In this document: one piece after another, positions 1-54,200 of the stretch
Position numbering within the stretch: the stretch's first letter is position 1
Layout: every line of letters starts with the position of its first letter
From: Desulfuromonadales bacterium
GTDB lineage: Bacteria > Desulfobacterota > Desulfuromonadia > Desulfuromonadales > JAAXQG01
Assembly (NCBI GenBank): GCA_012974445.1
Contig: JAAXQG010000289.1
Location: 1 to 54,200 of the forward strand
Direction of reading: 5' to 3'
Length of the DNA stretch: 54,200 nt
The notes under the pieces: model-generated
Told to the model about the DNA's origin: nothing
The model's database searches: none
The model's input: the letters and a program-made list of their open reading frames with translations, nothing else
Made by a program: the position numbers and the translations under genes

Positions 1-15
1 TCTCCTTCAGCAATC

Positions 16-43
16 TCATCGACCGCCGCGAAGGAGAACTTTA
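16..43 (-). promoter_or_regulatory. sigma28 (FliA)-type promoter, probably for flgM just outside the window
   Basis: Minus strand reads TAAA-N16-GTCGATGA (consensus TAAA-N15/16-GCCGATAA), followed by SD AAGGAGA at 7..1. flgM normally follows flgJ. Confidence 0.7.
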
Positions 44-77
44 GAAAAAAACCAAAAAATATCAGGGCCTCCCATGC

Positions 78-107
78 AAAAAGAGCCCCCCGGATACGGG
101 AGGCTCT
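78..107 (-). terminator. Rho-independent terminator downstream of the flg operon
   Basis: Minus strand AGAGCCTCCC-GTATCC-GGGGGGCTCT followed by TTTTT. Confidence 0.8.
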
Positions 108-229
108 GGCATGCGCAGTACCTACCCTGCCGATGGAATCAACATCTGATCAGCACCGATCTTCCGCCATAAACGGTGCAAAAAGGGAAGGTCCAAAAAC
201 AGAGTCCTTTTTTTTGATTTCAGATTTTT

Positions 230-309
230 ATCCGCGTTTATCGGCATCCATCCGCGGCCAATGGGTTTTTAGGCTTTTTAGCCGCTGATACACGCTGATT
301 TCCGCAGAC
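230..309. repeat. Imperfect inverted pair of 10-bp-periodic ATC(C/G/A/T)GC repeats
   Basis: 230-258 is ATCCGCGTTT ATCGGCATCC ATCCGCGGC. The reverse complement of 281-309 is GTCTGCGGAA ATCAGCGTGT ATCAGCGGC. Confidence 0.65.
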
Positions 310-327
310 AAAGACAAAGGCTTATCG

Positions 328-347
328 ACAGGGATAAACGAGATGAA
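328..347 (+). repeat. Dispersed repeat arm, copy 1 (19/20 identical to 53881-53900)
   Basis: ACAGGGATAAACGAGATGAA vs ACAGGGATAAACGGGATGAA. Confidence 0.8.
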
Positions 348-376
348 CAGAACCACTGATCTCGGATTCCAAAGAT

Positions 377-492
377 GTAGGGGGGGGCACCCGCGTGTGC
401 CCCCGGTGTTGGCGACCAGCCTCCGTATCGGTATGGCTGAATCGGATGCGGAGGTATGCGGGCAGCGGGCGGACACATGGATCCGCCCCTAC
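377..492. repeat. REPIN-like doublet of GTAG-family REP palindromes
   Basis: 377-404 (+) GTAG-GGGGGGGCAC-CCGCGT-GTGCCCCC and 492-467 (-) GTAG-GGGCGGATCCATGTGTCCGCCC are in inverted orientation, with an inner hairpin at 420-454. Confidence 0.75.
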
Positions 493-497
493 GGCTC

Positions 498-539
498 GAC
501 GGTTTCGTGCACCAGCTGAAGGTTCGTGCCAATCAGGAA
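498..539. repeat. 42-bp dispersed element, copy 1 (about 34/42 identical to 54004-54045)
   Basis: GACGGTTTCGTGCACCAGC at 498-516 matches GACGGTTTCGTACACCAGC at 54004-54022 (18/19), and similarity continues without gaps. Confidence 0.8.
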
Positions 540-553
540 AAAGAAAGTCGATG

Positions 554-781
554 TTAAAGAGCTTCTTCGCCGCCGCCTTCCTGCTCCTGCAGCTGCCGAT
601 AAAGGGCATCAGCAATTCCGATTCCCCGCCCAAAAGCCAGAGACCGGGCAGCCTCCTGAACGAAGATAGCTTCAAATTCTTGACACTTACCCTTTAAATC
701 ACTCCCACTAGGGGCAGCATTTTGACTTACTTCAAGATTGGCCTGTCGCAGGGCAAACTGAGCATCGATAGGAAGCTTCAT
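554..781 (-). CDS. flgJ: FlgJ-like rod-binding protein, short form; appears internally deleted
   Basis: Directly after flgI. Carries the CQEFEAIF and GRGIGIADALYRQL motifs of single-domain FlgJ, but the intervening MxKSMR...DM.D segment is absent; 75 aa. Confidence 0.75.
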   Translation of the reverse strand: MKLPIDAQFALRQANLEVSQNAAPSGSDLKGKCQEFEAIFVQEAARSLAFGRGIGIADALYRQLQEQEGGGEEAL

Positions 782-795
782 CGAGTTAACCTTTC

Positions 796-1905
796 TCAGA
801 GAATCACCAGCTCGGCATGGAGAGCGCCGGCGGCCTTGATAGCCTGGAAAATTGCAATCAGATCCCGAGGCGTCGCGCCTATAGCATTAAGCGCCGTCGC
901 AACCTCGGAAATGCTCACCCCCCGGCTGAGCACAACCAGATTACCCGAGTCTTCCGAAACCTCGATACTGGTCTCGGGGACCACGACAGTCTCGCCATCA
1001 CCGAAGGGCTCGGGCTGGGAAACCAAGGCACTCTCACTGATTATGAGACTGAGATTGCCGTGAGAGACGGCGATAGTGGCAATGCGCACATCCTCTCCCA
1101 TCACGATGGTACCGGTCTTCTCGTTGACCACGATGCGGGCTCCCGTATCGGGGACCACTTCAAGCACTTCCAGAGCTGCTGCGAAATCGACAATGCGTCC
1201 GACGTATTCTCCAGGCACCTCAACGTCCAGGCTGCCCCCGTCGCGCGCCGAAGCTACACCGGCACCGAATCGATCATTGATTGCCTGGGTCATGCGGATC
1301 ACGGTGGTAAAATCGGACTGATTCAGACGATAGGTCATCTGCTTGAGATCGGCGAGAGGGAGGCTGACTTCCCGCTCCACCAGCGCTCCTCCCGGAATGC
1401 GTCCAACCGTGGGATGGTTTTTCTGCACCTTGGCCCCATCTCCGCCAAAAGCCAGAGCGCCGACGACCAGAGGGCCCTGAGCTACGGCATAGACGTTCCC
1501 GTCGGGCCCCTTGAGCGGCGTCATCATCAGGGTTCCACCGACCAGGCTGTCGGCATCCCCGATAGAAGAGACAGACACATCGATGCCGCTTCCCGGCTTG
1601 GAGAAGGGGGGCAACTTCGCCGTGACGATGACCGCGGCAACGTTGTCTACCTTTACGGCGGAACGATCCACCGTCACCCCGAGACGCTCCATCATGTTGA
1701 CCAGTGACTGAACGGTAAACTGGGTACTGGCACTGTCGCCGGAACCATCCAGGCCGATAACAAGGCCATACCCCACCAGCTGATTGGAGCGGACCCCTTC
1801 GAGTTTGGCGATATCCTTGATTCTTGTTGCCAGAGCAGATGAGGGGACAACCAACAGGAAAAACAAGAAAATGGATAGAAATACATGGCGCATATGATGG
1901 CGCAT
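796..1905 (-). CDS. flgI: Flagellar P-ring protein
   Basis: Signal peptide, RIKDIA, GVRSNQLVGYGLVIGL, C-terminal AIKAAGALHAEL. Confidence 0.97.
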   Translation of the reverse strand: MRHHMRHVFLSIFLFFLLVVPSSALATRIKDIAKLEGVRSNQLVGYGLVIGLDGSGDSASTQFTVQSLVNMMERLGVTVDRSAVKVDNVAAVIVTAKLPPFSKPGSGIDVSVSSIGDADSLVGGTLMMTPLKGPDGNVYAVAQGPLVVGALAFGGDGAKVQKNHPTVGRIPGGALVEREVSLPLADLKQMTYRLNQSDFTTVIRMTQAINDRFGAGVASARDGGSLDVEVPGEYVGRIVDFAAALEVLEVVPDTGARIVVNEKTGTIVMGEDVRIATIAVSHGNLSLIISESALVSQPEPFGDGETVVVPETSIEVSEDSGNLVVLSRGVSISEVATALNAIGATPRDLIAIFQAIKAAGALHAELVIL

Positions 1906-1914
1906 ATCCTTCTC

Positions 1915-2607
1915 CTAAAAGGGCCAGACGTTATCAAGCAGACGAACCAGCCAGCCCTGCTTCTGCTTGTCGCTGATCACTCCCTTGCCCGTGTAGGAAA
2001 TGCGGGCGTCGAGAATATTTTTTGAATTGACGATATTGCCCGAAGAGATGTCCGAGGAGCGCACCACCCCCGCAAGACTGACCACCTGGTCTTCGTTGTT
2101 GACCGTGACGGTTTTACTGCCGTGAATGCGCAAATTGCTGTTAGGAAGCACCTCGACCACCTGGGTCGAGAGGGTTGCAACAAGATCCTCCTTGCGCGAG
2201 GTTTTGCCCGAGCCCGAAAAGTCGGAGGAATATTTCGCCCCGAGCAGAGCCGCGGGATCGATGGCGCCATTGATGGTGGCGATATTCTTCTCCAACCCAA
2301 AGAGGCTGGAAAGACCGGCACTGGTGCTGCTCTGCCGGCCAGTCTCGGTCGTCGCTTCCTGACTTGCGCTGGCCCGCTCAAAGATGGCAACGGTGATAAT
2401 ATCACCCACATGGGCGCCCTTGTTGTCACCAAAGAGCCCGCCCTGACGCTCTGTCCAGAGAGAGCCTGCGGTCTGCGGGCCCGGCGGAGCTGGAATTGAC
2501 CGAGAAGGCAACATCGACGGGCTTGCCATCGGATCGACATCGACATTCTTCGAAGCGCATCCACTAAGCACAAACAGGCCCAGAAAAAGAATCAGACATT
2601 TTTTCAT
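1915..2607 (-). CDS. flgH: Flagellar L-ring lipoprotein
   Basis: Lipobox LSGC, VGDIITV, DARISYTGKG, C-terminal WPF. Confidence 0.96.
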   Translation of the reverse strand: MKKCLILFLGLFVLSGCASKNVDVDPMASPSMLPSRSIPAPPGPQTAGSLWTERQGGLFGDNKGAHVGDIITVAIFERASASQEATTETGRQSSTSAGLSSLFGLEKNIATINGAIDPAALLGAKYSSDFSGSGKTSRKEDLVATLSTQVVEVLPNSNLRIHGSKTVTVNNEDQVVSLAGVVRSSDISSGNIVNSKNILDARISYTGKGVISDKQKQGWLVRLLDNVWPF

Positions 2608-2609
2608 GT

Positions 2610-3560
2610 TCAGTACTCCAGATCAACCAGTCCGGGCGCCACGACTACCCCCAGAACATCCTTTTTAGACCGACTGTTTCTGACCCGGATGGTCTCACCG
2701 ACCATCCCGTCCTGCCGAGCTTCTCCTTGAGCCGTTATTTCAAGGGCGCCCTGCCTGATTCGAAGGACGACCAGATCACCCCGGGCAATCGTGGGAGGGA
2801 AATCAATAAATGACAGATCAAGCGCGTGCCCCGAACGCACCTTGCGCTTGATCGTCTTGCCGACCAGTGGAGCTGCATCAAAAACGGGGTTGCGAAGAGC
2901 CGAGACATCTTGATTCTGCATAAGCAGATCAGCCTCTTCCAACACAGAACCACGCTGCAAATCCCGGGCCGCAACAACCACGGGTGCCAGGACTTCAAGG
3001 GAGACGCGCAGGGAGATGTTATGAACAAGCTGATTGTTCACCCGAACCAGAAGAGAAAAACGGCTGTTACCGAGGATACGAGGATCAGAGGGAATCACCT
3101 CTGTCGAAACCGTCCCCAGAGGTAATACAAGGGGACGGGGGAGATTCAGAGAACGGATATATACCTGGCTTCCGACAGGGAGCTGATCGCTACCCAGAAT
3201 ACTGTCCCTGACCAGCAATTCTACCTGATCAGGACCAAGCAACTGGCTGGCCCGGGCCACCCGAATCTCCTGGGCACCAGTCAGAACAAGACCGGTCAGG
3301 CTAGGGACCTGCCTCGTAATACGCCCCCGGATCTCCCGGGCACTGTAACTGCGCGATTGCCCGGGAGCTGGAGACTTGAAAAGCTCCAGGGTTTGGAGCG
3401 ACCTGCTCAGATCATCCTGCGGGCTGAGCTCAGCGACATCGGCAAGAGTGACCATCTCACCGGGCACCTCTGCCTCAGGCCTGAGCTGGACCTCAAGGGC
3501 CAGTGACTCGCCAGCCAAAGCAAAGAGCATCAAAAAAACCAGTAAGCGAAAAACCCGCAT
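2610..3560 (-). CDS. flgA: P-ring formation chaperone, long form
   Basis: Signal peptide, SAF domain (VVVAARDLQRG), G-A-QDG-GETIRVRN; lies between flgG and flgH. Confidence 0.92.
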   Translation of the reverse strand: MRVFRLLVFLMLFALAGESLALEVQLRPEAEVPGEMVTLADVAELSPQDDLSRSLQTLELFKSPAPGQSRSYSAREIRGRITRQVPSLTGLVLTGAQEIRVARASQLLGPDQVELLVRDSILGSDQLPVGSQVYIRSLNLPRPLVLPLGTVSTEVIPSDPRILGNSRFSLLVRVNNQLVHNISLRVSLEVLAPVVVAARDLQRGSVLEEADLLMQNQDVSALRNPVFDAAPLVGKTIKRKVRSGHALDLSFIDFPPTIARGDLVVLRIRQGALEITAQGEARQDGMVGETIRVRNSRSKKDVLGVVVAPGLVDLEY

Positions 3561-3578
3561 CAGATAGATTCTAGGTTC

Positions 3579-4367
3579 TTAACGAACCAGATTGTTGGTC
3601 TGCTGGAGCATCTCATCGGCAGCCTTGATAGCCTTGGAATTTACCTCATAAGCTCTCTGCCCGGCAATCATCGCCACCATTTCCTCCATCACACTGACGT
3701 TGGAGCCCTCGAGAAAGCCCTGGGAAACCTCACCGAAACCGGCTTCGCCCGGAGTCCCTACAATGGGAGCGCCGGAAGCAAGAGTCTCGCTGTAGAGATT
3801 CCGGCCCATACTGGAGAGGCCCGCGGGATTGCTGAAGCGAACCAGCTCAATATTGCCGACAGAACTGGGCAACTGCTCACCATCGAGGAAAACCTCGACT
3901 CCGCCGTTCTCAGCGATAGAGATGCGGGTAGCATTCTGGGGGATCACGACTTCGGGAAACATCGGATAACCGTCGGAGGTCACTATACGGCCGGTACTGT
4001 CACGCTTCATCGCTCCGGAACGGGTAAATCCCGTGGTACCGTCGGGCTGAGAAATCTGAAAGAAACCGTCCCCCTCAATAGCCAGATCCAGATCGTTGCT
4101 GGTCTGTCGGATATCGCCCACGGTGAAAATCTTCTGGACCGCAGCGACCCTGGAACCGAGTCCGACCTGAACACCTGCGGGGATCTCGACGCCATCGGCA
4201 GCACTGGCGCCTGCGGCCTTGGTGGTCTGATAGAGGATATCCTGGAAGTCGGCGCGGCTCTTCTTGAAGCCGGCGCTGTTGACGTTCGCCAGGTTGTTGG
4301 CAATGACATCCATATTGACCTGCTGAGCTTCCATACCGGTCGCGGCTGTCCAAAGTGCCCTGATCAT
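3579..4367 (-). CDS. flgG: Distal rod protein
   Basis: MIRALWTAATGM, ANNLAN, FQDILYQ, LEGSNV, QRAYE; 262 aa. Confidence 0.98.
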   Translation of the reverse strand: MIRALWTAATGMEAQQVNMDVIANNLANVNSAGFKKSRADFQDILYQTTKAAGASAADGVEIPAGVQVGLGSRVAAVQKIFTVGDIRQTSNDLDLAIEGDGFFQISQPDGTTGFTRSGAMKRDSTGRIVTSDGYPMFPEVVIPQNATRISIAENGGVEVFLDGEQLPSSVGNIELVRFSNPAGLSSMGRNLYSETLASGAPIVGTPGEAGFGEVSQGFLEGSNVSVMEEMVAMIAGQRAYEVNSKAIKAADEMLQQTNNLVR

Positions 4368-4388
4368 AGTTTTGTTCCTCCCAATCGA

Positions 4389-5114
4389 TTAACCGACAAG
4401 TCCGAGCTCGACGGATTTGGAGCCTATATCGCTGTAAACCTTAAGTGCTTTCTGGCAGGCCTCGAAGGCCCGGGTCGTCTCCATCATGATGACCATCTCT
4501 TCCATGACCTTCACGTTGGAATCTTCAATCTGCCCCTGAAAAATCTGGGGGGTAGCCACAGGCAGGGCGAGTTCCGGGTCATCGATGGAAAACAGACTTC
4601 CTCCCATACGAACTAATTGCCGGTCATCTTCAAAACGATAAAGAGGGATCTGTATGGGATCTTTGCCACCCAGGATGATGCCGTCTTCTGCAATTTTAGC
4701 GTCAGGCGAAGGAAGAATAATCGGCTCGTTATCTTCGTTAAGAACCCGCATCCCCGTCGACGTCAGAAGCTCACCACCCCTGCCATACTGCATGTTGCCC
4801 TGACGGGTGTAGAACTGCTGACCCTGCTCATCCTGGACCCTGAAAAAACCCTCACCGGCAATGCCCAGATGCAAGGGAACATTGGTACGGGTCAGCATGG
4901 ATTCGGTAAAATCGGTAAAACCGGCACGCACTTCAGAGAAGTTTTTCCCGCCGGTGGCCAACCCCGCCTGAGCACTGGCCAGCTTGGACTCGAACACCGC
5001 CTGGCCGCGCTTAAATCCCACGGTTTTGACGTTAGCGAGATTGTCGCTGATGGTTTCGAGATAGCTCATCCGGCCAAGGGCTCCGGATAGTGCGCTGTAT
5101 TTTCCTGCACCCAT
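4389..5114 (-). CDS. flgF: Proximal rod protein
   Basis: SDNLANVKTVGFK, YTRQG, EDSNV; precedes flgG. Confidence 0.92.
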   Translation of the reverse strand: MGAGKYSALSGALGRMSYLETISDNLANVKTVGFKRGQAVFESKLASAQAGLATGGKNFSEVRAGFTDFTESMLTRTNVPLHLGIAGEGFFRVQDEQGQQFYTRQGNMQYGRGGELLTSTGMRVLNEDNEPIILPSPDAKIAEDGIILGGKDPIQIPLYRFEDDRQLVRMGGSLFSIDDPELALPVATPQIFQGQIEDSNVKVMEEMVIMMETTRAFEACQKALKVYSDIGSKSVELGLVG

Positions 5115-5180
5115 TATTTTGCCTCCAAAGGTCGCGTTCTACCCTCTTCTCGACCTCAGAGGGAGGATACTTTAGTTTTT

Positions 5181-5657
5181 TTATCGGGCGACGCGAGAGA
5201 GGGCAATCAGCTGTTCGGCCTCAGGCTGGGAGATGTGAAGAATCCGGGAGATCTCATCGGCGCCAAGCCCCCTCTCCACCAGGGAGGCGACGTGTTTGTA
5301 TCGCTCCGGAGCCTCTCCACCCCCGCCGGCAGCCCCCTGAAGTCGCGAACTCAGTTCGCCTTCCAGGTCAGCACAGATCGGCAGCTCAAAAAGGGGCGCG
5401 GGGCATACCTGGGGAGTCTTCAAAGGAGGGTCAGGCATGACAAAGGGACGGGGAGGCGCAGGCTCAGGGGCCTCTTCGGGGGAGTGAATTTTCTTGTGCA
5501 GATCACTGAGCTGGCACCGGAGACTGTCAAGCTCCTGGTTCAGGTTTTCACGCTCCCGGGCAAGACGCCTCTGACGAAACAGCAAAAAAAGCACAATCAT
5601 ACCGGCAAGAACAGACAGCAGAGCCAATGACAAAAAAAGCGGATAATTCGATTCCAT
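5181..5657 (-). CDS. Membrane-anchored SwrB/DUF2802-like protein
   Basis: N-terminal TM helix, coiled coil, C-terminal 'ERYKHVASLVERGLGADEISRILHISQPEAEQLIAL'; directly after fliA. Start moved to ATG 5657 (SD GGGAG). Confidence 0.6.
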   Translation of the reverse strand: MESNYPLFLSLALLSVLAGMIVLFLLFRQRRLARERENLNQELDSLRCQLSDLHKKIHSPEEAPEPAPPRPFVMPDPPLKTPQVCPAPLFELPICADLEGELSSRLQGAAGGGGEAPERYKHVASLVERGLGADEISRILHISQPEAEQLIALSRVAR

Positions 5658-5700
5658 GATTTTCTCCCTGAAGCGGCTTGCAGCCTGCAACGGATGCTCG

Positions 5701-6441
5701 CTAAGCCCTAAGCGCCCGGGCCATCTTCACTTTGAGCTTAACCAGCGCCTGGCTGTGGAGCTGGGAGACCCGTCCTTCAGTCACACCCAGCACCTCAGAG
5801 ACCTCTTTCTGACTCAGTTCCTCATAGTACACCAGCGTAACCACCAGACGCTCCTTCTCCGAGAGGCTCTCGATACAATCGGCCAACTGGTGGGTCAACT
5901 CCTTGGTCTCCAGACGCCCGAGAGCACCTGGATCTTTTTCATCCACCAGCGCATCGAGAAAGCTCTTACCCTCTCCCGACTCATCCAGCGTCTCGTTGAG
6001 GCTGACGCACCCCAGATGGCTGACTTCGCCCAGAAGCTGGCGGTAGGACTCCATGGCCAGCCCCATGGATTGCGCAATTTCAGACTCCTCCGGGGAGCGG
6101 CCCAGATTCTGCTCCAATGACTCAACGGTTCGGGTCAGCCGGGTCTGCTTCTCGCGCAGGGAACGGGAAAACCAGTCCATGCGACGAACCTCGTCGATGA
6201 TGGCCCCACGAATCCGCCGCTCAGCAAAAGTCTTGAACAAAACCCCCCTGGCAGGATCAAACCGGTTGGAGGCGTCCATCAAACCCATCATAGCCGCACT
6301 GTAAATATCGTCGCGCGTCATGAAACCGGGAACCTGAAGCGTCATGCGATCGACAATAAACCCCAGCATCGGCATATGCGACTGGATCAGCCGGGATTGC
6401 TCTTCCTGCGACACCGGCCTGTAGTACCCGGGCTCAACCAT
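5701..6441 (-). CDS. fliA: RNA polymerase sigma-28 factor
   Basis: FKTFAERRIRGAIIDEVRRMDW and region 4 LGVTEGRVSQLHSQA. Confidence 0.97.
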   Translation of the reverse strand: MVEPGYYRPVSQEEQSRLIQSHMPMLGFIVDRMTLQVPGFMTRDDIYSAAMMGLMDASNRFDPARGVLFKTFAERRIRGAIIDEVRRMDWFSRSLREKQTRLTRTVESLEQNLGRSPEESEIAQSMGLAMESYRQLLGEVSHLGCVSLNETLDESGEGKSFLDALVDEKDPGALGRLETKELTHQLADCIESLSEKERLVVTLVYYEELSQKEVSEVLGVTEGRVSQLHSQALVKLKVKMARALRA

Positions 6442-6455
6442 TAAATGCCTCGCAA

Positions 6456-7343
6456 CTAGAAGGAGAAGAGCTTGCGCCAGAAGAACTGGATCGTTCCCTT
6501 GGGCATGGAAGACTGGGGCGTGCTGGTCAGGCTGCAGGCAATCGATTCGAAGGAAGAGCTGACCTTGATGTTGGGGTAGAGATGGAGAATCGACGTCTGA
6601 CGGCGCACCGATTCGCGCATCTTCTTATCCCAGGGGATGCACCCCAGATAATCGATGGAGATGTCCAGATAGCGGTCCGAGACGATGGTGAGCTTTTTGT
6701 AAACGTCCAGGGCCTCGTCGCTATCCTTCACCGAATTGACGATGAGATTAAATTGCTTCTCATGATACTGCAACGAAAGCAGCTTCATCAGCACATAGGC
6801 ATCGGTGATAGCGGTGGGTTCAGGGGTTGTGACAACCAGAATATCCTGAGCCGCCACATTGAAATAGGTGACGTTCTCGGAGATGCCGGCCTCGGTGTCA
6901 ATCAAGACGAAATCAAATTCGTCATTAATACTGTCAAGCTCCTGCAGGAAGCGCATCTTCTGTTCGCCCGTCAGATGAGTGATGGACTGAACTCCCGATC
7001 CGGCCGGAAGGATTTTGATCCCCTCGGGGCCCTCGACCATGACCTCCTCCAGCGTCTTCTCCCCACCGAAAAAATGATTGAGATTATATTGAGGCGTCAG
7101 TCCGAAGACGACATCGATGTTGGCCAGCCCCAGATCAGCGTCGATGATCAGCACCTTCTTGCCCATGCGAGCCAGAGCAACGGCCAGATTTGAGGTCACT
7201 GCCGTTTTTCCCACGCCGCCTTTCCCGCTGGTCACCGAGATAACCCGGGCAACCATTGGCTCACCCCCTGTCTCCTCTTGCGAGACAAGGCGATCCGTGA
7301 GGGTGCGCAGGGTTTCGGCCTGGTCCAAGTGTTCTTGAGACAT
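6456..7343 (-). CDS. flhG: MinD-like flagellar number regulator FlhG/FleN
   Basis: SGKGGVGKT, DADLGLAN, TTPEPTAITDAY, N-terminal DQA motif. Confidence 0.95.
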   Translation of the reverse strand: MSQEHLDQAETLRTLTDRLVSQEETGGEPMVARVISVTSGKGGVGKTAVTSNLAVALARMGKKVLIIDADLGLANIDVVFGLTPQYNLNHFFGGEKTLEEVMVEGPEGIKILPAGSGVQSITHLTGEQKMRFLQELDSINDEFDFVLIDTEAGISENVTYFNVAAQDILVVTTPEPTAITDAYVLMKLLSLQYHEKQFNLIVNSVKDSDEALDVYKKLTIVSDRYLDISIDYLGCIPWDKKMRESVRRQTSILHLYPNIKVSSSFESIACSLTSTPQSSMPKGTIQFFWRKLFSF

Positions 7344-7358
7344 CGAAACGTTCCTTCC

Positions 7359-8672
7359 TTAATGACTACCCATGATGAGACTGGCGACCTTCTTCGGTTC
7401 AGCGATCAGGATATCCTGAGGCACCCGCTGTCCGTTGGTCAGATACGAGAGGGGATAACTGTTGCGCATGTGCACATTGAGTATGGCGCCCAGACTCTCG
7501 CATTCATCAAGCTTTGTAAAAATGACGCTGCTGATCGGAAGACTACCGAAGCGTTCAATAGTCTTGTTCAGGTCGCTTTCACGGGTGGTGGCCGAGAGCA
7601 CCAGGTGATTTTCCATAGGGAACCCGGAACCCAGCACACTCGTAAGCTCCTCGAGACTGTGACAGTCCTTTGGGCTGCGACCGGCAGTATCAATCAGGAT
7701 CAATTCCTTGTCCTGATGCTTTGCGATGACCTTACGCAACTGCTCGGGCGTCATGACCACCTCCACAGGCACCCGCATAATTTCACCGTACACCTTAAGC
7801 TGCTCAACGGCGGCGATACGGAAAGTATCGATGGTGATCATCGCCAGACGCTTGCCGTGATTAAGCAGATAGTCGGCGGCCAGCTTGGCCAGAGTCGTGG
7901 TTTTACCAACCCCGGTGGGCCCGATAAGAGCAAGACATTTGGGGCCACTTCCATTTGCGATCAGGGGCGTCGGCAAAACCTGCACCATCTCGGCAATAAC
8001 CTCTTCGAGCAGACGGTCAAGCAGTGGCGAATCGGGCGTGACCCCGGGAGGGATCTGCTGAAGGGCAAAACGGCCGATGGAATCAGCAGCCTCCTTGTCA
8101 ATCCCTCGCTGCTCCAGTCTGTGGAGCAACTCGCTCAGGGTGTCCCGGGATTCAGCCGGATGGTGCGGGCTTCCTTCCTGATGCTGAGCGGGATACTGGG
8201 GCATGCGCATCAGGGGAGAGAAGCCCCGTGGCGTCTGCTTGACGATGGTCTGAACCATCTGCTTCAGCTCAGCCAGTTCGCTCTGGAGGGCCCCGACATT
8301 CAGGGTTTCAATCTGCCCCTTCAAGGCCCGAAGCTCCCCTTCCACGGGGTCAATCACCTTGTTTTTTTTCCAGAGATCATCGTAGGTGAGGTCATCCTGA
8401 GGCTGCCCTGTAAAGCGCCCAGCTCGCTGATTGGGGGCTTTTGCCGACTTTGGCGAAGGGCTCTCCCGGCGCTTTGCTCCCTGCAGGGCTCGTCCCGGAC
8501 CGGTGGGTGATTCAATCGCTGCCGTCACCTCAAGCATCGGTTTGCCCAGCATCCCCAGCGGTCCCTTACGAATCGTGCGGGTCGAGAGGATGAGAGCATC
8601 GGGACCAAGGGTTTCCTTGACCTTTTTCAGAGCCGAGGCCATATCCTCGGATTCAAAAACCTTAACCAGCAT
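7359..8672 (-). CDS. flhF: SRP-type GTPase FlhF
   Basis: GPTGVGKTTT, DTFRIAA, DTAGR, TKLDE, GQRVPQD. Confidence 0.96.
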   Translation of the reverse strand: MLVKVFESEDMASALKKVKETLGPDALILSTRTIRKGPLGMLGKPMLEVTAAIESPTGPGRALQGAKRRESPSPKSAKAPNQRAGRFTGQPQDDLTYDDLWKKNKVIDPVEGELRALKGQIETLNVGALQSELAELKQMVQTIVKQTPRGFSPLMRMPQYPAQHQEGSPHHPAESRDTLSELLHRLEQRGIDKEAADSIGRFALQQIPPGVTPDSPLLDRLLEEVIAEMVQVLPTPLIANGSGPKCLALIGPTGVGKTTTLAKLAADYLLNHGKRLAMITIDTFRIAAVEQLKVYGEIMRVPVEVVMTPEQLRKVIAKHQDKELILIDTAGRSPKDCHSLEELTSVLGSGFPMENHLVLSATTRESDLNKTIERFGSLPISSVIFTKLDECESLGAILNVHMRNSYPLSYLTNGQRVPQDILIAEPKKVASLIMGSH

Positions 8673-10743
8673 TTAATGTCACCGTCTCCAGAGATCTGAT
8701 TTTCAGATGAGTCGCAATTTCATTATGTGACAACACGGCCAACGAGGGGAGAAAGCGCTCAGTCAATTTCTTGACATGAGGGCGGATCGTTGGCGGGCAT
8801 AAAAGCACGGGAACGCCGATCTGAGCCTTCTGCAGCGTATCGCTCAGACGCGTAAGTATATCCTGAGCCATCGCCGGATCCAGGGCCAGGTAAGAGCCCT
8901 GACTCGATTGATGCACTGCATCCTGGATAATCTGCTCCAACTGGCGGTCGAGTGTGACAATGGAGAGCACATTATCATCTCCCGCATATTGAGAACTGAT
9001 GGAGCGGGCCAGAGACTGACGTACATACTCTGTTAAAGAATCAGCATCCTGAGTTACAACGGACCAGTCGGCCAGAGTCTCCAGGATGGAGCGCAGATCC
9101 CGAATGGAAACCTGCTCCCGAAGCAAGCTCTGAAGTACCCGCATCACCGTGCCCAGGTTGAGCATGTGCGGCACCAGTTCCTCGACCAGCTTGGGATATT
9201 CCTTTGCAAGATTATCGAGCAAGTTCTGTGCCTCCTGGCGTCCCAGAAATTCATAAGCATGCCGCTTGATCAGCTCGCTGATGTGAGTGGCGGTAACGGT
9301 CGTGCAGTCCACCACCGTGTAACCGGCGATCTGAGCCCGCTCCTTCTTCTCCTCTGAGATCCAGGTGGCCGGAAGTCCAAAGGCAGGCTCCGTTGTGGCC
9401 TGGCCCTTGAGCGTTTCGGTGGCCATACCCGGATTCATCGCCAGGTAATGCCCGGGCAGCAATTCTCCCCCGGCAATGCGCACCCCCTTGAGCAGTATGG
9501 CATATTCGTTGGGCTTGAGCTGCAGATTGTCCTTGATATGGACAGCCGGAACGATGAAGCCCATATCCAGGGCAAACTGCTTGCGGATGGATCGGATTCG
9601 GGGGAGGAGTTCACCGTCCTGACTGGCATCGACCAGGGGGATCAACCCGTAGCCCACCTCCAACTCCAGCAAATCCACGTTGAGCATCGATTCGTAGTTT
9701 TCCGGCTCAGGCAGGGCGGCCTTGGGCTCATCGGAGACGGCTTCGAGCACCTCGAACTGCTGCTCCTTCTGCAGATGCCAGGCAATAGCTGCAGTAATAA
9801 TGGCCATGGTGATAAATACGAGAAAGGGCAGCCCCGGAATCAGGGCGAAGCACAGCAGGATCCCAGAGACGACCCAGAGCGCCTTGGGGTGCAGGGAAAA
9901 CTGGGCCGTCATCTCGGAACCGAAATCGCCCTTGCCCGAACTGCGGGTCACCAGAATGCCTGCGGCCGTCGAGATGATCAGAGCCGGCACCTGACTGACC
10001 AGACCGTCACCGACAGTCAATATCGTATAGTTGGCGGCGGCTTCGGCCACCGGCATATCCTTCTGAAGCACCCCGATTACAAACCCTGCGCCGATATTGA
10101 TCAGGGTAATGATGATACCGGCGATGGCATCTCCCTTGACGAACTTGCTGGCACCGTCCATCGCGCCGTGAAAGTTCGCCTCGTCGGAAATCTCTATCCG
10201 ACGGCTTCTAGCCTCGTCCTCGTTGATCAGCCCTGCGTTGAGATCGGCATCGATGGCCATCTGCTTACCCGGCATGGCATCCAGGGTGAAGCGGGCAGCC
10301 ACCTCGGCAACGCGCCCGGCACCTTTGGTGATAACCATGAAGTTAATCAGAACCAGGATAGAGAAGATGACAACCCCCACCACGTAATTGCCCCCCACCA
10401 CAAACTGCCCGAAGGCACGAATGACGTTCCCGGCGGCGTCCAGACCTTCGTTGCCTCGAAGCAGAATCAACCTTGTGGACGCAACATTGAGCGAGAGCCG
10501 CAGCAGGGTCACCCCGAGAAGCACAGCAGGGAAAACGGCGAAATCCAGGGGCCTGACCGTATAGAGGCTGATGACCAGTATCAGCAGAGCCACGGTGATA
10601 TTGATGCCCAGAAAAAGATCGAGCAGCACCGGCGGCAGCGGAATGATCATCACCATCAAAATGCCGACGAACCCGACCCCCACGAGCACATCGCTGCGCA
10701 CTATCATTCTGAACCATCGATTATTTGTAACAAAGTCCATCAT
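8662..10743 (-). CDS. flhA: Export apparatus protein FlhA
   Basis: RVAEVAARFTLDAMPGKQMAIDADL and GAMDGASKFVKGDA. Confidence 0.98.
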   Translation of the reverse strand: MMDFVTNNRWFRMIVRSDVLVGVGFVGILMVMIIPLPPVLLDLFLGINITVALLILVISLYTVRPLDFAVFPAVLLGVTLLRLSLNVASTRLILLRGNEGLDAAGNVIRAFGQFVVGGNYVVGVVIFSILVLINFMVITKGAGRVAEVAARFTLDAMPGKQMAIDADLNAGLINEDEARSRRIEISDEANFHGAMDGASKFVKGDAIAGIIITLINIGAGFVIGVLQKDMPVAEAAANYTILTVGDGLVSQVPALIISTAAGILVTRSSGKGDFGSEMTAQFSLHPKALWVVSGILLCFALIPGLPFLVFITMAIITAAIAWHLQKEQQFEVLEAVSDEPKAALPEPENYESMLNVDLLELEVGYGLIPLVDASQDGELLPRIRSIRKQFALDMGFIVPAVHIKDNLQLKPNEYAILLKGVRIAGGELLPGHYLAMNPGMATETLKGQATTEPAFGLPATWISEEKKERAQIAGYTVVDCTTVTATHISELIKRHAYEFLGRQEAQNLLDNLAKEYPKLVEELVPHMLNLGTVMRVLQSLLREQVSIRDLRSILETLADWSVVTQDADSLTEYVRQSLARSISSQYAGDDNVLSIVTLDRQLEQIIQDAVHQSSQGSYLALDPAMAQDILTRLSDTLQKAQIGVPVLLCPPTIRPHVKKLTERFLPSLAVLSHNEIATHLKIRSLETVTLNAG

Positions 10744-10748
10744 GGAAA

Positions 10749-11804
10749 CTACCTTTTAAGACTGTAGACATAGGCCAGGACTTCTGCCACGGCCGTATAA
10801 AGATCTTCAGAAACCGGATGACCGATTTCCACCTTGTAAAGGGCCTGAGCGATGGGCTTGTTTTCAACCAGAGGCACCCTGTGCTGCCGAGCAACTTCCC
10901 GAATACGCATCGCCATGTGCCCGGAGCCCTTGGCCACAACCTGAGGGGCGTCCATGGTGGCACGATCATAGCGCAGGGCAACGGAAAGATGGGTAGGGTT
11001 GGTCAAAATAACGTCAGCCTTCGGGACCTCTTCCATCATGCGGCGCCGGGACAACTGCTGCTGCAGGGAGCGGATCCGGGCTTTTATGGCCGGATCTCCC
11101 TCCGCACTTTTAAACTCTTCCTTCTGCTCCTGCTTGCTCATCTTCATTTTTTGTTCCATCTCCCAGCGAACAAAATAAAAATCAATAATTCCCAGGAGAA
11201 TAAGAATCATACAGACCTTGACCATCACAAGGTAGGTGGTGCGTCCAAGAAAGCTGACCGTTTGAACCAGTTCCATATCCATCAGGGAAAGTGCCTGATC
11301 AAACTCTGCCCTGATCGTCAGATAGGCTACGAAGGCAATCAGCAGCACCTTGGCCAGCGACTTGACAAGCTCCACCGCAGAGCGCTTGGAGACAAGGCGC
11401 CCCATCCCCTTGATCGGATCGAATTTACTGAGATCCGGCACAAAGGGCTTGGTGGTAAAGAGAGGGCCGACCTGAAGAAAGGTAGAGAAAAAACCCGTCA
11501 ATAAGGAGATCAGAAAGATCGGCGCCAGCAGCAGAAGCATCTGAATCCCCAGCTCCCATCCCATGCGAACCACGCTCAGCGGGGTCACCTCAAAGTTGCC
11601 CAAAAGCTCAAAGGCACGGGCCACCAGCTCTTCCATGCTGCTCCAGAGCATCGGAGCGTAAAATATCCAAAGAATCAGCGACAGACAGATCAGGGCTGCC
11701 GTAGTGACCTCCTTGCTCTGGGCCACCTGCCCCTTTTCCCTGAAGTCCTCCCGGCGCTTCGCCGTGGCGTCTTCTGTACGTTCCTGACCGCTTTCTTCCG
11801 CCAT
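10749..11804 (-). CDS. flhB: Export switch protein FlhB
   Basis: ERTEDAT N-terminus and NPTH autocleavage site. Confidence 0.97.
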   Translation of the reverse strand: MAEESGQERTEDATAKRREDFREKGQVAQSKEVTTAALICLSLILWIFYAPMLWSSMEELVARAFELLGNFEVTPLSVVRMGWELGIQMLLLLAPIFLISLLTGFFSTFLQVGPLFTTKPFVPDLSKFDPIKGMGRLVSKRSAVELVKSLAKVLLIAFVAYLTIRAEFDQALSLMDMELVQTVSFLGRTTYLVMVKVCMILILLGIIDFYFVRWEMEQKMKMSKQEQKEEFKSAEGDPAIKARIRSLQQQLSRRRMMEEVPKADVILTNPTHLSVALRYDRATMDAPQVVAKGSGHMAMRIREVARQHRVPLVENKPIAQALYKVEIGHPVSEDLYTAVAEVLAYVYSLKR

Positions 11805-11814
11805 TCCGGCCTCC

Positions 11815-12591
11815 CTATAGAGCCCGCATCAGGTCGATAATCCGGGAGCCCATCTCCCCGAACTCCCGCGCGACCAGGGAGGCAAACAGACTCATGGTCA
11901 GCCCCATGATCAGCAATCCGAGACCGATATTGATGGGAAAGGAGATCAAAAACACATTCAACTGAGGAAAAACCCGGGACATGAGGCCGAGAACCACGCT
12001 GGAGATGATGAGCAGAGCCAGAACGGGAGCGCTGAATTTGATCCCCATGACAAAGGCGTGGCTGGTCAGCTCCATCAGATAGGGGATAGCCCCACCGGAG
12101 AAATCGAGACTGCCGGGCTTCACGATCCGGAAGGACTCGAGCACCGCACGGATAAACATCAGATGAAAATCCAGGGCCAGAAAAATCAGCAACGCGATGA
12201 CATTAAGGAACCTGGATATCAGTGAGGTCTGGGCGTTGTTGGCGGGATCCACAAGGGTGGCTGCCGCCAAACCCATCTTCATGCTGATGATCGCTCCTCC
12301 GAACTCCACCGAGGCGAGTATCAGCTGGGAGACAAACCCAGCCATGGCACCCAGAATCGCCTCGGAGACCACCAATAAAGCCAGAGACACGGCCGCAAAC
12401 TCTATGGTTCCCAGATGCGGTTCGACCACGGGGAAAACCAGCAACGACAGCATCAGGGTCAGACCAAGCTTGACCTTGGCCGGACCTATCCCCCCCCCCA
12501 GAGCCGGCATGGCTGCCACCATCCCAGCGATACGGGCCAGACAGACAAGAAAGAGTTGAAATTTTTCGAGAGGAAAAAGAGGAAATTCCAC
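11815..12591 (-). CDS. fliR: Export gate protein FliR
   Basis: Hydrophobic 258 aa with SRVFPQLNVF; GTG start. Confidence 0.95.
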   Translation of the reverse strand: MEFPLFPLEKFQLFLVCLARIAGMVAAMPALGGGIGPAKVKLGLTLMLSLLVFPVVEPHLGTIEFAAVSLALLVVSEAILGAMAGFVSQLILASVEFGGAIISMKMGLAAATLVDPANNAQTSLISRFLNVIALLIFLALDFHLMFIRAVLESFRIVKPGSLDFSGGAIPYLMELTSHAFVMGIKFSAPVLALLIISSVVLGLMSRVFPQLNVFLISFPINIGLGLLIMGLTMSLFASLVAREFGEMGSRIIDLMRAL

Positions 12592-12599
12592 GCCGGACC

Positions 12600-12869
12600 C
12601 TACCCCCCGACGGTGGGCAGAATATTAAAAATGCCCCGCACAAAAGCCAGGAGAGTCTGAATCATCCAGGGGGCAAAAAAGAGCAGGGTAAGAAAAACAG
12701 AAACGATTTTTGGAATAAACGTCATGGTCTGTTCATTGATCTGGGTGGCTGCCTGAAAAATGCTGATGATCAAGCCGACCACCAGCGCAGCCAGCATCAT
12801 GGGCCCCGCCAGCATCAGCACCGTTTCCACGGCCCTTCGTCCGATCTCCACCACAAATTCAGGCGTCAT
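12600..12869 (-). CDS. fliQ: Export gate protein FliQ
   Basis: FQAATQINEQTMTFIPKI. Confidence 0.97.
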   Translation of the reverse strand: MTPEFVVEIGRRAVETVLMLAGPMMLAALVVGLIISIFQAATQINEQTMTFIPKIVSVFLTLLFFAPWMIQTLLAFVRGIFNILPTVGG

Positions 12870-12881
12870 GGGCCTTCACTC

Positions 12882-13625
12882 CTAGGCAAAGCTCTGAAAC
12901 AGGGAACCGACAAGAAGAGACCAGCCGTCAACCAGAACAAACAGAAGAATCTTGAAGGGCAGCGAAATGACCACCGGGGGGAGCATCATCATGCCCATAG
13001 CCATGAGAACCGAGGCCACGACCATATCCACCACCAGAAAGGGGACGAAGATCAGAAAGCCCATCTGGAAGGCCCGCTTGATCTCCGAGAGCATGAAGGC
13101 GGGAATCAGTGTCATGGTCCCCACGTCTTCCCTGCTGGTCGGTTGCCCCGATGCAGAAATCTCGACCATCATCTCCAAGGTATTTTCATCCACCTGAGAG
13201 AACATGAACTCTCTCATGGGCAGCACCGCCTGCTCCAGCGCGACCTCAAGGCCAATCTGCTTCTGCATATAGGGTGCGATGGCCTTTTCGTTAATCTCGG
13301 AGAAAACAGGCGCCATGATAAAGAATGTCAGAAAAAGGGCCAGACTCACCACGACCTGGTTGCCGGGAGCCTGGGGCGTACCTATGGCCTGTCGTGCGAA
13401 GCTTAGCACGATCACAATCCGGGTAAATGCTGTGGTCATGAGCAATATGGATGGCGCCGCCGAGAGAATGGTCAGCACGGCCAGAATCTGCAGAGCCGTC
13501 GAAACCTCGGAAGGATCGGTGGCTTCGCCGATTCCGAAGGTGATGGTCGGAAGTCCTTGAGCCAGACAGATATTGGGGATCAGCAGCAGAGCCAGAGAGA
13601 TCAACAGTGGGCACAGACGCTTCAA
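12882..13625 (-). CDS. fliP: Export gate protein FliP
   Basis: MGMMMLPPVVISLPFKILLFVLVDGW. Confidence 0.97.
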   Translation of the reverse strand: MKRLCPLLISLALLLIPNICLAQGLPTITFGIGEATDPSEVSTALQILAVLTILSAAPSILLMTTAFTRIVIVLSFARQAIGTPQAPGNQVVVSLALFLTFFIMAPVFSEINEKAIAPYMQKQIGLEVALEQAVLPMREFMFSQVDENTLEMMVEISASGQPTSREDVGTMTLIPAFMLSEIKRAFQMGFLIFVPFLVVDMVVASVLMAMGMMMLPPVVISLPFKILLFVLVDGWSLLVGSLFQSFA

Positions 13626-13981
13626 GAGTTCACCTCGAGTTTTTTCCGAAGTTCTTCGTCGAATATTTTCTCACCGGGCTCATCGGTCCGGGCGAGAAAG
13701 TCGATCCGTTCTCCTCCGACCCCCAGAAGATATTCCTTGCCTCGAACCTCCACCAGGAAGAGGAACTTTTTGCCCCCAAGGGGACGGGTTTCCAGGATAC
13801 GGATCGCCCCTTCACGAGCATGGGGCAGAAAACGTACGCCCTTACGCATCAGGGCATAAAGGAGCAGCAGCAAACCCAGGACAATCCCCAGAGAGCCGAG
13901 CATTCTGAACAGAGGAGAAATTCCTCCCGATTCAGACGCCAGGGCCAGCGAGGGAATAAAAAACGAAACAAGCCACAGCAC
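13622..13981 (-). CDS. fliO: FliO/FliZ export assembly protein
   Basis: TM helix plus IRILETRPLG-KFLFLVEV-GKEYLLGV; lies between fliN and fliP. Confidence 0.88.
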   Translation of the reverse strand: MLWLVSFFIPSLALASESGGISPLFRMLGSLGIVLGLLLLLYALMRKGVRFLPHAREGAIRILETRPLGGKKFLFLVEVRGKEYLLGVGGERIDFLARTDEPGEKIFDEELRKKLEVNS

Positions 13982-13987
13982 CGTCGA

Positions 13988-14320
13988 TCAGCCCAGCCTC
14001 TCCAGTCGCTCCGAAGGACTGACAACATCGGTCAGGCGAATGCCGAACTTCTCATTCACTACCACCGCCTCCCCCCGGGCAATCAGTCGGTTATTGACGT
14101 AGAGATCCAGCGGTTCACCGGCCATCTTGTCCAGCTCGATGACGTAGCCTTCCTGCATCTGGAGCAGATCTTTTACCAGAAACCTGGATCGCCCGACCTC
14201 AACACTGACCTGCAAAGGGATATCTAAGAGAAAATCCAGATTGCGTGAAGCGTAGTCCGACGCCTCCCCTTCAGTACTTGACGTCGGTGCTGCCGTTGCT
14301 TCCCTTGTCGGTTCCATCAA
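13988..14320 (-). CDS. fliN: C-ring protein FliN
   Basis: LLDIPLQVSVEVG and ARGEAVVVNEKFGIRL. Confidence 0.96.
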   Translation of the reverse strand: MMEPTREATAAPTSSTEGEASDYASRNLDFLLDIPLQVSVEVGRSRFLVKDLLQMQEGYVIELDKMAGEPLDLYVNNRLIARGEAVVVNEKFGIRLTDVVSPSERLERLG

Positions 14321-15305
14321 TAATCCTCTCGCGAATTTTCACCGCTTTTTTTCTATTTCGGGTCCCGACCTTGGCCGAGAACTTGGGCAAATCACCAATA
14401 ACAATACTGATCGGCTCTTCGGGGCCAACGTCAAGATCTATGATATCGCCTTCTTTCAAGTTCAGTATGTCCCTGACCTTCAGCGATATGGACGCCAAAC
14501 GGGCCACGCACTCCAACTCCATGGACTTGAGATCCTCCCTGACCTGCATGCTCCATCGGGACTCCTTGCGCCCCAGGGGCATAGCGCGATCACGAAGCTT
14601 ATCTCGAAGCGGTTCCAGTGACGCATGAGGGATCACCAGACTCAGAGAGCCAGAGAGATTATCGACCGAAACACCGAACTCAGCGATGACGATCCCTGCA
14701 TCGGGCGCTACGATGTTGACCAGCCGAGGATTGGTTTCTATCTGCGCCAGAGTGGCCTGAACTTCGATGAGGGGTTGAAGCGCTTTTTGAAGATCAGAAC
14801 AACAATCAGAGAGGACCCCCCGGATCACATTTTTTTCAATGGCGGTCAGCGTTCGATCCAGACTCAGTAGCTGAGAATCGATTGAGCCTCCCAGCAGAAT
14901 CTCGACCAACGCGAAGGAGAGCTGGCCATCAAAGATAAGTAGTCCTGGAGCCTTAAGAGGATCGAGCCCCACAATCCCGATCGAGCCCTTCCCAGAGAGG
15001 CGCTGCAGATAGGGCTCGAAATCCATAGATTTGGAACCGGCGGGCTTAACCGCGACATACCGCTGGAGCCGGTTGGTAAAAGAGATGGAGAGATGCCGGG
15101 CGAAATTCTCCAGGAGAATATCCAGATTCGGCATCCTCCAGTTTCCCATGCCTTGAGCGCGGGTCAGATCAAGTCGTCGGACCTCCCGGGGCTTGGCCGC
15201 ACCAGGCTGATACGAACGGTCCTCATGGGACTCAGGATCAATTTCGCCGTGCTTGACTGCCGCAAGCAGTTCAGAGATTTCATCTTTGGAAAGAATTCGT
15301 TCCAT
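14271..15305 (-). CDS. fliM: C-ring protein FliM
   Basis: CheY-binding ILSKDEISELL, LLGG motif and C-terminal SpoA domain; overlaps the fliN start by about 50 nt. Confidence 0.95.
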   Translation of the reverse strand: MERILSKDEISELLAAVKHGEIDPESHEDRSYQPGAAKPREVRRLDLTRAQGMGNWRMPNLDILLENFARHLSISFTNRLQRYVAVKPAGSKSMDFEPYLQRLSGKGSIGIVGLDPLKAPGLLIFDGQLSFALVEILLGGSIDSQLLSLDRTLTAIEKNVIRGVLSDCCSDLQKALQPLIEVQATLAQIETNPRLVNIVAPDAGIVIAEFGVSVDNLSGSLSLVIPHASLEPLRDKLRDRAMPLGRKESRWSMQVREDLKSMELECVARLASISLKVRDILNLKEGDIIDLDVGPEEPISIVIGDLPKFSAKVGTRNRKKAVKIRERIIDGTDKGSNGSTDVKY

Positions 15306-15313
15306 GAAGCAGC

Positions 15314-15826
15314 CTACTGCACAACAAAGTCGGTGAAATAGACCTTGTTGACCTTTGCCTGCTGCAACAGGGCATTGATCCGTGCAATGAGCTCCGCACG
15401 CAATTGAAGCTTGCCTTGAAGGTCACGGACCTCATTAAATGTTTTATTGCCCACTAGAAGTAAAATAGCGTCCCTGATCTGGGGCATCCGCTGCTCCACC
15501 TCGGGTACCGACTCCAGGCGATCCAGTTCGAGGGTAAGAGCGGCCTTAAGGTAACGGGCGTCCTGCTGCTCATCAATGATATTGATGATGAAATCTTCGA
15601 TCTCCACCATGGGGCCAATCATCCCAAGCCCTTCGGAGGAAAAATCAGCTTTTTCGGCCTGAGCCCTTTCAGGGCCAGCCTCATCCTTAGAATCTCCCAT
15701 AAAGAAGAAAAAGGCCCCGGCACCGATTCCGGCCAGCAGAAGCACAACGACGCCGACAATGATGAGCATTTTCGTGTTCATCTTGGGCTTTAATTCTGCG
15801 CCTTCCGGGCTATTCTTATCAGCCAT
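15314..15826 (-). CDS. fliL: Basal body-associated protein FliL
   Basis: N-terminal TM, QIRDAIL and VYFTDFVVQ. Confidence 0.95.
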   Translation of the reverse strand: MADKNSPEGAELKPKMNTKMLIIVGVVVLLLAGIGAGAFFFFMGDSKDEAGPERAQAEKADFSSEGLGMIGPMVEIEDFIINIIDEQQDARYLKAALTLELDRLESVPEVEQRMPQIRDAILLLVGNKTFNEVRDLQGKLQLRAELIARINALLQQAKVNKVYFTDFVVQ

Positions 15827-15848
15827 GTCTACTCACCTCTTTTTCAGA

Positions 15849-16592
15849 TTAAAATAGCTGTTCCCTCGAGTCGATCAGATAGGGAAGTTCATCACGGTAG
15901 CTGCCGATACTCTCAAGAACAAACTCGACCCGTCTGTTTTTGCCCCGATTCTCCGCTGAATCATTGGGCACAAGAGGTCTTTGATCGCCATAGCCTACAG
16001 CCGAAAGACGATCAAGGGGCAACAGCTGCTCGGTAGCCATAAATTTAAGCACATTGATCGCCCTGTTGACGGACAGATCCCAGTTCGTAGCCTTACCCGA
16101 GGCGGATCGAGTATCGTCGGTGTGCCCTTCGATGCGAAGATGCAGCGGCATGGGAGCGACAAGTTGAGCCGCCTTGCGCAGAGTCGGATGCGCTTCATCC
16201 CTCACCCGGGTTGAGCCCGCTTCAAAGAGAATGGCACTGTTGATACGCAGGATAATGGCTCCGCGGTCTTTGACCAGCTCCACGTCCTCATCAATACGCA
16301 ATCGTTGCAGGTCAGTGATCATCCGTTTGTAGGTGCGCTGCAGAAGATCATCCGCGATGGGGGCGAATTCCACGACACGCGGCTTATCCACAGAAGTCTT
16401 ATCCGAGCTGCGAAGTACCCCGAAGGCGTCCTTCAAGGATCCCGCAGCCTCCGTAAACTTCATATCATCCAGGCGGGCCATGGACAGAAGCAGGACGAAA
16501 AAAGTCAGCAGCAGGGTCACCATGTCGGCATAGGTAACCATCCAGGCCGGGGCCCCTGCGGGTCCTGATCTTTGTTTTTTCTTCTTGGCCAC
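15849..16592 (-). CDS. motB: Stator B subunit (PomB/MotS-type signature)
   Basis: WMVTYADMVTLLLTFFVLL TM with the conserved Asp; OmpA-like domain EGHTD...NRRVE. Confidence 0.95.
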   Translation of the reverse strand: MAKKKKQRSGPAGAPAWMVTYADMVTLLLTFFVLLLSMARLDDMKFTEAAGSLKDAFGVLRSSDKTSVDKPRVVEFAPIADDLLQRTYKRMITDLQRLRIDEDVELVKDRGAIILRINSAILFEAGSTRVRDEAHPTLRKAAQLVAPMPLHLRIEGHTDDTRSASGKATNWDLSVNRAINVLKFMATEQLLPLDRLSAVGYGDQRPLVPNDSAENRGKNRRVEFVLESIGSYRDELPYLIDSREQLF

Positions 16593-16598
16593 TTGGCG

Positions 16599-17366
16599 TT
16601 ACTTCCCGAAACTGCTGGCCCTGTGCTTGGGGGCCAGAAAGGCATGTAGCTTCTGTTCCATGATTCTGGGGTTCTCACCGGCCAGAATCGAGGTCATTCC
16701 TTCGGCGATCAGAGTTTTCTCCAACACCTCGGTCTGGGAGCGCAGCTTGAGCTTTCCCGACATGGGAGTAAAAATAATGTTCGCCAGAATGGCTCCGTAA
16801 AAGGTGGTCAGAAGAGCCACCGCCATAGCCGGTCCGATAGACGAAGGGTCGTCCATGGTCTGAAGCATTTTGACCAGTCCAATCAGAGTTCCGATCATCC
16901 CCATGGCCGGGGCGTATGTCCCCATGGCGATCATGATATCGGAACCGCTCTGATGTCGCTCCTGAATATATTCAATTTCACGATCCAGCAGATCGCGCAT
17001 CGCTTCGGGCTCCTGCCCGTCGACCGCCATCTGCAGCCCCTTGACCAGAAAGGGATCATCAATCTCGGACATCACATTCTGAAGGGAGAGAATCCCTTCC
17101 TTGCGAGCGCGGGTGGCAAAACCCACCATCTGTTGAACCGTCTCGTTCGCCTTGACTTCCTTGTTGACCAGCGTTTTTTTGGCGACAGAAAAAGCGCCGA
17201 AAACCTCTCTGAAGGGATAGTGGACCAGTGTCGCACCCAGAGTCCCTCCGCCGACAATCAGCAGGGAAGGCGGGTCAACAAAAAGGGTCAGGGGGCCACC
17301 GGAGACGATGGCCATGATCATCAGTCCGAATGCGGCAATAAGGCCCAGAATGGTAGACAAATCCAT
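16599..17366 (-). CDS. motA: Stator A subunit (PomA/MotP-type signature)
   Basis: ARKEGILSL, APAMGMIGTLIGLV, GPAMAVALLTTFYG. Confidence 0.96.
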   Translation of the reverse strand: MDLSTILGLIAAFGLMIMAIVSGGPLTLFVDPPSLLIVGGGTLGATLVHYPFREVFGAFSVAKKTLVNKEVKANETVQQMVGFATRARKEGILSLQNVMSEIDDPFLVKGLQMAVDGQEPEAMRDLLDREIEYIQERHQSGSDIMIAMGTYAPAMGMIGTLIGLVKMLQTMDDPSSIGPAMAVALLTTFYGAILANIIFTPMSGKLKLRSQTEVLEKTLIAEGMTSILAGENPRIMEQKLHAFLAPKHRASSFGK

Positions 17367-17439
17367 CGATCATGCCTCTACAGGTAAAATGTGCTGGAGC
17401 AGCTTCGCGTCAACGCTGGTAACATGCCAGCAAGCTTAA

Positions 17440-17456
17440 TGCTATTTGCATACCAG
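17440..17456 (-). promoter_or_regulatory. sigma54 -24/-12 promoter for the motA-fliL...flgJ segment
   Basis: Minus strand CTGGTATGCAAATAGCA (GG-N10-GC). A second GG-N10-GC, TGGCATGTTACCAGCG, lies at 17429-17414. Confidence 0.7.
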
Positions 17457-17570
17457 CCGAATAAAAACTTTGACTGCTATAATTCAGTTTTCCAGAAGAG
17501 CGCCTAGGATAAAGACCTTCGCCCGCTGATTCAAGCCTCAAGTCGCGTACGGACCTGAATTTTCCAATGA

Positions 17571-17610
17571 ACACAAAAAGAGGCCGCTTAATGGCGACCT
17601 CTTTTTGTGT
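17571..17610 (-). terminator. Rho-independent terminator after flgE
   Basis: Minus strand ACACAAAAAGAGGTCGC-CATTAA-GCGGCCTCTTTTTGTGT, a long stem with U-tract. Confidence 0.85.
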
Positions 17611-17622
17611 CAAAATACTGAC
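17609..17622. promoter_or_regulatory. Candidate FleQ/FgrM-type enhancer box
   Basis: GTCA-AAATAC-TGAC palindrome resembling the Pseudomonas FleQ box GTCAnTAAAtTGAC, about 155 bp upstream of the sigma54 -24 element. Confidence 0.5.
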
Positions 17623-17628
17623 TCTACT

Positions 17629-19173
17629 TTAACGTTTGAGGTTGATCAACTCACCGAGCATTTCGTCGGTGGTGGTGATGACCCGCGAATTGGCCTGGAA
17701 TCCTCGCTGCGTCGTGATCATCTTGACGAATTCCTGGGCCAGATCGACATTGGACTGCTCAAGGGAGTTGGTGAAGACCTTACCCATGGAGGAACCGGCG
17801 GTGCCGACACGGGCAGCCCCGGAATTCCCGGTCTCGGCATACATGTTCCCCCCGACGCCTTCAAGCCCACCGGGGTTGGAAAACTTCGCCAGAGCCACGC
17901 GACCGACCTTGATGTTCTCGCCGTTGGAGTAGTTCCCGATAATGGTCCCCTCATTGTCGATGCTGACCTTGACCAGCTCCCCCGCACCGTAGCCGTCCTG
18001 GTCCTGACCGATGACCACCGAGGCACTGGTGTTCTGGGTGGTGTTGAAATTGAGATTGGAGGCAAGAGTGGCATCGGCGCCATTGTTCCAGTTAAGAGCA
18101 TTGGCAAAGGTCGTTCCGGTAGCACCACTTTGAAGAACACCACTTGAATCAAAAGATACGGCCCCTCGCCCCACAACCATAACTGTCGGTTGCGATGCCG
18201 TAGTCGCCATAGCAGCCGTCAGAGTATCAGGCCCCGTATCACCCGCTCCTTGAGCAGTCACGGCGGCGCCATGAGCGACCGTGGCCTCATCCACAACGGC
18301 CTGAGCAACTTCAACCGCATAGTCCAGGTCTGGGTCTGCAGGGACTGCAGCGGCCGCTGCGGCGGTGGCAGCCCCCAAGGTGATGTTTGCATTTGTTAGC
18401 AAAGTATTCAGATCAGTCACGACGGTGGCTCCAGTGGTCGTGTCGGCAGCGGCAATGTCTGCCCGCAACGTGGCGAAAGGAGCGAGTTCTGATCGAGTCG
18501 CGACAGTATTCCAGTCCCACTGATTGGTGGAGGTCTTGGTGAAATAGGTCGTGAGCAGATGGGTGTTGCCCAGAGAATCGAACATATCCAGGGAGGCGGC
18601 GTAGTTGGATGTTCCCAGGGGATCGGCGGGATCAAACACAGGGCCGACAGCTGAGTTGGCATCCAGGTTGGTGGTCAGGGTCACATTCGCCGTAGGATTG
18701 GCGGAGACCTGAACGGTATTGTCGACCCGGATGTCACTGGGCGCAGCAATGGACATGGTCCCGTCAGTCAGAAACTGTTTCCCCTGCACCCTGAGCCCCT
18801 CGGCATTCACCATAAAGCCCTGATTGTCAAAGCGGAAGGCGCCAGCCCTTGTATATCGGACCTCGGCGGTGCCGGGGACACCGATCATGAAGAAACTCTC
18901 CCCCTCGATGGCCAAGTCGGTGGCGGACTCTGTACTCTCGAAAGTCCCCTGACTGAAGATGTTGTCGACGGTGGAGAGCTGGGTTCCCCGGCCGACCTGC
19001 GATGTCCCCCCCGAACCGGAGACGGTACTGGAGAGAATGTCGGAGAAGACCGTTCTGGCTCCCTTGAAACCGACGGTGTTGGTGTTGGCAATATTGTTAC
19101 CGATAACGCTCATAGCGTTGCCGTTAGTGTTCAGGCCGCTGATGCCTGAATAAAGTGCACTTGAAATTCCCAT
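17629..19173 (-). CDS. flgE: Flagellar hook protein with ~100-aa Ala/Thr-rich insertion
   Basis: IGNNIANTNTVGFK, YTRAGAF, LEQSNVDLAQEFVKMITTQRGFQANSR; 514 aa. Confidence 0.97.
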   Translation of the reverse strand: MGISSALYSGISGLNTNGNAMSVIGNNIANTNTVGFKGARTVFSDILSSTVSGSGGTSQVGRGTQLSTVDNIFSQGTFESTESATDLAIEGESFFMIGVPGTAEVRYTRAGAFRFDNQGFMVNAEGLRVQGKQFLTDGTMSIAAPSDIRVDNTVQVSANPTANVTLTTNLDANSAVGPVFDPADPLGTSNYAASLDMFDSLGNTHLLTTYFTKTSTNQWDWNTVATRSELAPFATLRADIAAADTTTGATVVTDLNTLLTNANITLGAATAAAAAAVPADPDLDYAVEVAQAVVDEATVAHGAAVTAQGAGDTGPDTLTAAMATTASQPTVMVVGRGAVSFDSSGVLQSGATGTTFANALNWNNGADATLASNLNFNTTQNTSASVVIGQDQDGYGAGELVKVSIDNEGTIIGNYSNGENIKVGRVALAKFSNPGGLEGVGGNMYAETGNSGAARVGTAGSSMGKVFTNSLEQSNVDLAQEFVKMITTQRGFQANSRVITTTDEMLGELINLKR

Positions 19174-19191
19174 TTTTTCCTCCGCGTTATT

Positions 19192-19245
19192 GGGCCACCT
19201 CTGTCGGTCGGTGACCCGCGAACCCCCTGCTGTGAGGACCGGTTC
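19192..19245 (-). ncRNA. Candidate cis-acting two-hairpin RNA in the flgE leader
   Basis: Minus strand GAACC-GG-TCCT-CACAGC-AGGG-GGTTC, then GGGTCACC-GACCGACAGA-GGTGGCCC, then SD GGAGG and the flgE ATG. No U-tract. Confidence 0.55.
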
Positions 19246-19247
19246 GG

Positions 19248-19634
19248 TTAGGCGATTACTGCGCTGTCAATATTTGTAAAAACGTTCCCCTGCATGCTGT
19301 TTTTGTCGACCAGGGTCACCACGGTGTTGTTCTTCACGCTGACCACCATGGCGGTCTGATCAAGCAGCACGAGCGAATCCCTTCCCCCTTTGGCACCTGC
19401 AGCCTGGACCGCATTTTCCAGGCGGATCATATCCCCCTCGGAAAACTTGATGCCTCGGCTCTCCATGCGGGAAATCGCGTGCTTGGAAAACTGCAGCGAT
19501 GGTCCCTTGAGCTGGGCATCAAAGACCTTCTCGAAAGAGGGCCCCTGAGGTGAAACGCGCGAAGGAGGCCTGCTGATGGCTCCGGGTCCGGAAGGGGGCG
19601 TTAGGCGGGGATAGAGATGGACTGAATCTGTCAT
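19248..19634 (-). CDS. Flagellar operon protein of TIGR02530 / Flagellar_put type
   Basis: Between flgD and flgE; FSKHAISRMESRGI, KGGRDSLVL, VVSVKNNTVVT, NVFTNIDSAVI. Confidence 0.9.
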   Translation of the reverse strand: MTDSVHLYPRLTPPSGPGAISRPPSRVSPQGPSFEKVFDAQLKGPSLQFSKHAISRMESRGIKFSEGDMIRLENAVQAAGAKGGRDSLVLLDQTAMVVSVKNNTVVTLVDKNSMQGNVFTNIDSAVIA

Positions 19635-19636
19635 CG

Positions 19637-20296
19637 CTAAATCTCCCTGACGCTGCCGATGTCGAACATGTTGAAGGATCCGGCATTGGTCACCAGAATG
19701 CTTCCCGTAGGGCCGAGATCCACACCGGTCACGTTTCCGCGAACCAGAGAGGGCAACCCAAGAGCAGCTTCACCACTGCCTGCTGCGGCACTGAGACTAT
19801 AGCGTCCGGCAGGCAGTGGATTACCGGCCGAGTCCAGACCGTCCCAGTTCACGAAATGATCTCCCGGCTCGACTTCCTCAACCGAAACGCTGGCAACCAG
19901 CTCGCCCTGCTCGTCGTAAACATGCAGTGCGACATCCTTCACCGCCTGGTTCACACGATAGCCCAGCTCAACCGGACCGTCTCCCAGCTCGAAACTACCT
20001 CCTTCACTGACGACCTCTTTGCCGATCAGGTTCAGGGCGGAGAGTCGCTCGATATCCACGCTGCTCGCGGCCATCTTCTCCAGATTGGCGTTCATGGTGA
20101 ATTGCTGCTCCAGAGAGCTGAACTGGGCCAGCTGTGCGGTGAATTCAGTGGGATCCTCAGGGCTAAGAGGGTCCTGGTTCTGAAGCTGAGTCACCAGCAG
20201 GGTCAGGAAATCATCCTTGCCCATAGCCGTATTACCACCCAGAGCACTACTCAAACTCGGACTTGAACTCGAATTAACTGCTGAAACTTCGGACAT
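19637..20296 (-). CDS. flgD: Hook capping protein
   Basis: DDFLTLLVTQLQNQDPLSP, AQLAQFSSLEQ, FlgD_Ig WDG motif. Confidence 0.97.
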   Translation of the reverse strand: MSEVSAVNSSSSPSLSSALGGNTAMGKDDFLTLLVTQLQNQDPLSPEDPTEFTAQLAQFSSLEQQFTMNANLEKMAASSVDIERLSALNLIGKEVVSEGGSFELGDGPVELGYRVNQAVKDVALHVYDEQGELVASVSVEEVEPGDHFVNWDGLDSAGNPLPAGRYSLSAAAGSGEAALGLPSLVRGNVTGVDLGPTGSILVTNAGSFNMFDIGSVREI

Positions 20297-20318
20297 AAGC
20301 TCTATCTACCTCCTTTCA

Positions 20319-21788
20319 TCAGACTCTGAGACTGATACTTTTTTGCATCGACGCCTCGCCGCCGGAAGTCGGCACAACGGGCAAAGCACCGGCAACCTCT
20401 ACTGAAGCAGCTGAGCCCTTCCGGCCCCAACCACCAGCCGAGCGCTTGTGATTCTGCTCAAAACGGCCATCACGACCATCTTGCCGAGCATCCGAACTGA
20501 CCTGAACATTATCAAGCTTGACTCCCTGCTGCTCGAAAGCCTCACGAAGCCTGGGCAGATGCCGTTCCAACACATCCTGAATCTGCTGACTCTGAGCATG
20601 CAAATGGAGTTTTACTCCATCCTTTTCAAAGACCAGCTGCACCTTCACATTGCCCAACTCCTCAGGATAGAGATCCATCTTGACGGTACTGGACCCTCCA
20701 GATCGCTGATAGTTGAAACGACCCACGACCTGATCGACAATTTCCGCCTCGGGAATCACCTGCCCCGTGGACAGTTGAAACAACCCACTGCTGCTGTTCT
20801 GGTTTGCAACCGATGCAGGCGCCGGTGATTGAGCGGCTGAAACAACGGTGGTGAGAACAGGAGCCTCTGCCCCCTTGGGAGCAGCTTCAAGCACTGGAGC
20901 GCCTCCAGCGCCGGCGGAAGCAACCTGTGGCTTCTGTTCCCCTGCCTTAAGATCCATAATTTTAAGGGGCTCAACAGACTCTTCCGATTCCGTATCCAGC
21001 ACCAGTCGTTGGGAAGCTTGCTGCTGGGAGGAATCCTCCCGGCGCCCCTCTTTACCGCCAGCTTCGAGAATCTGTCCCCGAGACCCATGCCCCTGCTCAA
21101 GATCGACGGCCACTGCACCTTGCCCGGGAGCCCGAAGGGGTTCCGGCTTTACCAGTGACGCAGCTCCTTCTGCTTGCCGCAAAAGGCCTCCCTCAACAGA
21201 ATCATCCGTTGCCATTGCTGCGTTCAGTGCTGCAGCGGCAATATTCTGGGTGTCTTCGGAGACAGAAACATCCTCGAGAGCTGAGGTACTATCCATCTCC
21301 TGTCCGGTCGAGATTGGGACAGTAACAGCGGCTGCGACTACGGCGGACTGCAACGACGGAATTTTGACAAATGGATCAATTTCACCCGAAGAGTCCCCAG
21401 CTGCCTCCAGAGAAAGATCGTCCACAGAGGAATTATCCTGCCCTTCGAGGGACAACAGCTTCACCAAATTCTGTAGTACATCCTCCCCCTCGCCGAGCAC
21501 ATCCTGCCCGTCAAAAAACTGAGCCTGCAGTTGCTCCAGGACATTGCCCTTCGTAAGTTCCTGCCCCTGAAGAGGCTGCTGGATCGCAGAAAGATCGAGC
21601 TGCGAAATCTCTCGCAACTGCTCATCAAGCCCCGGCTGAATCTGCCCATCAAGCCCCGGTTGAATCTGCCCGGATGACAGTTGCTGAAACAGCTGCGCAA
21701 AAATAGGCTGATCAGCGCCCTGAGTTGCTGACTGTGAAGTTGTGGCCGGCACGGAGCTAACCGGTATAGCAATTGGTAGCATTTCCAT
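20319..21788 (-). CDS. fliK: Hook-length control protein
   Basis: Low-complexity acidic N-terminus; C-terminal Flg_hook domain (LYPEELGNV...LPRLREAFEQQG). Confidence 0.92.
   Translation of the reverse strand: MEMLPIAIPVSSVPATTSQSATQGADQPIFAQLFQQLSSGQIQPGLDGQIQPGLDEQLREISQLDLSAIQQPLQGQELTKGNVLEQLQAQFFDGQDVLGEGEDVLQNLVKLLSLEGQDNSSVDDLSLEAAGDSSGEIDPFVKIPSLQSAVVAAAVTVPISTGQEMDSTSALEDVSVSEDTQNIAAAALNAAMATDDSVEGGLLRQAEGAASLVKPEPLRAPGQGAVAVDLEQGHGSRGQILEAGGKEGRREDSSQQQASQRLVLDTESEESVEPLKIMDLKAGEQKPQVASAGAGGAPVLEAAPKGAEAPVLTTVVSAAQSPAPASVANQNSSSGLFQLSTGQVIPEAEIVDQVVGRFNYQRSGGSSTVKMDLYPEELGNVKVQLVFEKDGVKLHLHAQSQQIQDVLERHLPRLREAFEQQGVKLDNVQVSSDARQDGRDGRFEQNHKRSAGGWGRKGSAASVEVAGALPVVPTSGGEASMQKSISLRV
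21623..21670. repeat. 24-bp tandem duplication inside fliK (GQIQPGLD x2)
   Basis: CATCAAGCCCCGGCTGAATCTGCC / CATCAAGCCCCGGTTGAATCTGCC, one mismatch. Confidence 0.9.
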
Positions 21789-21839
21789 ATTTTCACCCCC
21801 CTCCTTTTTCAGGATACCCGGTACATACCGGATTGATGC

Positions 21840-22346
21840 TTATCTCAGATCGGAGAACCCCTCACTGAGAGATATTGCCTTATCTTTTCGAATGCTGTTA
21901 AGAATCTTCCCGGCAGACTTGCGTTTCATGCCGGAGAGGATCTGAACTGCCAGCCCTTCGTCCAGCTCAGCAATTACCAGAGCGGCCTTAGCCGGATCCA
22001 TTTTTTCATAAATCTTGCTCAGTTCCGTAACCTGCTGGGCTTCGACTTCGGACTTTTTGCCGAGCAGCCCTTCGACTTGCTCACGAAGCCGCTTCAAATC
22101 GTCCAGCTTCTTTTCGACTTCGACCTCCAAAGTCTTTAGTTCAATTTCGCGCTTCTGCAGAGCCTCATCTTTTTTCCGAAGCTTTTGACGCTCCTGCTGA
22201 AGGCTGAGCAGGAGTCTTCGTTCTTCAACCGAGGAGTATTCCGAGGTCGATGAAGAAGGGTCCTCCTGAGCCGAGACAAGAACAGAGCCCCAAACAACGA
22301 GGGTGATTACGAGAGCGAGTACGCTGAGGAGTTTGTTAGTCTTCAC
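21840..22346 (-). CDS. MotE/YlxF/FlbB-like periplasmic coiled-coil protein (MgtE_N-like C-terminus)
   Basis: Signal/TM segment, coiled coil, IYEKMDPAKAA...ILSGMKRKSAGKIL; lies between fliJ and fliK. Confidence 0.8.
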   Translation of the reverse strand: MKTNKLLSVLALVITLVVWGSVLVSAQEDPSSSTSEYSSVEERRLLLSLQQERQKLRKKDEALQKREIELKTLEVEVEKKLDDLKRLREQVEGLLGKKSEVEAQQVTELSKIYEKMDPAKAALVIAELDEGLAVQILSGMKRKSAGKILNSIRKDKAISLSEGFSDLR

Positions 22347-22351
22347 TTGCG

Positions 22352-22783
22352 TTAACCTTTCTTTCTCTGCACTGCAATTTCATCCAGGAAAATATTTTCT
22401 CGTCGCCGAAATTCTCCTGCCTCTTCCCGGAGGTGCTTCTCTTTCAGCTTTTCCATGAGTTTTTTTTCACGACTGGCTTCGAGCAGATCCTGCTTCCTGG
22501 CAAGAACCAGTTCACGGGCCCGCTCCAACTCTTCGGCCATTTCGGCCAGAACCTTTACCAGAAGACTGATTCTGCCCTCGTAAAGCAGCAGCTCATCGAT
22601 AGATATGCCTTCAGACTTTTTTTGGTCGAGCCCTGAGTAGAGAGACTCCAGGGCCACACGCTGGTCGTTGAGTTTGCCAAGAAGCGCGCTTTCGGCTTGA
22701 AGACAGGCCGCATAACGCTGCTGGGCCTGCCCCTCGGTAATGCGCCGATAATCGAGAACCGACTGCAACCTGAATCTGGACAT
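22352..22783 (-). CDS. fliJ: Export protein FliJ
   Basis: FRLQSVLDYR, coiled coil, KLMEKLKEK, LDEIA. Confidence 0.92.
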   Translation of the reverse strand: MSRFRLQSVLDYRRITEGQAQQRYAACLQAESALLGKLNDQRVALESLYSGLDQKKSEGISIDELLLYEGRISLLVKVLAEMAEELERARELVLARKQDLLEASREKKLMEKLKEKHLREEAGEFRRRENIFLDEIAVQRKKG

Positions 22784-22810
22784 GGCGTGCTCCCGGGTTT
22801 CTGGGCGGGT

Positions 22811-24124
22811 TTACTTACGGCGGTCTCCCACAATGGAAGACATTTCGGAAAGAGAGGTAGGCAGGTCGACTCGCTCATCCATGCCCTGCTGAAGAAAAGT
22901 CAGAGCCTGATCGATCTTGGACAGAGCATAGTCGATTTTGGGATTATTGCCCTTGGAATAGGCCCCGATATTGATGATATCTTCGGCCTCCCGGTAGGTC
23001 GCAAGGATCTCGCGCAGCATACCGGCATCGGCCACCTGATCGGCGGGGCAGATATCCCGCATGATACGACTGGCTGAATTAAGGATGTCGATACAGGGGT
23101 AATGGTTGCGGGCGGCCAGCTCCCGGGATAGTACGATATGGCCATCGAGAATGGAGCGTACCGCATCGGCAATGGGCTCATTCATGTCATCCCCCTCGAC
23201 CAGCACCGTGTAGAGACCGGTGATACTTCCAGCGCCGGTAAAGGAACCTGCGCGCTCCAGAAGTCGGGGTAAGGTGGCAAAAACCGAAGGAGTGTACCCC
23301 TTGGTAGTCGGCGGCTCACCGATGGCCAGCCCCACCTCCCTCATTGCCATAGCGAAACGGGTCACCGAATCCATGAGCAGCAGGACATTTTTCCCCTCGG
23401 CGCAGAAATGCTCGGCGATGGTAGTGGCGACAAAGGCGCCGCGCATCCGAAGCAGGGGAGACTGGTCTGAAGTCGCCACCACGACAACGGATCGGGCTAG
23501 CCCTTCGGGCCCCAGATCCCTCTCGATAAACTCCTTGACCTCGCGCCCGCGCTCACCGATCAGGGCGATCACGTTCACATCGGCCCGTGCATGCCGGGCC
23601 ATAGTCCCCAGCAGCACGCTCTTGCCGACCCCCGAACCGGCCATGATCCCCATGCGCTGACCGTACCCGCAGGTGAGCAACGAGTTGATGGCGCGCACGC
23701 CAAGATCGATGGGGGTGGTCAGGGGAGCCCGCGCCATGGGGCCCGGAGGCAGGGCGTAGATTGGACGCTCCTGAGGCAGAGCTGGCAGAGGCCGCCCATC
23801 GATGGGCTCCCCCATGGCATCGATGACCCGCCCGAGGAGCCCGTCGCCAAGCTTCATGGTAGCACTGGTGCGCCGAACGCTGATGAGACTTCCCGGCCCA
23901 AGCCCCCGAAGATCCCCCAGAGGCATCAGCAAGGCATGAGACTGACGAAACCCTACGACTTCAGCAAAGACAGAGGGCCCACCATGCAGGGGGGCCAGCT
24001 CACAGAGGGTTCCGACAGAGGAAGCGGGACAGTAACCTTCGACGACAAGGCCGACGATTTTCGTGACCTTGCCCCGAACCCGCAAGGGATTCAGGCTTTT
24101 TATCTGCCCGATCAGCTCGTCCAT
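22811..24124 (-). CDS. fliI: Flagellar export ATPase
   Basis: AGSGVGKS, IGERGREV, DSVTRF, GEPPTTKGYTPS. Confidence 0.98.
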   Translation of the reverse strand: MDELIGQIKSLNPLRVRGKVTKIVGLVVEGYCPASSVGTLCELAPLHGGPSVFAEVVGFRQSHALLMPLGDLRGLGPGSLISVRRTSATMKLGDGLLGRVIDAMGEPIDGRPLPALPQERPIYALPPGPMARAPLTTPIDLGVRAINSLLTCGYGQRMGIMAGSGVGKSVLLGTMARHARADVNVIALIGERGREVKEFIERDLGPEGLARSVVVVATSDQSPLLRMRGAFVATTIAEHFCAEGKNVLLLMDSVTRFAMAMREVGLAIGEPPTTKGYTPSVFATLPRLLERAGSFTGAGSITGLYTVLVEGDDMNEPIADAVRSILDGHIVLSRELAARNHYPCIDILNSASRIMRDICPADQVADAGMLREILATYREAEDIINIGAYSKGNNPKIDYALSKIDQALTFLQQGMDERVDLPTSLSEMSSIVGDRRK

Positions 24125-24822
24125 CAGGTCTTGGGGGGGGCGAAGAGGAGGTTTTTGCGGATTTCATCGAGCTGGGCCTCAATCGTGGCATCCACCTCAC
24201 CCAGCTCGGACTCGACCACACATCCACCGGGGCTGATGGACGGGTCCGATTCGAACACGATATTGTTCAGTCCGGAAATTGCAGAAAGAAAAAAGGGCTT
24301 TTTCTCCGTCACAGCTTTAAAATCATCGGGGCTGACGCGGATCTGATACTCATCAGACTGCACTGAGAAATGGAGTGCTTTTTTGAGGGTTCGCAGAATC
24401 AAATCAGGGTCCTGCTCGACCACAGCGCCGACCACCTGCTCAGCGATGACCATGACCAGGCGTTTCATATCATTGAGATTATCAAGCAGAAGCGACTCGC
24501 GCAGGGCGCTGAGCTGCTCCATCGCCAGGCTCAGGGCCTCAACGGACTGACCGAAATCCTCCCGGATTTGAGCCAGAGACTCCCTGCGCCCACGGGCGTA
24601 GGCCTCGGCAACGAGGCTGTCGACATCGACCTGGGGCGTCCCGGCAGACTCCTGAACCGGAGCAACCGAGGATTCATGGGGCACAACCGGAGCCTCTTCG
24701 ACGAAATCGGCCGCGATCAGCCCTACACCACCGTCGCAGTCCCTGCCCTCACCGAACTCGAGAAACTCGACCCGACGCAGTTCCGTGCTTGGGCACTGTC
24801 GGTAAACCTTAGACGAGAACAT
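24124..24822 (-). CDS. fliH: Export protein FliH
   Basis: IRVSPDD and GGCVVESELGEVDATIE; start moved to ATG 24822 after SD GGAGG. Confidence 0.92.
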   Translation of the reverse strand: MFSSKVYRQCPSTELRRVEFLEFGEGRDCDGGVGLIAADFVEEAPVVPHESSVAPVQESAGTPQVDVDSLVAEAYARGRRESLAQIREDFGQSVEALSLAMEQLSALRESLLLDNLNDMKRLVMVIAEQVVGAVVEQDPDLILRTLKKALHFSVQSDEYQIRVSPDDFKAVTEKKPFFLSAISGLNNIVFESDPSISPGGCVVESELGEVDATIEAQLDEIRKNLLFAPPKT

Positions 24823-25831
24823 CCTTGCCTCCACGGCCAGGAATCGCAATGCGCCCTTCGTCTTCGAGCTTGAGAGCCACCTGGATGATTACACGCTGCT
24901 TCTGCTCCACATCGGAGAGCCTCACCGGTCCCATGGCTTCGAGATCTTCCTGAATCATATCCGCAGCCCGTTGCGAGATATTGCCGAAGACCTTGTCTCT
25001 CATCTCTTCCGATGCGGTCTTGAGAGAAATGGTCAACGTATCATTGTCGATCTCTCGCAGGATCAGCTGCAGGGCGCGGCCGTCCAGTCCCTCGAGATTA
25101 TCGAAGGTGAACATCTTTTTGCGAATTTCTTCGGCCATGTCTGCATCCCGAATATCCAGGTTGGTCAGGATATCCTTGTCGGCGCCCTTTTCCATCTTGG
25201 CGAGAATTTCCACCACCTTGTCGACCCCACCCAAAGCCCGGCGTTCCTGGCCGACCACAACTCCGATCTCGCGCTGGAGAGCATCTTCGATCTCGGCAAT
25301 GACTCCCGGGGAGACCTTCTCGGTCTTGGCAATACGGAACATGATATCCGGGCGGATATCCTCCGGGAGATTGGCGATGATGCGACTAGTATGCTCAGCC
25401 TTTTGGGTGGAGAGAATCAGAGCTACGGTCTGCGGATGCTCTGCCTCCAGCAGGGAGGCCACCATCTTGGGATCCATCATCGCGATGGTCTCCAGGGGGC
25501 GCCCTTCGCTACCGGCCTCAACCTGATCGATCAGCCTCTCCGCCTCTTCCGGGTCCACTGCACCGAGAATGGCGTTTTTGTAGAAATCTCCGCCCCGAAC
25601 AAAGAGACCGCCACTTTCGGTCTGCTTGGATTTATATTCGTCCATAACCTGCTGAGCGACCTCGGGCGCCACATGATCCATGTCCATCATGCAGCGACTG
25701 ATCAAACGAACCTCGGAGGCGTCAAGTTCACGAAAAACCTTCGCAGTGGCTTCTTCGCCGAGACAGAAAAGCAGAATAGCCGCCTTCTCTGCGCCCTTAA
25801 GCCGAGACTCCTTTGCCTGACTTCTTCTCAT
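24809..25831 (-). CDS. fliG: C-ring/rotor protein FliG
   Basis: KAAILL, EHPQTVALIL, GGVDKV, MFTFDNL, GPVRLSDVE. Confidence 0.97.
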   Translation of the reverse strand: MRRSQAKESRLKGAEKAAILLFCLGEEATAKVFRELDASEVRLISRCMMDMDHVAPEVAQQVMDEYKSKQTESGGLFVRGGDFYKNAILGAVDPEEAERLIDQVEAGSEGRPLETIAMMDPKMVASLLEAEHPQTVALILSTQKAEHTSRIIANLPEDIRPDIMFRIAKTEKVSPGVIAEIEDALQREIGVVVGQERRALGGVDKVVEILAKMEKGADKDILTNLDIRDADMAEEIRKKMFTFDNLEGLDGRALQLILREIDNDTLTISLKTASEEMRDKVFGNISQRAADMIQEDLEAMGPVRLSDVEQKQRVIIQVALKLEDEGRIAIPGRGGKDVLV

Positions 25832-25835
25832 CGAG

Positions 25836-27386
25836 CTAACCTTCCTTCAGCCAGGTCTTGATAACCTTGGTCGGCGAGGCAGTTCCACGAAGAATTTCCT
25901 GGCTCGCCCGGGAGAGCGGATCCTCAGGGCTTGGCAGAGCCTGTCCAGACATCTCCATTTCAAGTTCCTCAACCGTTTTCATGGGAGTAGCCTCAAGGGT
26001 TTCCCCCCTCATCGTTTTCACCATGGGACGCACAAGCAGCCAGTACAGCAGCAGCAGTCCGAGGCTCAGCAGTGCATATTTTACATAGGGTAAAAATTCG
26101 TAGTAAGACGACAGATCGGTGGGCTGCAGCATGGGGTCATCCAAGAAGTTGCTCTCAAACACCATGGAAACAACTTCGAGGGTATCGCCACGGGAGGCAT
26201 CGATACCCAGGGCGCTGCGCACCATGTTTTTCATGGATTCCAGCTCTTCGGTGGTCCGGGAAGCATAACTGCTCTGCCCGCCTTCCCCCTGAACCAGACG
26301 GTCAGCAACCAGTACGGCAACGGAAAGTTTGGATACCGTGCCCACCGGCGTGACGATTTTGCTCACCGTGCGACTGACTTCGTAATTAATCGTCTCTTCC
26401 GAGCGCGATGAGGCATCCCGACTCTGAGTGGCAACGCTTCCTGGCTGATCCAGGTTCGACTGGACACCGGGTACACCGCCAGTTCCAACGCCTTCGCTCT
26501 TCTCCTCCGAGAGCTGCTCGCTACGCACCACAGGACTGGTAGGATCGTAGAGTTCCTCCGTCTTCTCCACCTGAACGAAGTCCAGAGTCGCCGTAACCTT
26601 TACCAGGGAGCTTCCAGCCCCCAGCGCCCGATCAAGCATAGACTGGGCGCGGGACTCGAGTCGGCGCTCTACGATCTGTTGATAATCAAGCATGCCAGGC
26701 GTCATAGGACCTTGTGCACGATCATCGGCAGGCTTGCTCAGCACCGATCCAACGGCATCGACAACGGTCACATTCTCCGGCTCCAACCCATCAACGCTTC
26801 CAGCCACCAAATGAACGATGCCCTGAATCTGACTCTCTTTAAGTCGACCGCCGGGAACCAGCTTGAGGATGACCGAAGCGCTGGCCTGCTGCTGCTGCTC
26901 CTTGAAGAGTCTCTTTTCAGGAAGAGCCAGATGCACCCGCGCTCCCTCCACGGGGTTTAGCGACGAGACGGTTCGAGCCAGCTCCCCTTCGAGGGCACGA
27001 CGATAATTGACCTTCTGGGCAAAATCGGTCATGCCGAAACTCGCCTTATCGAAGATCTCAAAACCTACCCCGCCCCCCTGGGGCAGACCCGCGCCGGACA
27101 TATCAAGCCTCAGCTCATATACCTGGTCGGCAGGCACAAAAACGGATTGGCCGCCGGCCTCAAGGCGATAGGGAATCTTTTTTTCCTTGAGAAGATTAAC
27201 GACCGCCGATGCATCGGAAGGAACCAGATTGGCATAAAGGAGGGTGTAATCGGCGACCCGAGCCTGAAAAATGATAATGCTGAAGACAGCCACACAAATC
27301 AGGGCAACGGCTGCAAGACTGAGTTTTCGCTGCAGGGGCCAGCCCATGACAACAGTCAGAAAGGAATTTTTATTTTCTTCGCCCAT
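25836..27386 (-). CDS. fliF: MS-ring protein FliF
   Basis: GVGFEIFD, RALEGELARTV, ARVHLALP, ASASV; two TM segments. Confidence 0.97.
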   Translation of the reverse strand: MGEENKNSFLTVVMGWPLQRKLSLAAVALICVAVFSIIIFQARVADYTLLYANLVPSDASAVVNLLKEKKIPYRLEAGGQSVFVPADQVYELRLDMSGAGLPQGGGVGFEIFDKASFGMTDFAQKVNYRRALEGELARTVSSLNPVEGARVHLALPEKRLFKEQQQQASASVILKLVPGGRLKESQIQGIVHLVAGSVDGLEPENVTVVDAVGSVLSKPADDRAQGPMTPGMLDYQQIVERRLESRAQSMLDRALGAGSSLVKVTATLDFVQVEKTEELYDPTSPVVRSEQLSEEKSEGVGTGGVPGVQSNLDQPGSVATQSRDASSRSEETINYEVSRTVSKIVTPVGTVSKLSVAVLVADRLVQGEGGQSSYASRTTEELESMKNMVRSALGIDASRGDTLEVVSMVFESNFLDDPMLQPTDLSSYYEFLPYVKYALLSLGLLLLYWLLVRPMVKTMRGETLEATPMKTVEELEMEMSGQALPSPEDPLSRASQEILRGTASPTKVIKTWLKEG

Positions 27387-27459
27387 CAGGGACAGACTCC
27401 GTCAAACGCTGCAAATGACATAGGGATTGCTGGAAACAAGACGTCAGAGGGTATCTGCA

Positions 27460-27753
27460 TCAGACCTGCATGCGCATGATTTCCTGGTAGGCGTCTACAA
27501 CCTTGTTACGCATAGAAACCATCAGGCGCATGGAAATATCGGCTTTCTCCATGGAGACCATTACTTCATGCAGGTTTTTACTTCCACCAGCATGCACCCC
27601 CTGCATCGCCTTGTCCGACTCGCCCTGCAGGCGATTGACTTCGGAGATGGCCCCCTTGAGAACATCCTGAAAACCGGGAGCAGCAACGGGAGCGGCTCCG
27701 GTGCCTTGGATGTCGGGAAACTGTATCTGTCCGGCTACGGCAACTTTTTCCAT
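27460..27753 (-). CDS. fliE: Hook-basal body protein FliE
   Basis: LHEVMVSMEKA and RNKVVDAYQEIMRMQV. Confidence 0.96.
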   Translation of the reverse strand: MEKVAVAGQIQFPDIQGTGAAPVAAPGFQDVLKGAISEVNRLQGESDKAMQGVHAGGSKNLHEVMVSMEKADISMRLMVSMRNKVVDAYQEIMRMQV

Positions 27754-27760
27754 GGGTGAC

Positions 27761-28192
27761 CTACCTTCCTATCTCCAGCGCCTTGAGCGCCATTCTCTTT
27801 GCTGCCTTAATGGCATTGGCATTCGCCTCATATGAGCGCGACGCACTGGTCATGTCGGAGATCTCTTCGAGAAGATTAATATTCGGCATGGCCACCATAC
27901 CTGTGTCGTCGGCATCAGGATGAGAGGGGTTATAAATCATTTTGGCCGGCCGAGGGTTGTCTTGTATAGAATCCACCTGCACACCCTGTACCGCCCGGCG
28001 CATACTATGATCCAGACGGGATGCAAAACTGCGGGAATCGGGGGTAAAGACAACATCCTTCTTGATGTAGGGGCCCCCCTCGGGAGTACGGGTCGTTGCG
28101 ATGTTTGCCAGATTGGAACTGACCACATTCAATCGGGTTCGCTGCGCCTTAAGCCCCGAAGAGCTGACCTGCATGGAATCGAACAGATCCAT
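27761..28192 (-). CDS. flgC: Proximal rod protein FlgC
   Basis: AQRTRLNVVSSNLAN, YNPSHPDAD, ASRSYEAN. Confidence 0.97.
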   Translation of the reverse strand: MDLFDSMQVSSSGLKAQRTRLNVVSSNLANIATTRTPEGGPYIKKDVVFTPDSRSFASRLDHSMRRAVQGVQVDSIQDNPRPAKMIYNPSHPDADDTGMVAMPNINLLEEISDMTSASRSYEANANAIKAAKRMALKALEIGR

Positions 28193-28203
28193 CCGAACCT
28201 CCT

Positions 28204-28617
28204 CTATCTACCGTCCTGGGCTGCGTATTTGAGCATACCCAGCTTCTTGCTGATCATCTGGGTGGCTGCCTGATACATAATCTGATTTTCGGACAGACGC
28301 ATCATTTCATCGTCCACGTTCACGCCGTTACCATCACCAAGGCCTGCACGGTCGGGCTCACGAATAACTCGCCCCTGTACTGAGGCAATGCTGTCGGCAG
28401 TAACCGGAAAATGACGAACGTTGCCGGCACGCTCGGAAGCCTGGGGCTTTTCGAGCGCCCGCTTAAGATCCTGCTCAAACTCAAGACGCGCAGGGGCGTA
28501 ACCGGGAGTTTCAGCATTGGCGATATTTGATGCAAGCATCTGCTGGCTTCGAGTCCGGAGGTCGAGCACCTTCTCCATCAACCCGACCGTATTGTCAAAA
28601 AGACCTAACTGCGGCAT
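28204..28617 (-). CDS. flgB: Proximal rod protein FlgB
   Basis: ASNIANAETPGY and DGNGVNVDDEM. Confidence 0.97.
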   Translation of the reverse strand: MPQLGLFDNTVGLMEKVLDLRTRSQQMLASNIANAETPGYAPARLEFEQDLKRALEKPQASERAGNVRHFPVTADSIASVQGRVIREPDRAGLGDGNGVNVDDEMMRLSENQIMYQAATQMISKKLGMLKYAAQDGR

Positions 28618-28705
28618 CCCGACCTCCTTTCATTTTTCGTCATAAACTGTTTTTTCCAGCCAAGCATAGGAGCACAGAAACCGAAGAAAATCAATTCCCT
28701 TGATG

Positions 28706-31075
28706 TCAAAGTTTTGGCTCAAGCCGCATCTTCCGCTCCAGCTCAGCCGCCGCCTCTGCGGCAAGGCGCTTCCAGAGGGGATCCCTTCCCTCTTCGACCA
28801 GATCAGTAAAATATTTTAGGGCGAGCCCCCGATCGCTAGAAGAAAAAATCTGCCCCAGACGATATTTTGACTGATCTCCATGGGCCGTGCCTTGGGCCAG
28901 AGCTTCGTAAAGGGACTGGCTCCTGCCCTGCTCACCGCGAGCAAAAAAGATCTCTGCTCTCATGAAGATGGCCTGCTGCTGTCGCCCATCCAGCCCCGCC
29001 CCAGCAAGAAACGCTGCGGCCCCGTCAAGCTCTCCGGAGGCCAGAAGCACCCGTCCAGCCCAGAGGTCAACGGCCTCCGAACGGGGGTAGTCCACCCTGA
29101 GAAGCTCCCGCGCCTCCTCTATTCGCCCTGCCTCATAGAGCCCCCGCAGCAGCAGAACAAAGATCTCGGCAGCGTCCGCCCCTTGCGGAAAAGAGCTGAG
29201 GTATTCACCAGCGTAACGCGACACAAGATCCACCTCTTCTGCTTCAAGCAAAACCCGGACCATTGGCAAATATACGGCTTCAGCCTCAGGGCGCCCCTGA
29301 GCCGCATCACGAATAAAGAGAAAAACAGAGTAGGCTCGATCCAGTAGTCCAATACGGGAAAAGGCCCGAGCTAAAGAGGTAAGAAAATCATGGGACAGTA
29401 CGCCGGAAAGAATCAGTTCCCTGTTTTGCTCCACCAGAATAAGGGCCTCGAACTCCTGCCCCTTACTCAGATGCTCCTCCACAACGACCGGCAGCAGCTC
29501 GGTAAGCAGATAGTCAGCCTCAGACCGAAGGGAACCACTGCCGAAATCCCGAACAAAGGCCATTAAAAATTCGACGCTGCGCACGTTATCATGAAGCAGA
29601 AAGTAAAGCAGGGCCTGCTTAAAAGCCGCCTCCTCCCTCAACTTCCTCAAGGGGGCCTGAATGGCAAGGGTGCCATACTCCACCGCCGCCTGCAGCCGTC
29701 TATTTTCCCCAGAACTCAACACAGCGTAATCACTAAGTCGCAGACCGGAGCGGAGACCGACCTCCTGGGCCGCATAGCGCGATTTGAGCTGCCGAAAAAG
29801 GAGCAAAGCCAACTTCCTCTCCCCGCCCTTGAAATAGGACTGCCCCGACCTGAAGAGCGCAAGCCCCTGCCCGAGCTGCCCCTCCAGAGCGGCAGCAAGA
29901 GCCTCCCAGGCCTTTGCTGCCCGAGGGTAATCGCCTCTTTGATGAAGCAGCTCGGCGTAGGCCCTCAAGGTCTCCGGACGACTCCACAGTGGATCCTGAT
30001 CCGGCAAAACACCGAGAACCTTCCATGCCCCCTCGTAATCTCCGAGCATCACCATCGCCTCGGCACTACGAACCTTGAAAGCCGCCCCCCCGCCTTCGTT
30101 TTTCGAAGCCCGCTCAATAACCTCTCGCGGCTTATCGATGCTCAAATATATTTCGGCCTCCAGCAGATCAAAGGCAGCATGAACCTCCGGGTCGGTTCCC
30201 AGCTCTGAACGAGCCCGAAAGAGCTCCCCCAAACCAAGGTAGGGAGATCCATTTCGTACCAGCAGCAAAGCCCTCAGATAAGCGGCACGACTGCGCAGTC
30301 CCCCCTCCACCACCAGGGCGTCCAACTCTTCTTTCGCCTCCCCATCAAGGCCCTGTTGCGCCAGAGCCTCTACCAGCCCCAGGTTGCGCAACATCCGATC
30401 TCCCCCCGACAACAAAGAAGGTTCAAGAGCCCGAAGCAACCCCTTCCCCTCTCGTCCCTGTCCTTGCGCAACCAGGGAAAACCCAGGCAGCAACACTGGC
30501 GAAGCCTCAGGAAGAGGCAGAGACACGAGGGCAAAACCAGGGGATATAGGTACGAAAACCGGAGACTGATATTCAGCAAAAAAATCCAGCCAGCGCCCGG
30601 CATAATCGGAACGCAAGCTCTGAAGACTCAAGACAGAATCTGGCGATTTCCTGCCCCGACCGGACTGCGACATAACGATCGCAGGTCGCGCCAAAGCATC
30701 TTCGCCCCAGAAGACATCGAGAATAATCCGGTCGGGGCGAGACGAGGAGCGACTGTCGACATGACTGGGAGCGCGCCTCAATAAAAACGTGACCATCACA
30801 TCGCTGCCCTGAGCTGCATAGGAAAGTCGAATCAGGGCGCTATCCTCAGGCACCGGAGCAACCAAACTCTCGACCTTAGTATCGCGCAGAAGAAGATCAA
30901 CCCTCTGCCCCGACTGCTTTACCGAATAGGATGGCACCTGACTGACGCGCAGAACGAACTGACTGGAGCCTGGCCCATCTTCTTTCGATATTCCCATCAA
31001 TCGGGCTGTTGCTCCTTCAGCATTAAGTGGAGAAACAGCCGAAAAACAAATAAACAGAAATAAAACGAACCTCAT
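28706..31075 (-). CDS. Exported TPR-repeat protein with N-terminal AMIN-like beta domain; first gene of the flagellar operon
   Basis: Signal peptide, beta-rich segment ending PDRIILDV, many TPR-like helices (e.g. ALFRSGQSYFKGG); 789 aa. Confidence 0.75.
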   Translation of the reverse strand: MRFVLFLFICFSAVSPLNAEGATARLMGISKEDGPGSSQFVLRVSQVPSYSVKQSGQRVDLLLRDTKVESLVAPVPEDSALIRLSYAAQGSDVMVTFLLRRAPSHVDSRSSSRPDRIILDVFWGEDALARPAIVMSQSGRGRKSPDSVLSLQSLRSDYAGRWLDFFAEYQSPVFVPISPGFALVSLPLPEASPVLLPGFSLVAQGQGREGKGLLRALEPSLLSGGDRMLRNLGLVEALAQQGLDGEAKEELDALVVEGGLRSRAAYLRALLLVRNGSPYLGLGELFRARSELGTDPEVHAAFDLLEAEIYLSIDKPREVIERASKNEGGGAAFKVRSAEAMVMLGDYEGAWKVLGVLPDQDPLWSRPETLRAYAELLHQRGDYPRAAKAWEALAAALEGQLGQGLALFRSGQSYFKGGERKLALLLFRQLKSRYAAQEVGLRSGLRLSDYAVLSSGENRRLQAAVEYGTLAIQAPLRKLREEAAFKQALLYFLLHDNVRSVEFLMAFVRDFGSGSLRSEADYLLTELLPVVVEEHLSKGQEFEALILVEQNRELILSGVLSHDFLTSLARAFSRIGLLDRAYSVFLFIRDAAQGRPEAEAVYLPMVRVLLEAEEVDLVSRYAGEYLSSFPQGADAAEIFVLLLRGLYEAGRIEEARELLRVDYPRSEAVDLWAGRVLLASGELDGAAAFLAGAGLDGRQQQAIFMRAEIFFARGEQGRSQSLYEALAQGTAHGDQSKYRLGQIFSSSDRGLALKYFTDLVEEGRDPLWKRLAAEAAAELERKMRLEPKL

Positions 31076-31193
31076 TTCACCTCACCAACTTCAACAGCGC
31101 CCCCAGAAACAGCGGCGCCTGAGCCTGCTCCAGCCGAACAAAACAATCGGACAGATCCTGCCCAATCCCTCAAAATCTAGATCTTAACGCTTT

Positions 31194-31210
31194 AGCTAAT
31201 TTCACGCCAA
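31194..31210 (-). promoter_or_regulatory. sigma54 promoter for the TPR-flgB operon
   Basis: Minus strand TTGGCGTGAAATTAGCT (GG-N10-GC), about 120 bp upstream of the ATG. Confidence 0.75.
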
Positions 31211-31369
31211 CTCTTTAACTCCGACAAAACTTGCTTGCAGCTGCTATACTTAAAATTATACAATTTTATGCAATTTCCTTTCATTTTCGCATTCACAGAA
31301 TAGATCCGGACCCAAAGAGAGGTCCACAGCAAAAGAGCCAACCCACCGGAAATAAAACATATTTTTTTG

Positions 31370-31398
31370 GTGACAAGGAGGCCTCGGGCCTCTAAAAT
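31370..31398 (+). promoter_or_regulatory. sigma70-like promoter for the cheA operon
   Basis: GTGACA-N17-TAAAAT. Confidence 0.45.
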
Positions 31399-31464
31399 AT
31401 AATGCCTGCTCGTTTTGAGCATGCCCCGCTTCTATCTAATTACGACAATAACGAGGGATGGCTC

Positions 31465-33927
31465 ATGAGTGAAGTATCGGAAGATCAGATTGAGATAATC
31501 CAGGAGTTCATCCAAGAAAGCCAGGACATGATCGACCAGCTCGAGCCTACGATTATCGAGCTGGGGCAGAGCTGTCAGGATGTTGACTGCTGGCAGACCC
31601 TGAACTGCACCAAAACTGACTGCCCCCGCCATGGCAAGACCCTGAGCTCCCCCTGCTGGCTGCGCTTCGGCCACATAGGCGAGGGCGACGGAAGCTGCGT
31701 ATTTACCGAGTCCAAGCAGGACTGCCTGAGCTGTCAGGTCTTTGAGATGGTCAACGGCGAGGGGCTGACCATGAACGCCATCTTCCGGCTTTTCCACTCC
31801 ATGAAAGGAAGTGCCGGATTCCTAGAATTCAACAATATCACCCGCGCGGCACATTCAGCGGAGAACCTCCTTGATCTCATCCGTTCCGGCGGCATCAAGA
31901 TGCAACCTTCCCACGTCAACCTTCTCTGCAAAGCCTGTGACTTTGCCAAGGATGCCCTGGACTGGGTTTCGCAGAACCACACAGACACCGACATGGGGGC
32001 CCAGGCCGACGACATCACCAGCACACTGCAGGAAGCTATCGATGAGGCCAAGGCACTGGCCCAGCAGGCCACCCTCGAGTTCAGAGAACAGGCACCCGAT
32101 GCGGCCGCACCCGAAACCGACCTGCTCTCGGATCTGATCACACCGGAGATGCTCGAGCGCTTCGTTCAGGAAGCCGAAGAGCTGCTCCTGAACTCGGAAC
32201 AGGGCTTCCTGAGCTGGTCCAACAATCTCGAAGACACGGAAATCCTCGGGGAACTCTTCCGCAATATTCACAGCTTCAAGGGTAACTGCGGCTTTTTCGG
32301 CTACAGCGCCCTGGAACGACTCAGCCATCAGATGGAGACCGTATTGGATGCGGCTAAGTCCGGCAAGAAACTCTCCCAGGACAACCCGGCTGAAATCCTG
32401 CTTGAGCTTATCGATGCATTAAAAGAAGGCGTTTCCGACATCTCCCAAGGGGGCAAGGGGGCAGTCTCCGATATCGAAGTTCATCTTAAAAAAATACAGG
32501 CCCTGATCCCGGAGGGGAGTGAATCAGGCGCAGGAGATACTCCAAAACTGCTGGGGGAACTCCTCATCGACCAGGGGGTGTGCGAAGACGATATCCGCCA
32601 GGCGGTAGAAACCCAGCGCAAGCCCGTGGGAGAGATTCTTGTCAACATGGGCAAGGCATCTCCAGACCAGGTCCAGGAGGCGCTGAGCCGCCAGGAAAAA
32701 ACTCGGCAGGCTGAGAAAAAAACGGTCGCAGCACCGGCCAAAGCCAAACAGGCTCCGGCTGCACGCCAGGACATCCGGGTCGAGCTGGACAAGCTGGACA
32801 ATCTTATCAACCTGATCGGCGAGATGGTTATCGCCGAGAACATGCTCATCCACAACCCCGACATCGAAGGGCTGGAACTGGAGAACTTCAACAAGGCCGC
32901 TCAGCAGATGGGCAAAATCGTCCGCGACCTGCAGGAGATGGCCATGCTGATCAGGATGATTCCCGTCTCGGGACTCTTCCGGCGCATGATCCGGCTGGTA
33001 CACGATCTCTCCCGAAAATCGGGCAAAAAGGTCGAGCTCATTCTCTCCGGCGAAGAGACCGAGGTAGACAAGACCGTTATCGAAACCATCACTGACCCCC
33101 TGGTCCACCTGCTGCGCAACTCTCTTGACCACGGACTGGAGCCCCCCGAAGAACGCATCGCCAACGGTAAAGTTGAAAAAGGGGTCGTTCGCCTCTCGGC
33201 GCGTCACGAGGAGGGGGAGGTCTGGATTATCATCGAGGACGATGGACGCGGCCTGAACAAGGAAAAAATCCTCTCCAAGGCCATCGAAAAGGGACTGGTT
33301 GAGGGAGACGGATCCGATCTCTCCGACAAGGAGATTTACAATCTCATCTTCCAGGCGGGATTCTCAACCGCCGACAAGATCACCGACGTCTCGGGCCGGG
33401 GCGTCGGCATGGACGTGGTCAAGCAGAACCTCGAAAAGGTCAAAGGCAAGATCGACGTCAACTCCCAGCCGGGCAAGGGCAGTCGAATCACCCTGCGCAT
33501 CCCCCTGACCATGGCGATCATCGACGGTATGCTGGTACGAGTTGGTGGCACCACCTGCATCGTGCCCACCCTCAACATCCGGGAGGCCTTTCGACCCTCA
33601 GAGGGAATCATCACCACTACCCCCGAAGGCAAAGAGCTGGTGCGGGTCCGGGAAGAATTTCTCTCCATCGTACGGCTGCACAGCGTCCTGTCCAAGGCGC
33701 CTGATTCACAGAACCTGGTAGACGGCACCCTGATCGTGCTGGAGCACCAAGATAGAAGCGCCTGCCTGTTCGTGGATGAAATCATGGGACAGCAGCAAAC
33801 GGTGATCAAGGGCCTCTCAAACTACATCGGAAATGTCCACGGCGTCTCGGGCTGCACCATTCAGGGCAACGGCGAAATCAGCCTGATTCTTGACATTGGC
33901 GGCATTGTAGAGCAGGCCGGACACTAG
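31465..33927 (+). CDS. cheA: Chemotaxis kinase CheA with two HPt domains, Cys-rich insert and MshEN-like segment
   Basis: FRLFHSMKG and FRNIHSFKG; HLLRNSLDHG, DDGRG, GFST, SGRGVGMDVV; CheW-like P5. Start ATG 31465 after GAGGG. Confidence 0.96.
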   Translation: MSEVSEDQIEIIQEFIQESQDMIDQLEPTIIELGQSCQDVDCWQTLNCTKTDCPRHGKTLSSPCWLRFGHIGEGDGSCVFTESKQDCLSCQVFEMVNGEGLTMNAIFRLFHSMKGSAGFLEFNNITRAAHSAENLLDLIRSGGIKMQPSHVNLLCKACDFAKDALDWVSQNHTDTDMGAQADDITSTLQEAIDEAKALAQQATLEFREQAPDAAAPETDLLSDLITPEMLERFVQEAEELLLNSEQGFLSWSNNLEDTEILGELFRNIHSFKGNCGFFGYSALERLSHQMETVLDAAKSGKKLSQDNPAEILLELIDALKEGVSDISQGGKGAVSDIEVHLKKIQALIPEGSESGAGDTPKLLGELLIDQGVCEDDIRQAVETQRKPVGEILVNMGKASPDQVQEALSRQEKTRQAEKKTVAAPAKAKQAPAARQDIRVELDKLDNLINLIGEMVIAENMLIHNPDIEGLELENFNKAAQQMGKIVRDLQEMAMLIRMIPVSGLFRRMIRLVHDLSRKSGKKVELILSGEETEVDKTVIETITDPLVHLLRNSLDHGLEPPEERIANGKVEKGVVRLSARHEEGEVWIIIEDDGRGLNKEKILSKAIEKGLVEGDGSDLSDKEIYNLIFQAGFSTADKITDVSGRGVGMDVVKQNLEKVKGKIDVNSQPGKGSRITLRIPLTMAIIDGMLVRVGGTTCIVPTLNIREAFRPSEGIITTTPEGKELVRVREEFLSIVRLHSVLSKAPDSQNLVDGTLIVLEHQDRSACLFVDEIMGQQQTVIKGLSNYIGNVHGVSGCTIQGNGEISLILDIGGIVEQAGH

Positions 33928-33949
33928 AAACAGAAGAGAGGCAGATGCC

Positions 33950-34819
33950 ATGAGCACAGGCAAAGCCCCACAGGGCCCCACAGGGAACCTGATGAGCATC
34001 AGCGACGAGGAATTCAAGCTGATGCGCAGCCTTATCTATGAACGCGTCGGGATCAACCTGACCGAACAGAAACGATCCCTGCTGGTGGGTCGCCTTCAGA
34101 AACTGCTGCGCAAGGAGGGTTTCCCCAACTTCAAGGGATATTACGAACACCTTGTTTCCGACAAGACAGAGCAGGCCCTGAGCACCCTGGTCGATCTCGT
34201 ATCGACCAACCATACCTTCTTCAACCGGGAGAAGGCCCACTTCGACTACTTCTACAACACGGCCCTTCCCGAGGTAATCCAGCGCCTCAAAAGCCAGAAC
34301 CGCAGAGATCTGCGCATCTGGTGCGCGGGAAGCTCTTCGGGCGAAGAGCCCTACATGCTCATGATGCTCATGCAGGAAGCCCTTGGGTCTGACTATAAGA
34401 ACTGGGACGCCGGGCTACTTGCTACCGACATCTCGGACCGAGTGCTCACAATCGCAAAAGAAGGGGTCTACAGCGAGGACAAGGTCGCTCTGGTTCCGGA
34501 GCTTCTCAAGAAGAAGTATTTTCGCAAACTTCCAGGCGGCGACTGGGCCGTCTCCGATCAGGTTAAAAAAGAAGTTTTTTACCGGCGATTCAACCTGATG
34601 AACAAGCAGTTTCCCTTCAAGAAACCCTTCGACATCATCTTTTGCCGCAATGTCATGATTTACTTCGACCAGCCCACGCGCAATGCTCTGGTACAGAGAT
34701 TTCACCAGTTCACAGCGCCGGGGGGGTACCTGTTTATCGGCCATTCTGAAAGTCTTGGTCGCTCGCAGAGCCTTTACAAATATGTCATGCCGGCTCTTTA
34801 TCAAAAGGAACTAGCCTGA
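33950..34819 (+). CDS. cheR: Receptor methyltransferase
   Basis: TNHTFFNRE, WCAGSSSGEEPY, IFCRNVMIYFD, GHSE. Confidence 0.96.
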   Translation: MSTGKAPQGPTGNLMSISDEEFKLMRSLIYERVGINLTEQKRSLLVGRLQKLLRKEGFPNFKGYYEHLVSDKTEQALSTLVDLVSTNHTFFNREKAHFDYFYNTALPEVIQRLKSQNRRDLRIWCAGSSSGEEPYMLMMLMQEALGSDYKNWDAGLLATDISDRVLTIAKEGVYSEDKVALVPELLKKKYFRKLPGGDWAVSDQVKKEVFYRRFNLMNKQFPFKKPFDIIFCRNVMIYFDQPTRNALVQRFHQFTAPGGYLFIGHSESLGRSQSLYKYVMPALYQKELA

Positions 34820-35877
34820 TGGCCCGCCCTATTCGAGTGCTCATCGTCGACGATTCGGCTCTGGTGCGAATGATTCTGGAACGGGGCCTTTCCCAGGATC
34901 CCGGTATCGAGGTTGTCGGAACGGCATCTGACCCCTACGTGGCAAGGGACAAGATTGTTCAGCTGCAACCCGACGTGCTGACCCTGGACGTGGAGATGCC
35001 CCGCATGGATGGGGTTGATTTTCTACGCAAACTCATGCCCCAGCACCCTATGCCCGTGGTCATGGTCAGCTCGCTGACTCAGCGTGGAAAACAAATCACC
35101 ATGGAGGCACTCGATGCCGGTGCGGTCGACTTTGTGTCCAAGCCTACCACCGATGTTGCCCGAGGCCTGGAGGGGATGCTGATGGAGCTGCGAGCCAAGA
35201 TCAAGATCGCCTCCACAGCCAACGTCTCCCACTGGAAAGCTAAGCGCTCCGAACTCTTCAACAACCCCGTCACATCCAGCCGGGCACTGTCAGAGTCCAC
35301 GGACAAGGTAATCGCTATCGGCGCCTCCACAGGGGGAACCGAGGCCATCAAAAAGGTCATTACCCGCTTTCCGGCCACAAGCCCAGGAGTCGTCATCGTT
35401 CAACACATGCCCGCCGGCTTCACGAAAATGTTTTCCGACCGGCTCAATCAGCTCTGCGCCATGGAAGTACGCGAAGCCCAGTCGGGAGATCGCATCATGC
35501 CGGGCAGGATACTGGTGGCCCCCGGAAATTTTCACATGCGGGTTGTACGCTCCGGTGGCATCTATAAGGTCCAGTGCGAAGAAGGAGAAAAAGTCAGTGG
35601 GCACAGGCCCTCGGTCAACGTCATGATGCACTCGGTCGCCAAGGAGGTCGGGAGAAACGCCGTCGGCGTGATGCTCACAGGCATGGGATCCGATGGGGCC
35701 GAAGGAATGCTGGCGATGCGTCAGGCCGGAGCTCGTTGCATTGCTCAGGACGAAGCGAGCTCGGTCGTGTTCGGAATGCCGAAAGTCGCCTTTGAAAAGG
35801 GGGGAGCCGAAAAACTTGTTCCCCTCGAGGATATCGCCCAAGCAACCATCAACCTTCTCTCGGAGGGAGTCAAATGA
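34819..35877 (+). CDS. cheB: REC-methylesterase
   Basis: TLDVEMP, GASTGG, QHMP, TGMGSDGA. Confidence 0.97.
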   Translation: MARPIRVLIVDDSALVRMILERGLSQDPGIEVVGTASDPYVARDKIVQLQPDVLTLDVEMPRMDGVDFLRKLMPQHPMPVVMVSSLTQRGKQITMEALDAGAVDFVSKPTTDVARGLEGMLMELRAKIKIASTANVSHWKAKRSELFNNPVTSSRALSESTDKVIAIGASTGGTEAIKKVITRFPATSPGVVIVQHMPAGFTKMFSDRLNQLCAMEVREAQSGDRIMPGRILVAPGNFHMRVVRSGGIYKVQCEEGEKVSGHRPSVNVMMHSVAKEVGRNAVGVMLTGMGSDGAEGMLAMRQAGARCIAQDEASSVVFGMPKVAFEKGGAEKLVPLEDIAQATINLLSEGVK

Positions 35878-36356
35878 GCAACCTGATTCTCGGAGTCGGT
35901 GATTTCGGTGCATCGAACAGCCCCGGAGACATCGTCAAGACCTTTGCCCTGGGCTCCTGTGTTGCGGTCATACTGCTGGATCCGGGCACACGCAGCGTGG
36001 GCATGGTTCATGTCGCCCTGCCTGATTCAAGTATCAACCGGGACAAAGCCAAAGAAAGGCCGGGTTACTTTGCCGACACAGGCATCCCCATGCTTCTCAA
36101 GCAGATGAGTTCCATGGGCTGCAACGTACGTAAGCTAACGGTGAAACTGGCCGGAGGCGCTCAGATCATGGACCCCAACAATACCTTCAATATCGGTAAA
36201 AGAAATATTCTGGCGGTCAAGAAACTCCTCTGGCAACATGGCATGGGGCCCGTCGCCGAGGACATTGGAGCGAATTACAGTCGGACGGTATCCGTGTCCA
36301 CCAACACCGGAGAGGTTGTCCTGAGCAGCCCCGGACGCCCCCCCTGGAAAATCTAG
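35874..36356 (+). CDS. cheD: Receptor glutamine deamidase
   Basis: LGSCV, GMVHVALP, KLAGGA, IGKRN. Confidence 0.95.
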   Translation: MSNLILGVGDFGASNSPGDIVKTFALGSCVAVILLDPGTRSVGMVHVALPDSSINRDKAKERPGYFADTGIPMLLKQMSSMGCNVRKLTVKLAGGAQIMDPNNTFNIGKRNILAVKKLLWQHGMGPVAEDIGANYSRTVSVSTNTGEVVLSSPGRPPWKI

Positions 36357-36366
36357 GAACTGAGCC

Positions 36367-37248
36367 ATGCCAATGACTATTGATTCAAGCGAAGTTCTCA
36401 AAAGGATCGAAGACGCGCCTCTGCTCTCTTCCAGCGCATCGCGATTGCTTCAGATTACTGCGGATCCTGAGCACTCGTTGGGAGAAGTGGCAGATATCGT
36501 CAAGACCGATGCAGCCCTGACCGCCCGGGTTTTGAGGGTGGTCAATTCAGCAGCCTTCGGCCTGATAAGCACCATCTCATCCATCGACAGGGCGATAAGC
36601 TACCTTGGGGAACGCCTCGTGGTAGGCATCGCCATCGACATCTGTGCATCGCAGCTTTTTGACAAGCCCCTTACAGGCTACGAGGCCCAAAGGGGTGACC
36701 TCTGGCGACATGATCTTCGGGTAGCCATCGCCTCCCGGGAAATCGCCCGCCTTGCCCCGCAGGACATGGCCGTCGACCTTGCCTTTACGGGCGGCATACT
36801 GCACGACATCGGAAAATCCATTCTTTCTGAATTTCTCACAGGAACCGCGCAGTCCGTTCTCGAAACCATCGAGAAGGGAGAGGCGCAGGACTATCTCGAG
36901 GCTGAACGCGCCATGCTGGGCATCGACCATGCGATGGTTGGGTATGAACTCGCACGCAAATGGCAGCTGCCTGAGCCGCTACAGCAGGTGATTCGATTTC
37001 ACCACAAGCCTTCTGAAGCCGACGAAGAACACAGGTCGCTCGTCTATGCCGTGCATCTTGGCGACATCATTGCCATGATGGGTGGGGGTGGAACCGGCTC
37101 GGATACGTTGCAATACCATATGGACTCGGCCTACACCGATTACCTGGATATCTCGGTTGAACAATTGACTATGACTTTGCTGCATGTGGAAGAGGAATTT
37201 TCCAAAATGGAGGCGTCTCTTCTAGACGGAAAGGACGGGGGAACGTGA
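36367..37248 (+). CDS. HDOD domain protein
   Basis: DAALTARVLRVVNSA, LHDIGK, DHAMVG..LARKWQLP. Confidence 0.93.
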   Translation: MPMTIDSSEVLKRIEDAPLLSSSASRLLQITADPEHSLGEVADIVKTDAALTARVLRVVNSAAFGLISTISSIDRAISYLGERLVVGIAIDICASQLFDKPLTGYEAQRGDLWRHDLRVAIASREIARLAPQDMAVDLAFTGGILHDIGKSILSEFLTGTAQSVLETIEKGEAQDYLEAERAMLGIDHAMVGYELARKWQLPEPLQQVIRFHHKPSEADEEHRSLVYAVHLGDIIAMMGGGGTGSDTLQYHMDSAYTDYLDISVEQLTMTLLHVEEEFSKMEASLLDGKDGGT

Positions 37249-37637
37249 AAAGAGTTATCATCGCAGATGATTCGGCCACAGCACGGATGTTCATCAAGCG
37301 CTGTCTTGAAATCGTCGGCCTGAGCGACGCCGAATTTATCGAGGCCGCCAACGGCAAGGAAGCCTTGGAGGCTTTGAAGGCTGCTCCCGCCGACCTCCTG
37401 GTTTCTGATCTGAACATGCCAGTCATGGATGGAGAAACTTTGCTCAAATGGGTTCAAGCAAGCCCAAAGCTCAACGGAATCCCCGTGATTGTCGTCACCA
37501 GCGCGGGCAATCCGGCCAAGGAGGCGCAACTCAAAGCCCTGGGCGCCCGAGCGGTTCTCAACAAACCCATTGCCCCCCCTGCGCTTATGCAGGCACTGGA
37601 ACCTATTCTGAATTCCTGGGGAGGCTCAGATGACTGA
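37245..37637 (+). CDS. cheY: Single-domain response regulator (CheY-like)
   Basis: ADDS, SDLNMP, VT and KP conserved; GTG start overlaps the HDOD stop. Confidence 0.85.
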   Translation: MKRVIIADDSATARMFIKRCLEIVGLSDAEFIEAANGKEALEALKAAPADLLVSDLNMPVMDGETLLKWVQASPKLNGIPVIVVTSAGNPAKEAQLKALGARAVLNKPIAPPALMQALEPILNSWGGSDD

Positions 37638-38124
37638 GAATTCCCCCCTTATATCAGCAAAAATAGCAGAAGCCGTCTCCGAAACTTTCGGCAATATGGC
37701 CTTTCTGGACGTCGCCCCCGTACAGGACGCAACTCTGCCCGAGGACGTCCAGCAAGTAATCTGGGCGAAACTGCTGATCCATGATCCCATCCAGAGCGAA
37801 ATGATGCTGTACATTCCTGAATCGGCCCTGAGTACCATCGCCAAATCTATCTATGCCATCCCCGAGGATGAACTCAGCTCTCAGATCAAGATTGACTGCA
37901 TCGCAGAGCTGTTGAACACTATAGCCGGGCGTTTTTTGACAGACATCCTTCCGGCGGATCGGTCTTTTCAACTTGGACTGCCGGAAACAGGAGAAACCCC
38001 CGGGTCGGAGATAGAACTGCTTGCCAACAGCTGGCATTTTCTCGTAGACAACTGTAACCCCATTGTCCTGAACGCCACGGCAATGGATCAACTTGAACAG
38101 ATAAACACGAACATTGTCATCTAA
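37630..38124 (+). CDS. CheX-like protein (divergent)
   Basis: AVSETFGNMAF, DCIAELLNTIAG (ExxN), LGLP. Confidence 0.72.
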   Translation: MTENSPLISAKIAEAVSETFGNMAFLDVAPVQDATLPEDVQQVIWAKLLIHDPIQSEMMLYIPESALSTIAKSIYAIPEDELSSQIKIDCIAELLNTIAGRFLTDILPADRSFQLGLPETGETPGSEIELLANSWHFLVDNCNPIVLNATAMDQLEQINTNIVI

Positions 38125-38150
38125 GAATGATGTGACAAAGGAGAGCAAAA

Positions 38151-38522
38151 ATGGGAAAACGTATATTGATCGTCGATGATTCCAGCACCATGCGTAAGAT
38201 TGTCGCCCGCTCCCTGCGGCAGGCAGGTCTCGACTTCAGTGAAATTCTGGAGGCGGCGGATGGTCAGCTGGCCATCGACCTGCTGGCTACAGAAAAAGTT
38301 GACATTATTCTCTCGGACATCAATATGCCCAATATGAATGGTCTGGAGTTTCTCAAGGCCAAATCTGAGATCGACGCCATCAAGGACATCCCCGTCGTGG
38401 TTATCTCTACCGAGGGAGGTGCTGACATCATCGGTGAGGCCACTTCTCTAGGCGCGAAAGGCAGCATCAAGAAACCTTTTACCGCAGATGCCATCGAGCA
38501 GGTATTAGGACCTCTTCTCTAG
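38151..38522 (+). CDS. cheY: Single-domain response regulator CheY
   Basis: VDDS, SDINMPNMNG, STEG, KKPF. Confidence 0.9.
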   Translation: MGKRILIVDDSSTMRKIVARSLRQAGLDFSEILEAADGQLAIDLLATEKVDIILSDINMPNMNGLEFLKAKSEIDAIKDIPVVVISTEGGADIIGEATSLGAKGSIKKPFTADAIEQVLGPLL

Positions 38523-38536
38523 AAAGGAGACCTCTT

Positions 38537-38995
38537 TTGGAACTCTCGGAAAGCATTATCAGCTCCACCATCGAGATCTTCGAATCCATGCTTATGATGG
38601 ATGCCAAGGCAGGCGATCCACTTGACGAAGAGGTGAAGACTTTTCGCTGCTCAGTCTCCGGGATCGTGGGGCTGGCGGGTACGCACAAGGGAATGCTTTC
38701 GATCCATATCCCCGAAACCGTCGCCATGGCCATCACCGCCAGCTTTATAGGCATGGATGTGGACGAGATCAACGAGGACGTCAAGGACGCCATCGGAGAG
38801 CTGGCCAACATGCTGGCCGGAAGCATCAAGTCGGCCCTATCCGAGAACGGTAAGGACATCCAGATTTCGATCCCCTCGGCCATACACGGCCAGGAATACA
38901 GCATCGAATGTCTGGCCGAATCGGACTGGGTCATCGTTCCCTTCCAGATTCCCCCCGGGGAGTTCCTGGTAGAGCTTCAGCTCAAATCCACCTGA
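38537..38995 (+). CDS. cheX: CheX phosphatase
   Basis: VSGIVGLAG, DAIGELANMLAG, ISIPS; TTG start after AAGGAG. Confidence 0.9.
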   Translation: MELSESIISSTIEIFESMLMMDAKAGDPLDEEVKTFRCSVSGIVGLAGTHKGMLSIHIPETVAMAITASFIGMDVDEINEDVKDAIGELANMLAGSIKSALSENGKDIQISIPSAIHGQEYSIECLAESDWVIVPFQIPPGEFLVELQLKST

Positions 38996-39014
38996 GATCC
39001 TGCATTCATGCATT

Positions 39015-39053
39015 AATGGCATGCCGCCTCATGGCTGATGGGGGCATGCCATT
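39015..39053. other. Intergenic stem-loop between the two cheX paralogs
   Basis: AATGGCATGCC...GGCATGCCATT, 11-bp perfect arms. Confidence 0.55.
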
Positions 39054-39083
39054 TTGAGCGTTGCCCCGCGAAAGGAGAGCGTC

Positions 39084-39551
39084 TTGGACATAACTGCACT
39101 GCTTAAGGCGTCACTGCAAGACATCTTTATGACAATGATCCCTCTGGAGCTCACCGAGGGCACCCAGAGTGTGGATCTATCCGCAGCAGCGGTATTTCAC
39201 GTCTCCGGTATGATCGGCGTTTCCGGTCATTATCAGGGGATGCTTGCCCTTCACTGCTCCAACGAGGTTGCCGAAGCCATCACCATCGCCTTTTTAATGC
39301 TGGAAGAGGGAGAACAGGTGGAAAGCAGCGACCTCAAAGACGCCATAGGTGAGCTGGTTAACATGGTCGCCGGTGGCCTCAAAGGGGGTTTTGCCACACA
39401 CGACATCGATATTTCTATCGCAGTGCCGACGACTATTGCCGGGCGAGCCTACACAATTAATTGTTTATCTAATGCAAGTTGGGTTAATATCCCTTTTCGT
39501 CTTGAATCAGGTGATTTGACACTGGAATTCAAATACAGGGAGACGGCCTGA
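39084..39551 (+). CDS. cheX: CheX phosphatase paralog
   Basis: VSGMIGVSG, DAIGELVNMVAG, IAVPT; TTG start at 39084 after AAGGAG. Confidence 0.88.
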   Translation: MDITALLKASLQDIFMTMIPLELTEGTQSVDLSAAAVFHVSGMIGVSGHYQGMLALHCSNEVAEAITIAFLMLEEGEQVESSDLKDAIGELVNMVAGGLKGGFATHDIDISIAVPTTIAGRAYTINCLSNASWVNIPFRLESGDLTLEFKYRETA

Positions 39552-39560
39552 GGATAGAAT

Positions 39561-41399
39561 TTGAAGAATAAGGCTGTTATTGACCATATAATCGGAACGG
39601 CCAACTCCCGCATGGCCGAGGAGATGTCAACCCTTCTCGGCCAGAAGGTCAATCAGAGCAACCTCATGGTTATTCTGACGACCAAGGAGGAATATTTTTC
39701 CGAGCCTCAGGGCAAGGCCGCCCTGACCCATATGCAGATCTCCGGTGAAGGAGAAGGGGATTCGTACGTCCTTATTTCGCAGGATGCCGCCGTTTTTCTC
39801 GGCGGAACGCTCATCATGCTGCCCGATGACGAGATCGAATCCCGCATCAAGTCGGGGCTCTTCGATGGCGAGGAGGCCGATGCCTTCGGTGAGATCGCCA
39901 ATATCATTGCCGGCGCCTACACCTCGACCTTTCTTGACCTGTATAAAAAAAGTCTCCGTTTCGTCAAGACCTCCGTCGCCCCCATGATCCCGACCAAGGT
40001 CGATGTGGATGCGGATGAACCTTTCCCCCCCGGAGACTACTGTCACGCCCGCTGCACCCTCGACCTCGAGGGCAGGGATCTGGGTTTTCTCGACTTCCTG
40101 ATTCCGGCATCAATCCTCGGTCTCGAATCCGAAACAGTGGCCCCCACAGCCGCAGTACCGCCTTCTCCGACACCTCCGGCCCAGCCCCAGGTGGAAACAG
40201 AGGCGCCTTCCAAAACTATCCCCTCGACTCAGGCGCCACAGGACGAAACCGAGAAAGCAGAAGTTGCTCCCAGTATTTCCCAGGTCTCGAAAAATGTGCC
40301 TGAATCAACCCTCGAGCACGTTCTTTCCAAGGCCTTGGAAAGAACAGCTGTTGAGCTCAGTGCGCTACTTGGACATACCCTGGGATTCGAGGACCAACAC
40401 CTTGAGTTACTGACCAAGGAAGCCTTCTTTGAAACTCCCCGTGATCTCTCGGTACTGAGTCGTCTGAATCTACAGGTCGAAGAACAGACGGGGCAGGGCT
40501 TTTTGCTCACCCGCATCAGTGACTCGGTGATTCTGGGGGGCACACTGATCATGCTCCCCCCTGATGAATTGGAAAACCGGGTCTCCGAAGGAAAGCTGTC
40601 GGGGGAAGAGCGGGATGCCTTCGAGGAAGTGGCCAATATTGTAGCGGGAGCACTGAGTGCCTGTTTCCTCGATCTCTATCCCCTGCCCTTGCGCCTGAGC
40701 AAGGCTGGGATCGAAGATCTGGCTCCCACGAAAGTCGACCCTGAAGGGCCTGAACCCTTCCCCCCCGGCTCTTACTACTGCCTTGGATCAGACATTGTCT
40801 TTGAAGGCTACGAGATGGGACGCATCGAACTGGTGCTCCCCCCCGAGCTGTTAGGTGTGGCTTCGCAGCAGCAGGCTACTTCCACCACCAAAGAGCAGCC
40901 GACATCTTCGCCAGCTCCGGCCTCCGGCACCGAAGCCTCTCATGCGGCATCCGGAACAGGCAGTGCCCCCCCTGCTGTGCATAGTGAAGAATTTGAGGAG
41001 ACCGCCTCAGAGACTGCGTCAGTACAGACGCATGCCGTGGTTCTGGTACTGTCCAATGACACCAACAATAGCGACATCTTCATTCAGTCCCTCCAGCAAT
41101 CGGAACTCTCCTGCGTCAGTGCCGGGTTACAAGATAACTTCAAGGAAATCCTGACTCAGAATAATGTAAAGGGAATTTTCCTGGTACTTAAAGAGGTGGA
41201 CGAGCAGGGTTTTGCTGCGGCCATCAGGCTTCAGTCAGCCAACCAGAAGAGCATACCGGTTGTTATAGCCGGCCCAGAGTGGACCCGCTCCAAAGTCATC
41301 AAAGCCGTACATTACGGTGCTCAGGACATCCTGGTTACGCCTTCAGATACGACGGAAATCACCGAAAAGATTCGCCTGCACCTTACGAAGATGGGGTAA
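39561..41399 (+). CDS. Tandem CheC/CheX/FliY-like domains plus C-terminal pseudo-receiver
   Basis: Two ~190-aa repeats (LGGTLIMLP...DAFGEIANII and LGGTLIMLP...DAFEEVANIV), Pro/Ala/Thr linkers and a REC-like C-terminus. Confidence 0.75.
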   Translation: MKNKAVIDHIIGTANSRMAEEMSTLLGQKVNQSNLMVILTTKEEYFSEPQGKAALTHMQISGEGEGDSYVLISQDAAVFLGGTLIMLPDDEIESRIKSGLFDGEEADAFGEIANIIAGAYTSTFLDLYKKSLRFVKTSVAPMIPTKVDVDADEPFPPGDYCHARCTLDLEGRDLGFLDFLIPASILGLESETVAPTAAVPPSPTPPAQPQVETEAPSKTIPSTQAPQDETEKAEVAPSISQVSKNVPESTLEHVLSKALERTAVELSALLGHTLGFEDQHLELLTKEAFFETPRDLSVLSRLNLQVEEQTGQGFLLTRISDSVILGGTLIMLPPDELENRVSEGKLSGEERDAFEEVANIVAGALSACFLDLYPLPLRLSKAGIEDLAPTKVDPEGPEPFPPGSYYCLGSDIVFEGYEMGRIELVLPPELLGVASQQQATSTTKEQPTSSPAPASGTEASHAASGTGSAPPAVHSEEFEETASETASVQTHAVVLVLSNDTNNSDIFIQSLQQSELSCVSAGLQDNFKEILTQNNVKGIFLVLKEVDEQGFAAAIRLQSANQKSIPVVIAGPEWTRSKVIKAVHYGAQDILVTPSDTTEITEKIRLHLTKMG

Positions 41400-41420
41400 T
41401 TCCGGATCGGGCGACCAATC

Positions 41421-42428
41421 TCAGTCCTTCTTTCGAAACTCTCTGGAGAAAGAGAAGCTCAGCTTCTTTTTTTTGATCTTTTCGATAAGCGTCGTTCGCT
41501 TTAAATTCAGCAGTTCCGCCGCCTCTTTCTTGTTTCCCCCTGTACGAGTCATTGCCTGAAGAATAAGCCGGTCCTCATAATTACTGATCAGAGTGTTGAA
41601 ATCGAGCCCCTTTTCATCGATGGAAAGCGGCTGGTCAGCCTCAACATTTCCGTCGACATGTCTGGTGTATTTTTCCGGCAAATCTCCCACCCCGATCAGC
41701 TCGCCTCTATGAAGGATGGACATGCGCTGAACAAGGTTGCGCAATTCACGGATATTTCCCGGCCAGGAATAGAGCTGCAGCACATCGACGGCCTGATGAT
41801 CAAACCTTACGGGAGGACTTGCCTTGATGGCGGCGAACTCGGTGGTAAAAGTCTCAATCAGCAAAGGGATATCTTCAGCATGTGTGCGCAGGGGGGGCAA
41901 ACTCAGAGGGATCACACAGAGACGATAATAGAGATCCTCACGAAACAAGCCCTTCTCTACAGCTTGTTCAAGATTCCGGTGAGTTGCGGCTACGACCCTT
42001 ATGTCGGTCTTGACGGGCTTGACACTGCCTACAGGCTCGACCTCCTGCTCCTGCAGTACCCTGAGCAACTTGGCCTGCAGGGCCGGCTTCATGTCGCCAA
42101 TCTCATCCAGAAAGAGGGTGCCCCCCTGGGCGTACTGAATGCGCCCGATCTTTGCCTGGGTCGCACCGGTAAAGGCTCCCTTGACGTAACCGAAAAGCTC
42201 GCTCTCCAGTAATTCATCGGGAATTGCCGCACAGTTGACGGGAACCAGATTTTTGTCGCGACGGGGACTCATGAGATGAATCGCCTTGGCAACGAGCTCT
42301 TTTCCCGTGCCACTTTCCCCCTGGATCAGCACGGTACTTTCCCCGTCATCGCCCACCTTTTTCATCAGAGAGAAAAGGTTTTCCATGACAGGGGAGCGCC
42401 CCACGAGTCCATAAAAACTATCTTTCAA
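41421..42428 (-). CDS. sigma54 enhancer-binding protein with no N-terminal sensor; FleQ/FlrA/FgrM-like flagellar master regulator candidate
   Basis: GESGTGKE, GAFTGA, FLDEIG, WPGNIREL, FleQ-like HTH LKRTTLIEKIKK; only about 5 aa precede the AAA+ domain. Confidence 0.85.
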   Translation of the reverse strand: MKDSFYGLVGRSPVMENLFSLMKKVGDDGESTVLIQGESGTGKELVAKAIHLMSPRRDKNLVPVNCAAIPDELLESELFGYVKGAFTGATQAKIGRIQYAQGGTLFLDEIGDMKPALQAKLLRVLQEQEVEPVGSVKPVKTDIRVVAATHRNLEQAVEKGLFREDLYYRLCVIPLSLPPLRTHAEDIPLLIETFTTEFAAIKASPPVRFDHQAVDVLQLYSWPGNIRELRNLVQRMSILHRGELIGVGDLPEKYTRHVDGNVEADQPLSIDEKGLDFNTLISNYEDRLILQAMTRTGGNKKEAAELLNLKRTTLIEKIKKKKLSFSFSREFRKKD

Positions 42429-42509
42429 AGATTGTTCCTTTCAGTGCAGAGAGTTTCAAACAACCTGTGCGCGAAACCACTGGACTTTATTGCCTGGGCC
42501 CCCTGAACT

Positions 42510-44714
42510 TCAGGCAGGTTCTAACCCGGCGAACTTCAACAACAGTTTCTTGTGTCCGGCCAACCCGAAATAGACGGTCACCTTCTGATTATCCCCCTGC
42601 CCCTCGATGCGGCGGATAGTGCCCACACCAAAGCGGCCGTGACGCACCTTCATCCCCAGACGCACCCCCTGCTCGGCATCGGGGACAACCCGAACCTCTT
42701 GTTCGAAATCAGCTTCGGGCTCCTCGCCTGAAAATTCAGGCTCCGGTACATCGGGGAGTTGATCGAAAATGGAGGCCAGATTATGCCCCTGGACAGCCTT
42801 GGGAGAAATGTCACGGGGCTTCAGGAGGCGCGAGGGAATTTCGGCGAGAAAGCGACTGGGAGCATTGAACTGGAAGGAGCCGTAAACCCGGCGCCTTCGA
42901 GCATGGGTAAGGGTCAACTCGGACATGGCCCGGGTCATCCCCACGTAGCAGAGGCGACGCTCTTCCTCAAGCTCCTCTGCTGCATCAATGGATCGCGAAT
43001 GGGGGAAAATCCCCTCTTCCATTCCTGTCAGGTAAACGATGGGATATTCCAACCCCTTGGCCGCATGCAGGGTCATCAGGCTCACCCGGTCGGCACTGCG
43101 ATCGTAGGCATCCAGATCGCTGATCAGCGCCGCCTGCTCCAGATAGTCCTGAAGGGTCAAATCGCTCCCCTCATGCTCCTCCATGGCCTTGAGCAGCTCG
43201 TTCAGATTATCCAACCGCCCCCGGGATTCTTCGGTTCGCTCCTGAAGCAGCGCAGGGCCATAACCACTTTCTTCGATGAGCTCGGAAGTCAACCGTGGAT
43301 AGGGGATGCTTTGCAGACGCTCTTTAAAACTCTCAATCAGATCGACGAATCGCCTGAGCTTTTTCTCGGCAGCTGCTCCGAGCATTCCCCGCTCAAGAGC
43401 CAGGCAGCAGGCAGGATAGAAGCCTCCAGCCTCCTCGTCGAGCTGGGCGATACGGGCAACCGTCGTCTTGCCGATTCCCCGGGGAGGGACGTTGACGATG
43501 CGCTGGGCCGAAATAGAGTCCGAGGGATTGAGCAAAATACGCAGGTACGCCAGAATGTCCTTGATCTCCATGCGGCTGAAAAACTTCAAACCGCCAAACA
43601 TGGCATAGGGGACTTTCTCCCGCACCAGAGCCTCTTCAAAAGAGCGTGACTGGGCGTTGGTGCGATAAAAAACAGCGACCTCCCGCAGAAGCCTGCCCTG
43701 AGAGCGCAGCTGTGCAATCTGCGAAGCCACGAAGCGAGCCTCCTCCAGATCGTCCGAAAGCTCTTCGCTGCCTATGGGCACCCCTGCGGGATTGTCGGTC
43801 CAGAGGGTCTTGCCCTTGCGGCCCAGATTATGAGAGACGACTTCGTTGGCTGCCTCGAGGATATTGGCGCTGGAGCGGTAATTCTGCTCCAGACGGATCA
43901 CTAGGGCATCGGGATAGTCGCGCTCGAACCCCAGGATATTCTCCAGATCCGCTCCCCGCCAGCGATAGATGGACTGATCATCGTCCCCGACGACACAGAG
44001 ATTACGGTGCACGGAAGCCAGAAGGCGCACGATGGAGTACTGGACCTGATTGGTATCCTGAAATTCATCGACCAGCAGATGCTCGAAGCGCTGAGCGTAA
44101 CGCTGAAGGACCTCGGGGTGCTTCTGAAAGAGCCGAAGCACCAGAAGAAGCAGATCACCGAAATCCAAGGCGTTATACTGCACCAGGCGCTTCTGATAAA
44201 GGGCGTAAACCGAGGCGATCTGCTCGGAACGAAAATCCGAAGGGCTTAAATCTTCGGGCCACTGCCCCTGATTCTTGGCGGCGTCGATGGCGCAGCCCAC
44301 ATCCCCGGGGCGAAGGGTCTTCTCCGAAATCCCCAGCTCGAGCAGGCAGTCACGCAGCAGGCGCTTCTGGTCCTGATCGTCATAGATAGTGAAGTCGCGG
44401 CGATAGCCCAGGGCCTCGATTTCCCGGCGCAATATCCGCACGCATGTGGCATGAAAGGTTGCCACCCAGGGCAGCTCCTGTCGTCCCAGCAGCTCCTCAA
44501 GGCGCTCTCGCATTTCGGAGGCGGCCTTGTTGGTAAAGGTTACGGCCAGAACCTTCCAGGGCTCAACCCGGCGCTCTCGGATCAGCCAGGCCACCCGGCG
44601 GGTCAGGGTGCGGGTCTTGCCCGAACCTGCACCGGCCAGAATGAGCAGAGGGCCTTCGGCCTGCTCCACGGCCTGACACTGCATCTCATTGAGCCCGTCA
44701 AGCATCGCGTTCAT
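42510..44714 (-). CDS. pcrA: ATP-dependent DNA helicase PcrA/UvrD
   Basis: AGAGSGKT, DEFQD, GDDDQSIY, QNYRS, HAAKGLE, EERRLCYVGMTRA; C-terminal Tudor-like domain. Confidence 0.96.
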   Translation of the reverse strand: MNAMLDGLNEMQCQAVEQAEGPLLILAGAGSGKTRTLTRRVAWLIRERRVEPWKVLAVTFTNKAASEMRERLEELLGRQELPWVATFHATCVRILRREIEALGYRRDFTIYDDQDQKRLLRDCLLELGISEKTLRPGDVGCAIDAAKNQGQWPEDLSPSDFRSEQIASVYALYQKRLVQYNALDFGDLLLLVLRLFQKHPEVLQRYAQRFEHLLVDEFQDTNQVQYSIVRLLASVHRNLCVVGDDDQSIYRWRGADLENILGFERDYPDALVIRLEQNYRSSANILEAANEVVSHNLGRKGKTLWTDNPAGVPIGSEELSDDLEEARFVASQIAQLRSQGRLLREVAVFYRTNAQSRSFEEALVREKVPYAMFGGLKFFSRMEIKDILAYLRILLNPSDSISAQRIVNVPPRGIGKTTVARIAQLDEEAGGFYPACCLALERGMLGAAAEKKLRRFVDLIESFKERLQSIPYPRLTSELIEESGYGPALLQERTEESRGRLDNLNELLKAMEEHEGSDLTLQDYLEQAALISDLDAYDRSADRVSLMTLHAAKGLEYPIVYLTGMEEGIFPHSRSIDAAEELEEERRLCYVGMTRAMSELTLTHARRRRVYGSFQFNAPSRFLAEIPSRLLKPRDISPKAVQGHNLASIFDQLPDVPEPEFSGEEPEADFEQEVRVVPDAEQGVRLGMKVRHGRFGVGTIRRIEGQGDNQKVTVYFGLAGHKKLLLKFAGLEPA

Positions 44715-46501
44715 GATTCTGACTCCTCGAAACTGCGGTTCATCAGTGCCCGGTTATAGGCCGAGATGATATCCCGCCGGGAGATAATCCCCACCAGCTT
44801 TCCTCCGTCCCCTTCGACTACGGGGAGCTGCTCGATATTACGATAACCCACCTTGCGCATGGCCTGGTCAAGGTCCTCTTCGGGGCAGACCGTGATCACC
44901 CGGGTGGTGGCCAGCTCCTTGACCACTACCAGATCCATCAGATCAGGCTCGAAAACCACCCCCATGAAGTCCTGCACCGAGATAATCCCTGTCAGGGCTC
45001 CATAGGCATCGACCAGGGGGAAATTGGTGTGATGGGTACTAGCGACGAAGTCGGTGAACTGACGCAGGGTCATGCTCTCGGGGACGGTTTCCAGATCACG
45101 CGCCATCACATCGCCGACTTTCAGTGACTTCATGATGTTGCGCTCCTTGCCCGCCTCCAGGTCGATCCCCGCCCGGGCCAGCTCGAAGGTCTCAAGGCTG
45201 TGCTGCTTGAAGCGTCGACAAATCGCCGTGCCGATGACACAGGTAAGCATGATGGGTATGATGACCTGGTAGGAGGCCGTCATCTCGAACAGCAGAAAAA
45301 TGGCGGTCATGGGCGCATGGGTGGCCGCCGAGAGAAAGGCGCCCATGCCCACCAGAGCGTAGGCTCCGGGAGAGATGGCCATGGCGGGAAATAACATTTG
45401 AAGCAGCTTGCCGAAGGCCCCGCCGGTCATGGCGCCTATGTACATGGAAGGGGCGAAGAGCCCTCCGGGCATTCCCGATCCCAGGGTCACGGAGGTCGCC
45501 AGGATTTTCAACAGAATCAGGGCCATAAGCAGGGACCAGTGGCCGCCACCGTAGAGAACCTCTTCGATAAATTCGTAACCGTCTCCCAGCACCTGGGGAA
45601 AAGCGATGGCCATGAGCCCCAGTAGAAAACAGCCCAGAGCGGGCTTAAGCAGCCGGTGTATCTTCAGGGCGGCAAAGCGGTCCTTGATGCGGAAATGAAT
45701 ATCGATAAACCCCGCCGCCACCATGCCGATCACGACCCCGAGAATCACATAGAAAATCAGTTCCCAGGAGCTGGAGACCAGGTAAGGAGGCACAAGAAAT
45801 GCCGGATGATCTCCCAGCAGGGCCCGGGAGACCACGGTGCTCATGCCGCTGGCAATGACGATGGAGGTAAAGCTCGAGAGCTGGAACGAAGAGAGCAGCA
45901 CGATCTCGTGAGCGAAGAAAACTCCGGCGATGGGGGCGTTGAAGGTCGCGGCGACTCCGCCTGAGACCCCACAGGCCACGATGGTCTTCAGACTGTCGCT
46001 GCGCATCTTGAAAAGCTGCCCGATCTGGCTTCCGACCCCGCCGCCGATCTGGGCGATGGGTCCCTCGGGCCCCGCTGAGCCCCCCGTGCCCAGGGTTACG
46101 GCACAAGCCAGCCCCCGGGTCAGGATGTTGCGCCCGGGGAGCTTTCCCCCTCGCAGGTTGACCCGCTCCAGAAAGGAGGAGAATCCGAACTTAAGATCCT
46201 TGGCGAAAAAAATCCCCAGCGGCAGCAGCAGCAGGGCACCGACCATGGGGAAAAAGACGATAAGCAACCTCGAGAGCGACCAGTGCTCGAAGGAGATATC
46301 CAGCGCCCCCATTCCCTGCACGTAGACCAGATGATGGATGAGATCTATGGTCTGACGAAACCCGTAGTTGAGCAGTCCCGCCAGCAACCCGATGATGACG
46401 GCAAGCACCGCCATGAAGGTGTTCTCGCTGATCCGGAAACGCCTCATCAGGGCCGTGACCTGCTTCCGGACCCAGGACGGAATTTTTAGGGAAAAAGACA
46501 A
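44711..46501 (-). CDS. ClC-family anion channel/transporter with CBS pair, atypical filter
   Basis: GSAGPEGP, AATFNAPIAG, GGLFAP and two CBS domains. Start uncertain (TTG 46501 or ATG 46447). Confidence 0.92.
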   Translation of the reverse strand: MSFSLKIPSWVRKQVTALMRRFRISENTFMAVLAVIIGLLAGLLNYGFRQTIDLIHHLVYVQGMGALDISFEHWSLSRLLIVFFPMVGALLLLPLGIFFAKDLKFGFSSFLERVNLRGGKLPGRNILTRGLACAVTLGTGGSAGPEGPIAQIGGGVGSQIGQLFKMRSDSLKTIVACGVSGGVAATFNAPIAGVFFAHEIVLLSSFQLSSFTSIVIASGMSTVVSRALLGDHPAFLVPPYLVSSSWELIFYVILGVVIGMVAAGFIDIHFRIKDRFAALKIHRLLKPALGCFLLGLMAIAFPQVLGDGYEFIEEVLYGGGHWSLLMALILLKILATSVTLGSGMPGGLFAPSMYIGAMTGGAFGKLLQMLFPAMAISPGAYALVGMGAFLSAATHAPMTAIFLLFEMTASYQVIIPIMLTCVIGTAICRRFKQHSLETFELARAGIDLEAGKERNIMKSLKVGDVMARDLETVPESMTLRQFTDFVASTHHTNFPLVDAYGALTGIISVQDFMGVVFEPDLMDLVVVKELATTRVITVCPEEDLDQAMRKVGYRNIEQLPVVEGDGGKLVGIISRRDIISAYNRALMNRSFEESES

Positions 46502-46506
46502 AACAG

Positions 46507-48333
46507 CTACTCCACGGTGACGCTTTTGGCCAGGTTACGGGGCTGATCCACATCGGTGCCCTTGAATACAGCCGTATGGTACGACAGCAGCTGCAGGGGA
46601 ATCGAGGTGAGGATCGGCATGAGTTCATCGGTAATTTCGGGCACGCGAATCAGCGCCTCGCACTGTCCCACAAGCCCCAGGGCTTCCCCCGAGCCGATGG
46701 CGATGACGCGCCCTCCCCGGGCACGCACCTCTTCCATATTGCTCGCCACCTTCTCAAATGTCTCACACTCCGGAGCGATAACCACAACGGGAAGCTGCTC
46801 GTCTATGAGCGCGATGGGACCATGCTTCATCTCTCCGGCGGGATATCCCTCGGCATGGATGTAGGAGATCTCCTTGAGCTTTAAGGCGCCCTCCAGGGCA
46901 ATGGGATACTGATTGCCCCGCCCCAGGAAGAGATAATCCCGGGCGTTGCCGTATTCCCGGGCGATTTTTTCGGTCTGATCACAGAGCTCCAGCGACTCCT
47001 CCACCCTGCGGGGCAGAGTAAGAAGCTCTTCAATGAGATGACGGGCTCGGGCCCCGTCCAGGCTCCGGTTCATGGTGCCCAGCTTGTGAGCCAGCAGGAA
47101 CAGGGCCACCAGCTGGGTGGTAAAGGCCTTGGTGGACGCCACGCCAATCTCAGGACCGGCATGGGTGTAGATGACATCGTCACTTTCGCGGGCGATGGAC
47201 GACTCCATCACGTTACAGATGCACAGAGTCCGCCCCCCTTTGGCACTGGCTTCGCGCAACGCCGCCAGGGTATCGGCCGTCTCACCGCTCTGGCTGATGA
47301 GGATAGTCAGCGTCCGGTCATTGACCAGGGGGTCTCGATACCGGAATTCACTGGCGATATCGACCTCGACAGGGATGCGGGCCAGTTTTTCGATGAGAAA
47401 TTTCCCCACCAGTGCCGCGTGCCAGGAGGTACCGCAGGCCACGATATAGATCTTATCCAGCGCATCGAGCTCCTCGCGACTCAGGCGGAAGTCTTCCAGA
47501 AAGACCTCCCCCTCATCCTCCATAATCCGCCCGGCGATGGTATCGGCGATGGCCCGGGGCTGCTCGAAAATTTCCTTGAGCATGAAGTGGCGATATCCCC
47601 CCTTCTCGGCCATGGCCGGGCTCCAGGTGATGGTCTTGACCGGCTTGTCCAGAATCGCGCCCTGAAGGTCCGTGATCTGCATCTGCTCCCGGGTAAAGAC
47701 GGCCATTTCACCGTCTTCGAGAAAAATAACCTGCCGGGTGTGGGCGAGCATGGCGGGAATATCGGAGGCGACGAAATACTCGCCCTCGCCCTGCCCGATG
47801 ACCAGGGGACTTCCCAGCTTGGCCACGATCAGTTTATCCGGCTCCCCCAGACAGAGTACGGCAATGGCATAGGCGCCGCGCACCTGAGCCAGCGCATAAC
47901 GCACCGCCTGCTCGAAATCCCGGCTCTGGTTGTAGTAATCCTCCACCAGATGGGCGATGATCTCCGTGTCCGTCTCGGATCGGAAACAGTGCCCCTTCTG
48001 CTGCAGTTGCTTCTTCAGGATCAGATGGTTTTCGATGATGCCGTTATGGACCACGACGATATCCCCTGCGAAGTGGGGATGAGCATTGGTCTCCGAGGGG
48101 CGGCCATGGGTCGCCCAGCGGGTATGGCCGATGCCCAGAGAGCCAAGAAGCGGCTTCTCACGCAGCAGGGCCTCAAGGTTGCTCAGCTTGCCTTGGGCCC
48201 TCCGGATATCGATTCCCTGAGCAAGAGTGGCGATCCCCGCCGAGTCATAGCCGCGATACTCCAGCTTGCGAAGTCCATCCAGAATAATGCCGGTAGCCTG
48301 CTGCTGCCCGATATAGCCTACAATTCCACACAT
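46507..48333 (-). CDS. glmS: Glutamine--fructose-6-phosphate aminotransferase
   Basis: [36 protein letters not shown]. Confidence 0.99.
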
Positions 48334-48380
48334 ATATGATTTATCCCATCACACGGATTTAAATTAAATAATCAAGAACC

Positions 48381-49754
48381 CTACTTCTTGCGAAGCCGCC
48401 AGCCTTCTATCACCTTCTGGACGCTGCGACTGAGCGCCAGGGCGTCGGGCGGCACATCCTTGGTGATGGTGGATCCGGCACCAATCAGGCTGTTGCGACC
48501 GATTCTGACCGGAGCCACCAGCTGGGTATCGCTGCCGATGAAGACATTGTCTTCGATCAGGGTGCGGTGTTTGTTGACGCCATCGTAGTTGCAGGTAATG
48601 GTTCCGCAGCCCACGTTGACCTCCGCGCCCAGCTCGGCATCGCCCAGATAGCTCAGGTGGCTGGCCTTGGAGTCCAGACCGAACCTTGCTTTTTTCGTCT
48701 CGACAAAATTGCCGATCTTGTTCCTCCCCAGCAGCTCGGTCCCCGGCCGCAGATGGGCCATGGGACCGATTTCACAGCCATTGCCCACCGCTGCCTGATT
48801 CAGGACCGAACCGGCCTTAAGATGCACCCGATCCTCCACAACGCTGTCGCGCACCAGCACCCCGGGCTCCAGGGTGCAGCCTTCGCCTATGCGGGACTGC
48901 CCCAGGAGAGAAACGCCTGGGTAAATCAGGGTCTCGGCGCCGAGCTGGACCCCGGCGTCAATATAGGTTGCGCGAGGGTCGATCAGGGTCACCCCCTGAC
49001 GCATCCAGTGTTCATTGATACGCTGGCGCATCAGCGCAGAAGCCTCTGCCAGCTGCACCCGGTCATTGACTCCCAGACTCTCGGAGAAATCGTCGCAGAC
49101 CTGGGCGCAGACCTTGCGCCCAGCGGCCCTTGCCACCTCCAGAACGTCAGTGAGATAGTATTCCTGCTGGGCGTTGTCGGTGCCCACGGAGCGTAGCGCC
49201 TCGAAAACAAAGGGAGCCTCAAAAACATAGATACCGGTGTTAATCTCCCGCACCCGGAGCTGCTCTTCACTGGCGTCCTTCTGCTCCACAATGCGCTGGA
49301 CCAGCCCGTCCTGCCTCAGAATACGACCATAGCCCGTGGGATCCGTCGCCATGGCGCTCAGCACGGTGACCGCCGCTTCTTCGCGTCGATGAGTCTCCAG
49401 CAGCTCCCGCAGGGTCTGTTCTCTGACCAGCGGCACATCGCCACAGAGCAGGATCAGAGCCCCCTCGTAACCTTTCAGAGCCTGCTCGGCGCACAAAAGG
49501 GCATGCCCCGTACCCAGCTGCTGCTCCTGAAGGGCAAAGCCTAGATCAAACCCCTCCAGGGCCTGACGAACGCTGGCGGCCTGATGCCCCACCACCAATA
49601 CATTATTGCGGCAGCCCAGCGCTTCGAGGGCGCTCAGGGGATGGCGCACCATGGGCCATCCGGCCACTTCGTGCAACACCTTGGCGCGCTCGGATTTCAT
49701 GCGCGTTCCCTTGCCAGCGGCCAGAATCACGGCGGATAATTCAGTCTTGTCCAT
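48381..49754 (-). CDS. glmU: Bifunctional UDP-GlcNAc pyrophosphorylase / acetyltransferase
   Basis: LAAGKGTRMKS, QLGTGHA, EYYLTD, hexapeptide repeats, NYDGVNK. Confidence 0.98.
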   Translation of the reverse strand: MDKTELSAVILAAGKGTRMKSERAKVLHEVAGWPMVRHPLSALEALGCRNNVLVVGHQAASVRQALEGFDLGFALQEQQLGTGHALLCAEQALKGYEGALILLCGDVPLVREQTLRELLETHRREEAAVTVLSAMATDPTGYGRILRQDGLVQRIVEQKDASEEQLRVREINTGIYVFEAPFVFEALRSVGTDNAQQEYYLTDVLEVARAAGRKVCAQVCDDFSESLGVNDRVQLAEASALMRQRINEHWMRQGVTLIDPRATYIDAGVQLGAETLIYPGVSLLGQSRIGEGCTLEPGVLVRDSVVEDRVHLKAGSVLNQAAVGNGCEIGPMAHLRPGTELLGRNKIGNFVETKKARFGLDSKASHLSYLGDAELGAEVNVGCGTITCNYDGVNKHRTLIEDNVFIGSDTQLVAPVRIGRNSLIGAGSTITKDVPPDALALSRSVQKVIEGWRLRKK

Positions 49755-49787
49755 CAAGGTACCCCCCTATTTTTTCTCAAACGTTAA

Positions 49788-49817
49788 ATTATCCCGGATG
49801 CAGCCGGTAAACGTCAA
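49788..49817 (-). promoter_or_regulatory. sigma70-like promoter for glmU-glmS
   Basis: Minus strand TTGACG-N18-GATAAT. Confidence 0.55.
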
Positions 49818-49897
49818 CCCCAATACTGCCTTCATCCTTCATTCTTCTTTTCCTGGAGCTGATAATTGGGGTATACAATGAAACGGAGGGATTAAGG

Positions 49898-50446
49898 ATG
49901 GACGAACGCAGACAGATAGAGCGCGAACTTGAGCAGATCAAGGATGCCATGAAACAGCTGGAAGTCCGCTATGAACTCTACTTCGCCGGAGAGGAGCGCC
50001 GCGAGCCCCTCAAGGCCAGGGCAGAGATCAAAAGAAAGCTGCTGCACTTTTCCAACCGCCGCATTACCCAGACCAACCTGCGTTTTCAGTTCCAGAATCT
50101 CGCCACCCGTTTCCACAGCTACCTGGGGTACTGGGACCGCATTTTGCGCCTCATGGACGAGGGAAAATACCACCGTCACCTCGCCTCAATCCGGCGCCCC
50201 AAAGAGCCTTCTGTCGAGTCCGAGCAGGACGCGCCCCTTTCACAGATTCACCCCCTCTATGAACAGGTGCGCAGCGCCTATGCCGACTGCAACATGTCCG
50301 AGCGTACCCCGTCCGAAGAACGACTCAACCAGTTCATCGCGCAGCAACAGGACAAGATCCGTCGACAGTTTGGAGATCGTCCGGTGGAATTCGTCGTGAT
50401 CACCAAAAAAGGCAAACCGGTGATCAAGGCACGAGCCCTGCGATGA
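49898..50446 (+). CDS. Conserved protein resembling the MXAN_5187 C-terminal domain family
   Basis: YELYFAGEERREP, LRFQFQNL..RF.SY..YWDR, VEFVVITKKGKPVIKA; SD GGAGG. Confidence 0.65.
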   Translation: MDERRQIERELEQIKDAMKQLEVRYELYFAGEERREPLKARAEIKRKLLHFSNRRITQTNLRFQFQNLATRFHSYLGYWDRILRLMDEGKYHRHLASIRRPKEPSVESEQDAPLSQIHPLYEQVRSAYADCNMSERTPSEERLNQFIAQQQDKIRRQFGDRPVEFVVITKKGKPVIKARALR

Positions 50447-51576
50447 CAGAGAGCAGAGTCGCAGCGCAGCAAAGCAAAACCGCTCTGGTTCTCTCCGGCG
50501 GGGGGATCATGGGAGCCGCCTATGAGATCGGGGCCCTCTGCGCCCTTGACCGCCTCTTTTCCCCCGGGTTCTCCACCCGTCGGTTCCATACCTATGTCGG
50601 CGTCAGCGCCGGCTCCGTCGTCGCGACCCTCATCGCCAACCGCGTCTCTCCGGCCGGCCTCTATCAGTCCATTGCCAACGACGAGAGCAATGTCTTTAAT
50701 TTCAAGCGCTCCGACATCTACCGCATCAAATGGTGGGAGATTTTTGCCTCCATGGGGCACACGGCCCAGAACCTGTTCAACATCTATCGCCATTACAGAC
50801 GCAGTCGCTGGTCCCTGTCTTCGGGGGATTTTCTTCACATCCTCCAGGAACAGATGCCAGCGGGCATCTTCTCTCTGGAGCCCCTGCGCGCCTATCTCTG
50901 CGAGGCCTTCAGGAACGAAGGCATTCGCGATGACTTCGACTCGCTGCCCTCAAAGCTCTATATCCCGGCCATCGATCTCGATAGCGGCAGCCGGGTCATT
51001 TTCGGGGATGAGGGGCAGCGGCAGGTGCATATCTGTCAGGCGATCACAGCCTCCTGCGCCATTCCGGTATTCTTCCGCCCCTACCGCATCGGTTCTCACG
51101 CTTACATTGACGGAGGACTGGGGCACCCGGCCCATATCGATATCGCCATCGACAAGGGAGCCAAGCTCATCCTGGTGATTAACCCGCGAGTGCCCATTAA
51201 CAACAATTTCGAGCACTCCTGTCTGCCTTCGAGTTCCTACGGACGCTGCGCTTCAATCGCCGACCTGGGGATCGCCCTCGCCTGGGAGCAGGCCCAGAGG
51301 GTCGAGCATCGCAACAAACTCTCAATCGCCCTGGATGCGTACCGGCACAAGCACCCCGATGTGGATATCGTACTGATTGAACCTTCGGTGGACGAGCCTC
51401 TTCTTTTCTTCCAGAACCCCATGAGCTTCCAGGCCCGCATCCATGTGATGAACTACGGTTACCAGCTCAGCATGGGTCAGATTCGCGCCCGCTATCCCGA
51501 GCTGCAGGCCGTCTTTGCACGCCATGGAATAAAAACGACAGAGGCCCGACTCTTTGCCGGGCCCCCAGGATCCTGA
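50443..51576 (+). CDS. Patatin-like phospholipase/esterase
   Basis: GGGIMG oxyanion loop, GVSAG nucleophile, ASCAIP, DGG; 4-bp overlap with the upstream gene. Confidence 0.92.
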   Translation: MTESRVAAQQSKTALVLSGGGIMGAAYEIGALCALDRLFSPGFSTRRFHTYVGVSAGSVVATLIANRVSPAGLYQSIANDESNVFNFKRSDIYRIKWWEIFASMGHTAQNLFNIYRHYRRSRWSLSSGDFLHILQEQMPAGIFSLEPLRAYLCEAFRNEGIRDDFDSLPSKLYIPAIDLDSGSRVIFGDEGQRQVHICQAITASCAIPVFFRPYRIGSHAYIDGGLGHPAHIDIAIDKGAKLILVINPRVPINNNFEHSCLPSSSYGRCASIADLGIALAWEQAQRVEHRNKLSIALDAYRHKHPDVDIVLIEPSVDEPLLFFQNPMSFQARIHVMNYGYQLSMGQIRARYPELQAVFARHGIKTTEARLFAGPPGS

Positions 51577-51594
51577 TCCGCACTGAGTCTTTGC

Positions 51595-51861
51595 CTAAAG
51601 GGTACGGGTGCGATATCTGGGCCGCTCCAGGATAATTTCCTCAATCTCTCCCACCTCCGCCACCCGTCCGGCCACGCGCAGCACATCGTCCACCACCAGA
51701 GCGGGAGAGACATAGACCCGGTTATCGATCATCTTGCGACTGTCACGGTAAAGGTGGACCTCAGCCTCGACACCCAGCTCTTCCAAAGCCTGACGAACGT
51801 TGTGCAGCGTCATCTCGCAGCGACGCCCTCCGGTTGGCCTGCACAGAATATCGAATCTCAT
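51595..51861 (-). CDS. Small thioredoxin-fold protein (Thioredoxin_3/MTH895-like) lacking CxxC
   Basis: NVRQALEELG, VSPALVVD, GRV; ATG 51861 after GGAGGAG. Confidence 0.8.
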   Translation of the reverse strand: MRFDILCRPTGGRRCEMTLHNVRQALEELGVEAEVHLYRDSRKMIDNRVYVSPALVVDDVLRVAGRVAEVGEIEEIILERPRYRTRTL

Positions 51862-51946
51862 AGACTCCTCCCTTCTCAAGCGCCCAACGCTACCAATTAT
51901 ACCATTGAGCAAGAGTGGATGTCGGCCCAGCACTCTGGCGTAAAGC

Positions 51947-53788
51947 TCAGCGGTAGCCCGCCGCCTGCAGCGAGAAGAGATGAGCGTACTTCCCCTGGGC
52001 CTCCATCAGCTCCTCATGACTGCCCTGCTCCAGAACCTGTCCTCGTCCCAGCACCAGAATACGGTCGGCCATGCGCACCGTAGAGAAGCGGTGTGATATG
52101 AGTATCGTCATCTTCCCCCGACTCAGGTCAGAGAAACGCTCAAAAATAGAAGCCTCCGCCTCGGCGTCCATGGCCGCAGTCGGTTCGTCCAGCACCAGGA
52201 TGTCGGCATCCTCCCGCATGAAAACTCGGGAAAGGGCGACCTTCTGCCACTGCCCACCGGAGAGTTCGCGCCCCTTGTTGAACCATCGTCCCAGCTGACT
52301 GTCGTAGCCCTGCTCCATCTCCTCAATAAAAGGAGCCGCCATTCCCTTTTTAGCCGCCCGCTCCCAGCGCTGCCGGTCGTCGAAATGCTCCAGATCCCCT
52401 ACCCCGATATTTTCACCCACTAGAAACTGATATCGGACAAAATCCTGAAAGATCACCCCGATGCGCCGGCGCAGCGCTGCCAGGTCCCATTGCCTCAAGT
52501 CCAGCCCGTCGATGAGAATCCGACCGCCATCGGGCTCATAAAGTCCCGCAAGCAACTTGACCAGGGTGGTTTTACCCGAACCATTTTCCCCCACCAGCGC
52601 CAGGCTCGTCCCCGGGGCCAGATGGAAACTAACCTTATCCAGAGCAGGATTCTCGGCTCCCGGGTAAGTGAAGCTTACCTTCTCAAAACGTACCCCGTCG
52701 CCCAGCTCCGGTCCCTCCAGCATCGTCCCCCCTGTCTCGGCGGCGTCCTGCTCCAGATACTCGTAGAGATTGGAGAGATAGAGGTTATCCTCGTACATGC
52801 CGCTGATAGAGGAAAGGCTTGCGCTGACGGCTGCCTGTCCCTGTTTGAACAACAGCAGATACATGGTCATCTGCCCCAGACTCAGCGTCCGGGCCACCGT
52901 CGCCAGAGCGATCCAGCCATAGGCACCGTAAAAGGCGGCCGTGCCCAGCAGTCCCAACACGAAGCCCCAGAAATCCCGACGAAGACAGAGGCTGCGATCC
53001 TTATCATAGAGACGATCAAAGATCTCCCGGTACCGCCCCAACAGCAGAGGACCGAGACCGAAGAGCTTGACCTCCTTGGCGTTATCCTCGCGGGCCAGCA
53101 CCGTCTCCAGATAAACCTGCATCCTCGAATCGGGCGATCTCCAGCGAAAGAGCTGAAAGGCTTCGCCGCTGAAGCGCGCTTCTGCCAGAAAAGCGGGCAA
53201 TCCCCCTGCGAGAATCAGAACCACCGCCCAGGGGGAAAACTGCACCAGCAGCAGAGAGTAACTGATCAGGGAGATGGCGTTCTGAAGCAGGGAGAAAGTG
53301 CGGTTGACCAGACTTAAAGGGCGGGTGCTTGCTTCACGACGGGCCCGGGTGAGCTTGTCGTAAAACTCGGCATCCTCAAAACGCGACAGACGCAGCCCCA
53401 GGGCCTTCTCCAGAATCATCTGATTGACCCGCTGCCCCAAAAGAGCCCGAAGTAAAGACTGGCAGACGGAGAGCCCCCGCTGAGCCCCCGCCAGAAACGC
53501 AACCAACAGAGCCTCCAGAGCTACCAACTCCAGCAGGGCCCGCAGAGCCTCGCGGGTCGGTTGCTCCTGGGCCATGGCTGCAACCACGGCGTCAACGATG
53601 AGCTTGCCCACATAGGCCACCGCCGCCGGAAGCAGTCCGGCAGCCAGAGTAAGAGCCGCGAGCATCAGTGTAAGCAGGGGGCTAGTGGCCCAGACCAGGG
53701 CGATGGCACGGCGGCTGTAGCGAAAGACACCGAAAATATCGGCTAGTTGCATGGACTTTACGGATGATGGAGCAGAGTGAAAGGACAA
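51947..53788 (-). CDS. ABC exporter, fused permease/ATPase
   Basis: Multiple TM helices, GENGSGKT, LSGGQWQK, LDEPT, SHR; TTG start after GGAGG. Confidence 0.95.
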   Translation of the reverse strand: MSFHSAPSSVKSMQLADIFGVFRYSRRAIALVWATSPLLTLMLAALTLAAGLLPAAVAYVGKLIVDAVVAAMAQEQPTREALRALLELVALEALLVAFLAGAQRGLSVCQSLLRALLGQRVNQMILEKALGLRLSRFEDAEFYDKLTRARREASTRPLSLVNRTFSLLQNAISLISYSLLLVQFSPWAVVLILAGGLPAFLAEARFSGEAFQLFRWRSPDSRMQVYLETVLAREDNAKEVKLFGLGPLLLGRYREIFDRLYDKDRSLCLRRDFWGFVLGLLGTAAFYGAYGWIALATVARTLSLGQMTMYLLLFKQGQAAVSASLSSISGMYEDNLYLSNLYEYLEQDAAETGGTMLEGPELGDGVRFEKVSFTYPGAENPALDKVSFHLAPGTSLALVGENGSGKTTLVKLLAGLYEPDGGRILIDGLDLRQWDLAALRRRIGVIFQDFVRYQFLVGENIGVGDLEHFDDRQRWERAAKKGMAAPFIEEMEQGYDSQLGRWFNKGRELSGGQWQKVALSRVFMREDADILVLDEPTAAMDAEAEASIFERFSDLSRGKMTILISHRFSTVRMADRILVLGRGQVLEQGSHEELMEAQGKYAHLFSLQAAGYR

Positions 53789-53815
53789 TGCACTGCCTCC
53801 CGAAGACTTTTACCT

Positions 53816-53829
53816 GATTAGTACTAATC
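53816..53829. promoter_or_regulatory. Perfect 14-bp palindrome, candidate operator for the ABC exporter
   Basis: GATTAGTACTAATC, about 28 bp upstream of the start codon. Confidence 0.4.
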
Positions 53830-53880
53830 TTCCGCCAATATTGATGTGAGCCTTCAAGCCGGGAAGGCAAAAGCTTTTTT

Positions 53881-53972
53881 ACAGGGATAAACGGGATGAA
53901 TGAGATGTAAAGTCAAAGGCAGCGGGCCTGATGTTTGACTGATCTTATCCTCTTCATTTCCTTCATCCCTGT
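53881..53972. repeat. Inverted pair of 9-bp-periodic (G)GAT repeats; left arm is copy 2 of 328-347
   Basis: ACAGGGATAAACGGGATGAATGAGAT ... ATCCTCTTCATTTCCTTCATCCCTGT, with an inner GTCAAA...TTTGAC pair. Confidence 0.75.
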
Positions 53973-54003
53973 TCAATGTTTTTTGAAACATCTTGTCGGG
54001 ATT

Positions 54004-54045
54004 GACGGTTTCGTACACCAGCGAAAGATTCGTGCTAGCCAGAAA
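54004..54045. repeat. 42-bp dispersed element, copy 2
   Basis: About 34/42 identical to 498-539, same orientation, also just past the stop codon of a minus-strand gene. Confidence 0.8.
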
Positions 54046-54048
54046 GAC

Positions 54049-54200
54049 TTACCGGGATCCGAAGGGGTAAAGAGTCAGCGTGCCCAGGTCGAGGATTTGT
54101 CCGGTTTCGATGGAAAAGCAGCCATGTTCACCACCAGAGGGGATGCCGTAGGGCTCATCGAAGCGGGGCTGCCCCCGGGTTTTCATCCTCGCCGCAAGGC
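54049..54200 (-). CDS. 3' end of a hypothetical protein running in from outside the window
   Basis: Open frame from the window edge: LAARMKTRGQPRFDEPYGIPSGGEHGCFSIETGQILDLGTLTLYPFGSR-stop. Confidence 0.55.
   Translation of the reverse strand, partial: LAARMKTRGQPRFDEPYGIPSGGEHGCFSIETGQILDLGTLTLYPFGSR

Follow-up and report, generated by a model that had tools for sequence, protein, structure and literature searches.

Organization of the flgD-flgE region

The window, meaning the whole 54,200-nt (54.2-kb) stretch of Desulfuromonadales contig JAAXQG010000289.1 analyzed here, carries on its minus strand the hook cap gene flgD, a small gene of the TIGR02530 (flg_new) family and the flagellar hook protein gene flgE, in that order. 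The flgD product (19637–20296) was recognized by the Pfam domains FlgD, FlgD_ig and FLgD_tudor, and the 514-aa flgE product (17629–19173) by Flg_bb_rod, LlgE_F_G_D1, FlgE_D2 and Flg_bbr_C. The TIGR02530 gene (19248–19634, 128 aa), which lies directly downstream of flgD, was assigned through matches of its product to NCBIfam TIGR02530 (116 bits against a cut-off of 83.2) and to Pfam PF12611 (Flagellar_put; residues 104–127, 45.2 bits against 21.1, E 7.5e-12). The flgD–TIGR02530–flgE order is the one expected of a member of this family, and flgE is the next gene after TIGR02530 in 79 of 80 related loci, the sole exception being a locus at which the contig ends. A gap of exactly 74 nt (19174–19247) separates the TIGR02530 gene from flgE, which starts with an ATG at 19173–19171 and is preceded by a GGAGG ribosome-binding site at 19183–19179.

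A scan for sigma-70 promoters found none in or near the gap, and no sigma-54 or sigma-28 consensus was seen by eye in the longer gaps of relatives. Two contigs from one RNA-library sample, covering 19074–19333 and 19148–19302, span the junction from the TIGR02530 gene through the gap into flgE, and the junction is uncut in both; such contigs carry no information on transcript ends, strand or level, may include DNA, and say nothing about the stretches that they leave uncovered. At the other end of flgE, ~20 nt past its stop codon, lies a strong hairpin with a stem of ~17 bp (17571–17610, minus strand; dG −29.4 kcal/mol, z −7.3, equaled by 0 of 200 shuffles). This hairpin looks like a terminator; a simple terminator scan did not call it. 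If it is one, flgE would be the last gene of its transcription unit and would have structure at both ends.

A two-hairpin RNA in the flgE leader

The initial annotation had described the gap as almost filled by two hairpins, and the minimum-free-energy fold of the 74 nt reproduces both. The first, H1 (19246–19219, minus strand), has the form GAACC-GG-UCCU...AGGG-GGUUC and consists of an outer stem, a GG bulge at 19240–19239, an inner stem of the CCUC/GAGG type and a variable loop. The second, H2 (19217–19192), is GGGUCACC-GACCGACAGA-GGUGGCCC, an 8-bp stem closed by the 10-nt loop GACCGACAGA at 19209–19200. Together they form an element of 56 model positions (19191–19247). The spacing to the ribosome-binding site, given earlier as about 8 nt, was counted as eight, GGAGG starting at that distance 3' of H2. 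The accompanying statement that H2 is not a terminator also stands: no U-run follows it, the sequence there being AAUAACGCGGAGG, and an intrinsic terminator in the gap is ruled out by this absence together with a scan that found no terminator-like site there and the RNA-library contigs that bridge the gap.

Taken as a single sequence, the gap does not fold better than chance. Its predicted energy of −25.7 kcal/mol corresponds to a z of −1.0, with 33 of 200 shuffles folding equally well, and z is −0.11 when the flanks are included, so that the case for a real structure rests on comparison with other loci. This weak single-sequence signal is also the point in favor of reading the hairpins as chance structures, a terminator or a palindrome bound by protein at the DNA level. 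That reading can be set aside almost entirely, given the lack of a U-tract after H2, the conservation of the element across phyla, and covariation that includes G–U pairs valid on the sense strand only; in this copy as well, a U–G pair in H2 is compatible with the sense strand only. Two covariance models, R1 and R2, recover the element with 72.4 and 66.3 bits, respectively. For both models it is the only strong match in the window; with R2, searched with filters off, the second-best match scores 9.6 bits.

Conservation and covariation of the element

Among loci of the same order that carry the TIGR02530 gene, the element is found in register downstream of the gene in 16 of 16, and with the R1 model it was detected at 76 of 96 loci from several phyla (E≤0.1). 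In the resulting alignment of 76 sequences, 92.6% of cells are paired, compared with 37–58% when the partners are slid, and 15 of the 19 pairs vary on both sides. The covariation score of 0.523, compared with 0.04–0.13, was attained in 0 of 500 shuffles. A set of 86 more diverse copies gave a similar picture, with 90.4% of cells paired and 17 of 19 pairs varying on both sides. All eight stem pairs of H2 vary on both sides, and the outer stem of H1 covaries by exchange of GC and AU pairs. On comparative sequence grounds, then, the hairpins are a real, conserved structured RNA in the flgE leader, as had been suspected, and the earlier statement that the gene is followed by hairpins of this kind in Firmicutes proved correct. 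Some lineages insert extra stems in the H1 loop. The canonical H2 is absent from Solirubrobacteraceae loci and from several Bdellovibrio loci that keep the gene, and among the sequences inspected from these two groups no consistent pattern links H2 loss to changes in the protein. One Poribacteria locus has the gene and no element, giving neither a model match nor an H1 core.

The comparison with Rfam that had been proposed was made with release 15, in which no family matches the element at E≤10, be it the copy in the window or those at 13 diverse loci. The Termite-flg motif (RF01729) was considered in particular and rejected as an identification: it gave no match at E≤10 in the window or in the 13 loci and none at the flgE leader in five carrier genomes, where it had only weak matches elsewhere, which reached at most 19.6 bits (gathering score, 40).

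Unpaired letters of both hairpins are conserved. In H1, the GG bulge shows 100% conservation over the 86 diverse copies, and the H2 loop follows the consensus GAnnGAnnGA, whose six specified letters are present at G 88%, A 100%, G 99%, A 96%, G 100% and A 92%. Invariance of this kind in unpaired positions is a sign of recognition by a specific factor. The inner stem of H1 is likewise nearly fixed, since C12 and G49 are both 100% conserved and pair in 86 of 86 copies and the neighboring pair is kept in 79 of 86; unpaired letters and inner-stem pairs that change so little point toward recognition by a particular partner rather than stability as such.

Conserved letters in a bulge and a loop, held by covarying stems, also resemble ligand pockets and ribozyme cores, and a position inside an operon would suit RNA processing. 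A small riboswitch or self-cleaving RNA of a new class is nevertheless highly improbable in our estimation: no Rfam family matches within the scope given above, the H2 loop does not, by eye, pair with H1 in a consistent way, there is no terminator, sequestration of the ribosome-binding site is not predicted consistently, and some lineages do without H2. On sequestration, accessibility predictions over 90 leaders were intermediate and inconsistent, the unpaired probability of the Shine–Dalgarno sequence having a median of 0.415, with 27 of 90 leaders below 0.3 and 17 of 90 above 0.7. A pseudoknot between the H2 loop and the bulge strand of H1 was dropped because the GACCG/CGGUC complementarity is confined to this order and is lost, by eye, in Geobacter-type and Bacillota copies. 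A K-turn at the H1 internal loop does not fit the letters found there, judging by reasoning from the rules for this motif.

The partner could also be some other trans-acting factor, such as CsrA/FliW, Hfq, ribosomal protein S1 or the ribosome, FlgE itself through feedback, or an export-apparatus component through which translation is coupled to secretion. Regulation of flagellin leaders by CsrA–FliW is established (PMC4894983). A GGA occurs at the H1 bulge in about half of the copies and the ribosome-binding site contains one, and the genes preceded by element copies, flgE and flgG, both encode high-copy substrates of the rod/hook export class. In the 86 copies, however, the invariant GG is followed by A in 48%, by U in 42% and by C in 10%, so GGA is not conserved, and it appears in neither the H1 nor the H2 loop; membership in the class of CsrA-bound leaders was rejected for these reasons. 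Moreover, factors with a wide distribution would not account for an element found only in genomes with TIGR02530, and we regard this family of explanations as decidedly unlikely.

Co-occurrence of the element and the TIGR02530 gene

The distribution of the element was compared with that of the gene in three samples, and the co-occurrence that the initial annotation had put forward for checking held in each of them. Within the same order the gene is present in 16 of 41 genomes, and exactly those 16 carry the motif, one copy each; two genomes of the order that have flgE possess neither. Among 151 Bacilli, all 46 genomes with the motif carry the gene, the motif was found in 0 of 82 gene-less genomes (42 of which have flgD), and all 20 re-examined genomes initially scored as having the gene and no motif do contain it. 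In a phylum sample of 151 genomes the motif occurs in five of five gene carriers and in 0 of 146 gene-less genomes. As the gene and the primary motif are adjacent, shared inheritance alone explains part of this co-occurrence. Extra copies of the element are present before flgG in one Bacillota class; nine such copies, located away from the gene, are all in gene-carrying genomes, and two assemblies have a flgG-site copy with the gene undetected, flgD being missing from them too.

The position of the element relative to its neighbors is asymmetric. The element lies within a narrow range of distances from the start of flgE (median 74 nt, interquartile range 70–84), whereas its spacing from the stop codon upstream of it varies widely (median 15, range 0–228), with the stop codon no more than 5 nt from the element in 33 of 91 loci. 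From the tight spacing to flgE and the recurrence before flgG with no adjoining gene, the element behaves as the leader of the gene downstream of it, a behavior that is compatible with a trans-acting factor and is not proof of one.

These observations bear on the possibility that the RNA acts alone, as a protein-independent leader that protects the flgE message from decay at its 5' end, shields it from the preceding cistron or holds its ribosome-binding site open, with TIGR02530 being merely a neighbor in one ancestral type of flagellar operon and its product acting elsewhere, e.g., in hook assembly or export. The asymmetric spacing and the flgG-site copies that have no gene alongside agree with such a role, as does the strong 3' hairpin that closes flgE in the window, and the protein itself offers two further points: NVFTNIDS, the block with the highest conservation, falls outside the RelE-like core described below, and the domain is not basic. 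Against it stand the invariant unpaired letters and near-fixed inner stem of H1, the 42 gene-less Bacilli genomes with flgD that have no element, and the two same-order flgE genomes that lack gene and element alike. We consider an RNA acting alone rather unlikely.

The TIGR02530 protein

A literature search covering main texts, mostly from outside the subscription journals, returned no described function for TIGR02530 and no description of this RNA. The N-terminal third of the protein is disordered; it is followed by a predicted alpha/beta domain of the RelE/ParE-like type at about residues 45–116 and by a C-terminal NVFTNIDS block corresponding to PF12611; an AlphaFold2 model gave a pLDDT of 86–94 over residues 50–128. 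Residues S50, H52, A53, R56, R60, I62, K82, G83, T107 and V118–S124 are invariant in 34 proteins from several phyla. The peptide FSKHAISRMESRGI reported earlier is present in the protein. Its end had been placed incorrectly: the string VVSVKNNTVVT, taken to be the terminus, is residues 97–107, and the 21 residues that follow it (LVDKNSMQGNVFTNIDSAVIA) hold the best-conserved block of the TIGR02530 family.

In a VIA-align 2 structure search, ranks 1–15 were occupied by RelE/ParE-superfamily toxins, RelE, ParE, HigB, YafQ and YoeB among them (Z 4.6–5.8, rmsd 2.8–5.1 Å, 64–82 residues aligned), and an earlier first model had given a similar top list. Z values under 8 are modest and may mean merely a common arrangement, and the best Foldseek E-value was 0.21. 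In line with the suggestion of a RelE-like RNase, the predicted fold appears closest, at that modest level, to the RelE/ParE-superfamily toxins. A sequence search of the PDB with family profiles gave no meaningful match, nor did a look-alike search of the ESM Atlas give a usable one.

Kinship with DUF4258 (Pfam PF14076) had also been proposed. The protein scores 14.7 bits against a gathering cut-off of 25 (E 0.038, residues 49–65 only), and 27 of 34 family members match PF14076 at E<1, the best at 7.4e-4, all below the gathering score. Alignment of the two families with hhalign gave a probability of 81.8% (E 1.1e-5) over 17 columns only. The signature residues are kept, namely H52, A53, R60 and I62 (H-A...R.I, first helix) and T107 (VVTA, late strand), and the H, A, R and T residues, which do not vary among five true DUF4258 proteins, do not vary among the 34 TIGR02530 proteins either. 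The DUF4258-type pattern is therefore present in its signature residues, the hhalign match and the weak matches of most members, at scores under the Pfam cut-off. RelE toxins are strongly basic; the folded domain of TIGR02530, with ~9 K/R and ~8 D/E by hand count from the sequence, is near neutral. No antitoxin gene neighbors it, the flanking genes in the window being flgD and flgE.

A proposed protein-RNA module

From these results we tentatively favor, at slightly less than an even chance, a protein–RNA module that controls flgE post-transcriptionally and comprises the 56-nt leader element and the TIGR02530 protein. One half would be the element, a cis-acting structured RNA in the flgE 5' leader; the other would be the product of the adjoining upstream gene, a putative domesticated member of the RelE/ParE superfamily (BECR fold, DUF4258-like). 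Transcription of the operon would run through the gap, and the protein would recognize the invariant unpaired letters, namely the bulged GG in H1 and the GAnnGAnnGA of the H2 loop, binding the RNA and possibly cutting nearby. Binding or cutting would in turn set FlgE output relative to the low-copy upstream genes, either by yielding a flgE message with a hairpin cap at its 5' end and closed by the terminator hairpin at its 3' end, or by altering translation initiation. We infer the binding, the cleavage and the direction of the effect. The initial annotation's interpretation of the locus is in this sense partly supported: the putative protein–RNA binding or cleavage and the effect on hook synthesis that it invoked remain proposals.

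In a more specific form, TIGR02530 would be a toxin-derived endoribonuclease of the BECR/RelE superfamily recruited for flagellar mRNA maturation. It would cut the polycistronic message at or beside the element to give long-lived, hairpin-capped messages for flgE and, in some lineages, flgG, so that the stoichiometry of axial proteins is set post-transcriptionally; the cut might require a ribosome terminating at the upstream stop codon. We rate this endoribonuclease reading as unlikely.

The hook protein is needed at about a hundred copies per flagellum, and in these organisms flgE shares one long operon with genes whose products are needed in few copies, which raises the question of how such ratios are set beyond the enteric models. 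The phylum-spanning RNA in the leader of flgE, and in places of flgG, provides a concrete handle on this question, and a hook-gene leader RNA with a toxin-like partner suggests an undescribed mode of controlling hook-protein production. The element would add a widespread family to RNA catalogues, and the module, if true, would provide the first function for TIGR02530/PF12611 and a further case in which a toxin fold has been domesticated to control housekeeping genes. Mutational tests are straightforward for so short an element, in which the letters that matter, those of the GG bulge and of the loop's GA repeats, are known.

Comparison with known systems

Pairs of an endoribonuclease and its cognate RNA are found in type III ToxIN systems and in Cas6 with CRISPR repeats, and segmental mRNA stabilization is found in the papBA and puf operons. 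By analogy, the module would resemble the former in having a small nuclease-fold protein encoded beside a structured RNA that is its putative target, and the latter in a putative processing step that leaves a hairpin-protected message for an abundant product. It differs from ToxIN and Cas6 in having a single RNA copy and no array, in the location of the RNA downstream of the protein's gene, and in that cleavage is here only putative.

Among structured RNAs, the Termite-flg motif also adjoins flagellar genes. It is listed as a cis-regulatory candidate from the termite hind gut in Weinberg et al. 2010 (PMC2864571). The element described here is likewise a candidate cis-regulatory structured RNA; its 56 positions contrast with the 106 of the RF01729 model for Termite-flg, and it is spread over several phyla. 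The autoregulatory rpsF leader is bound by S6:S18 (PMC3895269). That leader and the present element are alike in being short and phylum-spanning mRNA structures that covary and conserve certain unpaired letters, and in lying within an operon that encodes the presumed binder. They appear to differ in that the presumed binder here has a toxin fold and is not a ribosomal protein, and in that the RNA lies downstream of the putative binder's gene, before a different gene.

On the protein side, DUF4258 has been placed in the RelE/ParE superfamily with function unknown (Gerdes 2025, PMC11980606) and assigned to a colicin-like branch (bioRxiv 10.64898/2026.08.28.747851); flagella are mentioned in neither paper. 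TIGR02530 shares with these families the N-terminal helix motif H-A-x6-R-x-I and the later VVTA strand, and, in the predicted model, an alpha-alpha-beta-beta-beta core whose nearest solved folds are the toxins named above. It differs from them in that it falls under the Pfam cut-off, has no antitoxin neighbor, lies between flgD and flgE, is fixed in flagellar operons, and has an extra disordered N terminus, an invariant C-terminal PF12611 block and a near-neutral charge.

As a mode of regulation, a parallel is offered by the CsrA–FliW flagellin leaders (PMC4894983), in which a high-copy axial protein is controlled post-transcriptionally through leader hairpins, as is proposed here. The target in the present case would be flgE or flgG and not flagellin, GGA is here neither conserved nor displayed in a loop, and the element tracks TIGR02530 in its distribution.

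Organization of the hook locus

The flagellar cluster of the window lies on the minus strand in the order fliI, fliJ, an MgtE_N-like gene, fliK (20319-21788), flgD (19637-20296), a gene for a 128-aa protein (19248-19634), flgE (17629-19173), motA, motB, fliL and fliM. Scoring 116 bits on the NCBIfam model TIGR02530 (cut-off 83.2), the 128-aa protein qualifies as a full family member, and its C terminus carries Pfam PF12611. The initial annotation ended this protein at ...NNTVVT, which was wrong: 21 further residues follow, including the best-conserved block of the family. The accessible part of a preprint on phage G (bioRxiv 10.1101/2024.12.16.628780) likewise places TIGR02530 between flgD and flgE. 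The gap between the TIGR02530 gene and flgE is exactly 74 nt, and its minimum-free-energy fold is a pair of hairpins (H1 and H2; 19191-19247, minus strand) that ends 8 nt before a GGAGG, with no U-tract after it in the window sequence; on both points the earlier description of the gap is borne out.

Exact matches to this sequence are present in three metatranscriptome runs, all from one marine-sediment sample, and the junction of gene, hairpin element and flgE is bridged by two contigs (19074-19333 and 19148-19302). These contigs, which reveal neither strand nor RNA ends and may include DNA carry-over, fit read-through across a gap that holds no terminator. The flgE stop codon is followed after ~20 nt by a very strong hairpin with a stem of ~17 bp (17571-17610, minus strand; -29.4 kcal/mol, z -7.3), which has an A-run and a U-run within its arms; a simple terminator scan made no call there. 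It looks like a terminator ending the fliI-to-flgE unit, and together with the leader element it would leave the flgE message of this organism bounded by structure at both ends. The 262-nt flgE-motA gap contains two sigma-54-like words picked out by eye (TGGTAT-N5-TAGC and TGGCAT-N5-CAGC, within 17370-17470, minus strand), which suggests that motA may start a new transcription unit.

A conserved two-hairpin RNA in the flgE leader

Folded as a single sequence, the gap does not exceed chance: alone it reaches -25.7 kcal/mol (z -1.0), with 33 of 200 shuffles folding equally well, and with its flanks the z-score is -0.11. Comparison across genomes is what decides the matter. TIGR02530 is found in 16 of 41 genomes of the same order; flgE is the next gene in all 16, and the same two hairpins lie in register in every one of these gaps, which vary from 72 to 297 nt in length. 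A wider collection of 80 loci, with taxa taken from record titles, spans Desulfuromonadales, Geobacteraceae, Bdellovibrio relatives, many Bacillota, Armatimonadota, Solirubrobacteraceae, Bacteroidota, Planctomycetota, Poribacteria and Sericytochromatia; flgE lies downstream of the TIGR02530 gene in 79 of these loci, and in the remaining one the contig ends there. R1, a covariance model derived from the 16 copies of the order, matched the element in 76 of the 96 pooled loci (E<=0.1, one match per locus). In the 76-copy alignment, 92.6% of cells are paired as against 37-58% with the partners slid, both sides vary in 15 of 19 pairs, and covariation scores 0.523 as against 0.04-0.13; none of 500 shuffles attains the observed 0.523. 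A second model (R2) matched 86 of the 100 loci supplied (E<=0.05); loci L033, L050, L051, L054, L065, L073, L075, L086 and L096 gave no match at this threshold, nor did five Bacilli loci, which were matched locally once the filters were switched off. The 86-copy alignment has 90.4% of cells paired, 17 of 19 pairs varying on both sides and covariation in all eight pairs of H2; both alignments were fitted to a covariance model and are thus biased towards it, and the slid controls and raw locus sequences agree with them. The element is almost certainly a functional structured RNA, and a chance origin, which the folding of the window gap by itself would have allowed, is scarcely credible beside this covariation.

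The outer stem of H1 alternates between G-C and A-U pairs, its two-letter GG bulge is conserved in 100% of the 86 copies, and its inner stem is mostly CCUC/GAGG with an invariant C12-G49 pair; the H1 loop is free in sequence and holds entire extra stems in Bacteroidota and Armatimonadota. The stem of H2, 6-8 bp long, covaries freely, and its loop has the form GA-nn-GA-nn-GA (G 88%, A 100%; G 99%, A 96%; G 100%, A 92%); the Solirubrobacteraceae loci and several Bdellovibrio loci either lack H2 or have something else in its place. The G-U pairs of the element are compatible with the sense strand only. The distance from the H1 core to the flgE start codon has a median of 74 nt (interquartile range 70-84) and falls within 60-95 nt in 76 of 91 loci; that to the upstream stop codon has a median of 15 nt but a range of 0-228, and is <=5 nt in 33 of 91 loci. 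With near-fixed spacing to flgE and loose spacing to the upstream stop codon, the element behaves like a leader belonging to the gene downstream, and we infer a role in flgE control.

No Rfam 15 family matched the element at E<=10, either in the window or in 13 diverse loci. The Termite-flg motif (RF01729) was rejected as its identity, as that model matched none of the flgE leaders in five genomes that carry the element. A literature search that took in the main texts of Weinberg 2010 and 2017 returned no description of the element; neither did a term look-up in two 2007 CMfinder papers, nor the accessible part of the phage G preprint. Conserved structure in a leader could also belong to a riboswitch or ribozyme, which we consider very improbable here. 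The invariant unpaired letters call for a specific partner.

Association of the element with TIGR02530

Within the order, the 16 genomes that carry the gene are exactly the 16 that carry the element, in one copy each. The FlgE D2 domain occurs in 18 genomes of the order, two more than the carriers; in these two (G009 and G039) flgD and flgE are separated by 255 or 199 nt (L097 2256-2510 and L098 1557-1755), and neither the TIGR02530 gene nor the element was detected even with filters off. Among 151 Bacilli genomes, FlgD is present in 111, the gene in 69 and the element (E<=0.01) in 46, all 46 of which have the gene with the element just 3' of it; when 20 of the 23 gene-positive, element-negative genomes were re-examined by local search, all 20 held the element (24-41 bits). 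The genome-scale search found the element in none of the 82 Bacilli genomes lacking the gene, 42 of which have FlgD; because this search recovers ~70% of true sites, the absence is strong but not absolute. Five of 151 genomes sampled from the window's own phylum carry the gene; four of these show the element in the genome-scale search and one in a local search (42.6 bits), and the element was found in none of the other 146.

Part of this co-occurrence is plain linkage, since gene and element are adjacent, and the main alternative is that the RNA acts alone beside a gene to which it is merely linked. Copies away from the hook locus bear on this point. In a Thermoanaerobacterales-like class of 30 genomes, 24 have the element, eight of them in two copies, and 22 have the gene. 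Nine copies off the hook locus (L119-L121, L123-L126, L139, L140) all lie between flgF-like and flgG-like rod genes, just beyond the stop codon of the former, and in all nine cases TIGR02530 is encoded elsewhere in the genome. Two genomes with a rod-site copy (G214 and G217) have no detected TIGR02530 gene; flgD is also absent, which means that these assemblies lack the entire hook locus. The distribution of the element points to TIGR02530 as the probable partner; an RNA acting alone is a doubtful reading and another binding factor a distinctly unlikely one. A protein-RNA module of the element and the TIGR02530 protein is the reading we tentatively adopt, at somewhat below even likelihood.

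Rod-site copies occur at L119-L121, L123-L126, L135, L136, L139 and L140 (e.g., L119 1804-1859); most have an H1 inner stem of ACUG/CAGA in place of CCUC/GAGG, with the GG bulge and H2 loop retained. In G251, a same-class genome, an orphan copy (L134 1013-1066, minus strand, 43.3 bits) is found 10 nt beyond the stop codon of an unrelated acidic EF-hand-like ORF; it is convergent with a methyltransferase-like gene, leads into no gene, and may represent a 3'-UTR copy or a free decoy RNA.

The TIGR02530 protein

S50, H52, A53, R56, R60, I62, K82, G83, T107 and V118-S124 are invariant in an alignment of 34 proteins drawn from several phyla. An AlphaFold2 model made with this 34-protein alignment has pLDDT 86-94 over residues 50-128, arranged as a short strand, two helices, three strands and a last strand, with the first ~45 residues disordered. 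In a structure search against 48,161 PDB representatives, ranks 1-15 all belong to the RelE/ParE superfamily (Z 4.6-5.8, 64-82 residues aligned) and include ParE1, HigB2, PfiT, RelE, YafQ, YoeB and the RelE-like domain of Cami1; an initial, weaker model led to a comparable list. Foldseek returned no match below E 0.2, with HigB2 topping its list.

The initial annotation had proposed a DUF4258-type, RNase-like protein. This guess gains modest support from the superfamily matches, and the DUF4258 assignment itself stays below cut-off for the window protein (14.7 bits against 25). DUF4258 is matched at E<1 by 27 of the 34 members (best E-value 7.4e-4). Compared as profiles, the family and five true DUF4258 proteins taken from related genomes match with 81.8% probability over the first helix, and the H, A, R and T that never vary among those five are fixed in TIGR02530 as well. 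[quoted passage not shown] The RNase-toxin-like predicted fold and the conserved His, Arg and Lys point to TIGR02530 as the candidate partner of the element; that the protein would cleave the RNA is a bolder version, which we regard as unlikely.

Giant phage G encodes a TIGR02530-family protein, gp136, according to the accessible part of its preprint (bioRxiv 10.1101/2024.12.16.628780); a flagellar, toxin-like protein is an odd thing for a phage to carry, and this copy may be relevant to the function of the family. The TIGR02530 protein differs from a typical toxin in that it is without any antitoxin gene, its domain is near neutral in charge by residue count, and it has an extra invariant C-terminal block.
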